From: Eledone cirrhosa
Lineage: Eukaryota
Length of the DNA: 64,000 bases
Assembly: GCA_964016885.1 (NCBI GenBank)
Contig: OZ024741.1
Span: 37,696,001-37,760,000, forward strand
Direction of reading: 5' to 3'
Shown piece after piece: positions 1-64,000 of the stretch. How positions within the stretch are numbered: position 1 is the stretch's first letter; the number at the start of each line of letters is the position of its first letter. A program made the translations under genes and the position numbers. Below the pieces are notes generated by a model that worked only from the letters and a program-made list of their open reading frames with translations, did no database searches and had not been told where the DNA came from.

Positions 1-295
1 AGCATGGTCAGCTACTCAAACGTTTTTTTTTACTGAATAATTGCTGATATTAATGTTCAGTTAAAATCATTTATAAATTGATATATCTGATGTCTTGGTT
101 TTCATTTGTATTATGTTTTTTTGTTAATATTTACATGTTTTAGTGTCTTTCTTTATTTACTAAGTACTATTTCATATACAAATACACAATTTCCATATTT
201 CTGATGAAAAAAACTGCCTATAATTTTCAAATAATTTTGAAAATAATCAAGAATTTAGAGAGATTTAGTAATATAACTTTGCCATTATTATATTG

Positions 296-480
296 GGGTG
301 AATTGGCAGTATTGGTAGAGGGTTGGATGCCATTCTTTCTAGCATAGTTACGTCCCAGTACAGTCTGAGTTCAAATCCCGTCGAGGTTAACTTTGCCTTT
401 CATCCTTATGGGGTCGATAAAATAAAGTGCCAGTAATGTACTGGGTAATTGCTGGCCTTGTGCCAAAAGTAGAAATAATT
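296..480 (+). mobile_element. tRNA-derived SINE (representative; other copies near 7085-7222, 11028-11180, 15078-15262, 25280-25700 (two in tandem), 27800-28015, 43230-43445, 61975-62115)
   Basis: A-box-like TGGCAGTATTGGT, B-box GAGTTCAAATCCC, conserved body GCCTTTCATCCTT..GGGGTCGATAAAATAAAGTACCAG and tail GGCCTTGTGCCAAAAGTAGAAA, repeated many times in the window. Confidence 0.85.
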
Positions 481-1004
481 ATTTTATTTGTGCTTGGAGT
501 ATAACTCAAAGCTTCTTATATAAAATTATGGTGGAATGTTTTAAGATAAATATAAACACTTTACATTAAGCAGTTTTGTATTATAGAACCAGGAGTGGTT
601 TAGTATCAAAAGAGTTAAGCAATGTTTGTATATGTGTAGTAAACAATTTATATTTTACACTAATTGAATCAATTAAGAATGTTCTTTGTTTTTTTTGTTT
701 CAGGTGTGGAATGAAGTTGTTACTACTACCTGGGGAAACCAATACCCTGATGAAGCTCGTCTCAGAACTGAATATTGCTTATTTTTCAAATCTGCTAACA
801 CACCTGGAATATTATTATTATTATTATAGTAATGACATTTTTCTACTTTCTCCATAATGTTCATTTGTCTCCGCTTGTTTGTGTGGAATCTCCGTTTTGT
901 TGATTCCTCTCCTTATTACTTGAATCACTGCCACAGGTGTGAGCAGTGTGTCAACTTAGTTCATTAGCTGTCACACACACAGCAGTTGGAGAGTATTGCT
1001 AGAA

Positions 1005-1632
1005 ATGCAAATTAAGCAGGAAGTTTTAGATTCTAATTATGAAGAGCAGAGTCAGCCAACCAATAACTCAGAGTTTAAAAGAACCACTACAAGTGCCAAC
1101 TCATCTGCTGATGCTAGTATTACAGACATTGACAATGGTGCCAATGCAGAGGATGATGCTAATAATGCATCGAGGTCTCCTCAGCAGACCCCAACTCAAA
1201 CTCCAAAAGAAGAAATTAATTCTCCGTCAGACAAAGAACATCTGCGCGAGGTCAACAAGACTGAACCGCCCGATGAACGGATTGGCTTTGAAAGCAGTGA
1301 CGGCATTTTGGCACCCTCAAAAACTGAAGCACAGATGACACTTGCTCTTTCACCATCAAGGAATGCTTTGAGAATGTTGACTCCTCAAATGATTCAAGGA
1401 CAAATTTTGAACCAGCCTGGACTACTCAGTGCTCTGGACCTCTCTAACAAATTGGTTTTGACTGAGAATGGGAAAGAGCTTGCTGGTTATAAAGATCGGC
1501 ACCGAACTAATGCTGACATGCAGGCTGAACTAACCTCTGATGACAGTATGGATTTTGAAGATAATTTGTTCATGGATCAAGAAATTGAGGATTTGATGAG
1601 ACGCAAAGCAGATGGTCGAATACGGCATTCAG
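1005..1632 (+). CDS. Paxbeta: Pax-beta coding exon 1 (acidic, low-complexity N-terminus, MQIKQE...RKADGRIRHS-G)
   Basis: First ATG at 1005 follows an in-frame TAG at 957-959. The long open frame ends at a strong donor CAG|GTAAGC after 1632 (phase 1), matching the phase-1 acceptors at 28303 and 35699. Candidate upstream acceptors lie at 703 and 936, so the first exon is probably outside the window. Confidence 0.8.
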
Positions 1633-1840
1633 GTAAGCAACATTCCATTCTTCAAAACTAATTAAAAATCAGAATTATTATTATCATTAATGTCCATATT
1701 GCAGACGAGTCTTTTGTCACTTTTACAATCCCAGGAAGTGCTTTGGGATATTTTTATTAGCTCAATTTTTTAGCACCTTCCTTAAGATCCTACTATTCCT
1801 AATACTGTAGCTTTCTGTAATAGCTCTGTTTGAATGTTGA

Positions 1841-1883
<43 letters not shown>

Positions 1884-4029
1884 GGGATTTATTAGTTGCC
1901 CTTTTTACTGGTTTGATTTTGTAATTTTATGTTTCATCTTATTGCAAAATTGGCCATTGGGGACTGATTAGTTCCTTTGATTTTTATTGTATTAGAGCCA
2001 TATTCCTGAAGGGTCAGAGAAAATACCTAAAAAATAAAAAAAATATAAACGGCTTTGATTTTGGTAGCTGGCAAAAAGAAGAGAGTAAGGTGGGTGGGTG
2101 GGTTGAAGATATAAACTGCAAAGAATGGCAGGTTTTCAGCAACATAATAACCTTTGCTGTTGGCGACTCTGTTGAAGAAAAGGAGCAACAGTGACAAACA
2201 CAATAATAACTGCTTTGCAGCACCAATAACAGCAACACTGATGGTGAGAGAAGATTAACAACAACAACAACAACAGTAAGCAAAGCAGCAGATTAACAAC
2301 AATACCACCACCACTATTATAGGCTTACAGCAGATAATCAAAATCAGGACCAGAATACTGGAATGGTGAAATATAGTCAAACCTTGTTTGGACTGGAATA
2401 GTGGGATGGTGGTGGCACTAGGGGTGTATAGTCAAACATTTTTGGTACTGGAATGCTGCAATGGTGGGATATAATCAAACTCTGTCAGTACTGGAATGCT
2501 GATATAGTCAAATTTGATTGGAATCAGAATACCATGATGGTGCAATATAGTGAAACATTGTTGCGACTGGGATACTGTATTGTCATGTTCAAAGTGTGTA
2601 GACATTTGTATGTATAGTCTCGTATCTCCTGAGGTAGTTGTTGGGGTGCTGTATAGTGTTTCTAGGGATTTTTTTTTTTAAACTTGGCAGAGACCTTCTC
2701 TCCAGGTCTGAATACAGCAGATTTCTTCCAGAGGAGGATAGAGTGAGAGAATGAAAATGAGAAAGAGATATAGAGGAAGAATCAACCCCAGTACTAGACT
2801 GGTACTTTTTTTTATCAATCTCGAATGGCTGAAAGACAAAGTTGACCATTGCATTTAATAATGTTTAATCTTATGATTTTGTTACGCAGTTACCGTTGTG
2901 TTCAGTTGTCAACTATTTCATGAATAAGAGATTTTATATTTACACATTACAAAACTTATTGTGAGTGACATGGAATGAATCTCTATCAGTTTCAAGCAGT
3001 GTTTCAGTTATTTCATCAATGAAATAGCCTGCTTGTGAAAATAACATGACACAGTGTGGGATAAGGTTGATTCATTGAATTACTGATACACTCAATCTTG
3101 AAATATTCCAAACGTTTTCCACTCACAAGGTTGATGGATCCAAATATTTTCCATATATGGAAATTTTACTCACAAAGCTTGAGTTGATGGATCCAAATAT
3201 TTTCCATATATGGAAATTTTACTCACAAGGTTTCATATATGGCAATTTCACTGACATCGCTTGGGTGATGGATCTGAGGCTATATTAAAAAACTCATGCC
3301 CAAGATGCCACATAGTGGGATTGAATCCAGAATCTTATGATAGCAAACCAAACTTCTGAATCATTCGGCCATGTTTTGTCCACAGTGACATGGCACAGGC
3401 AGAACTAAGATTATTGTTATTTGTAATTGGTGCTGAAGTCATGTGTGGCTTAGAACAATGGTAGCATAGTTATGACTGAAGGTTATAGATGATGTCAGTT
3501 GTACATACCGTACTTACATACACACTCTCTCTCACACACACACACACACACACATATATATACATACATATGTATACATATATACATATGTACATATATA
3601 CATACATACACACACATATACATACATATGTATACATAATATATAGTGTTGTAGAACGAAACAAATAAGTCAAAGTTTAGCAGTTAATTAATCCATTGTT
3701 CTATGGTTGTTTCAGATGGTAAAAAAGACAAACATTTTATCAATGTATTGACTAATCGATAGCAGTTATATAACTTCATGTTCTATTGTTATCTATCAGA
3801 TAGACTAGTAGACTCAGACTTGGGTTCATACAAACCAAAAGGGTTCACTAAATTAGTTTTGTGGTTTATGAAAAAAAAAGGGTCCTACAGGGTTTGTCAG
3901 TAAAGTTGCTCTTCATATTTTAAGGCTTCTACTTTAATATGGCCTTCTTTTTGAAATGGTTATAGTCTTTCTTCATAAAGAAAATGTTTGAATATGTTCA
4001 TATATGTTTTTTTCTATTATCAAATTTAA

Positions 4030-4566
4030 CCCTTTAGCATTTACATTACTCTATATCATCATCATTTTACGTCCGCTTTTCCCTGCTTGCAAGGGTGGGA
4101 CGGGAACTGATTCTGGCTTGATTTTTACAGCTGGATGCCCTTCCTAACACCAACCTCATTTACAGTGAGTGCTGGGTGCTTTTTTTTCCGTGGCACCTCC
4201 ACGACCACTTTGCAATGGAATGATAGAGACCCCACTCCCTATCATCTCATTTCTACAGCTGAGTAAACTGGAGCAATGTGAAATAAAGTGTCTTGCTCAA
4301 GGAAACAACACATCACCCGGTCTGAGAATTGAACACACAACCTTTTGATTGCAAGGCCAATGCTCTAACCAATAAGCCATGTGCCTCCATATATACTATT
4401 GTATTTTGCAGTAAAGGCTTTACCGCACATAATTATCTCACATATCAAAATCTATGAGATTTTTATATTATTTATTTGGAGAACAATACCTTCTGGTTGG
4501 GGCTTGTTTGAACAGAAAGAGGTGAAATAATTCTGGCGGGATATAGCCAGTTTAAATGCTAAAGGG
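4030..4566 (+). mobile_element. piggyBac-type MITE family A with nested SINE-like insertion (about 4056-4390)
   Basis: TTAA|CCCTTTAGCATTTA...TAAATGCTAAAGGG|TTAA terminal inverted repeats with a TTAA target duplication. Confidence 0.85.
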
Positions 4567-5421
4567 TTAAGACAGCTTTACAAGTCTCTCAGTAATATTT
4601 AGGGTTAGTAAGTTTAATGGTACTTTATAAGTATTTCAGTAATATTTAGGGCTCATATTATGAAAGAAAGATTGAAGACTAAAATAATTATTTGCAACCA
4701 GAGAGCGGGATATGTGGCAAATTGGTAAATTTGTTAGAATGTCGGACAGTATGCTATGTGGCTGTTATTCCAGCTCTCTGCGCTCAGAGTTGAAATTCTG
4801 CCAAGGTGAACTTTGGCTTTCATTCTCTGGGGTCGATTCTTCCTCTGTACCTCTTTCTTATTTCCCTTCCTTCTCTACCTCCATCTTTCTCTCGGAGAAA
4901 TTGGCTGTGTTCAGACATAGATAGGGAATGGTTCTGCCAGGTTTAAAAAATGCCATGCCCCTATGACTCCATCAAGAGTTTCATATCCACACACACACAC
5001 ACACACACACACATAAAACAATTTGGAGTTGAGATCTTCTGTGGCGTGTGAGTGTGAGAGATGACTGTTGGTTGGGGTTATACACAATATAGTATTAAAA
5101 ATAAAAATGTTGAAGTTTGTCATGAGCCTAGAGAATTATCAGGCCAGAGCTAATCCAGATTTCATGTGTTGTTGAGCAACAGAGTAGAAGTCCTTTTGGA
5201 TGGGGTACTCATTCATCACAAAGTTAAGACCGGCTGTTGCTATTATTCAGCTGAGTGAACTGGAGCAATCTGAAATGAAATGCTTTGCTCAAGGACACAA
5301 CATGCCACCACGTCTTGGGAATTGAACTCAAAACTTTAGGATTGGGAGCCCCCACACCTTAACCACTAGTTCATGAGCTATTATATAGAATATAGTGAAG
5401 ATGCATAATGTAAACCCAAAT

Positions 5422-5580
5422 ATAGGTGCAAGCATGACTGGTTGTATGTTTGAGGAGTTTGCGTTGCATTGTTTGGGGTTCAATCCCACTGCTTAGCACT
5501 TTGGGCCAGTGTCTTCTACTACAGTCTTGGGTTGACCAATGCCTTGTGAAATTTGGTAGACAGAAACTCTGCAAAGACAT
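5422..5580 (+). mobile_element. tRNA-derived SINE with CORE-like body (second family; copies near 3240-3375, 9020-9150, 13020-13125, 20660-20815, 37900-38025)
   Basis: GGTTCAATCCC B-box followed by CTTTGGGCCAGTGTCTTCTACT...GAAATTTGGTAGACAGAAAC; similar to the MIR/CORE motif. Confidence 0.65.
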
Positions 5581-6502
5581 GGTTATGTGTGTGCTTCGTA
5601 ATTTAACAGTATGATAAAAAACTCAAAATAAATACCATACTTGAAAAAATAAGTACTGATGTCCATATGATTGACTAAACCTTTCATGGTACTCAGCGTG
5701 ACTGCAGTCTAATGACTGAAGCCAGTAAAAGAATAGAAAAATATAACAATACATCATTATATATATATATATAAAATATAATATACACCATTTTTTTAAT
5801 TATATTTCATTAATGACGTCTAGCAATTTCAAGTTTTTATATACTTAATGCTGGATTCTTCATATAAATATGTCAGGGGCAGGTATTTTGATGCTATAGT
5901 CTATAATGTATTGTTCTCTGTGACTAACCATGAAGAGTAATTCATTTTTGAATAATTATTCCATTTAACCACTCTGTGTTTGTTATTTAAAAAAAGAATT
6001 TGGTTTTTTTCCTCCATTTGTAATTTTATTTGTTTTTGTTTTTTTCATCTCCAAATCTCCATATCCTCCCATTAAAGTGAAGAATTAGCAGAGGCTTTAG
6101 AATTCTTCATGGCATTCATTCTGGCTCTCTGCTTTCTAAGTTTAAATCCTGATGAGGTCATATTTGTTTTTCGTCCTTTCAGAGTTGAGAAATAAAGTAC
6201 CAGTCTAGTGCTGGGGTCAATTCTTCCTCAATATCTTTTTTTTACTTTCTCTCTTTTGCTATCTCCCTCTGTAGTTCAACTCAACTGTACTGTGGCCAAT
6301 CAATTTTTTCTTCTATATATTTTTCTCACTTTCTCTCTCTCACTCTCTCCCAGTTCTTTCTTGTGAAGAAATCAGGTGTGTTCTTACCTGGAAAGGGATG
6401 GGCTCAACCAAGTTTAAATGCCCAAATATGTCATGATGCCACTATATGGCTACATTAGGAATTAAAGTTCCATAGATGGATCAATGACAGTCCCTTTTTT
6501 TC

Positions 6503-6740
6503 ATCATCATCATCGTTTAATGTCTATCTTCCACGCTAGCATGGGTTAGACAGGTTTGTCCCATTTGAGGCAAGTTGGGTCGGGTGACCATGTCTCACTC
6601 ATATAAGACTGTTTCTGGCTGGTTTTCTATGGCTGGATGCCCTTCCTAACACCAACCACATTTACAGTGTGGACTGGGAACTTTTAGCTGTCTCTTACAT
6701 GACCACTTACAATGTGGGCTGGATGTTTTGTGGTACCAAC
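6503..6740 (-). mobile_element. Short element ending in an RTE-type tail and (GAT)n (copies near 4056-4215, 8090-8540, 13375-13600, 14000-14345, 30708-31085, 48455-48620)
   Basis: Shared body GTTGGTGTTAGGAAGGGCATCCAGCCATAGAAAACC and tail ACCCATGCTAGCGTGGAAGATAGACATTAAACGATGATG, similar to the RTE 3' end at 55560-55620. Confidence 0.75.
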
Positions 6741-6829
6741 GTAATGGAGTAAGGGTGGTGTATATCTAGTAAATAGATAGTTTTGTCTTTTTATCTCCCA
6801 TCTCTGGTGTAGTTCATTAAAAATAAGGG

Positions 6830-7037
6830 ACCCTTTGTTACCATATTTCTAATGAGAGACACTGTCTATGATTTTTGATAATTTTGGAAATAATTAAGAA
6901 TTTAAAGGGGTTTAGTAATATAACTTTCTCATTTTTAAGTTGGTGTTTAGGACAAATTCTAACAGAATTATGAATTATTTAGAATAAACAGTTTTGTAGT
7001 TGCTGAACCAGAGATGGTTTCTTATTAAAAGGGTTAA
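6830..7037 (+). mobile_element. piggyBac-type MITE family B (representative; many decayed copies, e.g. near 170-615, 7750-7950, 26590-26800, 28885-29250, 29893-30080, 33190-33700, 36145-36400, 36626-36860, 52020-53270, 62680-62940)
   Basis: Recurrent ~220-bp unit CCCTTT(C/G)(A/G)TTACCATATTTCTAATGAAAGACACTG...TATCAAAAGGG|TTAA. Confidence 0.7.
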
Positions 7038-9476
7038 TAGATCTGTGCCACCTGTTTGGCTGCTTTTGTTTAATATCTAAGAAATAATTGTTTCTACTAT
7101 TGGCACAAGGCCAGTACATTACTGGTACTTTATTTTATCGACCCCATAAAGATGAAAGGCAAAGTTAACCTCGGCGGGATTTGAACTCAGAATGGCAAGG
7201 GCCGTAACTCTATGCGTCAAAGCATAATATCTAAGAAATAATATCTTCCATTTCTAATGGTATAGTTCATTAGAAACAAATAATGAAGCTACTACTACTT
7301 CAGCTAGTCTCTTCCAACTTTATTCTCTCACTAATGATCTATTTGTTTGGAGAGTTCCTCCTATATTTACTCATCACTACACCATTGTCTACTAGCTTTA
7401 ACACCAACTAATCAGTGAACCAACCAACAAACACTATTACTTTCCATACCATAGCTGTTGTTGTTGCTTCTACTACTACTACCATCACCACCACCAATAG
7501 CAGTTGTAGTAACACACCAGTACAACCATACAACACTATAACTAGGGAAAAACAAAACAAAAGGGGAACCTGATCTGCATACCAAGTCTTAGTCTGGTGA
7601 GGACTCACATATATAACAGTGAGTTGAAAAACTTCAATTAACTGAAATTATCCATCATTTAGTAGGAAAAATCTCCCTCTATGGGTGTTTAAAATCTGAA
7701 AACAACAAGCATTTTAGATTTTACTCTTCTGTTAGTATATTTTCAATAAAATAACACTTCAACTAATTTTGAAAATAATCAAAAATTTAGGGGTATTTAG
7801 TAATATAACTAACTTTCTCAGTATTAAGCAGGTGTTTGGATCATAACTTAAATGTTATTATATGAAATTCTGATGAAAGGATTTTAGACCCAATAAAACA
7901 TATTTGTATCATAGATCCTGTGTTTTTTTAGGAAGTTAGTATCAAAAATGTTAAAGGCTATACAGTAAGAAGAACTATAGCTAACCTACCACCATTACCA
8001 TTGCTATCAACATACTCACTAACACCAATGTCACCACCTAGTATTTATATTTATCTAAACACCTTCCATTATAATTTTATGGTTCACCATGTAAAGTGGT
8101 AGTGCTGATGCCATGATATAATGCTCACACCACTTTACAGTTCACTGTGTAAAGGTTATAGTGCTTGTTCCACTATACAATGCACCCAGTTCACCCTGTA
8201 AAGTGCTAGTGCCACAATAAAATATACCCAGTATACTCTGTAAAGTGATAGTGCTAGTGCCACAATAAAATACACCCAGTACACTCTGTAAAGAAGTGCT
8301 AGTGCCACAATAAAATACATCCAGTATGCTCTGTAAAGAAGAGCTGGTGCCACAATAAAATGCATTTAGTACCCTTTGTAAAGTGGTTGAGATTAGGAAG
8401 AACATACAGCTGTAGAAATCATGCCAAAATGGAATGCATGAGAGAGCCAAGCTTCTCCAACCCATCCAATTTCAAGCCACGACAACCTGTCAAACCCATG
8501 CCAGGATGGAAAGCAAACCAGACATGATGATGATAGTCATGATAATGACTCCGCCAGTTGGTCACTCATCACCATTATATTCAACAGCATCACTATCACC
8601 AACATCTACACATTATCAGTTTTCCACTACTCTGTAATTCTTTTACTTGTTTCAGTCATTAGACTGCGGCCATGCTGGGGGCACTGTTTTGAAGGGTCTT
8701 AGTGAATCATAACAACCACTGTGGTATTTATTTTATCAATGTCCGTTTGTCAAATCTGGCCCTATCAATGTCCGTTTGTCAAATCCGTTTGTCAAATCCA
8801 GCGTGGAAAGTGTCAAATGAGGATAGTTAGATTTTTTTAAATTTAATTCTTGCATGTATAACTTTTGAATTCCAGTCATTTGTGCCAATCCAACTTTGAT
8901 ATGTGAAATTCTGGGTTTGCTGTGTATTCTAATTTTTTGTCTATGAGGGGTCCGTCCACCAAGGTCTAAATCCGGCCCTGTTGATAAGCCTTTGAGTTCC
9001 AGACAGACTTGAGACTTAGCACTGGTTAACCCAAGGCTATAATTATGTAGTAGAAGGCATTTTTACCCAAGGTGTCACAAAATGTAACTGAATCTCAAAC
9101 CACATGATTACAAAGTGAACTCTTTAACCATGCAACTATGTCAGCATCTATGTAGCTTTTTAATTTTTTTTTCCCCACTAGCCTTTCTTCCTATTTTATA
9201 TTTTTAAAGGCTTAATTGGTCTATTGTTACGTATACTACTTCTTCTATTTCCATTTAATCTCCTCTCTATCATCGTTCTTCTGCTTCACCCATTGTTTTG
9301 TCTTTAAAGTGGGTAACAAAGTTTATGCTAACTTATTTCAGTTCTACTACACATTTTGCTAGAAATCCTTTTTTATCTTGATTTTATTTGTCTTGTGTGT
9401 GTTTGTTGTCCATCTTGTTTTATATTTAAATAAACTACCAACAAATTTTTTAAATTCAGATTTTCTGTCTTTCTCT

Positions 9477-9538
<62 letters not shown>

Positions 9539-12514
9539 CAAGAAAGAAGAGTGACATGGTTCGCTATACAATAAGGGCTTTATTCACATTGCTGACAATT
9601 ATTTCTTTGATCTGGTAGGTCTAGAGTTCGCTATCCGCCTAAGTGAACTGTCTATAACAATAGCCTGTTATCCCATATATATATATATATTTATTCACAC
9701 ACGCACATGCATAAAAATATATATATGTGTGTGTGAATGTATGTATATATATATATGTGTGTGTGTGTGTGAATGTGTATATATATATATGTACATATAT
9801 ATGTACACATACACACACATATAAATATATACATACACACACACACATATAAATATATGTATATACACACATACATATATATGTATTCCCTTCCCATCAC
9901 TGACAATAATATCCTTTATTGATGTTGATTTGTCTTATATATTTATCTATCTATTAAATTATTTATCTGTCTATCTATTTGTATATTTTTATTTTATGTG
10001 TGCCTAATAGTGTGGAATAATTGAGTGTATTGTGGAGGTTTATCCAGCTATTGTTATCACCAATATACATAGTCATACAGATAGTTGTAGGCCTGGCCAA
10101 TAGATGGAGATGGGAAATATAGAGAAGACTGCATTGAAACTCTCACTCTCTCTCTCTTTTGTCTATCTCCCTCTATATATATCTTTTGTATATCTCTCTC
10201 TCTCTCTCTCTTGTATACACATCACGCACTCTCAAGCATTTATATACTTGTATACATACACACACACTCAAACATTCATATACTTGTATACATATACACA
10301 CTCTCAAATATTCATATACTTGCATACATATACACACTCTCAAATATTCACATGCATGCACACACACATACACACAGACACCTATACACACTCAAAAATT
10401 CATATAGATGTAGGAGCACACAAACATGCACGCATCAGACATGCACCCATGCTCATACACACACACACACCCTCAAATATTCATCCACAAATTCACGACA
10501 ACGAATGTCCTCAAATACACATACACACACATGTAATCTTTCATATTCAGCCACAAATATACGGCTGTCAACACACACAGCCCACACACATTAAATACAT
10601 TACTATGGACACCAACGCATACAAGCAGGTGTACATATAAACACCTCCACACACATTGACAGATTTACTCAGAAATATGCTACTGTGAACATAAACATTA
10701 ATCCACAAATGCACTACTATGAGCCCACATCCACACACACATGCAGATACATTCACTCATAAATATATTACTATGAACACATATACACATGTCCATGATA
10801 CGTCCCTACACACACAAACATACATATGTACTTTTTATACTCTACATCATTCAAATATATTGCCTATATCACACACACATATGTCTGTCATTATAAATAT
10901 TTAATGAAAGTGTTAATGAGAAAGTTAGTTATATTACTAAATCCCTTCAAATTCTTGATTATTTTCAAAACTATTTGAAAAGCATGGGCAATGTCTTTCA
11001 TTAGAACTAAGGCAATGAAAGGGTTAATAATTGTTTCTACTTTTGGCACAAGGCCAGCAATTACCCAGTGCATTACTGGTACTTTATTTTATTGACCTCG
11101 GTGGGATTTGAACTCAGAATGGCAAGGGCCGTAACTCTATGCGTCAAGACATGGCGTCCGACCCCCTACCGATACTGCCATAATGAGAAAGTTTGTATTA
11201 CTAAATCCTTCCAAATTGTTGATTATTTTCAAAATTATATGAAAATTAAGGCAGTGTCTTTATTAGAAATATAGTAATATAAACGTTAATAAGTTAGTTT
11301 ATCTTACTAAACTTTCGCAAGTTTTTGAATATTTTCAAAATTATTTCAAAGCCATAGGCAGTATTTTTCCATAGAAATATAATGGTGAAAGAGTTAAGGA
11401 ACCACTAGATACTGTATGGTAGTAATCTGAAAGGACATAGATTGGGTACATCATTTTTCTTGTGTACAGTATCATTTGATAATGTTGCTATTGTTTTCTG
11501 TTCATTGTTTCCCAGTCACAAAAGGGGCCATTAATTTATTGGTCCTACAACACATCTATAATAGGTTTTTAGGTTACATCATCATCATTTAACATCCACT
11601 TTTCCACACTGGCATGGGTTACAAGAAGTTTCTATTTTCAGTGTTTTTCTTGTTTCTTACATTCTGAGTTTTAATCACACTGAACTCAAATCTGCTTTTC
11701 CTCTTTCCAGTATTAATAAAATAAAATACCAGTACTAGGGGTTGATGTAAATGGTTTATTCCTTCTCCAAATTGCTACCCTTGTGCCTAGATTAGAAACC
11801 ATTACCATCATATCACCATTTTTATGTTTTCTATACTAGAATAAGTCCTCACCTCTACAGAACCCCCTGTTAACTTTTTGCAAGGTTCAGTTACCTAAGA
11901 TCAACCATCATATCCTTTTTTAATTATTTCTTATATATATTTTTTATTCCTTTACATTTTTTTTTACTCAAAAGTGGGAGGGGTGGCAGTGCCTGTGCTG
12001 CTTTTCATGGCCTATGAAACTAGTGGGAGGGAGTGAGGTATACCCTCTTATCTATAGTACACAACTGTTAAATGAAATAATGATAAAGCTAAAATTATGA
12101 CACAACAAGCTCTATATATTTCTAGGACAATGATTAAAGCTATACAAAAACTAGTGTTTATATTCTTAGCTCCAACTGTAGATCTACTTTCTAGTCACCA
12201 TTCTCTCTCACCTTCCCAGCTAGAGGAAGAATGTCATTGGACATATCTAAACAAACATTACACTACAGAGCTGTTGTTCTCATTACAAGTGTCTTTTTAT
12301 TGATATGCTGTATATTGAGTATCTAAAGACATAATACACCCTGCACTCCCCCCTCCACACACATATATATGCCTCACTACCACCAATGTCAGGAAATATG
12401 ATCAATGATGAAGGTGATCAATCCTTCATCAATTTTGATGATGAACATTCAGTCAGTCAGTAAACTGAACAACCAACTTATGAATTGTGTTAGATATTGA
12501 ACATTCCACAGACA

Positions 12515-12719
12515 TGTGTACCCTTTATGTGGTGTACCCTTTATTTGGTGTACCCTTTATTTGGTGTACCCTTTATGTGGTGTACCCTTAATGTAGTGTG
12601 CCCTTAATGTAGTGTATCCTTAATGTAGTGTACCCTTAATGTAGTATACCCTTTATGTGGCATACCCTTAATGTAGTGAATCCTTAATGTAGTGTACCCT
12701 TTATGTGGTGTACCCTTAA
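12515..12719. repeat. 16-bp minisatellite, about 13 copies
   Basis: Unit GTGTACCCTT(T/A)ATGT(G/A). Confidence 0.9.
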
Positions 12720-12930
12720 CTCATTACCATTTACATTACTCTATATTTACTATTGTATTTTTGTGGTAAAGGTTTTACCTTACATAATTATCTCGCATAA
12801 TATCGAATCTATGAGATTTTGATATTATTTATTTTGAGAACAATACCTTAACATAAGTATGAGCAGCCAGTTATCGCTGGTTTGAACAGAAAGAGGTGAG
12901 AGAATTCTGGCCAGTTTAAATGCTAAAGGG
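12720..12930 (+). mobile_element. piggyBac-type MITE family A
   Basis: Same internal sequence as the 4030 copy; right end AAATGCTAAAGGG|TTAA, left end degenerate. Confidence 0.8.
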
Positions 12931-15811
12931 TTAATGTAATTCTCAAGCAGAATCATTGTCACAAGTTAGTGTGGCTAGGCTGGACCTTTTAATTATAGGT
13001 ACAGTTCATCCAACAGGTTTCCATAGGTTTCATTGACAAGGCTTGGGTCATCTTGAGATTTTAATAAAGTCACTTACCCAACATGCCACACAGTGGAATC
13101 GAACCTAGAACCTCGTGATTACATGCAGCTATTGAGGGTTGCCATATTGGACTGCAAGTACCAGATTTCACTATTTTTCATGACTGCATGATTTAAAAAA
13201 AATATTTTTTAACCCTTTGTTTAATTTCGAAGTACTTTTTACTTTTAAATTTTAATATTTGAAGATAATGATTCTGTTGAATATTATATTAACTTATCAG
13301 CTACCCTTGAGTCCCAGATAATAGGGGCGGGGTGGAATAAGTGTGTGCGCGTGCACACACACACACACACGCATATCATCGTCATCATCATCGTTTTACG
13401 TTCATTCTTCCATGCTAGCATGGGTTAGACGGGTTGTCCTGTTGTGGGTAGTGCCCGGTCGGCTGACCGTATCTTGCTCATACGGGAACTGATTTTGGCT
13501 TGGTTTCTACAGCTGGATGCCCTTACTAACATCAACCTCATTTACAGTGTGTGCGGGGTGCTTTTTTTCCGTGGCGCCTACATGACCACTTTACAGTATA
13601 TATATATATATATATATATATTATTTACTAGCAAGATTTTCATTTTGGACTACTTTTGATGTAATTAAACATTTTTTATGATATCATAAAAAATATAAAG
13701 ATATTGAATTTAATAGAGTTCTATTTCTTACCATATAGTTATATCTATTTATTTTATATTTTATTATTATTATTATTATTTCAAATACTGTACAGCAATC
13801 TTTTCACAATCACTGATGTCATTAGAGGGAGAAGCATGTTTGTTGCAGGACATTGATGGAGATCTAGACAAGAACTCATTAGTATTATACTACCATCATC
13901 CCCCTGATATGGCTAGGTCAACCATCCAGTGAATACCTTTATTGACCTGCTCTCTTTCAACATGGGATGCTGCTCCACTGACCTCACAAATGCTATGTAA
14001 ACTGGTTGTGTAGGTGTCCCGACAAAAAGTACCCAGTACTCACTGTAAAGTGGTTGTGTAGTTGTCACGGCATAAAGTACCCACTACTCACTGTAAAGTT
14101 GTTGTGTAGGTGTCATGACAAAGTACCCAGTCAACACTGTAAAGTGGTTGTGTAGGTATCACGACAAAAAGCACCCAGTACTCACTTTAAATGAGGGTGG
14201 CATTAGGAAGGGCATCCATCTGTAGAAACCAAGCCAAAGCCTGTACAAGCAAGACATGGTCACCTGACCTAGCATTGCTCACAACAGGACAATTCATCTA
14301 ACCCATGCCAGTATGGAAACATGGGCATTAAACAGTGATGATGATTCAGATGGAAGGCATAATCATGTAAAAATCCAATTGAGCTCAACTAGATGATGGT
14401 GATATTACATATTTGTTAAACAATATAAACTATATCATAATAGTTATACAGAATGTTTTTGTATGGCTGTTGCATGTAGGCCATGCGATCTGAAAAAATG
14501 GTGCTAAAATATTTATTTAGAAATTGTGAAACACAATTGAAAATGAGACCAAAAATATGATGGGGTGGCAAATGTTTTAAATGCTTTCATTGTTGCCAGA
14601 AGTCAGCATTCTCTGCCACCAGTGTTATGTCTCTCCCTCTCTCTCTCGTCCTCTGTATCTATCTATGTGTGTGTGTATATATATATTCACATACTTACAC
14701 AAAATACACACACACACACTCACATGTACCCATGTGTATACACACACATGCACGTATGTGTGTTAGGTGTGTAACTACAGTTACAAGCAGCGCACCATTC
14801 AAAGCACTCAATACTTATCGATATCAAAACAATTGTAATATGCCAAAGTTTGTACATATGCTGCAACACAGACTTTGATTCTACTTTCTCTCTAAGTAAT
14901 ATTGAAATAATTAATTATTTTTGTAAATATCTCTATTTTTTTTAAATTAATTAATTGAAATTCAGTGAATATCATGAGAAATACAGTCCTGAAAGAGTTA
15001 ACCACGGTCTCTACCTTTCATAGTAAGGTTTTTAAAAATATCTGTGGTCTGATTTCATTTTACTATTTTAGCGTACATAATTGTTTCTGTTTTGGCACAA
15101 GGCCAGCAATTACCCAGTACATTACTGGTACTTTATTTTATCAACCCCGTAAGGATGAAAGTCAAAGTTAACCTCAGCGGGATTTGAACTAAGATCATAA
15201 AGGGACGTAACTCTATGCTTCAAAGCATGGTGTCTTACTCTCTACCGATACTGCCAATCCAGCGTACATAATGATCTCTGTCTTACTAAGTAAGAAGAAT
15301 TTATCTAATTATTGACCTATTTCTGCTGTCTGTTAGGATCCTGAAATCAACACAGATCCCTATCTGTATTTCTGATTATTTACACTGTTGACATAATGAA
15401 TCCTATTAAGAAATAACTTACTTTCAGATATATTCGTCGCACCGAAATGGAAAAACACTTTTCTCAAGTCTTGTAAAATCACAAAACTTTCCTACTTGGT
15501 TCTTTCTTTTATCCTCTTACTTATTTCAATCACTCGTAGACTGTGGCCATGCCAGGGCATTGCCGTGAAAGAATTTAGTCAATCACCTCAACCCCAGTAC
15601 TTATTTTTTAAAGTCTGTTATCTGTGTTATCAATTGCTTTTTTCATCGGACTGCTAAATTATGGGACATAAATGAACAGTAAAAATCCTCACTCATACTG
15701 ACAGACATATGCACACACACACACATGCACTAAGGTGGCAGGCTTCCACACAGTTTCTGACTACCAAATTTCACTCACAAGGCATTGAGCAACCTGAGGC
15801 TAAAGTGGAAA

Positions 15812-15985
15812 ATATAGCAGTGGAGACTTCCAGCATTCTTGACGCCTACACCATATCCATGCTTACTACTATTGGAGCAGAGTTGATTGCCTGTAGGTGT
15901 AAGCCCTACAAGGTGGAGTGGCTGTTCTAGTGTGTGTCCCTCGCCATCCTCCAGAGCAATGTCTTCTTCATCCTGTCAGGACCAC
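15812..15985 (+). mobile_element. CRE-like (RLE) retrotransposon 3' fragment
   Basis: IAVETSSILD...LTTIGAELIA...EWLF*CVSLAILQSN resembles the CRE C-terminus (AVETxG...IG..L...FQRLSLAIQRGN); homologous to 62225-62420. Confidence 0.6.
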
Positions 15986-16132
15986 ATGATGGACAACATA
16001 TTCGGGTAGGAGTAGGGTGGCAGTCTTCAGATGAAAGGGTTAATAATGCTGACACACACTCACACACAACAGCCAAAAATAACATTTAATATTTCACTGT
16101 ATATTGTAAAAAGCTGTGCTTTTGAATAAAGC

Positions 16133-17215
16133 AACTAGTTGTGAACTCTTTAATCACACAGCCATACCTGTAAATAAGTTGTGAAGTGTATTCCTTAACC
16201 ACACAACCATACCTGTAAATAAGTTGTGAAGTGTACTCCTTAACCATACAGCCATACCTGTAAATAAGCTGTGAAGTGAACTCCTTAACCACACAGCCAT
16301 ACCTGTAAATAAGTTGTGAAGTGAACTCCTTAACCACACAGCCATACCTGTAAATAAGTTGTGAAGTGAACTCCTTAACCACACAGCCATACTTGTAAAT
16401 AAGTTGTGAAGTGTACTCCTTAACCACGCAGCCATACCTGTAAATAAGTTGTGAAGTGAACTCCTTAACCATACAGCCATACCTGTAAATAAGCTGTGAA
16501 GTGAACTCCTTAACCACACAGCCATACCTGTAAATAAGTTGTGAAGTGAACTCCTTAACCACACAGCCATACCTGTAAATAAGTTGTGAAGTGAACTCCT
16601 TAATCATACAGCCATACCTGTAAATAAGTTGTGAAGTGAACTCCTTAACCACGCAGCCATACCTGTAAATAAGTTGTGAAGTGTACTCCTTAACCACACA
16701 GCCATACCTGTAAATAAGTTGTGAAGTGAACTCCTTAATCATACAGCCATACCTGTAAATAAGTTGTGAAGTGAACTCCTTAACCACACAGCCATACCTG
16801 TAAATAAGCTGTGAAGTGAACTCCTTAACCACACAGCCATACCTGTAAATAAGCTGTGAAGTGAACTCCTTAACCACACAACCATACCTGTAAATAAGTT
16901 GTGAAGTGAACTCCTTAACCATACAGCCATACCTGTAAATAAGTTGTGAAGTGTACTCCTTAACCACGCAGCCATACCTGTAAATAAGCTGTGAAGTGAA
17001 CTCCTTAACCACACAGCCATACCTGTAAATAAGCTGTGAAGTGAACTCCTTAACCACACAGCCATACTTGTAAATAAGCTGTGAAGTGAACTCCTTAACC
17101 ATACAGCCATACCTGTACATAAATTGTGAAGTGAACTCCTTAACCATACAGCCATACCTGTACATAAATTGTGAAGTGAACTCCTTAACCATACAGCCAT
17201 GCCTGTAAATAAGTT
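16133..17215. repeat. 45-bp minisatellite, about 24 copies
   Basis: Unit ACCACACAGCCATACCTGTAAATAAGTTGTGAAGTGAACTCCTTA; accounts for the 368-aa repetitive ORF. Confidence 0.97.
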
Positions 17216-18756
17216 ATGGAAAATTTCATCTGAGCACTTATTTTTTTTCCATATTGTTAGAAGTTACTAAATTCTTTGACTCTAGGAATGTTTCTTTTTG
17301 TTGAAGAACATCACATCTAGTATACTCTACCACTGCATCTGCTGCTTTTTCAGCCACTATCTTTCACCTTTTTTGTTGATAAACTGCTTGAAATTACCCC
17401 TGATTCTATGATATAAAACTGTTTAAAAATATTTATATTTATTACTCTATATATGCTATTTTATTTTCATGGTAAAGGCTTTATCTCACATAATTATCTT
17501 ACATAATATTGAATCTATGAGATTTTGATATTATTTATTTTGAGAACAATACCTTAATGCCAGCATGAGTGGCTGGTAGCAGCCAGTTTGAACAGAAAGA
17601 GGTGAGGGAATTCTGGCCAGATACAGCCAGTTTAACTCTTCAAATTCTTGATTATTTTCTAAATGACTTAAAAATCATTCATAGGCAGTGTGTTTCAGAG
17701 TTAATGTAAATTACTGTATATACTCAAATATAAACTAACCCCACTATTTTATGTCTGAAATGGGAGAAAATACAAACCTTATTTACATTGAATTTGAAGT
17801 TGGTGAAAATCATCAAAATATTGATCCCGGATATAAGCCAACTCCATTCTACCATTGAGTTTTTTTTAATCATATATTCCTTGGCTTATATTTGAATATA
17901 CTTGGTATATTGTTGGGCTATTAAATATTTTCCATATTGCCATTGCCCACAGCTCAGATATATTAGTTATATATTTTGATGTTTCTTGGTATTGCATGAG
18001 ATATTTCAGCAACCTAATTATATTGAAATTTCTCGCAGGTTGTGGATGCCTATCATTACAACACTTGAATTGAAAAAGTAAAAATATAGTTGACTTCATT
18101 AGTCTACTCCTATCCTTGAATTTCTGAGAACTTAAGAGTAAGAATAGAGACAATAAATACACACACACACACACATGTATATCATATATATATATATATA
18201 TAATAATTTAATATACAAACTTGAGAACTGTCATTCGATGCTTCATAATAGGCGACAAGTTTCTTCACTCAATGATGCTATTTATATTCAGTGACTCTAC
18301 AAATCAAATATATGAAATTTATCTTTTCAAAAATGAAAGAAAATGCTTCAATTAGTTTTCGTTACATACCAGAAAAAATCTTGAGTTATCTTGAGCATGT
18401 TCTTATTAAGAAAATGATATCTTTAAAATGTGTTTAGTACAGAAACGAATTCTGCTGTAATGATATTTAAAATGGAAAACTGTTATCCTCTGAAGTCTTA
18501 AACAATAATAAAGATCTCACCTTGTATCAATACCCATGTTGAATGTGGATTTAGAATTAGGAATGAAAAATGTGTATATTAACCATTTTGAGACCAACCA
18601 ACTCAAAACCACTTTTGGTTCTATGAAATAATGTTACCTATTATAAAGAAATCTTCAAACATAGTTTGATATAAGAATATTTTCATGTGGTGCAAATACC
18701 ATCTTAATAATGAAATAGTTAATAAATTTGATAAATCCCTTCAAATTCTTCATTAA

Positions 18757-18973
18757 CCCTTTAGCATTTAAACCAGCCATACCCGGCCAGAATTCTCTCA
18801 CCTCTTTCTGTTCTAACTGGCTGTAACTAGCCACTCATACTGATGTTAAAGTATTGTTCTCAAAATAATATCAAAATCTCAGATTCAATATTATGTGAGA
18901 TAATTATGTGAAATAATGCCTTTACAGTGAAAATACAATAGTATATATATAGAGTAATGTAAATGCTAAAGGG
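18757..18973 (-). mobile_element. piggyBac-type MITE family A, inserted into a family B copy
   Basis: Intact TIRs with TTAA on both sides; the flanks rejoin into family B sequence (...CTTCAAATTCTTCA|TTAA|TTAATCAAAATATAGTGTATTTCATTAGAAATATGGTAA). Confidence 0.85.
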
Positions 18974-19849
18974 TTAATTAATCAAAATATAGTGTATTTC
19001 ATTAGAAATATGGTAATATGTTAAAGGACATCTGACTATAAATCTTTTGTTGACATTGTAAACTCTGGTTTATATAATATCTTAATCTTTTATACAATTA
19101 ATGATGTTCTAGTTACATCTAATGCCCAGTAATTGTCTCGACTTTCTTATGACCCAATGCCCATTCCTCACTCACATCATTATATTCTTATGTAAGCTTC
19201 ATTCATACTAGTTATTCATGATATAGAGATACTATGTTAAATGAATTATGATTTTGTTACTAATGATAAGATTCAGCATTGTTGTGTGTGAATGTAATCT
19301 GATTCAGTTTGTTTTGATTTACTTAATGCTACATTTGCAATACTTAAAACCATATTTGACTTTCTGAATGTATTTTCCATTGGGTAAGTTAATTTTAGAA
19401 GTTCTACTTGTCTGGCAAGAGACTTCATCTGAGACTGGTGTGTTGAAAAGAAAGCAATTACATGATGGAAAAGTCATTTTAAACCATTAAAAACAAAACA
19501 CAAACATTATTAAATACACTTTACAATTACCAAACTTGCATTGCTCTGCTTGTCACCTGGTGACTGACCAAATCACAAACAGTGTGGTGAGAATTTTGAC
19601 ACAAAGAAATAAATAATACATTTAAAGTGTTTTTAACTGTTTTTGTGTGTCTCTTGAATGGTTAAAATGATTCTTCTATGATATAATCAACTTAACTTTA
19701 TATTATCTATATCAGATCAATGGTTTACCAAACTGTTTCACCAGAGTTCTCTAGATTATTTCTCTTAATTCATTGATCAGCAATAATAAAACACCCTTTA
19801 ACCTCATATTTTTCTTATATTCACATTCACATACACTATACAAATGTTT

Positions 19850-20090
19850 TAACAGTGGCAGATGCTTGGCTAGGTGCTATAGATGTCCTCAAAGAGACCA
19901 GTGAAAGCTTCTCTGGAATGGAAGTCAAGAAGTGGGTTAGGAGGTGAGGTAGACCTCTTGTGACCTCGTTGATAACTGTGGAGAAGGACTTGGTAGATAT
20001 GGGTCTGTCTTGGGAGCAGGCTTATGACTTTATTGGGTGGATCTCTCTCATCACCCAACATTCCATAGGGAGCAGGAGCAACTAAATAAC
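19850..20090 (+). mobile_element. Decayed RTE LINE 3' end
   Basis: Plus frame reads WLG...RR*GRPLVTSLITVEKDLVDMGLSWEQAYD...W, typical of the RTE ORF C-terminus (GRPxxTW...DL..MG.SW). Confidence 0.65.
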
Positions 20091-22584
20091 TAATCTCTAA
20101 ATTTCTTAAGGAATGCATGAACCTTATGTAATCTCAATTGCCTTTCTTCTTTTCACAGGAAACTTTGTTCCTGTGTAAGAAATTGTTATATTGTTTTAGC
20201 TCCTTAGTCAACAGTCTTGAGATCTTGTTTTGAATACCAACTGGAATTACTTCTCTCACTTTACAAATACTCATGTTGACACACATGACTATCAGCATCC
20301 CACTACAAGCTTTTATAATTCTCAAATTTCATGCCTAGGTAAGAAACAATTTCATTACCTAGCTCTCAACCTCAACTACTAAAAATTTACATAACCAGAT
20401 ATCAACTCAGCTTGTCATTGGTGTTGCTTCACTTGAAAAATTATATGTGAATCTGTTTTTCCTGGTGAAGGATAGATCTTCCATAAATTTCAACAGTGAG
20501 CATTCAGTTGTTCAATCAACTGACAGTCTAACTCATAAATTCATGTGTTATATGTTTGAATATTTTAAAGACAGGAGTACTCTTAACCTTTGCACAATTC
20601 TAAAGCCAAATCAGTTCAACAAAGGCTGGTCCTTTAAATTATAGTTACAATCCATTTGATAGACTTTCACAGTTTTTGTCTACCTAATTTCACTCTCAAA
20701 GCTTGGGTTGACTGCAGGCTATGGTAAAGGTACTTGCCTAAGATGCTACACATTGGAACTGAACTTGGAATCTCATGATTGTGAAGCAAACTTCTTAATT
20801 GTTCGGCCATGCCTACATTCACCCAGGTGAATACACCTTCAAAGTTTACAGTATAACATTTTCTGGGTTAAACAGAAAATAAAAACAAAATATTAGCTGA
20901 TTCTCAGATGGACCAATGAAACAGTGTTTCTATTGGTCTTTCCATTGCTGATGGCGACCTGTGATTTCTGGCAGAAGGAGGTGGAATTTGAACTCAGAAT
21001 GAACTGAGCCAGATTAGAGACTGCAAAGTTCTGACTCTGAAAATTCTGCCACTCCTGGACCAATCTTGGACTGGTATTATATTTATCAATCCCACCTAAA
21101 GGATGAATGTTGACCTCAAAGAAGTGATTTAAACTCAGAGTGTAGTGAGCTGGAACAAATACTTTGGTATTTAATTTGATGCCCTAACAAATCTGCCAAT
21201 TTGCTGCCTTGAAAATAAGCAAACTAAATATAATAATATAAAATAATAAAATAAAAAAAGACAATAACCATGTGAAATTTAAATTGGATTCTTTCTCACC
21301 TGAAAATTAATTTTGTATTAGTGTTTGTCTAATGACTTAATGTTGTAACAAAGCTGGTATTAACAAAGCTGGTATTAACTTTAAAGTTATCGGTTAGAAT
21401 GCATTTTGTCTCTTTTTATTGGAAGACCAATTTCTGATTGTATACGGCAAAGTAGATTTCTACAAGTCTCCTCATGTCTTGGACAATTTTGCAAACTTTA
21501 ACTACAGTGTGTGTAACTTTAATTTAGTAAGATAGTTTAATAGTTCCTCTCTCCAAGTTATAATCACTGATTAATTTGACAATTCTAGCATACTAATGAA
21601 GATAGGACTAATTCCTATGTTGGTACCGTTTTGTTTGATTTTCTTCTTTTGTAGGAATGAGTGGTACTTTTCTTTTTTTTACGTTTTTATGTTATTTTGT
21701 TTTGTTAACCTTTTCGTATCATATATATGTAACTAATGTTTTGATTAGTGACTTAGTCAGCAAGGTGTCGTCTTTGGCAATTTCTTTCGATCTTTTCCGC
21801 TTGCTATAGTCAGCTTTTCTTGAATGACTCAATCTTCAAAGAATGTATTCACAGCAATTAGAATTCATTTGCAATCAAAAGCATTTTCTCACTTGTGTTT
21901 AATTTTAATTCTTGATTAAAGAATAACAACAAAATGGAAAATGTAAACCAAAAGTAATACTTAAATTCTATGCTATAGTACTATCACAGTGTGATTCAGA
22001 ATAAAGGCATATGTGGACCTATATGCAATATGTTTATGTATAATAAACCATACATGTAGCCTTGCTGTGTATATTTTAGGCTGTGATCATATCAAATAGC
22101 TCTTTCAACATCAGTGTATATATATATAAGAGCAGCGTATATATGTAAATGATCACAGCAAGAATAAATGTATGTTTATTATACATAAACATATTGTATA
22201 TGGATCAATATATGCTATATTCTGAATCATGCTGTGTTATTGTTATTGTAATTTATACTAGCCATTCAGGCATGTCCTATATTCTACAAGAATAGTTTGT
22301 TTACAAAATCTATAAATCTGTCATACTTCTATATCTGGGTAAGTACTGATGAAGAGTAGCAACTTTGAAATATTGCTTAAAATACGAGACTGAATGTATA
22401 TTTTTTATATATAATCAAATTTTATATGGGTTCATATACATCTTTATTCTAGAATATATTTGAAAAACAAAACTTTCTAATACATTTTTCAATTTGTGTG
22501 TGTGTGTGTTTTATGGTAAAATGAAGATATTGTTGGCTTATTTATGCTAGTTCTATATGTACAAATTGTTAATATGTTGCCACC

Positions 22585-23385
22585 ATCATCACCATTATAA
22601 TAATTTTATGCCAGTTTTCCATGCCAGTGTTCATATGCCATTTTGAGGTCTGCAAAGCAAGAATACACTTCCTGGCAATCTTCCCATGACTTCTCAAAGA
22701 CCTGCTGCAGTGTGAATATTTGGTCGGCTGTGCTGCATCCGGGGCGAAAACTACACTGTTCATCAGCTAGCTTGGACTCAAACAATCTCCCTACATCTCT
22801 TTGCCAGACACTTAGCATGGACTTTACTGGGGAGGCTTAACAAGGATATCCCTCTATAATTGGAGAAATCTCTTAGCTTGGAAATAAGTCCTTCTTCTTG
22901 CACTTGTGGTACAAGTAGGCACAAAGAATTGCAGCAGAAACAATAAAAGTGTCAATGTTAAGACATGGGAGGACTTTGGAGTTAAGCTGGAATCCAACTT
23001 CAGATCAGCAAATAAAGCGTTCTGGCAGGCCATCCACCGACTTCATAAGTTTTCCTTCACACCTGCTATTGCTGTTAGAAATGCATCTGGAGTTTTCCTC
23101 TCTTCAGAGAGGTGTATCATTGTGAGGTGGAGAGAATACTTTGCTGATCACAACAACATCTGATATACACAAGGTGCATCTGGGAGTAATGACTAATCTC
23201 TCACAGGATGAGACCACAAGAGCAATTAAAGAGCTGAAATGTGGCAAGGCTGCTGAGGTGGATGAAATTCGGCCTGAGATATTAAAAGCCTTAAATAGAG
23301 AAGGTTTTCTCTGACTGACTTGTGTGTGTTGGGTGACCTGGATCTCTAGAAAGGCATCTAAACAATGGCAGTCAGGAATGATATT
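22585..23385. mobile_element. Old RTE-type LINE fragment with 5' inversion
   Basis: The minus part (about 22620-22905) encodes NYRGISLLSLPSKV...EQCSFRPGCSTADQIFTLQQ...FADLKMAY followed by a tail-like motif. The plus part (22906-23385) encodes the upstream linker WREYFAD...KCGKAAEVDEIRPEILK...KQWQSG. Confidence 0.8.
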
Positions 23386-23778
23386 GTAATACCTAATCTG
23401 AAAAATGTATGTGGCAAATGGACTAATTCAACTGATATATTTGGACATAGTCTGGCATTTGCAGTTCTTATAATCCTTCATCTAAATCTAAAACTATTAT
23501 ATATGTATGATTATGTGTGTATATATTTATATATATGTGTGTGTGTGTGTATATATACATATATATATATGTGTGTGTGTATATACATATATATATATAT
23601 AAATATATAATTAGCTGTCCAAATGGCAAGAGTTCAGCCGTTGGGCCTCGACTCTTTCTAATATAGTCATACTTACTAGTTTAATACTGGTTTAATCCTG
23701 ATATACATAGTTCCTACTACAATAGTAGACCACTTTTCAGTATCATCATCGTTTAACGTCTATCTTCCACGCTAGCAT

Positions 23779-23814
<36 letters not shown>

Positions 23815-26800
23815 CAACTACCCTAAACTATTACAGAAAGTTTGAATGCCATCCATTGTTAATGATTAGTAGTTAGTCCTCAGGAAAAAAGTGATATGAC
23901 ATAACATGTTCATGTCTTGTGGAGTTGAAAAGTTTCATGTAGTAAGTATTATCAAATACTGAAATGTAGTAATTATCAAATACTGAAATACAGTAGTAGC
24001 GCAGTTATCAAGATAGCACAGACATTTGAAATGTTTAGTCTTCTACATAGGAAAGATATATATATATGTACACCTACTGTCTATTATGCCAGTTTTATTG
24101 CCATCATCATCATCATCTTCTTCATATGTTTGCTGTCCAGGCTGGCAGGAGCTGTTATGTCTCAGTCAGTTCTTATTCAGTGTTCGATGGGTCAGGGAAC
24201 CTTGTCATGCAGTAGAAATCATGTCAATATTTGGAATATTGGCATGATTTCTACTGCTGGCTGCCTGCCTATCACAAAGCAAAGTTCTGGCAGATGATGC
24301 TAACTACATATTTTCAGCTGAGTTTCTTGCTCAAGATCACAACACAGTACTCGGTCTGGGAATCAAACCCACAGCCTTTATGATTGTGAGCCCAGCATGC
24401 TATCCACTAGACTACCACTTGCCTTCATATAAATTGTAGTATAAATAACTAGACAACACATTACGTAGATCATGCTCCTTCAAATAAGAAGCAGTGTAAA
24501 TCAAAGTAAAATACATCAAACCAAATTGGATTAAAGTTAGTTATGTACCAAAAACCTAAATTCTAAAGGAAACCATACAAATATATGAGTAGTTCTCTTA
24601 TTTGTGATATAACATGTCATAATTACTGTTGGTGATGTTTTATCCAATAGTATTGATGTTTTATCCAATAGTATTGATGTTTTATTCAATAGCTTATTTC
24701 TGTTTTTGCTTTGTTTTGTCATTAGGAGGTTTGTAACTGTACTGACAAATAATTGAAGCCACATGAATTGCCACACATGAAGAAACCCAGATTATCTTTT
24801 TAAATGTTACTAAGAATTAGTTTTTATATTGTTGTTGTTGTATTTTGTTTTTCAGTTAAATATTTCTTTTTTTTTTGTGTGTGTGTAGTCTGTTGGTTAA
24901 GAAAATTTGATTAAAACCCTTAGAAAAAATTTCATAAGAGAAGGCAGCAAGCAGTGTCTGTAATAAATGTTATGCAGAGAGTTCTTAATCCTGTTTATTG
25001 TACAATATCTCATGAAACAAAATCTTTTTCCTAATTAGCTAAACATTTTTGATCTGTTCAGTCTCATTGCTTATCTTTCTTGTTAGTTGGTTAATATATA
25101 AAATAACACCAAATACAATTTTAAGCCATCTAAAAAAAATTATTTTGTGGTATAAAATATATAAACTAAAGATACATTACCTCGAACAAAATATATTGAA
25201 ACTCTGCGTGGGTTTAAATTGTCACAATTGAATATTTGGTAGTAGTTCTAGAATTTCAATTTGTACCTAATATTAATAATGATTTCTACTATAGGCACAA
25301 GGCCATACATTTTTTAGGGGAGGGGAAAGTCAATTAAATCAACCCCAGTGTGTTGCTGGTACTCCATTTTATCGACCCCATAAGGATGAAAGGCAAAGCT
25401 AACCTCGGCGGAATTTGAAATCAAAACGTAAAGGGCCGTAACTCTATGCTACAAAGCATGGTGTCCGGCACTCTATCAACACTGCCAATCCACTGCCCTA
25501 ATAATAAGAATTGTTTCTACTTATAGCACAAGGCCAACAATTATCCTAGTGAATTACTGGTACTTTATTTTATCAACCTCGTTAGGATGAAAGGCAAAGT
25601 TAACCTCATGGGGATTTGAACTCAGACTAGAGGGTCGTAACTCTATGCTGCAAAGCATGGCGTCCAACCCTCTATGGATACTACCAATCCACTGCCCTAA
25701 TGATAATAATGATGATAAAGTATTTCAAATATTTTTATTTCATGTTTATCTTGCTAGTAAGTGAGAAACATTTAGCATTAAAAAAAACAGGTTTTAGTTT
25801 TAAGCTTCACCTCAATATATTTATGTATATGATTTGCACAATCTCATAGCTTTTCAGTCATGTCAATGACATAACAACTTCACTAGGTCTGGTGTCACAC
25901 TAAAATGCTATATATACACTTTGAAAAGTGGTTAGTTTTAAGAAGACCATCCAGCTATAGAAACTGTGCCAAATAAGGGTTGAGGGGACTCTGCAGTCAC
26001 ATTAAGAGTATGACAACCTCTCCAGTGCTGGTGTTACAATAAGATGCTCCCAGAACACTCTGTAAATTAGTTAGTATTAGAAAGGGTATCCAACTATAGA
26101 AACCATGCTGAATAAAAGTAGAGAGGAGTCTTCAGTTAGGTTGAGGACATGACAAGCTCTCAATCCTGTTAAAGACATCATAACCTCCTTAGATCATTAT
26201 TTAATGTCTGTTTTCCATGCTAGGCATATCAACAAGGTCTAAGATTAGATGGATCAACAAACCACATATTGCTCACACCTTCCATATTTTGGCATAGATT
26301 CTATGATTGAATGTCCTTACTGAAGCCAACCACTTTGTAGGGTGTACTAGGTGTATTTTACTTGGTACCACTGCTGCCATTCTTTAACAAAAATATTGTA
26401 CTTATTTGCCAAGTGACTTGATCTGAGATTATGTGGAAACTGAAGCAAGAGTTCTTAGAAACATTCAAGAAACACAAAACCTCATTTTATAAATATCATT
26501 TATTTCTTGGTGTCAATTTGTGAGCTGGTCATCGGCACAGTTCCACAGTGGAAAATTTTGACACAAAGAAATAAATGTAGAAGGAATTTAACCTTTTTGA
26601 TAACCAACCCACACAAAACCATATCTGGTTCTATGAAATGAAACCATCCATTTTAAAGCGTTTCTATTTAAATTAAAATCATCTAATAATTTTATATGAG
26701 ACCCTTTTTAAAAGTTGTATTGCAAATAATATATTGATAATGAAATAATAAATTTTTCATTTAATAATTGAAATACAGTGTATTTCATTAGAAAAGGTTT

Positions 26801-27039
26801 ACAGTTTCTGTTCTTTTTTTTGTATGGTTGAAATAAATCTTGCATAATGTAATTGCTGGAGATATCTTTTTGAGGCAACGCTTTACAGTTGGATGCACTT
26901 CTGGCATGAACCTTTTTAGCTGTCTTTTATGACAAGGATTTTGCGTACAATTTTTAAACCAGATACATGCAGAATAAATATGTAAAGACATAAATGTCTG
27001 AATATCAGGCATTCATATGACTTTGTACCCATCTCTGTG

Positions 27040-27245
27040 TTGCCCCCCCCCCCCTCTCCACCCTCGCTTCCTCTCTCTTTCTTTTTCCCTCTTCTCTCTC
27101 ACTTTCTCCTCCTCTCTTTTTTCCTCTTCTCTCTCACTTTCTCCTCCTCTCTCTCTTTCTCCTCCTCTCTTTTTCTCCTCTTCTCTCTATTTCCCTCCCC
27201 TCTCTCTCTTCTCACTCCTCTTTGTTTCCATTCTCTCCCTCTTTT
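27040..27245 (+). repeat. Long polypyrimidine (CT-rich) tract
   Basis: About 200 nt almost entirely C/T. Confidence 0.85.
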
Positions 27246-28303
27246 GTGCTACTTCAAATGAACTATCATTTATTTTATTAAATATAATTCTTGAACTTTG
27301 AATTCTTTAATGTGTGTAGTTATTGATAAATTTACATGCATTCCTACATTAACATCAACCCTTTACGAAATGCCCATTATATATAATATATATGTATATA
27401 TCTATATATTTGTGTGTGTGTGTATGTATATATATATATATGTGTATATATATATATATATATATGCAGTCATTATGTACATACAGAAAGACAAATATAT
27501 ATGTAAAATTATTTATTGTGAAAGAGTGTGTTTATATAATAAGTATTGTGATTTAAAAGTAAAACCCTCTCTCACCTTTTAAAAACCTTACTGATAACTG
27601 TTATTGTTGTTTTTGTTGTTGTTTTTTTTGTTTTTTTTTAGCTATTAAGTTGCATTTAAAGCTTGTAAAAATATTTGTGAAAAAAAATATTATTTTCAAA
27701 TTTAACAGTATCTGATTTAGGTCTAAGAAATATAAGCAGTGATAGAGTTATTAGCAAAGGTATTTGAATAAAAGTAATAATGATAATAATAATAATAATT
27801 TTTAATTTAGGTAAGAGATCAGCAATTTTGTGAAGGGAAAGTTGAATAAATCAACCTCAGTGCATTACTGGTACTTTATTTTATCGACTTCGGAAGGATG
27901 AGATGCAGAGTTAACCTCTTTGGCAAGGGATTTGAACTCGGAACATAGAGAGCCAAATCAAATACTGTATGGTATTTTGTTCGATGCTCTAATGATTCTG
28001 TCAATCCACCGCCCCCTGATAATAATAATCATAATTTTTTCCTTCATTGTCCACAAGAGTGCAATATAAGGGAGATAAACAACATAACATAAATGTGTTG
28101 AATAAGGGAAGAGAAAGTCAACAAAAGGAAATTGTCAATATAAACAATAACAACAATGACAACAACACTAATTTGATTAGATCCTAAGAAATTGTTTTAA
28201 AACTGCTCTCCTTAGTTAATAGATTTCCTATGTCCGGCTGTTGAAACCAGCTAATTACCTCTAGCCCTAACCATTTAGTTACTATAATCAATTATTTTAG
28301 CAG

Positions 28304-28558
28304 GCCGCCCCTCCAGACAAAGAAGTGTGACTGCTGCGAAACCTTCCTGTTCCACCACCACCACAACCACCACCACCACCACCACCACATCATCATCATC
28401 AAGCTCCTCACCAGCCTCCAGCTACTGGACCCCCTCAGGTAGACACATTGCCTTGGATGCGGCCAGAGACGATGCTACTACCCTTGTGGCAGCACATGGC
28501 TTTCTAGATGCTGGCCGTCCTCCTAACAACAACTCAGTTGATTTTTCAAATGATGAAG
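28304..28558 (+). CDS. Paxbeta: Pax-beta coding exon 2, putative symmetric cassette exon (GRPSRQRSV...poly-T/poly-S...DFSNDE)
   Basis: GC-rich open island in an AT-rich intron. Tandem acceptor TTTTAG/CAG at 28298-28303, donor GAAG|GTACAT. Phase 1 at both ends, 255 nt, in frame with exons 1 and 3. Confidence 0.62.
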
Positions 28559-29734
28559 GTACATGAAAATCCCCTGGGGGAATCCTTTTTTTAATTTTAT
28601 TTTTTTAAATTATTTTTGTTTTGTTCTTTTTTATTTATTTTTTTGTTTAGCCTCATAGTTACCAGAAAACCTTATATATATAATTATTGTTGACTTTATT
28701 TTTGAATTTTTTTTTCTTTTGCCCCCTACCTCCAACTGTAACATGGCTTTATTAATCTTTATTATTTTAACTAGCAGAAGGTTTAATTAATATCAAGCTA
28801 AAATCTTTCACTAATCAATGTATGTGTTCCAGTGTATGGATTTAATTATAGAGACATTCCATTACAAAAAAATTACTAACTATTTTAACCCACTTTTAAA
28901 CATATTTCCAATGAAAGACACTCCCTATAATTTTGAAAATCATCAAAAATTTGAAAGGATTTTAAAAATAGCTACTTTTATTAAACTGTTGTTTTGGAGC
29001 ATAATGTAAACCATTCATTACCATATTTCTCATGAAAGACACTACCTATTATTTTCAAATACTTTTGAAAATAATCAAGTCTTTTTAGAGATTTAATAAT
29101 ATAACTAACTTTCTCATTATTAAGCTGGTGTTTGAAGTATAATAAAGTATCTTATATAAAATCATGATGGAAGGTTTAAATTTAAATATGGACAGATTGT
29201 ATCATAAAATCACAGGCATTTTCAGGGGGCTTCATATCAGAAGGGTTAGGGTGGTGACATGGTACTTTCATTAAAGCATCATATTAAGTACTTAGCTATT
29301 TATTCTGACTCGCTGCTATCTGATTTCAAATTCTGCCGTAGTCAACTTTATCTTTTATCTTTTTGGTGTCAATAAATATAGAAACTGTCCAGGGCATGTA
29401 GATTGACAGAATTGTGAGAGAGCTTATAGGATGTCTTGTGATATCTGTTCCACCTCAGTGTATTCTGAGTTCAAATCCCACCTTCTGACAGAATTGTGAG
29501 AGAACTTCTGGGATTTCTTGTGATATGTTCCACCTCTGTGTGTTCTGAGTTCAAATCCCACACCTTCTATTACCAGATAAATATTGATGCTTCTGCCAGG
29601 AGTTGTAATTGACAGATACTATCAACCATGGAGAGAGAGAGAGAGAGAGACCAGTAGCAACATAGTTTCCTTGATCCAATCTGATGATCTGTTCTTTTTC
29701 TTTTCTTTATACCTGTTTAATTCATTTTTTTGTT

Positions 29735-29777
<43 letters not shown>

Positions 29778-31519
29778 TTATCCCTAAGATTATCCTTGCC
29801 ACTATAGTTGTTACAGTCCAGTCAATATGTGGTTTATGAGACTGTGTGTACATTGAGATGGTTAGATATTGTTGTAACTTAATATCCTAACTTAACCCTT
29901 CCATTACCATATTTCTAATGAAAAATACTGTCCTTGATTAACAAAATTTTTTTATTTAAAGAATCAAGAATTTGAGAGGAATTTAGTAATGTAACTAACT
30001 TTCTTGTTATTAAGCTGGGTGTTTGGAATATAACTTAACAAAGGTTCTGCCATAAAATTATGATGACGGGTTTGCAGATAAATATTAGATGGCTATCAGC
30101 ATTGTCCAGGAAATAAATCCATCAGTTCATGGCCAGTTTTTTTTTTATTTTGTTGTTTTGTTTTAGGAGAATCATGGTAATCCTGTAAACATTCATTTCA
30201 AACATAATATTGATAGTATTTCTGATGGAGATAAACATTTCTTTTTTTTTTACATCTTATACAATTTTACTTGCATTTTAATAGCCCAGTATAAAAGGAA
30301 ATAATACAAAAGGTATTCTACTTGTGACAATATAGTTAAGAACCATGGGGGGGGGGGAGGGGGTCAGGTGATTTGTTATAAAAAATGGTTAAGTTTGTCA
30401 GATACTTGATGTAACATGAATGATAGAATTAACTAAATGATAGAATCAACTGACTGTAGTTCTATCACACAGCAACCTGTTACTCTAGGCAAGAGCTTAT
30501 GCAGGTTCAATATATTCTATAGAAGGATTATACCACTAGTGTGTGTGTGTGTTAACTCATTTAGAATTTGTCTCTTACTGTCTTATTTCCTTTTGCTTGC
30601 TAACATATACTCTGATGCTAATTTTTGTTTTTGTTTTATTTCTTTTTGCAATAATAAATATATAAGGATATATAATATACACATATGTATATATATATAT
30701 ATAGAGATCATCATCACTGTTTAATATCTGTTTTCCTTGCCTGCATGGGTTAGACTGGTTGTCACGTTATGAGACATGTCAGATCAACTGTTTCTGGCTT
30801 GGTTTCTACAGATGGATGTCTTTCTAATACCAACCATATTACAGCGTTGTCTGGATACCTTTTGTCATGTCATCAACAGAACCACCTTACACTGTGGATT
30901 GGGTGCTTTTTGTCATGTCACCAACATGACTACCTTACAGTATGGACTAGGTACTTTTTGCTATGTCACCAGTACAACCACCTTACAGTATGGACTATGT
31001 ACTTTTTGTCATGTCACCAGCATGACCTCCTTATGAGATAGACTGGGTGCTTCTTTGTTGTGTCACCAGCACAACTACCTTACTAATATATTGAGAGAAG
31101 GATTTATAACCATATTAAAACTTGGTGTAGTGTTGATGTCAATATTCAATCGAAACAGAGCGCCATTCATCTTTGTCGGATGTTAACCTCTTTCTATGTG
31201 GTAACCAAACTACAGTGTCAAATGCATTATGATAAGGAATGAAAGAATGAAAAGAATATGAGGTGGTAAATAACCCATTGTTTTACAATCGTTTCAGTAT
31301 GTGAATTCTAATCTATGGAACTCCATACCACCAGCCTTGAAAATGTCCATCTTCTCTGCTGGCCTCATTCAGAAACAAATGAATTTAGTTTCTTTAATCA
31401 GATGAGTAATTAGGTCATGAGGAAAGGAAAAGAACAAAAAATAAAATGAAGCAGCTAATAGATAAGAAAATACTTTTAAAAATATAAATAAATTAGTGAT
31501 ATATATTTGTGTGTGTGTG

Positions 31520-31585
<66 letters not shown>

Positions 31586-31657
31586 TGAAGAAATGGTCAA
31601 ATGCATTCAGGTTGATTCAAAATAGAGAGCAATTGAGATATATGTAAGGTCAAATTA

Positions 31658-31842
31658 CTGTATATACTCGAATATAAGCCAAGGAATGTGACCAAAAAAT
31701 AGGTGGTGGGGGCTACCATCTAAACAATCTGTTGATTAGCTGCCCCGACTTATAAATGAGGTTTGGAGTTTTGCCAATTTATCAGACACAAAAAAGGGGG
31801 GTTGGTTTATATTTGGATCAGCTTATATATGAGTATATACAG
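31658..31842. mobile_element. Tc1/mariner superfamily (Tc2/pogo-like) MITE; related fragment at about 17712-17900
   Basis: TA|CTGTATATACTCGAATATAAGC...GCTTATATATGAGTATATACAG terminal inverted repeats. Confidence 0.65.
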
Positions 31843-34744
31843 CAAGTGTAATAAAGATAAGGAGTTATGCATATTTTGGTCAATCATAGAATGCGATTTA
31901 CCATTTCTTCACTCCCAGATATATATTTCACTATGTTCTAGTTTATAAGTATCCTCTTATTTATTTATTATCTGCTGTGTTTTATTTTCAATTCGTTTCC
32001 TTTCCAAGTGACCTTTTTACTCAGCTGTTTAATAAAATTTGAATCCATTTGTTTCCGAATGAGGCCATCAGAGATGTGCTTTTTCTAGACTGGTGGTGTG
32101 TAGTTATACAATTAACACCTCATTTTGTTTTTCTTCTTCTTTCATTGTTTAACAGTGTGTATATATATATGCTTGTTTTATGGGTTTGTATGGTAAACAC
32201 TAAACATGCACTGACTTATATACAGTATATAGAGTCAATATGATATTTGCTATTAATGGTGAATGTTTACTTCCATGTTCTGTTAATGTTACTGGCTCAT
32301 AAAAACAGATAAACCAGTAACAATTAAACTTTGAGGTTAACAGTCACCATTAATAATGAATATTATATATAGAGGGTAAAGACCCCCACCCTCACAAATG
32401 ACCATGGGATTTTCACCTAGAAAGTTCTCCTCTGAGGCACAAGTCCGAGCATGGTTGTTTGTGGAAAACCAGCAGTCAGCCATACATACCAGTCTCCCCT
32501 TTTCACACCACCGATGTTGTCCAAGGGAAGAGCAAGGGTCCAATACAGCTTGACACCAGTGACATCAAAACTCATTCCTATAGCTGAGTGAACTTGCTCA
32601 AGAACACAACTCTAAACACTAAGTCATGCGTCTTGTGTGTGTGGTTAACAACTGAGAGAAAGGAGTACTCAATACCAAAGTAGATAGGTTCTTGTCTAAT
32701 GACCCTGCGATAAACGGGCAAAATCCTGAGTAACAAGACTCACTTTTTAGCCTTAATAATAATTGTTTCTACTTTTTGGCACAAGAGCCTTAATAATAAT
32801 GAATATGTATGTCTGTGTGTGTATATATATATATATATGGGATTTTAATAAACCTTCAAAGCTTGATTCATTTCTGCCTAACCTCATTACATCATCAAAA
32901 CTTCTACCCCTTAATAAATTTTACATGATCTAACCCTCACCAGCCAACAGCCACCCTGTAGTTTATATTGTAACTTTGTTAAATAACCCTAACATTCACT
33001 TCAGCTTTATTTATTTTACTTAAATTCTCACTCTCACAGTACTTATTGCCTAAAATGTGTTTTATAATATTCTCATAAGGGCAAAGAGAAAGCTATACTT
33101 GGATAAATTGAATATTTTTAGACTGTTATATGTTAGAGTTCAATTGATTTCTTTTTATTCATCAAATTCAGTTTTATTTTTAGGCTACCCTCAGTAAACA
33201 TTTTGTTACCATATTCCTATAAAAATAAACACTTTGATTTTCAAATAATTTTCAAAGTAATCAAGAATTTGGAGGGATTTTTGTAGTATAACCAACTTGT
33301 TATTAAGCTAGTGTTTGGAACATAACTTAAGTGAGGTTCTTATGTAAAGGTTTTGCTGGAAAATATTTAGATAAATATAAAAACTAACCCCTTGGTTACC
33401 ATATTTCTAATGAAAGACACTGTTTATAATTTTCAAATAATATTGAAAATAATTAAGAATTTTGAGGGATATTGTTAAACAACTATTTCATTATTAACTT
33501 GGTATTTATTTTGGAGAGGCAGGTCCACGTTATCCAACATTTGGTGAATAGCTTAGGAGAGGTTCTTATTTAAAATTATGATGAAAATTATTTGAAAAAA
33601 ATAATAATGAAAATTATTGTGTACAGTGCTCAGGTGTAGATAAATATATATAAACACTTTAAAACAAAGTTTTGTATAGTAGAAGCAAGGATATCAAACG
33701 TTTTAAGATTTATTCTTCTGAACACTCTTTACATCTGTTACACTTTAATCTACTCATTATTTCATCAATTACTCTTTAAACTGATTCACTCCAGTTGGGT
33801 TGGCCATTTCAGATATTTACTGTTTTATTATATATATTTAATGATATATGTTATAGTTGTTGTTTGAGTTGTTAGCAATTGGCACTGTTACATCTTTATT
33901 CCTCATTCTTCAACTACTCTTTTACTTTCACTTTCCATTTTAATGCCTTAATTTCCTTCTATCCATCCATGGGTCCTGAACTCCTGGTGAAGTTGTAAAA
34001 GTGACGTTATATTATATGGACATTTAAACCTGCCAGAGTTCATCTCACGCTAAGCCTTAACACAGCTGATGTAGTCCTGAGAAACTTTGGGGGAGAGAGA
34101 TGAGGGTTAACCCAATTCTGGGCTGGTACTTACTATCAACTTTACAAGGATGAAACACAAATTCAGCAGGATTTGAACTTAGAATGCAAAGAGGTGGAAT
34201 GGATACAGCAAAGTGTTCTATCTGTAATGATATTCTTTCCAGTATATCTGTGGCAGATCATTTCCCATATCCAATCCATTTTGCTAAATTCTCTTCTACA
34301 CATCTCTGTTATAGTTGTGAATTATATATAGAACTCAACTGCTCAATTATAACAAAGAGCCAGACAGACAGTAAATAAACATTTTTTTTAATTTGTCAGT
34401 CTGTCTATTTGTTGATTTATCTATCAATATATTACATAATTAATTGGTTTATAAGATTATCAGTCTGATGTAATATATAATATAATCTAAAGGTGTGTAT
34501 ATAAATATCTCATATTTTTAGTGAAGATGTCTAAATTCTGAGATCTATGCATATATACATTCCATGCTTTTGGGTTCTATCCCCCTGATCAGGTGTCTTC
34601 TTCTATAGCTTTGATCAATCAATTCAATGTGAGGGAATTTGGTATATGGAAACAGTGCATGGTGATATGTGTGTTAGTGTGTATATCTATGTATATATTT
34701 CTCTACTTTTGATTTTGTGTGGATGGCATAAAGTCATTAACATA

Positions 34745-35045
34745 CACACTCCAGCTTCCAGGCCACTGACGTTCTGTCTCTCCTATCTACTTACTGCAAT
34801 GGCCTCTGCTCTTCGGAGGTAGCTGACCATTCCTCTTCCACTCAGGCACACCAACTACACTTGTTTCTCCTCCTTTCATCACCCATATTGTGTCCAACTT
34901 TCCATGCTCCACACCAACCACTACACCCTGTCCTTCTTTTCAGAATGTTGTCCCTTTGGAATTCTCTCCTTGCACATGTCTCTCCTGCAGGATCTGACCT
35001 GCAACAATTTCAACTAAACATCAACAGTATCAGTCTCAACAATCA
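34745..35045 (+). mobile_element. Decayed CR1/L2/Jockey-group LINE 3' end
   Basis: Fragments NGLCSSEVA, HPYCVQL and SFFFRMLSLWNSLLAHVSPAGSDLQQFQLNINSI match the SFFxR...WNSLP...F C-terminal motif. Confidence 0.65.
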
Positions 35046-35699
35046 TGGAGGGCTTGCAAAGATTCTGAGCACATTCTCTTCCTCCATACATACCAAATAA
35101 ACAAAGAAAGATTGCTGAGTGGCTTTACTTGGTCCAACATGCTTAACTCTATATTTATATGGTAGTGTTTTATAGATCTAAATACATCAGGTTAGCTTTT
35201 TCTATCTGACCATGTCAAATTTACTTTACTTGTAGACTTGACACCCTGGGTACTAGTTCCAGTTTACAGCTACTTTATACTGCTTGTCATTATACTTCAA
35301 TTCTCTCCAGTCATTACTCTGTTCTAATAATATTTTCTCACCTATTCAATATGTAGAGTCAGTTTACTTTGCCATCAACATTCTGATTTCTTATAGTAAA
35401 CCACTGACCTAAAGACTAATTTCAGTCAGTTAAACATATAATGTTTTGCACATTTTAGTCAAACTACTACAAATAGACACGTTCAAAAATCTATTATAGC
35501 ACCTAACCAGATAAACCATCATTCATAATATAATCACTTGCTCTTTTTAAATTTTGTTTTTCTTTTGCATGTCAGCTATCTTTAAATAACTTTTAAATGG
35601 TAATGTTAAAAACATTGTTTTCCTCATAATCTCTAAAGCAAGCAGTTAACTTTTAAATGTGTAGCTTTATTTATATTTTTTTTTCTTGCTAATTAACAG

Positions 35700-35865
35700 G
35701 TGGTCGAAACATCAATCAGTATGGTCGTGAATTCACTAATGGGCGCCCTCTACCTGACCATTTGAGAGTTCAGATTCTGCAGCTTGCTCTTCAAGGTGTC
35801 CGTCCATGTGAGATAAGCCGACAGCTACAAGTGTCGCATGGCTGTGTTAGCAAAATACTTAACAG
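35700..35865 (+). CDS. Paxbeta: Pax-beta exon 3, paired domain N-terminal (PAI) part
   Basis: AACAG| acceptor after a pyrimidine tract; 166 nt; translates [56 protein letters not shown]; donor AG|GTAAAA. Not present in the ORF track because it lacks a start codon. Confidence 0.96.
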
Positions 35866-38074
35866 GTAAAAGCATAATATATACCATTGAAATTTTTTTG
35901 CTATAAATGATCTTTGACTTTTTTTTCTATGCAGTTTCATAATCAATATTTGATACATTAATACGTTTCATCAGCACTGGGTTATGTGCTTAGGGCCTCA
36001 AGTAAAGAATGGTCTCATAGAGGTCCCCCCCCCCCCCCCCCGAAGTGCAGAATTTACAATAGACCTTGATGCAGTGTTGCAGCGCCACCCCTCCCTCCAT
36101 ATTCTTTACAGTTCTTAGAACTTCTAAAGTTCTCACTCCAGCCCTGCCTTTCATTACCATATTTCTAATAACAGGCACTGCCTATAATTTTCAAATAATT
36201 CTGAAAGTAGTCAAGAATTGGAGGGATTTAGGATTAGGATAGAAGTAATCCTCTCGTTATTCAGCTCATGTTTCGAAAATAATTTCACAAACATTCTGAC
36301 GTAAAATTATAATGGAAGTCTTTAGATGAATTTAAACACGTTAAATCAAATAGCTTTGTATAGAGTGGTTTTCTTGTCGTTTTGATAACAAAAGGGTTAA
36401 CTCGATTCTTTATTGATTATTAACTGAGTTAGATAATATTTCCAGCTAGTTACACAGTATCTAATATTTTTTAATACAATTCAATTTCTCTACAGTTTTT
36501 GTGGTGACAGATGTTGAATCGTACCAGATCCAGCTAGTCTGGGTCAGGCATGGAATATAAATGAAATATCTTGTAATATCAATGACTGTTGTTGCTAGTT
36601 ATTAGTTTAGTTCAGATGTGTTTTTACCCTTTCATTAGCATATTTCTAATAACAAAAGAAGAAAAAAACTGCCAAGGTTTTTCTATTAATTCTGAAAATA
36701 AAGAATTTGAAGGGGTTTTGTAATATAACTAACTTTTCCTGATTAAACTGGTGTTTGGAGTATAACTTAACAATGGTTTTAATTTAAATAAAGACACTAT
36801 AAAATAAGGCTTAGTATTATAGAACATGGGGTGGTTTCAGGAAGGTGGGTATCATAAGTGTTGATATTTCCAAACATTCCTGTGTGTCATTATAGGAAGT
36901 CTAGTAATAATGATTCAACAGTTCTTTCACCAAAACGAATTCCTATCCCTGTATATTGTAAGAAGCAACTGAAAAGGTTAGCACCAGGAAGGGCATTCAA
37001 CTGTAAAACATTGCCTCAACGTGGACCACATGATGAGAATGAAGGCTTGTGTGGAGCCCATAAGGCTAACTTCTGCTTTAGCAAGGAAAATGGCTTTAAA
37101 ACACTCGTTGAAGGAAGAAATTTCAAATTTGTTTTTTTATTGGTTGTAGTTTTTGGTTTAGAACTTCTCTAAATGACCATGTCTTTGACATAACTTGAGT
37201 CTGACTAATTTTCTTATCTCATGTAACTTCTAGTGTCAGCCTGGTGCAAAGCATTTTCTTTTCCTTGCTTTACTTACTTTTTTTTTTCTGTCTTTGTTTT
37301 CTTCTTCTTCTTCCTCTTCTTCAACCCACCTGACTGACCCCTATCACTTGAGAGAAACCATTACAGTCAGCACTGATGCATGGATTAATTACATCTAATG
37401 CCAATTGTGCACTGGAATTGCACTGATTAAACCGTCCAGCCCGGCTGAATCCTTTCAGGTGTAAGACGGATTATATATATATTATACACATACATTATAT
37501 ATATATATATATATAATGTTGTGTTTAAGTGTGTCTTCTTCCTCTATAATAAGTATATATTAGACACTGTTATTACAGCTGGCCTTAATCCTGCTTCTTA
37601 GGGTTGGCTGACAGCCTGTATTGTTGATCTGGCGTCTTTACCTTATATAGTTGTTATGTTCCGAGAGGGGAGTTGCTTAGCTGGCTGATATAATTTACCA
37701 TTCTAAGCTTGTGGTTTCTAAACATAACCAACCAACCAACCAACCAGTCAGCCAGCCAGCAGCAGGTTTGTTTTCTTTTTTTTTCTTTTAACTTTTAACA
37801 TTTAAAATTTCTACTTTTATTCTTCTCCTTTCTCCTGTTTAGTACTGAGATAAGTGTGTCAGCAAGAATTATTGTTTACTTTTATACACATACATAATGG
37901 ACTTCCACACAGTTTCTGTCTACCAAACTTCACACTCAAGGCATTGGTCAGCCAGAAGTTATAGTGGAAGACACTTGCCCAAGGAGCCACCGAACTGCAA
38001 ATGAAATGCTCCTTAATTACACAACCACTTTATTGCATGTTGTGGATGCATTTTATTATGTTATCAGCACTAAA

Positions 38075-38700
38075 ACTTTACAGAGTGTACTGGGTGCATT
38101 TTATCTTGCCACCAGCACTACCGCTTTAAAGAGTGTGCTAGGGGCATTTTATTGTGACACCAGCACTACCGCTTTAAAGAGTGTGCTAGGGGCATTTTAT
38201 TGTGACACCAGCACTACCGCTTTAAAGAGTGTGCTAGGGGCATTTTATTGTGACACCAGCACTACCGCTTTAAAGTGTGTGCTAGGGGCATTTTATTGTG
38301 ACACCAGCACTACCGCTTTAAAGTGTGTGCTAGGGGCATTTTATTGTGACACCAGCACTACCACTTTAAGTGTGTGCTAGGGGCATTTTATTGTGACACC
38401 AGCACTACCGCTTTAAGTGTGTGCTAGAGGAATTTTATTGTGACACCAGCACTACCGCTTTAAGTGTGTGCTAGAGGAATTTTATTGTGACACCAGCACT
38501 ACCGCTTTAAGTGTGTGCTAGGGGCATTTTATTGTGACACCAGCACTACCACTTTAAAGAGTGTGCTAGGGGTATTTTATTGTGACACCAGCACTACTAC
38601 TTTAAAGTGTGTGCTAGGGGCATTTTATTGTGACACCAGCACTACCGCTTTAAAGTGTGTGCTAGGGGCATTTTATTGTGACACCAGCACTACCATTTTA
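38075..38700. repeat. 47/48-bp minisatellite, about 13 copies
   Basis: Unit GAGTGTGCTAGGGGCATTTTATTGTGACACCAGCACTACCGCTTTAAA. Confidence 0.95.
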
Positions 38701-39176
38701 CTCAGTGTACTTCTCTAGTACATTCTTTACAGGGTGTTTTCTCAAGCATAATGTGATGTTATGTGTATGATGCATGGCATTATGATAGGAGTTTTATCTA
38801 ATATCATCTCATGGTTCATCAGTGTGTGTAAGGCTATACATTTCAGACAACTCTAAGAGAATATAAAGCGACCGTCCAGCCACACATGGGAGAGAGAATT
38901 CACAGCGTGCCTAGGGCAGTAACCAGTGGTCTCTGAGGGACGAACTGCTGGAAAGGGCAGCCCAAACCACTCAGAGAAGTGTGTTCAACCAAACAGAGAG
39001 AGAGGAAAGACTGTTATAAGGAGCGAAATATCACGATAAATTAACGGAGCCATAGGCTCTTGCTATTCCCTGTCAGTAATGTGCTCAAAGGAGAAGGAAT
39101 CCCGAGCCCTTTATAATACAATATGTAGAAAAGATAAATTAACGGAGCCATAGACTCTCGCTATTCTCTGTCAGTA

Positions 39177-41830
39177 TTCAGCAATCTGAGGTCTGTTCTC
39201 ACCACCTCTGCCCATGTTTTTCGTGGCCTACCTCTACCACGTCTTCCTTCAACTGGCATTTCCTGGCACTTCTTCACCCATCGGTCATCCTCCATGTGCA
39301 TCACATGTCCATACCACCGCAGTCTCCTCTCTCGCACACTACATTCTATCAACATATCCATGCCGGGTCGTTCACGCACATTGAAATTGCACATCCAACG
39401 GAGCATGCTTGCCTCATTTCTCTCTAGCCGTCGCATATCCTCTGCAGTTGTTGCCCATGTCTCACTACCATGCAGCATCGCGCTCCTCACACAGGCATCA
39501 TATAACCGGCCTTTCATACGCAGGGAGAAACCCTTCTTCGTCAGCAGAGGAAGCAGCTCCCTAAACTTCTTCCAGCCCATCCTTATTCTAGATACTATGG
39601 CCTCGGAACACCCCCCTCCCATGCTAATCTGATCTCCTAGGTACCGGAATCTATCCACAACTTCTATAGCACCCGCCTGCATTTGAAAAATGTGTCTATC
39701 AATGCGACTTCTACTGTCTAATTTCCCTGTACATCTACTGCATACGTATTTCTCCCTACCTGTTAGTTTGCCTGCTATCCCTCTACATCTCTCGTGTACC
39801 CAGGATCTGCATTGTGTGCATTTTATAGAATTTATGCCAGTTCCTTTTCTGCATATCGAACATGGCCATTTCCCTGATGGAATTAGAGTTTTGTCCTCTT
39901 TTCTACTCATCAACACTTTTTTCTTAGCTAGGTTCACTCTCAGTCCTCTTGCTTCCAACTGCTGTTTCCATAGCCAGAATTTATTCTCTAGCTCCTCTAA
40001 TGATTCTTCTATAAGAACCAGATCGTCAGCATAGAGAAGTTCCTAAGGACAGCCAGTCTTAAACTCCTCTGTTATGGCTTGGAGGACTATAATGAACAAG
40101 AGCAGGCTGAGGACTGAACCTTGATGTACTCCTACTTGTATCTGGAATTCCTCATTAAACTCCATTCCCACCCTCACTTTACTGACAGCACCTCTGTACA
40201 AAGTTTGCACTGTCCTCACAATCCATTCCTCAACACCTAGTTTCCTTAGGGACCACTAGGTGACAGATCGGGGTACCCTATCAAAGGCCTTCTCTAGGTT
40301 AACAAAGGCTAAGTATAGTGGCTTATTCTTCTCTGAGAACCTCTCTTGTAATTGTCTCACCAAGAAGAGGGCATCTGTTGTACTTTTCCCAGGCACAAAA
40401 CCAAACTGCATCTCATCTAGTTTCACCCTTTCTCTAATTAGTTGTCCTAAAATCCTTTCTGCCACTTTCATAACCTGATCCATCAGCTTTATGCCCCTAT
40501 AATTGCTCCTCTCCAGAGCATCCCCTTTACCTTTGTAGCAATTTATGAGAATACTGCTGCACCAGTCTTTGGGTATGACACCACCATATATAGCCTGATT
40601 GATGATGTGTGCAACCAGTTTAGTGCCTATGTCCCCTGATGCCTTCAGCATCTCAGCAACTATCCCCGACAGTCCAGCAGCCTTACCATTTTTCATTTCC
40701 TTAATCGCCTCTTGGACCCTATATTCGTCAATATCAATAGCTGGTCCCTCTGTCGGATCTACTGAAGGTAATTTCTCTCTCTCCCATTCTTTCTGCACAT
40801 TCATCAGTCTTTCATAATGACATTTCCAGGCCTCCTTTTTCTGATCATTCGTGACACTAAGTACACCGGCATCATTCCGGACACATTTATCTCCAGCAAC
40901 ATCCTGATTTGCATTGACACACTGCCTTGCAATGTGGAACACTGCACGTCTCTGATCTTCCCGTCGCAGAACATTGGCAAATCTCCTACTCTCAGCCTCC
41001 CTGCCTGCTAAGTACACCTGACGTCTAGCTTCTTTCTTAGTGGCTGTATATCCTTCTCTACTCCCACCCTTTTTCCAAGCCTTCCATGCTAGTCTTTTGT
41101 CTCTAATGGCCTTATCTACTGTGCTGTTCCACCACCAGGTCACTCTCTGTCTGGTTGGAGCTCTGCTCCAGCCACAAGTTTCATCAGTAGCCTGCAGTAA
41201 GTTATCACGTAAGAAATTCCAGTTATTATCTATGTCATACGTCTCTAAATCGTCTTCTTTTTCGTCATACACATCTTGAAGGGCTTTCCTAAATTTGTAT
41301 TTTAGTGAAAGGTCTTTTAGCTTCCACACCTTCCTGTATGTCTCATTCCATCTCTTGCTTACTGAGATATCACTAACGACTAACCTGTGCTGAGGGGTAC
41401 ATTCTTCCCCAGGGTATGCCTTGGTATTTGACACCATCTGTCTGTCCCGCTGCCTAACTAGTAAGAAGTCAATCTGCCTTATGTGCTCGCCTGATTTGTA
41501 GGTTATTAGGTGGTTGGCAGGTTTCTGGAAGTTAGTGTTGCAAATAGTCAGTGTACTTGCATCACAAAATTCAAGAAGTCTCCTTAATTTCTTGAACCAT
41601 AACCATGCTCACCATGTACCCCAGTGTAACCATCCTGGAGCTGTCCAACATGACCATTGAAGTCCCCTACTAGCATAACGATGTCTCCATCCTCTGTCAT
41701 TGCGGTTGTTTGTAAAAGTTGCTCTTAAAAGCAGTCTTTCTCTTCTTTGCCTAGGCCTGCTTGGGGAGCATAGGCAGAGATGATTGTCAGTAGTCTCCTG
41801 CCTACAACTAATCTAATCTTAATTATTCGA
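39177..41830 (-). mobile_element. RTE-clade LINE, disrupted copy: AP endonuclease, linker, RT, Cys/His finger and C-terminus; 3' tail missing
   Basis: Translates IISAYAPQ, GDFNGHVG, PQHRLVV, NYRGIKL, QFGFVPGKSTTDA, KAFDRV, QGSVLS, YADD and GRPRKTW, with several nonsense changes. The 5' end abuts a (TA)n tract. Confidence 0.95.
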
Positions 41831-42030
41831 TTATTAACTTGATATATGTATATATATATATGTTATATAATATATGTATATATATATTATATAATATGTG
41901 TATATATATATATGTATTATATAATATATGTGTATATATATATATGTATTATATAATATGTATATATATATATTATATGATATATATATATAATGTATAA
42001 TATATTTTATATATATATATATCTTATATA

Positions 42031-42088
<58 letters not shown>

Positions 42089-42375
42089 TATATATACGTT
42101 ATTCCGGGTTGAATCGGAGGTAACCACAGTAAGTAAGGTACTCAATACATAGCAGAGTATAACAGTTATAATATAGATGAGATTCTACAGGACTAGGACT
42201 GTTTCATTCATTAGAAATCATCAGATATATATATATGAACCATCTAAACACTCTCATTTTAGTCTGTTGGATTATGATTAGCTATATATATATATATATA
42301 TATAGCTCTGTTAATATAGAGACAAAAGAGCTTAGTTAGGTTTGAGATCAAATAACATATGCTAGACTCCATTGG

Positions 42376-42410
<35 letters not shown>

Positions 42411-44110
42411 CATACATATATGCATGTGTATACATGTATATACACTTATGTAAAGACACATTCAAGACCCACTATTATTTGATTAAACCAGTAGTGGGGA
42501 TAATATGAAGCTTAATTGTTATTCTGTTAAATCTTCTTCATATAGCTTTCTCAGAAAGAGAGAGAGAGAGGGAGTAGGGTTGGGGGGACAAACAATGAAT
42601 TGTAGAGGATGATGGGAGCAGAGCCAATGATGTTTCAAAGTGAAGGAGGCCAGTTAATCTGAATAAGAATTGTCTCAGACCATAACAGTTTATCCAAGCC
42701 ATGTCAGCATGGAAAATGATGTGTTACCTTGTGGTAAAAAAAATCACCATCCAGCATTTTAAGGTCATTTTCCCTGCAAAATCATGGCTTGGTCTTGTGG
42801 GCCAATAGACCTAATCATACACACCATGGGTTCCTTCTTGAAGCAGTATTTTATGATTAGCTACAGCCGCCTTGTATGACATGCAGCAATAAAATGCTCC
42901 TATTTCAAACCAAGCACATATTCAGATTTTGATTCATTTAATGTCATTTAAAATTAGAGTGGAAGGTTTGTCCATAGGTATGTGTTCCATGATTTTTGGA
43001 AAATTAGGTATGGGTTCCACTGCCAAAAAATGTTTTGAGGACCACTACCATTGAGGAATTGACAATGTACCAGTCAGCAGAGTTACAAAGATCTTGTAGC
43101 AAACAAGCACATGTGGATGTAGAACTATTTTAGTTGCATCTTATAATATGTAGGGTATGGTGTATCTATTCTAAACTGGAGGAATACACACAGCCTCTTT
43201 GAGGTAAAAAAGACTGCCAGAAATACAGTTTTCTAATTTAGGCACAAGGCCAGCATTTTGGGGAGATGAAGAGATAGGTTGATTATATTGACTCCAGAGT
43301 TTGTCTGGTACTTCATTTTATCAGCCTTAGAAGAATGAAAGGCAATGTTGACCTTGGGTAGATTTGAACTCAACATGTAAAAAAAGAACAGAACAAATAC
43401 CACAAAGTATTTTGCCAGCTGCACTAACAATTCTGCCAGTCCAGCACAAAAAAAATGATAGAAACACAATTTTCTTGAGACATCCAGCTTCTCGTTTGTT
43501 GTGTTCTGTATTTTTATCTTTTATCTGGATGTGATGTTAAACATGTCTATGCCTGTTTCATGACAGACACTGCAATTAATCAACTGGGGTGGTGGTATGT
43601 GAAATGTTCTGTGAAAGGTAATCCACCACATCTCTTCTGTTATTTCTATGTAGAAGAGCCTGTAAGTTATCCTTTACTGATAAATCTGGCAGGACTTATA
43701 GAAGGCAGATAGTGTTCAACTGTATAGAATTGTGATGTAATCTTTCATAAAGGCTAGTACAAAAACATACTTACACTCTCATATCTTCATATGCACACAT
43801 CAAAATGGTGCTTGCGTGCTATCAATTCATGTCTGTGTGTGTAAATACATGTCTGTGTCTGTGTGTATGTAGATGATAATGATGGTGATATATATATGTA
43901 TGTGTGTGTGTATGTATGTTTGTATATATATAGAGAGAGAGGGGGTTATATAGAAAAGACTTCTACAGGATCAGAACTATTTCATATTTTCATATGGATA
44001 AAACAGTTCTAGTCCTGTAGAAGCCTTTTCTATATAAACCTCTGTCATCACTCTACATACATATTGAGTACCTTATTTAATGTGGTTACCCCTGACTCAA
44101 CTCAGGAGCA

Positions 44111-44141
<31 letters not shown>

Positions 44142-44271
44142 AGATAATAAGTTATCATTTAAGGTAATCCAGTTAGATGTGAGTACTCTGTACTGTGGAT
44201 AGTTTTAATGTACGGTGTTGTTTGACTCGCGAGTTTACAAGAATACTTATGCAGGTTATTCTTGGAGTAAT

Positions 44272-44600
44272 AATAGTGAAAGAGTGAAGAATAACATGGT
44301 TGGCTGTACAAAAAGGGTTTTATTTACAGTATTAACAATTGTTTCATTGATCAAATAAGTCTAAAGGCCGCTAATCATTAGAAATTATGTCACCCGACCT
44401 TAAATACGGTGGGTGTCTCTGATCAAATCATCGGAATACTGATGATTTGATCAGAGACACCCACCGTATTTAAGGTCGGGTGACATAATTTCTAATGATT
44501 AGCGGCCTTTAGACTTATTTGATCAATGAAACAATTGTTAATACTGTAAATAAAACCCTTTTTGTACAGCCAACCATGTTATTCTACACTTTTTCACTAT
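44272..44600. repeat. Near-perfect ~160-bp-arm palindrome containing hammerhead-like motifs (Penelope-like pLTR remnant)
   Basis: Arms are reverse complements around an 8-nt spacer GGAATACT. The minus strand reads CAGTATT-CCGATGA-TTTGATCA...TGATCAAT-GAAAC-AATT-GTT-AATACTG-TAAATAAA. Confidence 0.85.
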
Positions 44601-44800
44601 ATATAAGGGAGAGAAAGAGAGCGATTTTTGAATTTAATATAGTTTCTACCTTCCAATTTCACTCACATTTCTGTAGTAGAAGATACTTGCCCAAGGTACC
44701 ATGTAGTGGAATAGAGCCTGAAATGACACGGTTGCAAAATGAACTTCTTAACCGCAATTGTGATACTTTTACCTTGTATGTGTGTTTGTGTGTATGCACG

Positions 44801-44835
<35 letters not shown>

Positions 44836-46244
44836 GTGTCTGTGTGTTTGTGTGTATGCACGCACACACATACACATATATATATATGATATGTGTGTGT
44901 GTTTATGTATGTATGTGTGTGTATGGTTGGTTTATCTGATGTCAGGTGTCATGCTTGACATGCAGTGAGAGAGAGAGTGAAAGAGGGATAGAGAGAGACT
45001 ATGGATTGATGGAAATGTATATATACTGACTAAAGTGTCAGGTAAATAGTGAGAGACAAATGAACACACACACACATGCACACCTACACATACACCCCCA
45101 CACATGCACATCCACACATGTGTCATATGCTAAGGAAACTGCAAATATTTGAGGTTTTGTACCAGTTACATTTTCTTTTTACCTTTTCTTTGAATGGTAC
45201 ATACATATATAAAAATATATATTCCCTCTCTCAAATCCCTGTTTTATTTAATACAATATTTGTAGTGTTAAAACGTGAGTTAAATTATAATGATTCATTT
45301 CTATATATTTAGATATCGACCTCAGTAATCAAGTCTGGTACATTGACTATCCATCTTCATTTGTTGAGCCACAAATTTACTAGCCATAAACCACATAAAT
45401 TCTGTCCAGTCTACCACAAGGTTAACAACAAATTACTCGTACAAATACACACACACATATAGTGGGGAATTTAGATTGATTTAATACCAGAGGTACAAAA
45501 GCCAACAATTTTCCAATCTTGTTTCCTATAAACTGCTGAAAAAAATACTATGCTATGTGGGTGGATAATGACAACTAAAACAAAACATTACTTTGTTTTG
45601 TTTTATTTGCCATTCTTTGCCCTTTATGTATTTCTACCATTTTCTGAAATTTATCAGTCATTTATTAGATATATACATACACAGCTGTGTGTGTGTGTAT
45701 GCATGCGTGCACACATACACACACACAGCTGTTCACTGTTACTGAGACCATCCATCTTGTGTTGGCTCTGTTACTTGGAGGATTTTGAAAATGTATTAAG
45801 GAAATAACTGCCGACCTTCTGTTATCTTTGAAATGGTCTGGAAACATTCACTGTTATGTATTTTACATTATAACCTCAGCACCAATGTTGGGAAGATAAA
45901 CAACATTTCACTGTAAGCTTTCATAACTTACCTAACCTTGGTAATATTCTAAATAGCCTTAAAACCTAGTTTCTGGAACAGACATTGTCAACATTTGAGA
46001 TTGATTCAACTCTTAACATTCTGTAATGATTTAACAGAAAATATTTAAAAATATGTTTATTAATTCAAATTTTTGTTGTGCCTTTATAAATAATTTTCGT
46101 TGTACCTTTGTAAATGAATATTTGTGAAAATTTACAGTAAACTAAAGTAAAGATTTGAATTCTTAATGTAATGCAGTCATAGTGGTGTTTTTTACTTTTC
46201 AAGAATGTCTTGTTAAAGCAGTTTATTATGGAAGAAGACATTAA

Positions 46245-46458
46245 CCCTTTAGCATTCAAACTGGCCATATCCAGCCAGAATTCTCTCATCTCTTTCTGTT
46301 CAAACCAGCTGTAACCAGCCATTCATACTGATTTTAAGGTATTGTTGTCAAAATAAATATCAAAATCTGATAGATTCAACATTATGTGAGATAATTATGG
46401 TAAATCCTTTACCATGAAAATACAATAGTATATAGAGAGTAATGTAAATGCCATAGGG
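46245..46458 (-). mobile_element. piggyBac-type MITE family A
   Basis: TTAA|CCCTTTAGCATT...AATGCCATAGGG|TTAA. Confidence 0.85.
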
Positions 46459-47670
46459 TTAAATGAAGTTTCAACTAATCTTCAGCTGCTCTTATTTCTT
46501 TATATCTCGAGAACAATTATTTTTATTGCTGGCTTGTCAAGAGATGGACATGAATGTTTGTGGCCCTGTGGTTAAAGTGCTGCTCATAAATGAATGAACC
46601 TAGGTTCAATTCACAGACCAGGTAGTGTGTTATGTCTTTAACACTTGATATCAACCCTGCCAAAACTGTTTCTACAAAACCACCTATTTTAAGGTGTTTC
46701 TATTTAAAATGAAATCCTCCAACAGATCTGTATTCTAAGTTACTATTTTAGCAATGAAATAATAATTTTTAGTAAATCCGTCAAAATTTTTTCCGTCAAA
46801 TTAATTAATTAATTAAAATAGAGTGTAGTTCATTAGATATGGTCGACTAAATCCCTTCAATCTGGTGTCATAACATGGCTGCAACATGCACGACTGAAAC
46901 CTGTAATACAAAAAGAATACATAATATTTCCAGAGGGTATTTCAAATATTCTGAATAATTTTGGGTTTTGTTTTTGTGTTCACAGGAAGAAGGGTAGCAT
47001 CTATGACAGGTTTCAGGGTCTCTGAGTTTGGTGTGAGAAATGTATCGTCAGACTGGGTACCTGTTTGAAAATTCTTACAACAGAATGGATTTCTTTAAAA
47101 GCTAGGTGTGGACGTTAAACTGGGGAATGAACTATAGATGATATCAGGGAAAGTAAGATTTACAAGTGGACAGAATTTAAAATTAGAGAAGTTGAAATTG
47201 ATTTTGGTGCGTTGATGCAACCAATTTAGATTTGTTGACAGATATGAATTTAATATATGATGATATAATGTTGATAGATCTCTCGCAAATATCATGGTTA
47301 TAAGAGTTATTTTTTTGTTTTTTCTGTTTAGTCAGGGAGGGAAGGTCAGTCCTCGGGACCCTTTTCAGGGCTCTAAGAGTAGTGGGAGGGAGAGGAGATG
47401 ATGATACCCTCAGATGAGAGACCTATTCTGATTACTTACAACAGAGTGAACTCTGCTAAAGGCACCCAAGGTACAGATCAAAGAAGACACTGTCAACAGA
47501 AGAACAAAATAAATGGACAGATAAGGAGTAAAAAATGTGTTTTGCCCAAAAGCTTTTGTTTCTAAGATAAAAGCATGTAAATGCCATTATAAATGTTCAC
47601 ATGGGAAATGTAAGGTGTTTGTTTCACCTGTTTTAGGTGTTTCTGACTGTACTTTTCTTTATTTTTTTAG

Positions 47671-47808
47671 GTATCGGAAAACAGGCAGTATCAACCCTGG
47701 TCAGATTGGTGGCAGTAAACCAAAGGTGACTACACCAGATGTAGTCAACAAGGTGCGGCAATATAAAAACGAAAACCCTCAGATGTTTGCTTGGGAAATC
47801 AGGCAAAA
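47671..47808 (+). CDS. Paxbeta: Pax-beta exon 4, paired domain linker and start of RED subdomain
   Basis: TTTTTAG| acceptor; [46 protein letters not shown]; donor AA|GTAAGT; phase 2 at both ends. Confidence 0.96.
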
Positions 47809-49155
47809 GTAAGTCAATGTCACAATTTTCTTTATCTAGCTATGATGTAATCATCATCATCATTTATGTCTGCTTTTAGCTTTTCATGCTCTCATGGGCT
47901 GAGATGAGATATTTTAAGGCAGATTTTCTACAATCAAGTGTCTTTCCTGATACTAATTCCTACCTTATTTTTTATGTATGTTATACACGCTGCTAATGTT
48001 CATTGAACAATTATGCAAATTCCTTAAAGGAGGGAAGAGTGGGTAGGTGAAGATATAAACAGTGTCACATCTGGGATTTATAAATGGTATCGATATGAAG
48101 TTTTGTTACAAGTGGGACAGCACACACACACACAGCCATGTGTATCTGGTTTAGAATAGGTACATCATATCCTTGCAAGTCATAAGGAAAGGATAAAAGT
48201 GTTGGTGTAAGGAATGGAATCCGATTGTATAATATTACTTCAAAATGTCCCTTCCACCTGATGCCAGCATGGAAAAGATGTTAATGAGATATATAAAAGT
48301 GAGATATATAAAAGTGAGATATATAAAAGTGAGATATATAAAAGTTTTTAAATTTTACTTCCTTTGAGCTTTTACAGTACAATGAAATTGAGTTGTTTTT
48401 ATTTAGATTCATTTTACATGTATACACATATATATACATTATATATATATATATCACACTGTCAATGTGGTTGGCATTTGGAAGGGCATCCAGCCATAGA
48501 AAACCAGCCAGAAACACCCTATATGAGCGAGACACAGTTACCCAACCCAACTTGCCTCTACATGAGACCCGTCTAACCCATGCTAGTGTGGAAGATGGAT
48601 GTTAATCAATGATGATGATGATATATGTATAGTAATAATAATTACGAAGACCAAAATATATATTTATGACACGCATACAAAAACTTGTATGTACACACAC
48701 AAAAAAAAAACTACATAAAAGAAATTCAGATGTGCACTTCCATCAACGATGCACAAACCATGCACACTCATGAAATGCACTCCATTGGTACACACACACA
48801 TAACAACACCCATGACACACCTGAATTCTCCACCTCGATCCCCTCTCATGAAGGCCAAACTACTCGCATATCACCCCGAGCCTTAAAAGAATATTTTTTT
48901 TCTAATCACTGATATTCCAATCTCTTTTTCTCTCCATTTTCTGAAGAAGGATTTATGTCCGATACATCAAACCCTTTTCTACTTTCTCCTAAGCATGAGT
49001 CTAATAAGACTTTGTGTTTGTCTTGTCATTTCTTGAACTATATATATGTATATGTTTATATATTTATATATTTATGTATGTTTATATATTTATTTATATA
49101 TATATATATTTATATCTATATATCTATAAGTATTTATATATATATATATATATAT

Positions 49156-49395
49156 ATAGTGAAAGAGTGAAGAATAACATGGTCAACAGTACAAAAAGGG
49201 TTTTATTTACAGTATTAACATTTGTTTCATTGATTAAGTTGTCTAAAAATTGCTAATCGCTTGAAGTTGGGTCACTCAATTTTAAATACAATGTATGCCT
49301 AATCAAATCATCGGAAAAACTCAGTTTTTCTGATGATTTGATTAGGCATACATTGTATTTAAAATTGAGTGACACAACTTCAAGTGATTAGCAAT
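49156..49395. repeat. Second copy of the hammerhead-bearing palindromic element, embedded in (TA)n
   Basis: Outer arm nearly identical to that of the 44272 copy; ~75-bp inverted arms centred near 49322. Confidence 0.8.
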
Positions 49396-49944
49396 ATATA
49401 TGTATATATATATATATATAAGTATTTATCCCACCCTTGCAAGCAGGGAAAAGCGGACGTAAAATGATGATGATGATATAATGTGTGTGTGTTTATATAT
49501 ATATTTATAGTTAACCAAGGTCATAGGAAGAATATTCACTATATTCTTGGTTACTATATATGTATATATGTATGTGTGTGTGTAATTTTGACTACTTGTT
49601 CTTTGATTAGCTTCTTTCAAGATCTATGTTCAGTATGTAAGTTGGTCTTACCAAATTCTTTGTTTTTATTCTGTATCAAGAACAACATAGTTTGTCATAA
49701 GGAACAGTTTAAATAGACAGGGTTATTTGAGTTCACTTGTAACCTTATAAATAGGACCTTTTATATAATAAATACCTTCAGAATTATAATGTAGATTTCT
49801 GATTGTATGTCAGGCTCTTCTCTTAATTTATCTCTATCCTCCCTCCCCTCTCTCTCTCTCTCTCTCCATCACCAGCTCTATCATCTCTCACATTCTCTCT
49901 ACTATGTCTCTCCCCCCCTCTCTCTCTCTAGCATCTTCCACATT

Positions 49945-50448
49945 CTCTATACCAAGTAGCTCACTCTATTTTTCTCTACCAAGTAGCTCTCCTCTCTCTT
50001 CTCTACCAAGTAGCTCTCCTCTCTCTTCTCTACCAAGTAGCTCTCCTCTCTCTTCCCTACCAAGTAGCTCTCCTCTATCTTCTCTACCAAGTAGCTCTCC
50101 TCTATCTTCTCTACCATGTAGCTCTCCTCTCTCTTCTCTACCAAATTTCTCTCCTCTACCTTCTCTACCAAGTAGCTCTCCTCTCTCTTCCCTACCAAGT
50201 AGCCCTCCTCTATTCTCTACCATGTAGCTCTCCTCTCTCTTCTCTACTAAGTAGCTCTCCTCTACCTTCTCTACCAAGTAGCTCTCCTCTATTTTCTCTT
50301 TCTCTACCAAGTAGCTCTCCTCTACCATCTAACTCTCCTCTCTCTTCTCTACCAAGTAGCTCTCTTCTATCTCCTCTACCAAGTAGCTCTCTTCTATCTC
50401 CTCTACCAAGTAGCTCTCCTCTCTCTCCTCTACCAAGTAGCTCTCCTC
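49945..50448. repeat. ~27-bp pyrimidine-rich minisatellite
   Basis: Unit CTACCAAGTAGCTCTCCTCTCTCTTCT, roughly 18-19 copies. Confidence 0.93.
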
Positions 50449-50535
50449 ATTCTTCCTTTCTGTTTAGCTATTTTGTTGTGTATTCTCTCTTTTCATCATG
50501 AATTTCTTAAGATTGTTTTTCTTGTAGAAGTAAAC

Positions 50536-50893
50536 CACTTTCTGTGTTTTAACTCTTAACTTCCACTTGATATTTGAGGTAATTTATAAATTAGCATATA
50601 CCTATGTTACTTGATGTTGCATATATATATGTGTGTGTATATATATGTATGTGTGTGTATATATGTATGCATATATATAATCATCATCATCATCATCGTT
50701 GTTTAATGTCTATCTTCCACACTAGACGATAAACGATGATGATGATGATTATATATATGCATACATATATATACACATACATACATATATACACACACAT
50801 ATATATATATGCAACATCAAATAACAGGTATATGCTAATTTATAAATTACCTCAAATATCAAGTGGAAGTTAAGAGTTAAAACACAGAAAGTG
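50536..50893. repeat. Foldback inverted duplication (~165-bp arms, ~30-bp spacer)
   Basis: CACTTTCTGTGTTTTAACTC...ATCATCATCG is mirrored by CGATGATGAT...GAGTTAAAACACAGAAAGTG. Confidence 0.9.
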
Positions 50894-50899
50894 ATATAT

Positions 50900-51073
50900 A
50901 TACCTCTTTCTGTTGAAACTGGCTGTAACCGGTCGCTCAAACTGATGTTAAGGTATTGTTTTCAAAATAAATACTCTTATAGATTCGATATTATGTGAGA
51001 TAATTATGCAAGGTAAAGCCTTTACCATGAAAATATAATAGTATATATATAGAGTAATGTGAATACTAAAGGG
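50900..51073 (-). mobile_element. piggyBac-type MITE family A, truncated on the left
   Basis: Internal sequence plus right end TACTAAAGGG|TTAA; the left TIR is replaced by the foldback duplication at 50536-50893. Confidence 0.75.
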
Positions 51074-51835
51074 TTAAAAGTAAACTCCCAATACTAATTG
51101 ACAATATCACTGAAGCTAGTGTTACCTGAGCAGTTTATTTATTTGGCTGAACTGAGAATCTATTTTTGTCCAGTGTATATGGAAGATTTCTCTAGATGCA
51201 TTCATGTGGAAGGTCAAGCCTTTAGCCTGAGGACTGGCTATATAGTTAAGGTTAACTTGTCTCATCTATGTTTGTGTTTGAAAGCTACATACAAGTCAGT
51301 ACTTGATAATGATTTTATTATTCCACAAGCTGGCCCTTATGTTGGAATAACTTAGCTTGGAAAATATGTTGGGATTTTTAACAACATCAGCATAATTGAA
51401 ATGACAGTTGGACAAGAAGAAGACTGTTGCAAGAACAAGTGTTTGGTTTGATGCAACACAAAGAGACAACTGCTGTGAGCCACAAACTGGTAGTAACTGC
51501 AGTGGTGGAGGGGGACGTCCACCACTACTGCTACTACTACTACTACTACTACCACCACCTCCACCAGCACCATCACACCCACTACTACTACTACCTTCAC
51601 CAGCACGTACACAACCACTACTACTACCACCACCTCCACCAGCACCATCACAATCACTACTACTACCACCACCACTACTATATGTTTACCATCACAACTA
51701 CACCACCATTATCACCACTAGTGGTAGAAATATGTGCACATTTTCTCTTAGATTACATTTATTTATTTCCTCTGGAATAGATTATTTCTAAGCATTGTAT
51801 TTTCTAACTTTTGTGTTTTGTTTGTTTCCTAACAG

Positions 51836-51965
51836 ACTTCTTGAAGATCAAGTGTGCACAGAGAAGAATATTCCTAGCATAAGTTCCATAAATCGGATAA
51901 TACGAGACAAAGCCATTCTTCATCGTCGGAGTCTTGATAATTTCTCTCATCTTGGGGAAGAAGAA
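51836..51965 (+). CDS. Paxbeta: Pax-beta exon 5, end of paired domain
   Basis: AACAG| acceptor; LLEDQVCTEKNIPSISSINRIIRDKAILHRRSLDNFSHLGEEE; donor GAA|GTGAGA (phase 0). Confidence 0.95.
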
Positions 51966-54321
51966 GTGAGAAATATAATTTTTCTGATTTACCTGTGTTT
52001 AATAATCTGTGAATGTAACTTAATAACCCTTTTGGTACCAATCCATCTGATACTGGCTCTGATTCTATTAACTCTTTTGATACCAACCTTCCTGAAACTG
52101 TCCTTTGTTCTGTGATACAGAAGTATTTGTTTTAAAGTGTATATATTTTTATTAAAAAATCTTCTGACATAATTTTATGTCAGAACCTTTGTTAAGCTAT
52201 GTTCCAAACATCAGTTGAATAATGAAAAAGTTATTTTACTTAATCTCCTCAGAATTCTTGATTATCTCTAAAATTGATTATCTCTAAAATTATTAGAAAA
52301 TGATAGGCAGTGTCTTTTATTAGAAATATGGTAATAAAATTATTAATCCCTATTGTGATCATATTTCTAATGACATACACTGTTTCTCAGTTGATAAATA
52401 TTTTAGAGATATTTACTGAAATTATGTTGAAAGGTATTAATTTAAATAAGAACCCTTTGAAATGGGTGATTTTATTTCATAGAACCTGAGGCAGTTTGCT
52501 GTTGGTTGGTATTATAAGGGTTGAAGAAAAACACCAATTTTAAAGAGTTTCTATTTAAATTAAAACCTTCCAATATAATTTTACCTAAGAACATTTTATT
52601 AAGTTATATTACAAATATCATCTTAATAAGGAAATAATTAATAATTTTTGTAAAATCCCTCTAAATTCTTTGTTACGTATTTGAAATTCAGTGATTTCAT
52701 GAGAGCTATACTCATGAATGAGTTAAAATCTTAGAAAAATGGTAAGAATAATGCTAATGTGTTTTATATATTTTACTTGAGTGTCAGCTAGATTTCTAGA
52801 AATCATCAGCATCTATTGCAATGTTCTACACTTAAATCTGTTGATACCAAACTGTCTAGAAGTAGCTTTGATTCCCTAATGCCAAGTTTTTTTTTTTAAA
52901 TGTTTATATTCATAAAAAAAATTTTCCATCGTAATTTTATGTAATAATCATTAAGTTATGCTCTGAACACCAGGTTAATGATAGGAAAGTTAATTATATT
53001 ACTAAATGTCTCCAAATTGTTGATTACCTTTTAAAATATCTGAAAATCATTGGCAGTGTGAAATCATTAGAAATATGACAATGAAAGGATTAAATTGTTT
53101 ACATTTATCTGAAAAAATTTTCATAATTTTACTTGAAAACTTTTATTATGTTTCAAACACCATCTTAATAATGAGAAAGCTATTTTACTAAATCTCTTTG
53201 AATAGTTGATTATTTAAAAAAGAATTTTGAAAACGATAGATAGTGTTTTTCATTAGAAATATGGTAACGATAGACCTGTTGTTGTTTTTTGAGTTGGCAT
53301 GAGGTAGATTTATAAATTAGGTTATGTTTGTTATTTCTTATTTTATATTTTCTTTTTAATTGACAGTAGCTTATGATATTCTTCTGATAAAACTACGCAG
53401 CCTGTTGATACCACCTGCCTAAATCTTTACCTTACTACTATCAAATGTTTAATAGTAGCATAATACACTGGCACAAAGTCAAATGACTAATCATAACCTC
53501 CCAATCTTACAGTATATTAGCGTGAATTATGCTTTATAAGAATGGTAAAGGCATGTATTATAATTATGTGTGTGTAAGTAGTAAATGAGGAAATGTTGTA
53601 AAGCTCTCTTCATCAATAAATTTCCTTGTCTGAACATCATGATAGCAAATGCTTCAATGATGAATGTTCTAGTTGTTCAGTCAGCAGATGGCTTCCTCCT
53701 TAACTCTATTGATACTAAACTATTTGAAACTCATGTTCTGCAATACAAAACTATTTGCTTGTTTCAAATTCTTAATTATTTTCTAAATTATTTGAAAATC
53801 ATAGGCAGAGCGTTTCATTAGAAATATAGTTACTAAAAGTTAAATTAAAGTGTAAGTGGCTGAGTATTCCACAGTCACATGCAATCTTAACATAATTCTC
53901 AGTCCATTTGACAGGCTTCCAAGCAGTTTTAGTTACACAATTTCAATCACAATCTAGTTGTAAATCTGAGACTCTGGTAAAAGACACATGCCGAAGTTGC
54001 TGCATATCATCATCATCATCATCATCATCATCGTTTAACATCCATTTTCCACGCTAACATGATTTATCCATACTAGTAATGGATTAGTAATGGAATTGAA
54101 CCTAGGGTCTCATGATTACAAAGCAAACTTCATAACCACTTGGACATGCAAATGTAGAAATAGTAAAAGTAATTTCTTCAGAACTGAAATAAAACTCCAG
54201 AATCTATTTATTGCTATTCCATATCACCACATTGATCTACTATCAGTTATATATTGTTTTCTTTTCTATAGTTCTCTCTGTATTCAATTACCACCAGTAA
54301 TTCACTGAATCAACTACACTC

Positions 54322-54360
<39 letters not shown>

Positions 54361-54364
<4 letters not shown>

Positions 54365-55620
54365 CCTTTGATAGGGTACCCCGATCTGTCATCTGGTGGT
54401 CCCTAAGGAAGCTAGGTGTTGAGGAATGGCTTGTGAGGACAGTGCAAACTTTGTACAGAGGTACTCTCAGTAAAGTCAGGGTAGGAATGGAGTTTAGTGA
54501 GGAATTTCAGATACAAGTAGGAGTACATCAGGGTTCGGTCCTCAGCCCGCTCTTGTTCATTATAGTCCTCCAAGCCATAACAGAGGAGTTTAAGACTGGC
54601 TGTCCATGGGAACTTCTCTATGCTGATGATCTGGCTCTTATAGCAGAATCAGTAGAGGAGCTAGAGAATAAATTCCGGCTATGGAAACAGCAGTTGGAAG
54701 CAAGAGGACTGAGAGTAAATCTAGCTAAGACAAAAGTGTTGATGAGTAGAAAAGAGGACAAAACCCTGATTCCGTCAGGGAAATGGCCATGTTCGATATG
54801 CAGAAAAGGAACTGGCATAAATTCTATAAAATGCACACAATGCAGGTCCTGGGTACACAAGAGATGTAGCGGGATAGCAGGCAAACTAACAGGTAGGGAG
54901 AAATATGTATGCAGTAGATGTACAGGGAAATTAGACAGTAGAAGTCGCACTGATAGACACATTTTTCAAATGCGAGAGGGCGCTATAGAAGTGGTGGATA
55001 GCTTCCGGTACCTAGGAGATCAGATTAGCATGGGAGGGGTGTGTTCCGAGGCCATAGTATCTAGAATAAGGACGGGTTGGAAGAAGTTTAGGGAGCTGCT
55101 TCCTCTGTTGACGAAGAAGGGTTTCTCCCTGCGTACGAAAGGCCGGTTGTATGATGCCTGTGTGAGGAGCGCGATGCTGCATGGTAGTGAGACATGGGCA
55201 GCAACCGCAGAGGATATGCGACGGCTGGAGAGAAATGAGGCAAGCATGCTCCGTTGGATGTGCAGTGTAAATGTGCGTGAATGACCCAGCATAAATGTGT
55301 TGAGAGAGAAACTGTGTCTGAGAGGGATAGAATGTAGTGTACGGGAGAGGAGACTGAGGTGGTATGGACATGTGATGCGCATGGAGGAGGACCGATGGGT
55401 GAAGAAGTGCCAGGAAATGCCAGTTGAAGGAAGACGTGGTAGAGGTAGACCACGAAAAACATGGGCGGAGGTGGTGAGAACAGACCTCAGATCATTGAAG
55501 CTCACGGTGGAGATGACGAGGGACCGTGACGAGTGGAGAGATGCTGTGCTGAATAAGACCCGTCCCACCCTTGCAAGCAGGGAAAAGCGGACGTAAAATG
55601 ATGATGATGATGATGATGAT
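54361..55620 (+). mobile_element. RTE-clade LINE, 5'-truncated young copy with intact 3' end and (GAT)n tail
   Basis: ORFs 54325-55284 and 55297-55596 share one frame, split by a single CGA>TGA stop. Contains LYADDL and ends GGGAAAAGCGGACGTAAAATGATGATG. Flanked by (TA)n on both sides. Confidence 0.96.
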
Positions 55621-55896
55621 ATAAATATATATATATATGTAATAGGGATTACTGCACTAAATCTTTTATGTTCATTACATCTGATGACGTTACCAATTTT
55701 CTTTCATCTTGGTCTGGTAATGTAAACCAGCCATAGAAATACATATTATGTAATTGTCCAATATTAAAGGGATATATAATCCGGCCTTCTATTTTCAATG
55801 AAATATATATATACTTCATTGACATATATATAATATATAATTTTTCTTTTTTTAAATTAGTTTCCATTTTTTATAATTGTCTTTCTTTTTCTGCAG

Positions 55897-58020
55897 TTAA
55901 CTGGCTGTGATGAAATTGAGGAAACTTTAATCCAGAGGGCATACTATATGGGTCAAATTCCCGCCCAGCTAGCAGCAGAGAGTCTGACCTCTTCTACCTC
56001 CTTGACACAGCCTGCTTTTTACAATGTGATCAATCCTAGGTCTGCATCAGCAGCTGCATTTGCAAACAATGTGCATACACAGACTGACACTATGAATGGA
56101 GACACCAAGCCAACCACTAGTCATAATGCAATGCATACTAGCTCACAAAGAAGACCAAAATCATCCGATGGTGTACCAGAGAGTTCTACGAGTGGTCACC
56201 ATCCTTCAGAGAATTTGAACATGAAAACCGTTTCTATAGAAAACCTTCACAAGAACACTTCATCTTTCCCTTCAAAGAGTGAAAGCTCAAAACCAAGTCT
56301 TCAAGATGTAATCTCTCATTTGTTCAACCAAGCTTCTGCTGCATATCCATCGGCACAGACTGTTCTACCGAGATCGGCGGCAAGCTCCGATAAATCTTCC
56401 AGTAGTAGTGATAAAACTGAAAGTGCTTTAACATCTTCAAGCAAAAAGAATGAGTTGGCATCTGCCCTTTCTACATCCATTAGTAACCAATCACATTTGA
56501 TCTCCCATAAAATGGTTTCTATTCCTACATCTGATATAAGTTTATCAAATTCATCTTCCAGTGGTCCAGAAAATATTCTGGCTTCTCAAAGCAATACAAA
56601 TTCTTCATTACGGTCTACAGTATCATCAAAATCTTCTGGAGTTAACGAACACTCCCGTTTGTCTTCTAATAAAGGAGCTACCCCAGCTCCTGCTAAGTCG
56701 TCACAAGACTTATTAACTGCTGGTCGCAGCAGTTCTGCTGGATCATCAAAGTCTTCATATCCAATTGGTTATGATAAGTTTGGTGCTGTTTACTATGACT
56801 ATAGTTTGCCAGACCGTGGGCTGAGTCAAGCCAGACAAAGTCGAGGTGTGGTGCTCTCTCCATGTGTTAGCCCTGCTGCAGTGTGCTATTATCCAAATGG
56901 TTTACATCCACTGAAGCCCCCGGTGGACCTTTCTAACTCTAGTTTGGATGTCTCTAATCCAAGTACCCCACTAGATTTATCGGCATCAGCTTATAAAGAG
57001 CAAGAACCAATGCAGTCGCGGAAGCCAGGAAAAGGAGCTGAGAAAGCAGTAGATATTTGCAGTCCATTAGCACTAGGTGAGTCTTTGGAAGAAGTTAAAA
57101 TCCCTTTGACAAAGAGCTGTACTGTAACAGTCCCTACTCCTCCAGCTTCCACTTTAGCCGAGAAGCAAGAGAACAGTCATTCAAAGGCTGTTGTACCCTC
57201 CCTTAAATCTTCATATGAGCGAAACTATCTTATTTTTGGGGACAGTGAACTTGAGATAATATCTGTTGGTAAAAACAAGTGGATTGTTCGTAATGAACTT
57301 GAGCTCTGTAGAATTGCAAAAGAGGAAGTGAAGAAACTCGGTAGTCCAATTCCTGAGGAACCTTGTTCTAAATCACCTAATGATAAAAGACATTTATGTA
57401 AACACTCAGCCAAATCCATTTGTTCCAATGTTGACTCTTGCTCGCACTGTAACCATTCATCGAATGCAAATCCATGTTCCACTCCTAAGAATTCCCAAGG
57501 TGCCTGTTGCTTATCTGCAGATTTCTCCAGGTTCAGTTCATCCTCATCCCCTCAGCACTCCTCAGCTGGCAGTCCAAAAGACCAAAAGGACAGTTGTCCT
57601 AACCACAAGAGAAGTGTTGATTCCTCTAAGGAAACAGACTGTCCATCAGCCAAAGTGTCCAAGAGTTCTGCTAATTACCCTTTAATTGATAATAATAATA
57701 CTAGTCCATGTCCTAATGAGTCCACTGCTGACATATCAACAACCGCCAATAACTCTGACTGGGAAGTCAGTCATGATGACTCTTCTCCTAACAACCCAAC
57801 TTCAAACTCAGAAAACAACACACCCACTTCTAATGAACAACAGCAACAACAGCAGCCGCCTCCTACTCCTACTCCTCCATCAACGAACTCTAAAGTGTCT
57901 GAGGAAGAATCTCAGAAAGAACCTCTTTCTTCACCTGACGAAGCTGGAGATTCAACAACACCTCCTGACACTGAAGGAAGCAAATGTCCAACTTTACAAA
58001 AAATGTTAAAGACTACTTGA
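55897..58020 (+). CDS. Paxbeta: Pax-beta terminal coding exon (Ser-rich, with YYDYSLPDRGL, PVDLS, PLDLS and YERNYLIFGDSELEIISVGKNKWIVRNE motifs)
   Basis: TTTTTCTGCAG| acceptor at 55896, phase 0, in frame with the 690-aa ORF 55948-58020 ending in TGA. The motifs match my recollection of the C-terminal motifs described for Pax-beta proteins. Confidence 0.9.
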   Translation, partial: LTGCDEIEETLIQRAYYMGQIPAQLAAESLTSSTSLTQPAFYNVINPRSASAAAFANNVHTQTDTMNGDTKPTTSHNAMHTSSQRRPKSSDGVPESSTSGHHPSENLNMKTVSIENLHKNTSSFPSKSESSKPSLQDVISHLFNQASAAYPSAQTVLPRSAASSDKSSSSSDKTESALTSSSKKNELASALSTSISNQSHLISHKMVSIPTSDISLSNSSSSGPENILASQSNTNSSLRSTVSSKSSGVNEHSRLSSNKGATPAPAKSSQDLLTAGRSSSAGSSKSSYPIGYDKFGAVYYDYSLPDRGLSQARQSRGVVLSPCVSPAAVCYYPNGLHPLKPPVDLSNSSLDVSNPSTPLDLSASAYKEQEPMQSRKPGKGAEKAVDICSPLALGESLEEVKIPLTKSCTVTVPTPPASTLAEKQENSHSKAVVPSLKSSYERNYLIFGDSELEIISVGKNKWIVRNELELCRIAKEEVKKLGSPIPEEPCSKSPNDKRHLCKHSAKSICSNVDSCSHCNHSSNANPCSTPKNSQGACCLSADFSRFSSSSSPQHSSAGSPKDQKDSCPNHKRSVDSSKETDCPSAKVSKSSANYPLIDNNNTSPCPNESTADISTTANNSDWEVSHDDSSPNNPTSNSENNTPTSNEQQQQQQPPPTPTPPSTNSKVSEEESQKEPLSSPDEAGDSTTPPDTEGSKCPTLQKMLKTT

Positions 58021-59503
58021 GTAGCAGCATCACACATAGTTAAAACACATATATATTTCTTTCTCCTCGATCTACATTTCTTTTTTCTTTCAAATCTCCA
58101 TCTTTCTCTTTCTTTCTATGTAAATCTGATCATAAAACAAACAAACAAAAATAACACAACCAAAGCCCTCAGAAGCTCTTCTCTCCACTTGTGTGCAGTG
58201 TAAAATCGAGGGACAAACAGTTTGAGCATCAGTCTTACTTGCCAGTTGTACTAGAATGCTGATGGCTAAAATAAGCCCAGCAGGGGTGCACAAATTGTAG
58301 GTCAAAGTTGTTATGGTGCTGTGAAACAGAGGTAACCACTACTTCAACTACTCCCAAATCACTGTTGATGTTGATTTAATAAATGAAAGAGAAATAGTAA
58401 AAAAAACAAAACAAAGCACACAAAATAATAACAACAATAACAACAACAACCCAGCTGTGTTAGAAGTATGGCATGTTCTGTCAGCTTTAAACCCCCCCTT
58501 TTTTCTTTCTTTCTTTTTTTTTTTTTTTTTTTTTAAATTACACAAGTCCTGCCAATCAGTGTTGCTGCTGTTGCTCTATTGCATATAAATGTGCGCTCAG
58601 AAAAAATACAAACGTGTGTGTATGTGTATATATATATGTATATATATGTATATGTATATATATATATACATAGTATATGTATGTATGCATGTGTCAGACC
58701 ATGTATATGTATCAGTGTGTGTGTATGTATGTATGTGTTTTTATATATATATATATATACAACCATGTGGGTGACATTTAAACAAAAACTCACATACATA
58801 CATGCATGCTCATATGTACATATACAGGTGAAATTTAGAGAAAAATTCTTTTTGTAAAAAAAAAAAGAAAAAAGCCCTCTGAAACATTTGAAATATTTTA
58901 AAAGTAAATGCTTGTCCTTGTCTTCATTTTCTGTATGTGATTAGGAAAGGAGTTCTACTTGAGGAGTATTAGTACATCAGTTACCATCATTGTTATACTA
59001 TCGGCATCCTCTCCTATCTTATGAGTGAGACACTGGAAACAACACCATGATGGTAATTTGAAAGGAACTTTTTCCTGAATTTTGCATATTAATGTCTTAA
59101 CTGAAATAATATTTTTTATTGTTACTCCTTTTTGTTCCACCAACACCACCATCATCATCACCACCACCACCACCACCACCTTTAAATGTTTCATCAGCCG
59201 TCATATGCAGCAAAATTATTCAGTTTTTAAGGTATAATATAATAACTTTGTTTTTGACCTGAAAAAGTATTTGTAATCTTGCGAATTACGAAACTACATT
59301 CTTGGAAAAATGAAAAAAAAAAAAAACGAAAGAAATTAGTAATGATAGAAAAGAAAGAAAAATAATAAATATTATGCAGACTCTGGCTTTTAATGTTAAA
59401 AGGAATGAAGGAAGCATTTGTTCTACATTGGGAACTTGGCTTATTCAAACATTTTTACTCCTTGTTATTTTAATCTTATTTTAATAATAAGTTTGGTCTC
59501 ACC

Positions 59504-59734
59504 GTGTATGTATATATATATATGTTCGTGTATGTATATATATATGTGTGTATATATATATATATGTGTATATCTATATATATATATGCATATATATATG
59601 TATATATATATATGTATGTATATATATATATATGTGTATATATATATATGTGTATATATGTATGTGTGTATATATGCATATATATGTATGTGTATATATG
59701 CATATATATATATGTATGTGTGTATATATGCGTA

Positions 59735-59779
<45 letters not shown>

Positions 59780-59892
59780 ATATATATATATATATATGTG
59801 TATATATTTGTATGTGTGTATATATATGCGTATATATATATACACATATATATGTATATACATATGTGTGTGTGTATATATATATATATATA
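59504..59892. repeat. Compound (TA)n/(TG)n microsatellite (similar tracts at 9478-9880, 41840-42095, 60518-60820)
   Basis: Directly visible dinucleotide runs; source of the Y/I/M/C/V-rich spurious ORFs. Confidence 0.95.
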
Positions 59893-60517
59893 CGGTCCTT
59901 CCTTCCTTCATATATGACTACACAGGAACATTCTCCATGTCATATTATCTGAGGAAAAGCAAACAAACAGAAAGGAAGACAGAAAGAAAGAAAGGAACTG
60001 CAAAAAAAAAGAAGAAAAAAAGAAAGAAAAAGGGCTCAGTTAGAGGGTTGACATTTAATTCTGCACACATGTTTGTGTAACAACTAACCAAAGGCTGGGG
60101 TAAACCATAGGGTTTTCTATCAAGCATTTTGGCCCTCACCACATATTTAATGTGCTTATATGTGGGAGTGTGCCAAGGTGCAAACATATGTCTTAATATA
60201 TATATTTTGCTTATTGGACATGTTTTTTTTATTGTGTATAAGCTTACACATACATGCATTCACACATACATAAATACATGTATACATACATATATATAAA
60301 TATATATATATACACACATACACATGCAACTGTTTTTTTTGTTGTTGTTTTTTCTTGCTATCAAAGAACAAGTTGCAATGTATAATGGGTTCATTCATAT
60401 ACAATTGCAGGGTGTTAAGAGTGGGGTCTGGGAGCAAGGCACTTTACCCTTTTTTTTGCTCTTCAATAATGTATCTGACTTAGTTATGACATATATGCAT
60501 CTGACTTAGTTATGACG

Positions 60518-60553
<36 letters not shown>

Positions 60554-61404
60554 TATGTATATATGTGTGTATGTATATATATATATGTATATATACACAC
60601 ATATATGTGTGTATGTATATATATATATATGTATATATACACACATATATGTATATATGTGTGTATGTATATATATATATATGTATATATACTACACATA
60701 TATATGTATATATGTGTGTATGTATATATATATATATATATATGTGTATATATACACACATATATATGTATATATGTGTGTATGTATATATATATGTGTA
60801 TATATGTACGTACACACACACGGACAAGTGACTTTCTCTGCAGGGAATCACATGTTTATTGGTTCACTTTGATATTTTTTTTGTTATGTGTATAAATATA
60901 TTATTTAAGCTGGTGGTTTATTATCACTTATAAATGGTAATGTGTGTGTGTGTGTCTATAGTTATATATATATATTTATATATGAATAATAATAAATATA
61001 TATATATATATATAAATAAATACATAGATATAGATATCTATTTATAGATTATATATCTGGATTTGTTTATATGTTTATATATATATATATATCGGTATGT
61101 GTGTATATATATATATATCGGTATGTGTGTATATATATATATATCGCTATGTGTATATATATGTATATATATGGTAGATATGTGTATGTATGTGTTTATT
61201 ACATGAACATATGCGCGTATGAATGGTAAGCTTGTTTCTATGCTGAAATGTGTGTATGTATATGTGGCAAAGACATTACATTATAGTTATGGAAAGATCT
61301 TGATCCAATACTTATATGCTGCATCATAATGAAGAGAAACTCTATAGTGAAGTAGATTGTACAAATGTACATGTATATACACACACATACACATATATAA
61401 ATGC

Positions 61405-61442
<38 letters not shown>

Positions 61443-62224
61443 ACACTCATATATATATATATATATATTTGTGTGTATATATGTATGTATTCGTGTATAC
61501 ACAGCTTATTGCATTCATTGACATGTTTGTAACTTAACACATTATCACCAATTTCTACTAAATTTTACAAGTCTCACACAGATACACAATATTTCTACAT
61601 TTATTTGTTTATCATCATATGTGTGTACATATGTCTCTATGTATCTCTCTCTTTCTATTTGTACATTTCTGTTTATATGTGTGTCTGTCTGACTCTCCTT
61701 CCCTCTTGCTCACATACACTACACACTTGAAATCTTGTCTGTATCATCATCGTGTGCTTGTCTTTCTCTCTCTCTCTCTGTTACCTCACACCCAACAAAG
61801 GTAACAAAACCAGTGTTTTAGCACCTTCCAATTTCAAGATGATGTGTTTATATTTTCGATCAGTGGTTAGGGATGTATGCAACATTTCAATAGGGAAGTC
61901 TGTCAGCCCTCCTGGTTCTTTTATCCTTATTTATAGATAATGTAGGGAGATGGATTGGATTGACAGAATCTGGTTTTAAATCCTGCCAAGGTAAACTTTG
62001 CCCATCATTCTGTCACAGCTGATAAAATATAGAACCAGTTAAGCACTATATTCAATTTAATTGAATTTCATCTCCCCTAAAAATTACTGACCTTCTGCAT
62101 AAATTTGAAACCATTGTTTATAGACAATCTAAAGGTTTATTTATTTGGTTAAGGATAAATATTATGTTTAATGCCTGTTGCTCAAATCATTGGCTTGCCC
62201 ATGTCTAGGAATAAACATTGGTCA

Positions 62225-62420
62225 CTCTCCAATTGTGGTCGAGCCTGTAACAGTGGAGACTTCTGGTGTCCTTGAACCTAGGACCACCTCTCCACTCACC
62301 ACCATCGGCACGGAGTTGGCTACCCGCAGGTGTGAGACTCATAACCTGGAATGGTTCTTCCAATGCTTCTCCCTCACCAGCCTCCGGGAGAAACTACTCT
62401 ATTCTGTCCACCGGGACCGT
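62225..62420 (+). mobile_element. CRE-like (RLE) retrotransposon 3' fragment
   Basis: EPVTVETSGVLEPRTTSPLTTIGTELATRRCETHNLEWFFQCFSLTSLR; homologous to 15812-15985. Confidence 0.6.
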
Positions 62421-64000
62421 GGAGCAACCAGCATGTGGGTTCCCATTTGCATATAATAGTGAGAGAGACAGAGAGTGACAGAGAACATCAACGCCCACAC
62501 ATACTTGATAATACAACGATGTTATCCCCCCTCAGTCTTCCCTTATTCTGTTACTGTTGTCGTCAGAATCATATGCTGCTATTTATTGATAAGCTATTTT
62601 AATTTCATTACCATTTTTATTTAATTCATTAGAATCGATTCCTTTGATCTTGCTAGTCTTCTTAAAATCCTTAGATCTTTTAACCCCTATGTTACCATAT
62701 TTCTATTGGAAAACATTGTCTATAGTTTTCAAATCAATTTGAAAATAATCAAAAATTTTGAGAGATTCAGTAATGTAACTAACTTTTTCATTATCAAACT
62801 GGTGTTTGGAACATAACTTAACAAAGATTCTTACCTAGAATTATGACGGAAGGTTTTTAGTTGAACAGAAACACCTTAAATTAAAAAGCTTTATATGATA
62901 GAACCCATGGCAATTTCAGCAATTTTGTCATCAATAAAGTTACCCCCCCCCCCTTCTTCTGATAGGTAATGCTTGGTGTTAACAGTCTGTATATTTTGTG
63001 TTTATACTTCCTTAATATTAGGAGATAAACCACATGCCAAAATTACATTCTTTTGCCAGAATTTGTTATTTTTCCTGTTTTCTTCTGCAAATAATGCAGT
63101 TAGGCTATTTACTGACCCCCGCCCCCCTCCAAAAAAGTGGCAGACTAGTTTTAAGAAGTCTCTGGAACTGTAAAACTTTCCTTTCTTGTTGATAAATTGC
63201 TACTGTATCTTATACAGTAATAGTTCCCTTGTTTCACCAACAACCACCTCAGCAATCAATTATATTGATGCTGAAAGAAAGAAAATATATATTTGGCTTT
63301 TTGTTCTGATGTTACCATATGTTTATATTTAGTCCATTTCAATGAAATATCTAGTTTTCTTAGGTAGCAGGGTGAAATTCTTTAAATAGTCTTTATTTTG
63401 CATTTATTCCCCCTTTCATTTCTGAATTTGGAAGGATTTAACAATATAACTAACCTTCTCATGATTATGCTGATGTTTAGTATTTTTAAAACCAAGGGTA
63501 ATTTCAGAGGGTTTGTTTCCAAAAGGGTTAAGAAACGCATACTAAATCTCTATTAATCTATCAAATAATAAATATATGGGAGGATGCAATATAAACACAT
63601 TGAAGTACTTAGTTGTACACAGATTGTGTGAAACACAAAAAGAACAATAGGGTTTAAATAGGCCACATGTAGTCATGTAAATAATAAAGTCAATAGACTA
63701 TGTAACTTAGAGTTGTCTTAAAACAGCATGGATCATGGCTTGAAAAGTTATGCTTTCAACAAATTGTGCCTGTGACATGATTTTAAAATATATTTCAGTG
63801 ATTGTGTCAATGTCCTTGTTAATGCAATGAGTAGTAACGATGTCATCATTTTAAATTACTCTATATTGAAACAGTAAATTAAATCAAACAAGAGCAGGTT
63901 TTTCTATTTTTAGATAATCTTATTTTAAAGGAAATTTTAAAAAAATCCTATTTAGTTTTGTTTGAATCACTCATAATTATTTTTAATGTATTGTTGGTTT

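Follow-up and report, generated by a model that had tools for sequence, protein, structure and literature searches.

The near-perfect palindrome in a Pax intron of Eledone cirrhosa most probably consists of two 5'-truncated terminal repeats (pLTRs) of a Hydra-clade Penelope-like element (PLE), placed head to head in (TA)n. To judge from its sequence, the repeat contains a hammerhead of type I with a helix II domain of ~80 nt that covaries across families, and this hammerhead is likely to cleave weakly, as a dimer or with an element protein. The parent element, the architecture, the copy number, the covariation, the position of the 5' ends and the one-sided tail were observed directly. The element and its insertion architecture are both ordinary. 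The long helix II is real, widespread and present beyond the Pax locus, and it represents an abundant structural variant of the PLE hammerhead that is apparently undescribed. The window analyzed is a stretch of 64,000 nucleotides (contig OZ024741.1, positions 37,696,001 to 37,760,000), to which the coordinates below refer.

The palindrome and its parent element

The arms of the palindrome (44273-44432 and 44441-44600) measure 160 nt each, are spaced by 8 nt and differ at two positions, 44282 and 44287. Both strands were folded, and either of them forms a single hairpin (-272 to -280 kcal/mol, z of about -45 to -50). Paired-box exons are located on the plus strand at ~35708-35872 and ~47671-47808, with contiguous profile positions. 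Therefore, the palindrome lies in a Pax intron, as had been claimed from the letters, and its hammerhead-bearing arm is antisense to the Pax gene. The element reaches further to the left, to ~44142, with a tail that is confined to the minus arm, and (TA)n is present at both outer ends. The following features were annotated.

35873..47670, plus strand: Pax intron containing the element, bounded by paired-box exons (limits approximate)
44142..44442, minus strand: primary 5'-truncated pLTR copy of a Hydra-clade PLE, family A1, stem I through tail
44142..44272, minus strand: tail, ~130 nt here (~150 nt in the family), on a single arm, ending in (TA)n; ORF leader in tandem copies
44435..44441, minus strand: stem I 5' strand, 7 nt; putative first bases of the element transcript
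44428..44434, minus strand: core CCGAUGA, U4C variant (U4 in subfamilies A2 and A3 and in most other families)
44346..44427, minus strand: extended helix II domain, 82 nt, with a U-U base, a 9-bp proximal helix, an asymmetric internal loop and two distal helices covarying across families
44334..44345, minus strand: GAAAC, 2-bp stem III with palindromic AAUU loop, and GUU triplet, with the scissile bond predicted between 44334 and 44333
44327..44333, minus strand: stem I 3' strand
44319..44324, minus strand: AAUAAA
44441..44600, plus strand: inverted second copy, core G5 to short 3' end, then (TA)n; without the stem I 5' strand
44433..44445, no strand assigned: head-to-head junction with 2-nt microhomology, creating the plus-strand CUGAUGA at 44439-44445 (compared with the family's upstream letters)

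All parts of a type I hammerhead that the sequence-only reading had listed were found on the minus strand. Its description of stem II, a long helix closing an insert of ~60 nt, holds for the helix and the insert, the 82-nt spacer being composed of a U, a 9-bp helix including one G-U pair, a 62-nt insert and a second U; the base of the helix had to be corrected, as it is a U-U mismatch and the usual G-C pair is absent. The plus arm had been described as a canonical core without the 5' strand of stem I. Indeed, it shows CUGAUGA at 44439 and no stem I partner, but the core itself is a product of the junction. Stem I opens the minus arm, from its first bases onwards, whereas the plus arm begins at core G5, two bases being common to both; in the plus-strand CUGAUGA, the C and the U derive from the antisense of the other arm. 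This canonical motif is a junction chimera and not a second ribozyme. With two pLTR copies lying head to head, as had been suspected, the architecture is that of the known inverted-pLTR insertion, which is ordinary for PLEs.

The copy in the Pax intron is likely inert: Pax pre-mRNA would fold as a 160-bp hairpin and corresponds to the strand without stem I. The insertion itself is without demonstrated function, and no empty-site allele was seen among the contigs aligned to the locus. Three family-rare letters (44394, 44408, and 44412), present in both arms, jointly make an alternative 8-bp hairpin within the insert. On the minus strand at 44142-44290, a conserved AUG past AAUAAA opens a short hydrophobic frame over the short end and the tail, which was seen by eye in families A and C.

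A genome search with a single arm returned 2,520 candidates, of which 40 were scored and showed 91-95% identity (self excluded), and the 28-mer from GAAAC to AAUAAA has 1,355 exact genome matches, against 0 in the control. Upstream in longer copies, a UTR of ~700 nt is followed by a GIY-YIG-type frame and then by RT, in agreement with the proposed Penelope-like origin. A search for such linked frames had been suggested, and they were found: among 20 copies ascertained by their endonuclease, the hammerhead segment lies 360-850 nt downstream of the GIY-YIG frame on the same strand in 16, whilst one has an inverted upstream segment alone and three have no segment. RT motifs and then the endonuclease occur on one strand in loci L037, L208, and L428, in frames interrupted by stops or shifts. 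A complete pLTR-ORF-pLTR order with the motif in both repeats was found in L428 (family E) and L220 (family I), and in L244 the tail continues for 52 nt to the AUG of the ORF.

The Hydra clade is defined by RWK, DKT, CxCX5C, CxxC, and CxH features (PMC8557442, available part). RWK (N-terminal) and DKT in place of DKG are present in families D, E, and I; in the family A copy L034, DKT is present and the RWK region is degenerate. Families A and E show the CxCX5C linker, CxxC, and CxH around a conserved E and N, with the absence of CCHH judged by eye, and the region of GxKF/Y, a motif that the Hydra clade does not conserve, reads GFK or GYK in D and A copies and GFR and GFT in E and I. The clade assignment is based on these motifs and on 254 homologues of ~700 aa that share them. 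Pfam gave no match, and a query with the endonuclease for longer proteins found none. Insertion in (TA)n was seen at both ends of the Pax-intron copy and in most fetched copies. A Neptune or Nematis PLE was rejected, as the CX2-5CxxC linker and CCHH are lacking and the linker is CxCX5C.

Since longer copies contain RT and GIY-YIG with Hydra-clade protein motifs, the segment in the Pax intron is identified as the truncated 3' end (pLTR) of an autonomous Hydra-clade PLE and not as a retrozyme. The earlier suggestion of a non-autonomous, retrozyme-like family had to be abandoned in view of the GIY-YIG linkage in 16 of 20 copies, the tail running into the ORF start, and the pLTR-ORF-pLTR order in a sister family. 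That such a family spreads as small self-cleaved circles is highly improbable and already largely refuted. In its favor, the majority of the copies are short and devoid of an ORF, and the type I hammerhead has a palindromic loop III; however, the 5' truncations form a continuous series up to RT and endonuclease, the ends are unpermuted at the cleavage site, and among the 100 long-spacer matches listed, opposite-strand pairs were common and there was no array of at least three short units. Retrozymes are recognized by tandem arrays in which each unit has a hammerhead and an ORF is missing; no such arrays were found.

The extended helix II domain

Genome-wide collection of copies, which had been proposed, yielded 11,564 matches to the core pattern with a spacer of 70-100 nt, against 31 in the control. 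The numbers were 2,105 (control 23) for spacers of 39-69 nt, a class that contains deletion derivatives and a few unrelated matches, and 2,917 (control 36) for spacers of 8-38 nt. The long-spacer class comprises more than 10 families. In families A, B, C, D, E, H, I, and K, the motif is preceded in the same orientation by an endonuclease with 30-80% identity to that of family A; for F, G, J, L, and M, such a linkage was not demonstrated. One more distant family has an ordinary 11-nt spacer at the equivalent position. In an endonuclease tree built from genome copies and database proteins and without reference Hydra proteins, families A, B, C, D, E, H, and K group at 100/99 with one unassigned row, whose sole hammerhead candidate has an 81-nt spacer. 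As family I falls outside this group, the tree does not establish a single origin of the long arm. Relatives of family A were found in contigs of a second organism and the family E motif in contigs of two others; thus, the long form extends beyond the Eledone cirrhosa assembly. The family E motif at L208:4230-4471 is 95-100% identical in the contigs of these two, which hints at transfer or at recent activity in common. In a metagenome scan, 117 matches to the pattern were found, none of which passed the stem I and helix II filter, and they were taken as chance.

The covariation set consisted of 12 hand-picked families, each represented by one natural copy and most found via the core pattern. 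In this set, 36 of 36 innermost stem I pairs are formed (1.86 of 3 with swapped partners), as are 72 of 84 proximal helix II pairs (3.88 of 7 with swapped partners); no permutation of partners out of 100,000 reached the observed sum for stem I or helix II, and the mean identity of the inserts is 53%. By this measure, stem I and helix II covary across the 12 families. When the named structure was scored on an alignment of 36 rows, 93 cells showed two-sided changes vs. 34 in shuffles (0/500), but two of five measures, the count of two-sided pairs (56/500) and the pair types (433/500), did not exceed the shuffles. Hence, the covariation that had been asked for is seen for stem I and proximal helix II and in the two-sided cells, and fails in these two measures. 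An unconstrained consensus fold recovered 11 distal pairs, seven of them compensatory, and missed stems I, III, and proximal II, which are those misregistered by MAFFT. Families C and G lack several basal pairs of helix II.

Among 21 copies examined, 18 form all three innermost stem I pairs and three fail one, and the insert folds with a z of -1.6 or lower in 17. The core CUGANGA, GAAA, and NUH site of a type I hammerhead are found, with U4 in 15/21 copies and the known U4C variant in the Pax-intron copy, and three helices surround the core with covariation, helix III being 2 bp with a palindromic loop. The G10.1-C11.1 pair of this type is U-U in the Pax-intron copy; position 10.1-11.1 is G-C in 2/21, paired in 6/21, and mismatched in 15/21 copies. 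The 8-mer of stem III is palindromic in 13 of 14 cases, as had been noted for the Pax-intron copy, with loops AAUU, ACGU, and AUAU. In 17 copies of family A, deviation from the column majority amounts to 4.4% in the core, 8.3% in the insert, and 9.6-13.8% in the flanks, figures that carry some ascertainment bias; the expectation that the core is conserved above the flanks was borne out.

General pairing between leader and insert, as in a pseudoknot, was not conserved (6,721/20,000). By eye, in families F and I [L184:354-502 (+) and L198], 5-6 nt of the stem I leader are complementary to an unpaired stretch of helix II and may form a pseudoknot with it. The insert of family F is a three-way junction. 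In another Hydra-type family [L059 (-), ~650-770], 81 nt separate a candidate core from a downstream 4-bp hairpin adjoining GAAAC, which may represent a discontinuous variant.

We infer that the extended helix II is a selected structural domain, involved in protein binding or in the control of cleavage. That more than 10 families keep a large helix II with covariation points to selection beyond the catalytic core, and the domain offers a deletable handle for testing why PLEs retain hammerheads.

The following comparisons refer to the available parts of the cited papers. Hydra-clade PLEs (PMC8557442) resemble the present elements in the C-terminal endonuclease, RWK, DKT, CxCX5C, CxxC, CxH, and the (TA)n target, in a type I hammerhead located close to the 3' end, where helix II frequently has a U-U base, and in an inverted 5'-truncated copy with a one-sided tail. 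However, the published Hydra hammerheads, including the sole octopus family, have a helix II of 3-7 bp and loops of 3-10 nt, whereas the spacer here measures 75-97 nt and has covarying distal helices; also the tail (~150 nt vs. 30-40 nt) and the element (~3.5 kb vs. <3 kb) are longer here. The minimal PLE hammerheads (Cervera and de la Pena 2014, PMC4209133) are likewise of type I, are located in pLTRs, have a small palindromic helix III and a predicted dimer, and occur as opposite-strand pairs 100-700 bp apart. Their largest helix II, which those authors regard as exceeding the usual size, is 7-8 bp with a conserved G10.1-C11.1, which is mostly absent here, where the domain is ~80 nt. Non-LTR retrozymes (PMC7229834, bioRxiv 10.64898/2026.07.22.740005) also contain type I hammerheads, and that of the axolotl Amex2 retrozyme has the same U-U base and a 2-bp stem III with a tetraloop and cleaves better as a dimer, but retrozymes are tandem arrays without an ORF (PMC7229834), whereas here we deal with the truncation product of an ORF-bearing element. 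A longer loop 2 of 29-35 nt, the maximum in the published table, is found in the PLE-X1 hammerheads of spike mosses, which are also Penelope-like (PMC8557442 supplement); it is under half the length seen here and occurs in single families of plant elements without an endonuclease. The earlier remark that the extended stem II was not recognized from described families agrees with the shorter helices II in PMC8557442 and PMC4209133. In the parts of the literature examined, the long form is absent from described families, although a study of variant PLE hammerheads (Lunse et al. 2017) may list long ones.

Rfam searches around the locus gave no hammerhead in 82 matches (E up to 10), just hairpin-like microRNA models below the cut-off, and 0 matches in six loci of other long-spacer families. 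As descriptor and Rfam searches cap the length of helix II, similar families may be missed elsewhere.

Putative catalytic competence

We consider it reasonably probable that the family motif is catalytic, as a dimer or with the assistance of a protein. In the family of the Pax-intron copy, the core deviates from the consensus at two points, U4C and the U-U base. U4C is the majority form, present in 65/100 among the family A subfamily matches listed, and recurs in short-spacer families. CpG decay was rejected as the sole account of the U4 copies, since 12-13 of 20 loci belong to two subfamilies with their own diagnostic changes and ~7 are decay-like. In a viroid hammerhead, U4C lowered activity in vitro without abolishing it (PMC3088659). 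A U-U at the base of helix II occurs in active natural hammerheads, and an axolotl ribozyme with this base showed 22% cleavage as a monomer and more as a dimer (PMC7229834, available part); it is also common in the published Hydra hammerheads (PMC8557442 supplement). In all 14 cases, the predicted energy of the active monomer fold exceeds the minimum by 2.3-5.9 kcal/mol.

Alternatively, the motif may have the same origin and no longer be catalytic, being kept as a folded recognition or dimerization signal for the element protein. We regard this as rather doubtful. The U4C change, the 10.1-11.1 mismatch in 15/21 copies, A9U in a D subfamily, and the failure of 5' ends to accumulate at the cleavage site would all be consistent with it, as is the lack of effect of ribozyme mutants on in vitro insertion of another PLE (PMC11167929, available part). 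Yet, catalytic positions and the GUH triplet are kept across families whose endonucleases are 30-80% identical, the cleavage triplet is restricted to GUU, GUC, and GUA (as the search pattern demands), and U4C and U-U variants are active elsewhere (PMC3088659, PMC7229834). A motif that still cleaves, if weakly, is the reading we prefer.

5' ends, tails and proposed insertion mechanism

For the mapping of 5' ends, 91 copies were chosen by the motif downstream of the cleavage site; 18 of these reach at least 300 nt upstream, and the other 73 were analyzed. In 27/73, the 5' end lies within -14..+3 of core C3, where a uniform distribution predicts 3.9, and in 1/73 it lies within 2 nt of the cleavage site; this BLAST mapping may hold one or two artifacts from palindromic partners. 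A TATA box is present ~32 nt above the cluster in families A and C, and TATA + 31 lands on stem I in families E and H. In family C, 7/24 of the 5' ends fall at -11..+3, and its TATA box is shifted likewise. Transcription would, then, begin at stem I, ~32 nt below the TATA box, and with such a start the ribozyme would constitute the first 115 nt of the RNA.

In several families, a YAG acceptor-like site coincides with the presumed start, and the cluster of 5' ends could in principle mark a 3' splice site instead. A pyrimidine tract and YAG are found inside the 5' strand of stem I in families A, B, D, and J, and the intron of Drosophila Penelope ends at helix I (PMC4209133, available part). This explanation is nevertheless quite unlikely, because several copies retain the CAG that would be intronic, no common upstream exon was seen, and families C and K are without AG, yet C clusters with TATA and Inr-like spacing. 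We therefore retain a transcription start as the probable cause of the cluster.

Head-to-head inverted pLTRs, a tail at a single end, a TATA box with an Inr-like site, and microhomology joins have been described for PLEs in the available literature. Of 49 head-to-head pairs in the fetched loci, 46 are tailed on one arm and not on the other, whereas 48% would be expected from the tail frequency (102/258 ends). In the mechanism that we propose, the endonuclease would nick both (TA)n strands, and two cDNAs would begin at two internal start sites, one giving the short end and the other the tail end; both would run off uncleaved RNA at its 5' end, and microhomology would join them. By analogy, this run-off model agrees with in vitro work on the Anolis Poseidon element (Frangieh et al. 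2024, PMC11167929; available part), in which two internal RT start sites define and bound the tail, the target is AT-rich, both strands are extended, uncleaved RNA serves as the template, and the ribozyme is protein-assisted. Poseidon differs in belonging to another clade and in having its ORF start inside its short helix II, whereas the ORF here starts ~200-270 nt downstream of the ribozyme. Two insertion signatures that can be counted, 5' ends located where stem I begins and a tail confined to one of the two arms, allow this recent in vitro model to be tested in a further clade.

A palindrome would also arise if a single nucleic acid primed itself or folded back, a model published for the Penelope elements of rotifers (PMC3846280, available part), and several features of the Pax-intron copy match it: its arms are 99% identical to each other vs. 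95% to the best other fetched copy, the three family-rare letters are common to both, and a small hairpin is possible at the junction. However, we consider it unlikely, as the arms are nearer to each other than to another copy in just 8/31 pairs, in two pairs the arms are distinguished by 9 and 11 common variant sites, and the single tailed arm in 46/49 pairs fits two start sites. In a noisy test for one vs. two templates, 3/27 pairs reached the criterion. In L005 and L022, the arms of one insertion carry different subfamily variants, which hints at two RNA templates or later conversion.

A tentative and, as a whole, rather improbable scenario can be outlined. A Hydra-clade lineage may have turned helix II into an 80-nt functional domain at the start of the transcript, which would bind the element protein or pair two RNAs and so decide between cutting and decapping of an RNA and its preservation as an intact template for paired two-strand insertion. 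This form would be the dominant hammerhead form in the genome and invisible to current descriptors, and counts of animal hammerheads would consequently be underestimated.

Several other repeats are present in the window. A second, smaller head-to-head palindrome close by, at 43937-44100, seems to represent the 3' end of a different Penelope-like family whose hammerhead has a short spacer, and other copies elsewhere show CUGAUGA upstream. A head-to-head pair of family B, with a shortened plus arm, is located in the next Pax intron (49156-49392), and a truncated family C copy with a GUC site adjoins an inverted tail fragment at 9530-9645 on the minus strand. The palindrome at 50536-50893 has arms of ~180 bp that are 89% identical and contain microsatellite sequence, and falls outside the hammerhead families searched. 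A LINE-type element with RT and PHD-finger matches, interrupted by stops, lies within the Pax gene at 39164-41608 (minus strand); an inverted 1.1-kb partial copy of it with 92% identity is found at 54361-55492 (plus strand), and the pair flanks the palindrome in the Pax gene. Finally, a tandem array with a unit of 45/90 nt extends over 16141-17218.

Follow-up and report, generated by a model that had tools for sequence, protein, structure and literature searches.

The closest described relatives of the elements reported here are Penelope-like elements (PLEs) of the Hydra clade (Craig et al. 2021, PMC8557442), which, in the available parts of that paper, share with them a DKT motif, a CxCx5C linker, CxxC/CxH motifs, a C-terminal GIY-YIG domain, a (TA)n target and a hammerhead near the 3′ end. 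The insertion layout has likewise been published: the accessible text of PMC3846280 and of PMC8557442 (Fig. 2 legend) describes inverted, 5′-truncated pLTRs with a tail on one side and notes TATA and Inr-like motifs in the pLTR, and we observe the same head-to-head, short-overlap layout here. PMC3846280 ascribes the palindromes to self-priming on an antisense template, and PMC8557442 poses the formation of PLE inverted repeats and the purpose of the hammerhead as questions; the available parts of the two papers give no breakpoint statistics or cap signature, unlike the analysis below. In another clade, the Penelope enzyme of the green anole element Poseidon has been studied in vitro (Frangieh et al. 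2024, PMC11167929). It cuts and extends both strands of an AT-rich target, as in the proposal made here, uses two internal RT start sites that bound the tail and match the tail pattern here, and does not depend on hammerhead cleavage for insertion. The term "head-to-head" is absent from the available text of PMC11167929 and "inverted" occurs once in an unrelated sense, so that this text makes no link to inverted arms.

We analyzed a 64,000-nt stretch of the Eledone cirrhosa genome (the window) containing two palindromic loci, A and B. Both are head-to-head stubs of a ribozyme-bearing pLTR from a Hydra-clade PLE, one from each of two subfamilies, and the elements form a new family within an established element type. 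At locus B, the left arm (49157-49321) and right arm (49323-49395) differ at 3 of 72 nt and flank a single central C (49322). The left arm, on the minus strand, is an untailed pLTR of subfamily B (95% to the family reference) that extends from +1 at 49321 to the untailed 3′ end. Also on the minus strand, it contains the helix I 5′ strand (AGUUUUU, 49315-49321), which begins with the predicted transcription start (+1); the core CCGAUGA (49308-49314), a U4C variant of CUGANGA; the stem II 5′ strand (49298-49307) and 3′ strand (49229-49238); and a segment with GAAAC, a short helix III, the predicted GUU cleavage site and the helix I 3′ strand (49210-49228). Cleavage is predicted between 49217 and 49216. 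The helix III loop is AAAU, the family state being the palindromic AAUU. The right arm, on the plus strand, covers +1 to +73 with the core CUGAUGA and ends ahead of the stem II 3′ strand and GAAA; its 3′ part is absent and its ribozyme incomplete, and the sole whole hammerhead at locus B is the left arm. The central C, given on the plus strand, is ambiguous: it may copy the cap G of the left arm, or it may be the -1 base templated in the right arm.

At locus A, the arms match over 44273-44432 and 44441-44600 with 2 mismatches in 160 nt. The left arm (44273-44440, minus strand, +1 at 44440) is a subfamily A pLTR with a whole hammerhead, and a tail found on this arm only (44143-44272, minus strand) extends past the untailed end and carries a 25-nt and a 3-nt deletion. 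The right arm (44441-44600, plus strand) is untailed, begins inside the core at a short-overlap joint and lacks the helix I 5′ strand. At both loci the complete hammerhead is thus in the left arm only, on the minus strand, and neither right arm is whole. The first-pass annotation described arms that are alike within each locus and diverged between the loci, and the sequences bear this out (the two left arms are 81% alike); however, the special likeness within a locus does not hold up and reflects mostly subfamily membership. It also read CCGATGA on the left and CTGATGA on the right as kept at both loci. The letters are correct, but the conserved pattern is a coincidence: CCG is the family state (119/146 copies), and the CTG of the locus A right arm arises at the junction, where the left arm ...AATACT abuts GATGA. 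The source elements of subfamily B include CTG variants (11 CTG vs 1 CCA in 36 copies not found via the core), so the T in the locus B right arm reflects either CpG decay or a second template. The CCG/CTG state is concordant in six long head-to-head pairs (hand count from one list).

Each left arm reads on the minus strand as a helix I strand, CCGAUGA, a long stem II, GAAAC-AAUU-GUU and a second helix I strand, the order of a type I hammerhead; the CUGANGA and GAAA core (with U4C), an NUH site and three helices are all present. Rfam hammerhead models gave no score at the loci among the 150 matches listed out of 165, and there were 0 matches at the Rfam gathering score in four loci. The hammerhead assignment is accordingly based on sequence motifs and base pairing. 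Earlier-described hammerheads share the short palindromic helix III, the extra base after position 9 and the covarying families, and likewise occur solo or paired on opposite strands, 100-700 bp apart. Unlike them, the present ribozymes have U.U for G-C at 10.1-11.1, a U4C core and a branched stem II insert of ~60 nt; the long insert and the U4C core also differ from the Hydra clade as given in the available parts of PMC8557442. The U4C variant has been described and reduces activity in vitro (accessible text of PMC3088659), and a short helix III implies a dimer requirement (PMC4209133). The hammerhead is probably idle in these stubs.

The stem II strands at both loci carry the letters first assigned to them, and one of the two compensatory swaps claimed between A and B stands. 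Among 146 copies, 76 have U-A and 59 have C-G at pair 7, with a clean subfamily split, and this swap is a case of general subfamily covariation. Pair 10, which adjoins a 2-nt indel, is G-C in 78, an A.C mismatch in 50 and A-U in 13 of the 146 copies; the claimed A-U/G-C swap is valid for the small A1 lineage only, the main subfamily containing the 50 A.C mismatches. Pair 9 is G-C in 93, A-U in 25 and G.U in 19. In 42 chosen copies, 90.7% of cells were paired (slid controls 25-44%) and 40 double changes were seen (0/500 shuffles), a statistic that is inflated by the relatedness of copies and involves few independent swaps. Compared with shuffled sequences, the locus B left arm folds no better (z +1.35), and locus A gives z -2.2. 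Since stem II covaries between the subfamilies, as at pair 7, the fold was likely under selection in the source elements, as had been supposed.

Reading frames near the pLTR agree with the Hydra clade. In one copy (L227), a B-type pLTR lies ~570 nt beyond the stop codon of a frame that is 502 codons long and contains RT, linker and GIY-YIG motifs, and a single frame with RT and then a C-terminal GIY-YIG was seen upstream of the pLTR in L227, L226 and L242; no intact full-length copy was found among those examined, all of which stop short of the N-terminus. Frames of the RT plus GIY-YIG type number 58,070 candidates. By eye, the frames show a CxCx5C linker and CxxC and CxH flanking a conserved E and N, with CCHH absent; DKG is modified to DKT, a Hydra trait (KADKT in L242), and the RT motifs agree with alignment rows in the available part of the PMC8557442 supplement. 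Pfam and PDB searches of the PLE reading frames returned no match, and in the Atlas neighbours of the frames some of the members have RVT_1, HTH_animal and GIY-YIG. The tail is ~160 nt here, whereas it is 30-40 nt in the Hydra clade (available parts of PMC8557442). Three other assignments were rejected. The Neptune clade, our first reading, was dropped as the linker is CxCx5C and not CX2-5CxxC and the Neptune CCHH motif is absent; Hydra-1_Obim has a different listed hammerhead, and 19-nt, 12-nt and 9-aa motifs of the present families are absent from the one supplement file available; and the non-LTR retrozyme is defined by tandem head-to-tail hammerheads (accessible text of 10.64898/2026.07.22.740005), whereas copies here are dispersed and head to head.

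Of the two dispersed subfamilies, A comprises 2139 candidates and 499 exact core seeds, and B comprises 2686 and 287. There is also a third family, M, which is compact and has 14,607 exact seeds; we found no autonomous partner for it in this analysis. The sample consisted of the seed matches that came first when listed by genome position: 70 A, 75 B and 33 M copies, of which 68 A, 70 B and 33 M were left after removal of near-duplicates; the near-duplicates (L094, L095, L210, L212-L215) were removed for the 5′-end hazard, TATA and rare-variant counts and retained for arm distances, permutation and tail classes and the arm tree. TA runs are present at both ends of 64 of 77 complete insertions, and direct repeats beyond the TA runs occur in 2, compared with 1.5 expected by chance. 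Locus B has the 10-nt AAGTATTTAT outside the TA runs on either side (49128-49137 and 49420-49429), possibly a target duplication; a repeat of this kind is not general among 77 other insertions.

The suggestion that the breakpoint adjoins the ribozyme core is supported. Two cores lie head to head within 30 nt at 5613 places by pattern search, compared with 3 in the control; all 15 of the junctions that were retrieved belong to family M. Mapping the symmetry centres against the core, as had been advised, we found that ends cluster at the first helix I base. Among at-risk copies, 5′ ends fall at -3 to +4 of this base in 29/58 A, 24/62 B and 12/26 M copies and in the next 27 nt in 6/29, 2/38 and 1/14, a per-nucleotide excess of 11-fold (A), 34-fold (B) and 31-fold (M) in counts that take in both arms of palindromes and are not fully independent. 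No pile-up of 5′ ends, including those of partner arms, was seen at the predicted cleavage site ~110 nt away. Of 171 copies that bear the core, 72 continue past -31, indicating that transcription of many templates began at a more upstream point. A few long palindromes (L084/L085, L206 and L257) have 0.4-1.1 kb between cores and both arms reaching well upstream of the promoter, so their templates began further 5′.

The sequence around the breakpoint resembles a Pol II start. TATA is at -32 in 17/23 run-on A copies and at -30 in 10/13 M copies, and the strict TATA pattern is at -31/-32 in 9/36 run-on B copies, with a degenerate form in the same place. The +1 context in A, B and M is (C/T)CAG, which we take to be initiator-like. 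In family M, the base before +1 beside ATATA is G in 28, the templated C in 18 and A in 5 copies (n=51; all 28 G and 13 of the 18 C cases were retrieved for inspection), whereas an internal C|AG site in M used as a control has G in 0 and C in 19/19. A G also precedes +1 in 4/5 copies of a sister subfamily of M, and a control at +4 shows 5/5 templated bases. Seven of the 28 G cases adjoin a partner arm ending in G, leaving 21 (P = 9e-5 vs control), and 9 of the remaining cases are on untailed arms, a 2-nt partner being excluded (P = 0.018 vs control). A GT-flank test gave no match. Cap-type bases occur in 1/23 stopped A copies, 17 of which keep the templated -1 base, and in 6/21 B copies. This makes the signal weak for B and absent for A. 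In one family M palindrome (L301, G000:C11:38130390-38130740), both arms end at +1, each with a cap-type base, and a 5-nt TA insert lies between them. According to the accessible text of PMC4859970, an untemplated G is a known mark in L1 of a copied cap and a full-length template, and this cap-derived 5′ G resembles the extra G of family M. The breakpoint is likely to be a capped Pol II start and not the cleavage site. We infer that a capped start is the best reading of the 5′-end evidence, its main rival being a splice acceptor or microhomology hot spot.

In that rival account, two cDNAs are still made, but the hot spot is a splice acceptor (pyrimidines plus CAG) or a helix I microhomology or stall site. 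A pyrimidine tract does precede CAG in all three families, CAG microhomology is present at many A junctions, and the cap-type base is rare in A; moreover, a D. virilis intron ends at helix I (PMC4209133). However, many ends retain AG or CAG, which splicing would remove, and no recurring upstream exon was seen by eye at the junctions. The canonical TATA spacing in A and M, the G excess in M and the lack of a partner 5′-end pile-up at the cleavage site also argue against this account, which we consider unlikely.

The idea that the palindrome is regenerated at each insertion is supported by the tails. One tailed and one untailed arm were found in 101 of 104 classifiable pairs (23 further A/B loci being incomplete), and in 18 A/B pairs the tailed partner consists of tail only, sequence that the main arm lacks. 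Two cDNAs are needed in these pairs because a fold-back copy cannot hold sequence that its template lacks. In 42/82 A/B pairs it is the untailed arm that extends further 5′, by >10 nt, and in 23 it is the tailed arm; the junction overlap is 1-7 nt in 44/81 short-gap pairs. These observations weigh heavily on self-priming, in which the inverted arm is made by a single cDNA, or by the antisense transcript put forward in the accessible text of PMC3846280, folding back and copying itself. Perfect centres exist (e.g. L024, L117), and helix I complementarity offers the cDNA end a partner (L153). Against this, besides the tail-only partners and the longer untailed arms, the untailed end is fixed at one site, and some arms differ at 8-9 subfamily-type sites (L006, L015); the latter pairs probably had two templates. 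Self-priming is thus quite unlikely as the general route, and it may still explain small extra hairpins at some junctions.

We therefore favor formation from two cDNAs. A putative Pol II promoter in the pLTR would direct synthesis of a capped RNA beginning with the first base of helix I. The enzyme would nick both target strands, and RT would start at two internal sites, the pLTR end and the tail end, as the anole enzyme does in vitro. Synthesis of at least one of the cDNAs would continue to the capped 5′ end of the RNA, and the two products would be joined head to head via short microhomology, the template usually being the same RNA or subfamily and sometimes a different one. A similar process is L1 twin priming, in which two primings lead to an inversion (accessible text of PMC4859970), as proposed here. 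The two cDNA copies here overlap and so yield a palindrome. In L1 inversions, by contrast, non-overlapping parts of the RNA are used. Taken jointly, we find it fairly probable that these are 5′-truncated head-to-head pLTR insertions whose arms decay independently, with each mirror made from two cDNAs. The fuller scheme, in which the pLTR of PLEs would act as a TATA/Inr promoter with helix I at +1 of a capped RNA and an internal RT start just downstream would give solo pLTR palindromes in large numbers by double priming, we regard as evenly balanced between right and wrong.

Homogenization of the arms after insertion by gene conversion or hairpin repair, leading to concerted evolution, had been offered as the alternative to regeneration, and it fares worse. 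Arm-to-arm distance has a mean of 7.6% over 29 A pairs and 5.7% over 36 B pairs, more than the distance to the nearest other copy (4.0% and 3.4%), and the partner arm is the strict nearest copy in only 3/29 A and 2/36 B pairs. Contrary to the clustering by locus that was expected, partner arms are sisters in only 4 of 23 pairs in a tree of 196 arms, from which de-duplication removed the locus A pair and for which the locus B right arm was too short. Among rare variants (<4% frequency, chosen since most changes recur with ~160 copies) in 60 palindromes, 342 are on a single arm and 25 on both, i.e. 93% single-arm. The single-arm rate of 2.5% per arm is close to the 2.7% of the unpaired tail, and A/B pairs show no divergence gradient from the centre and no effect of the spacer on total divergence.

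Some observations do favor homogenization. Partner arms resemble each other more than randomly drawn family copies do (mean distance 7.6 vs 9.2% in A and 5.7 vs 8.3% in B; 0/2000 permutations). This would be expected if a single source RNA or subfamily supplied the two arms, a reading with which the concordant CCG/CTG state of the six long pairs agrees. Tight palindromes hold a slightly larger share of rare variants common to both arms (shared to arm-only 20:214 vs 5:128, P = 0.088), and 4/65 pairs, locus A included, have unusually few differences (P < 0.01 each). The locus A hairpin haplotype is found on its own two arms only; however, its tail has 0 rare substitutions in 126 sites, which looks young rather than converted, and the 3 changes shared by its arms all strengthen one inner hairpin. 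This outlier fits a young insertion from a rare source. The arms of locus B, at 3/69, are average: their closest other copies differ from them by 2 and 1, and the arm-to-arm distance does not stand out from the family mean (P = 0.45). Concerted evolution as a general rule is largely refuted and homogenization is a very unlikely explanation of the palindromes, which we continue to attribute to two cDNAs; weak conversion may act in tight palindromes.

That the palindromes are assembly artefacts is scarcely credible: no short-read contig spans the locus A centre with 31 letters on either side, but arms differ by tail, truncations and substitutions, thousands of junctions have varied centres, and contigs with the private haplotype of locus A extend to 44438 at ~2x the depth of a nearby contig (22.7 vs 12.5; 24.9 vs 11.6), from runs that may be of the source sample.

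The insertion layout itself is ordinary, and the concerted evolution of arms that drew attention to these loci does not hold as a general rule. The main gain is a quantitative argument for two cDNAs per palindrome and for a capped RNA start at helix I. We did not find this argument in print: a search of the openly searchable literature turned up neither a cap signature nor a helix I start site. Thousands of junctions in this genome predict a capped start at helix I and two cDNAs joined head to head. If this is true, double priming would replace the self-priming model for PLE inverted repeats, and the hammerhead would work at the transcript 5′ end, in decapping or dimer-dependent trimming, and not only in cutting tandem precursors.

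Other features of the window were also observed. On the plus strand, the exon-sized segment 51831-51905 matches the final part of the Paired box domain (PF00292, E 1e-4); together with frames at 960-1661 and 55861-58020, it suggests that the stubs sit in a Pax gene intron. A young tailed family M copy (42097-42224, minus strand, 98% to the family reference, 5′ end at ~+7) is flanked by TA runs, and a decayed family M palindrome (43948-44101) adjoins the locus A tail, such stubs being grouped in shared TA runs. An old A/B-related stub at 9540-9670 has an untailed arm (9540-9633, minus strand) and an apparent tail-end fragment. Elsewhere in the genome, five related B palindromes (L211-L215, G000:C2 at ~311.2-312.3 Mb) have stuttered helix I repeats at the centre and probably spread by local duplication. 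The window also contains inverted LINE fragments with RVT_1 domains (39177-41608 and 54301-55499) that are 94% alike over 952 nt, and tandem minisatellites at 16086-17263 and 49960-50410 with units of ~45 nt and ~23 nt.
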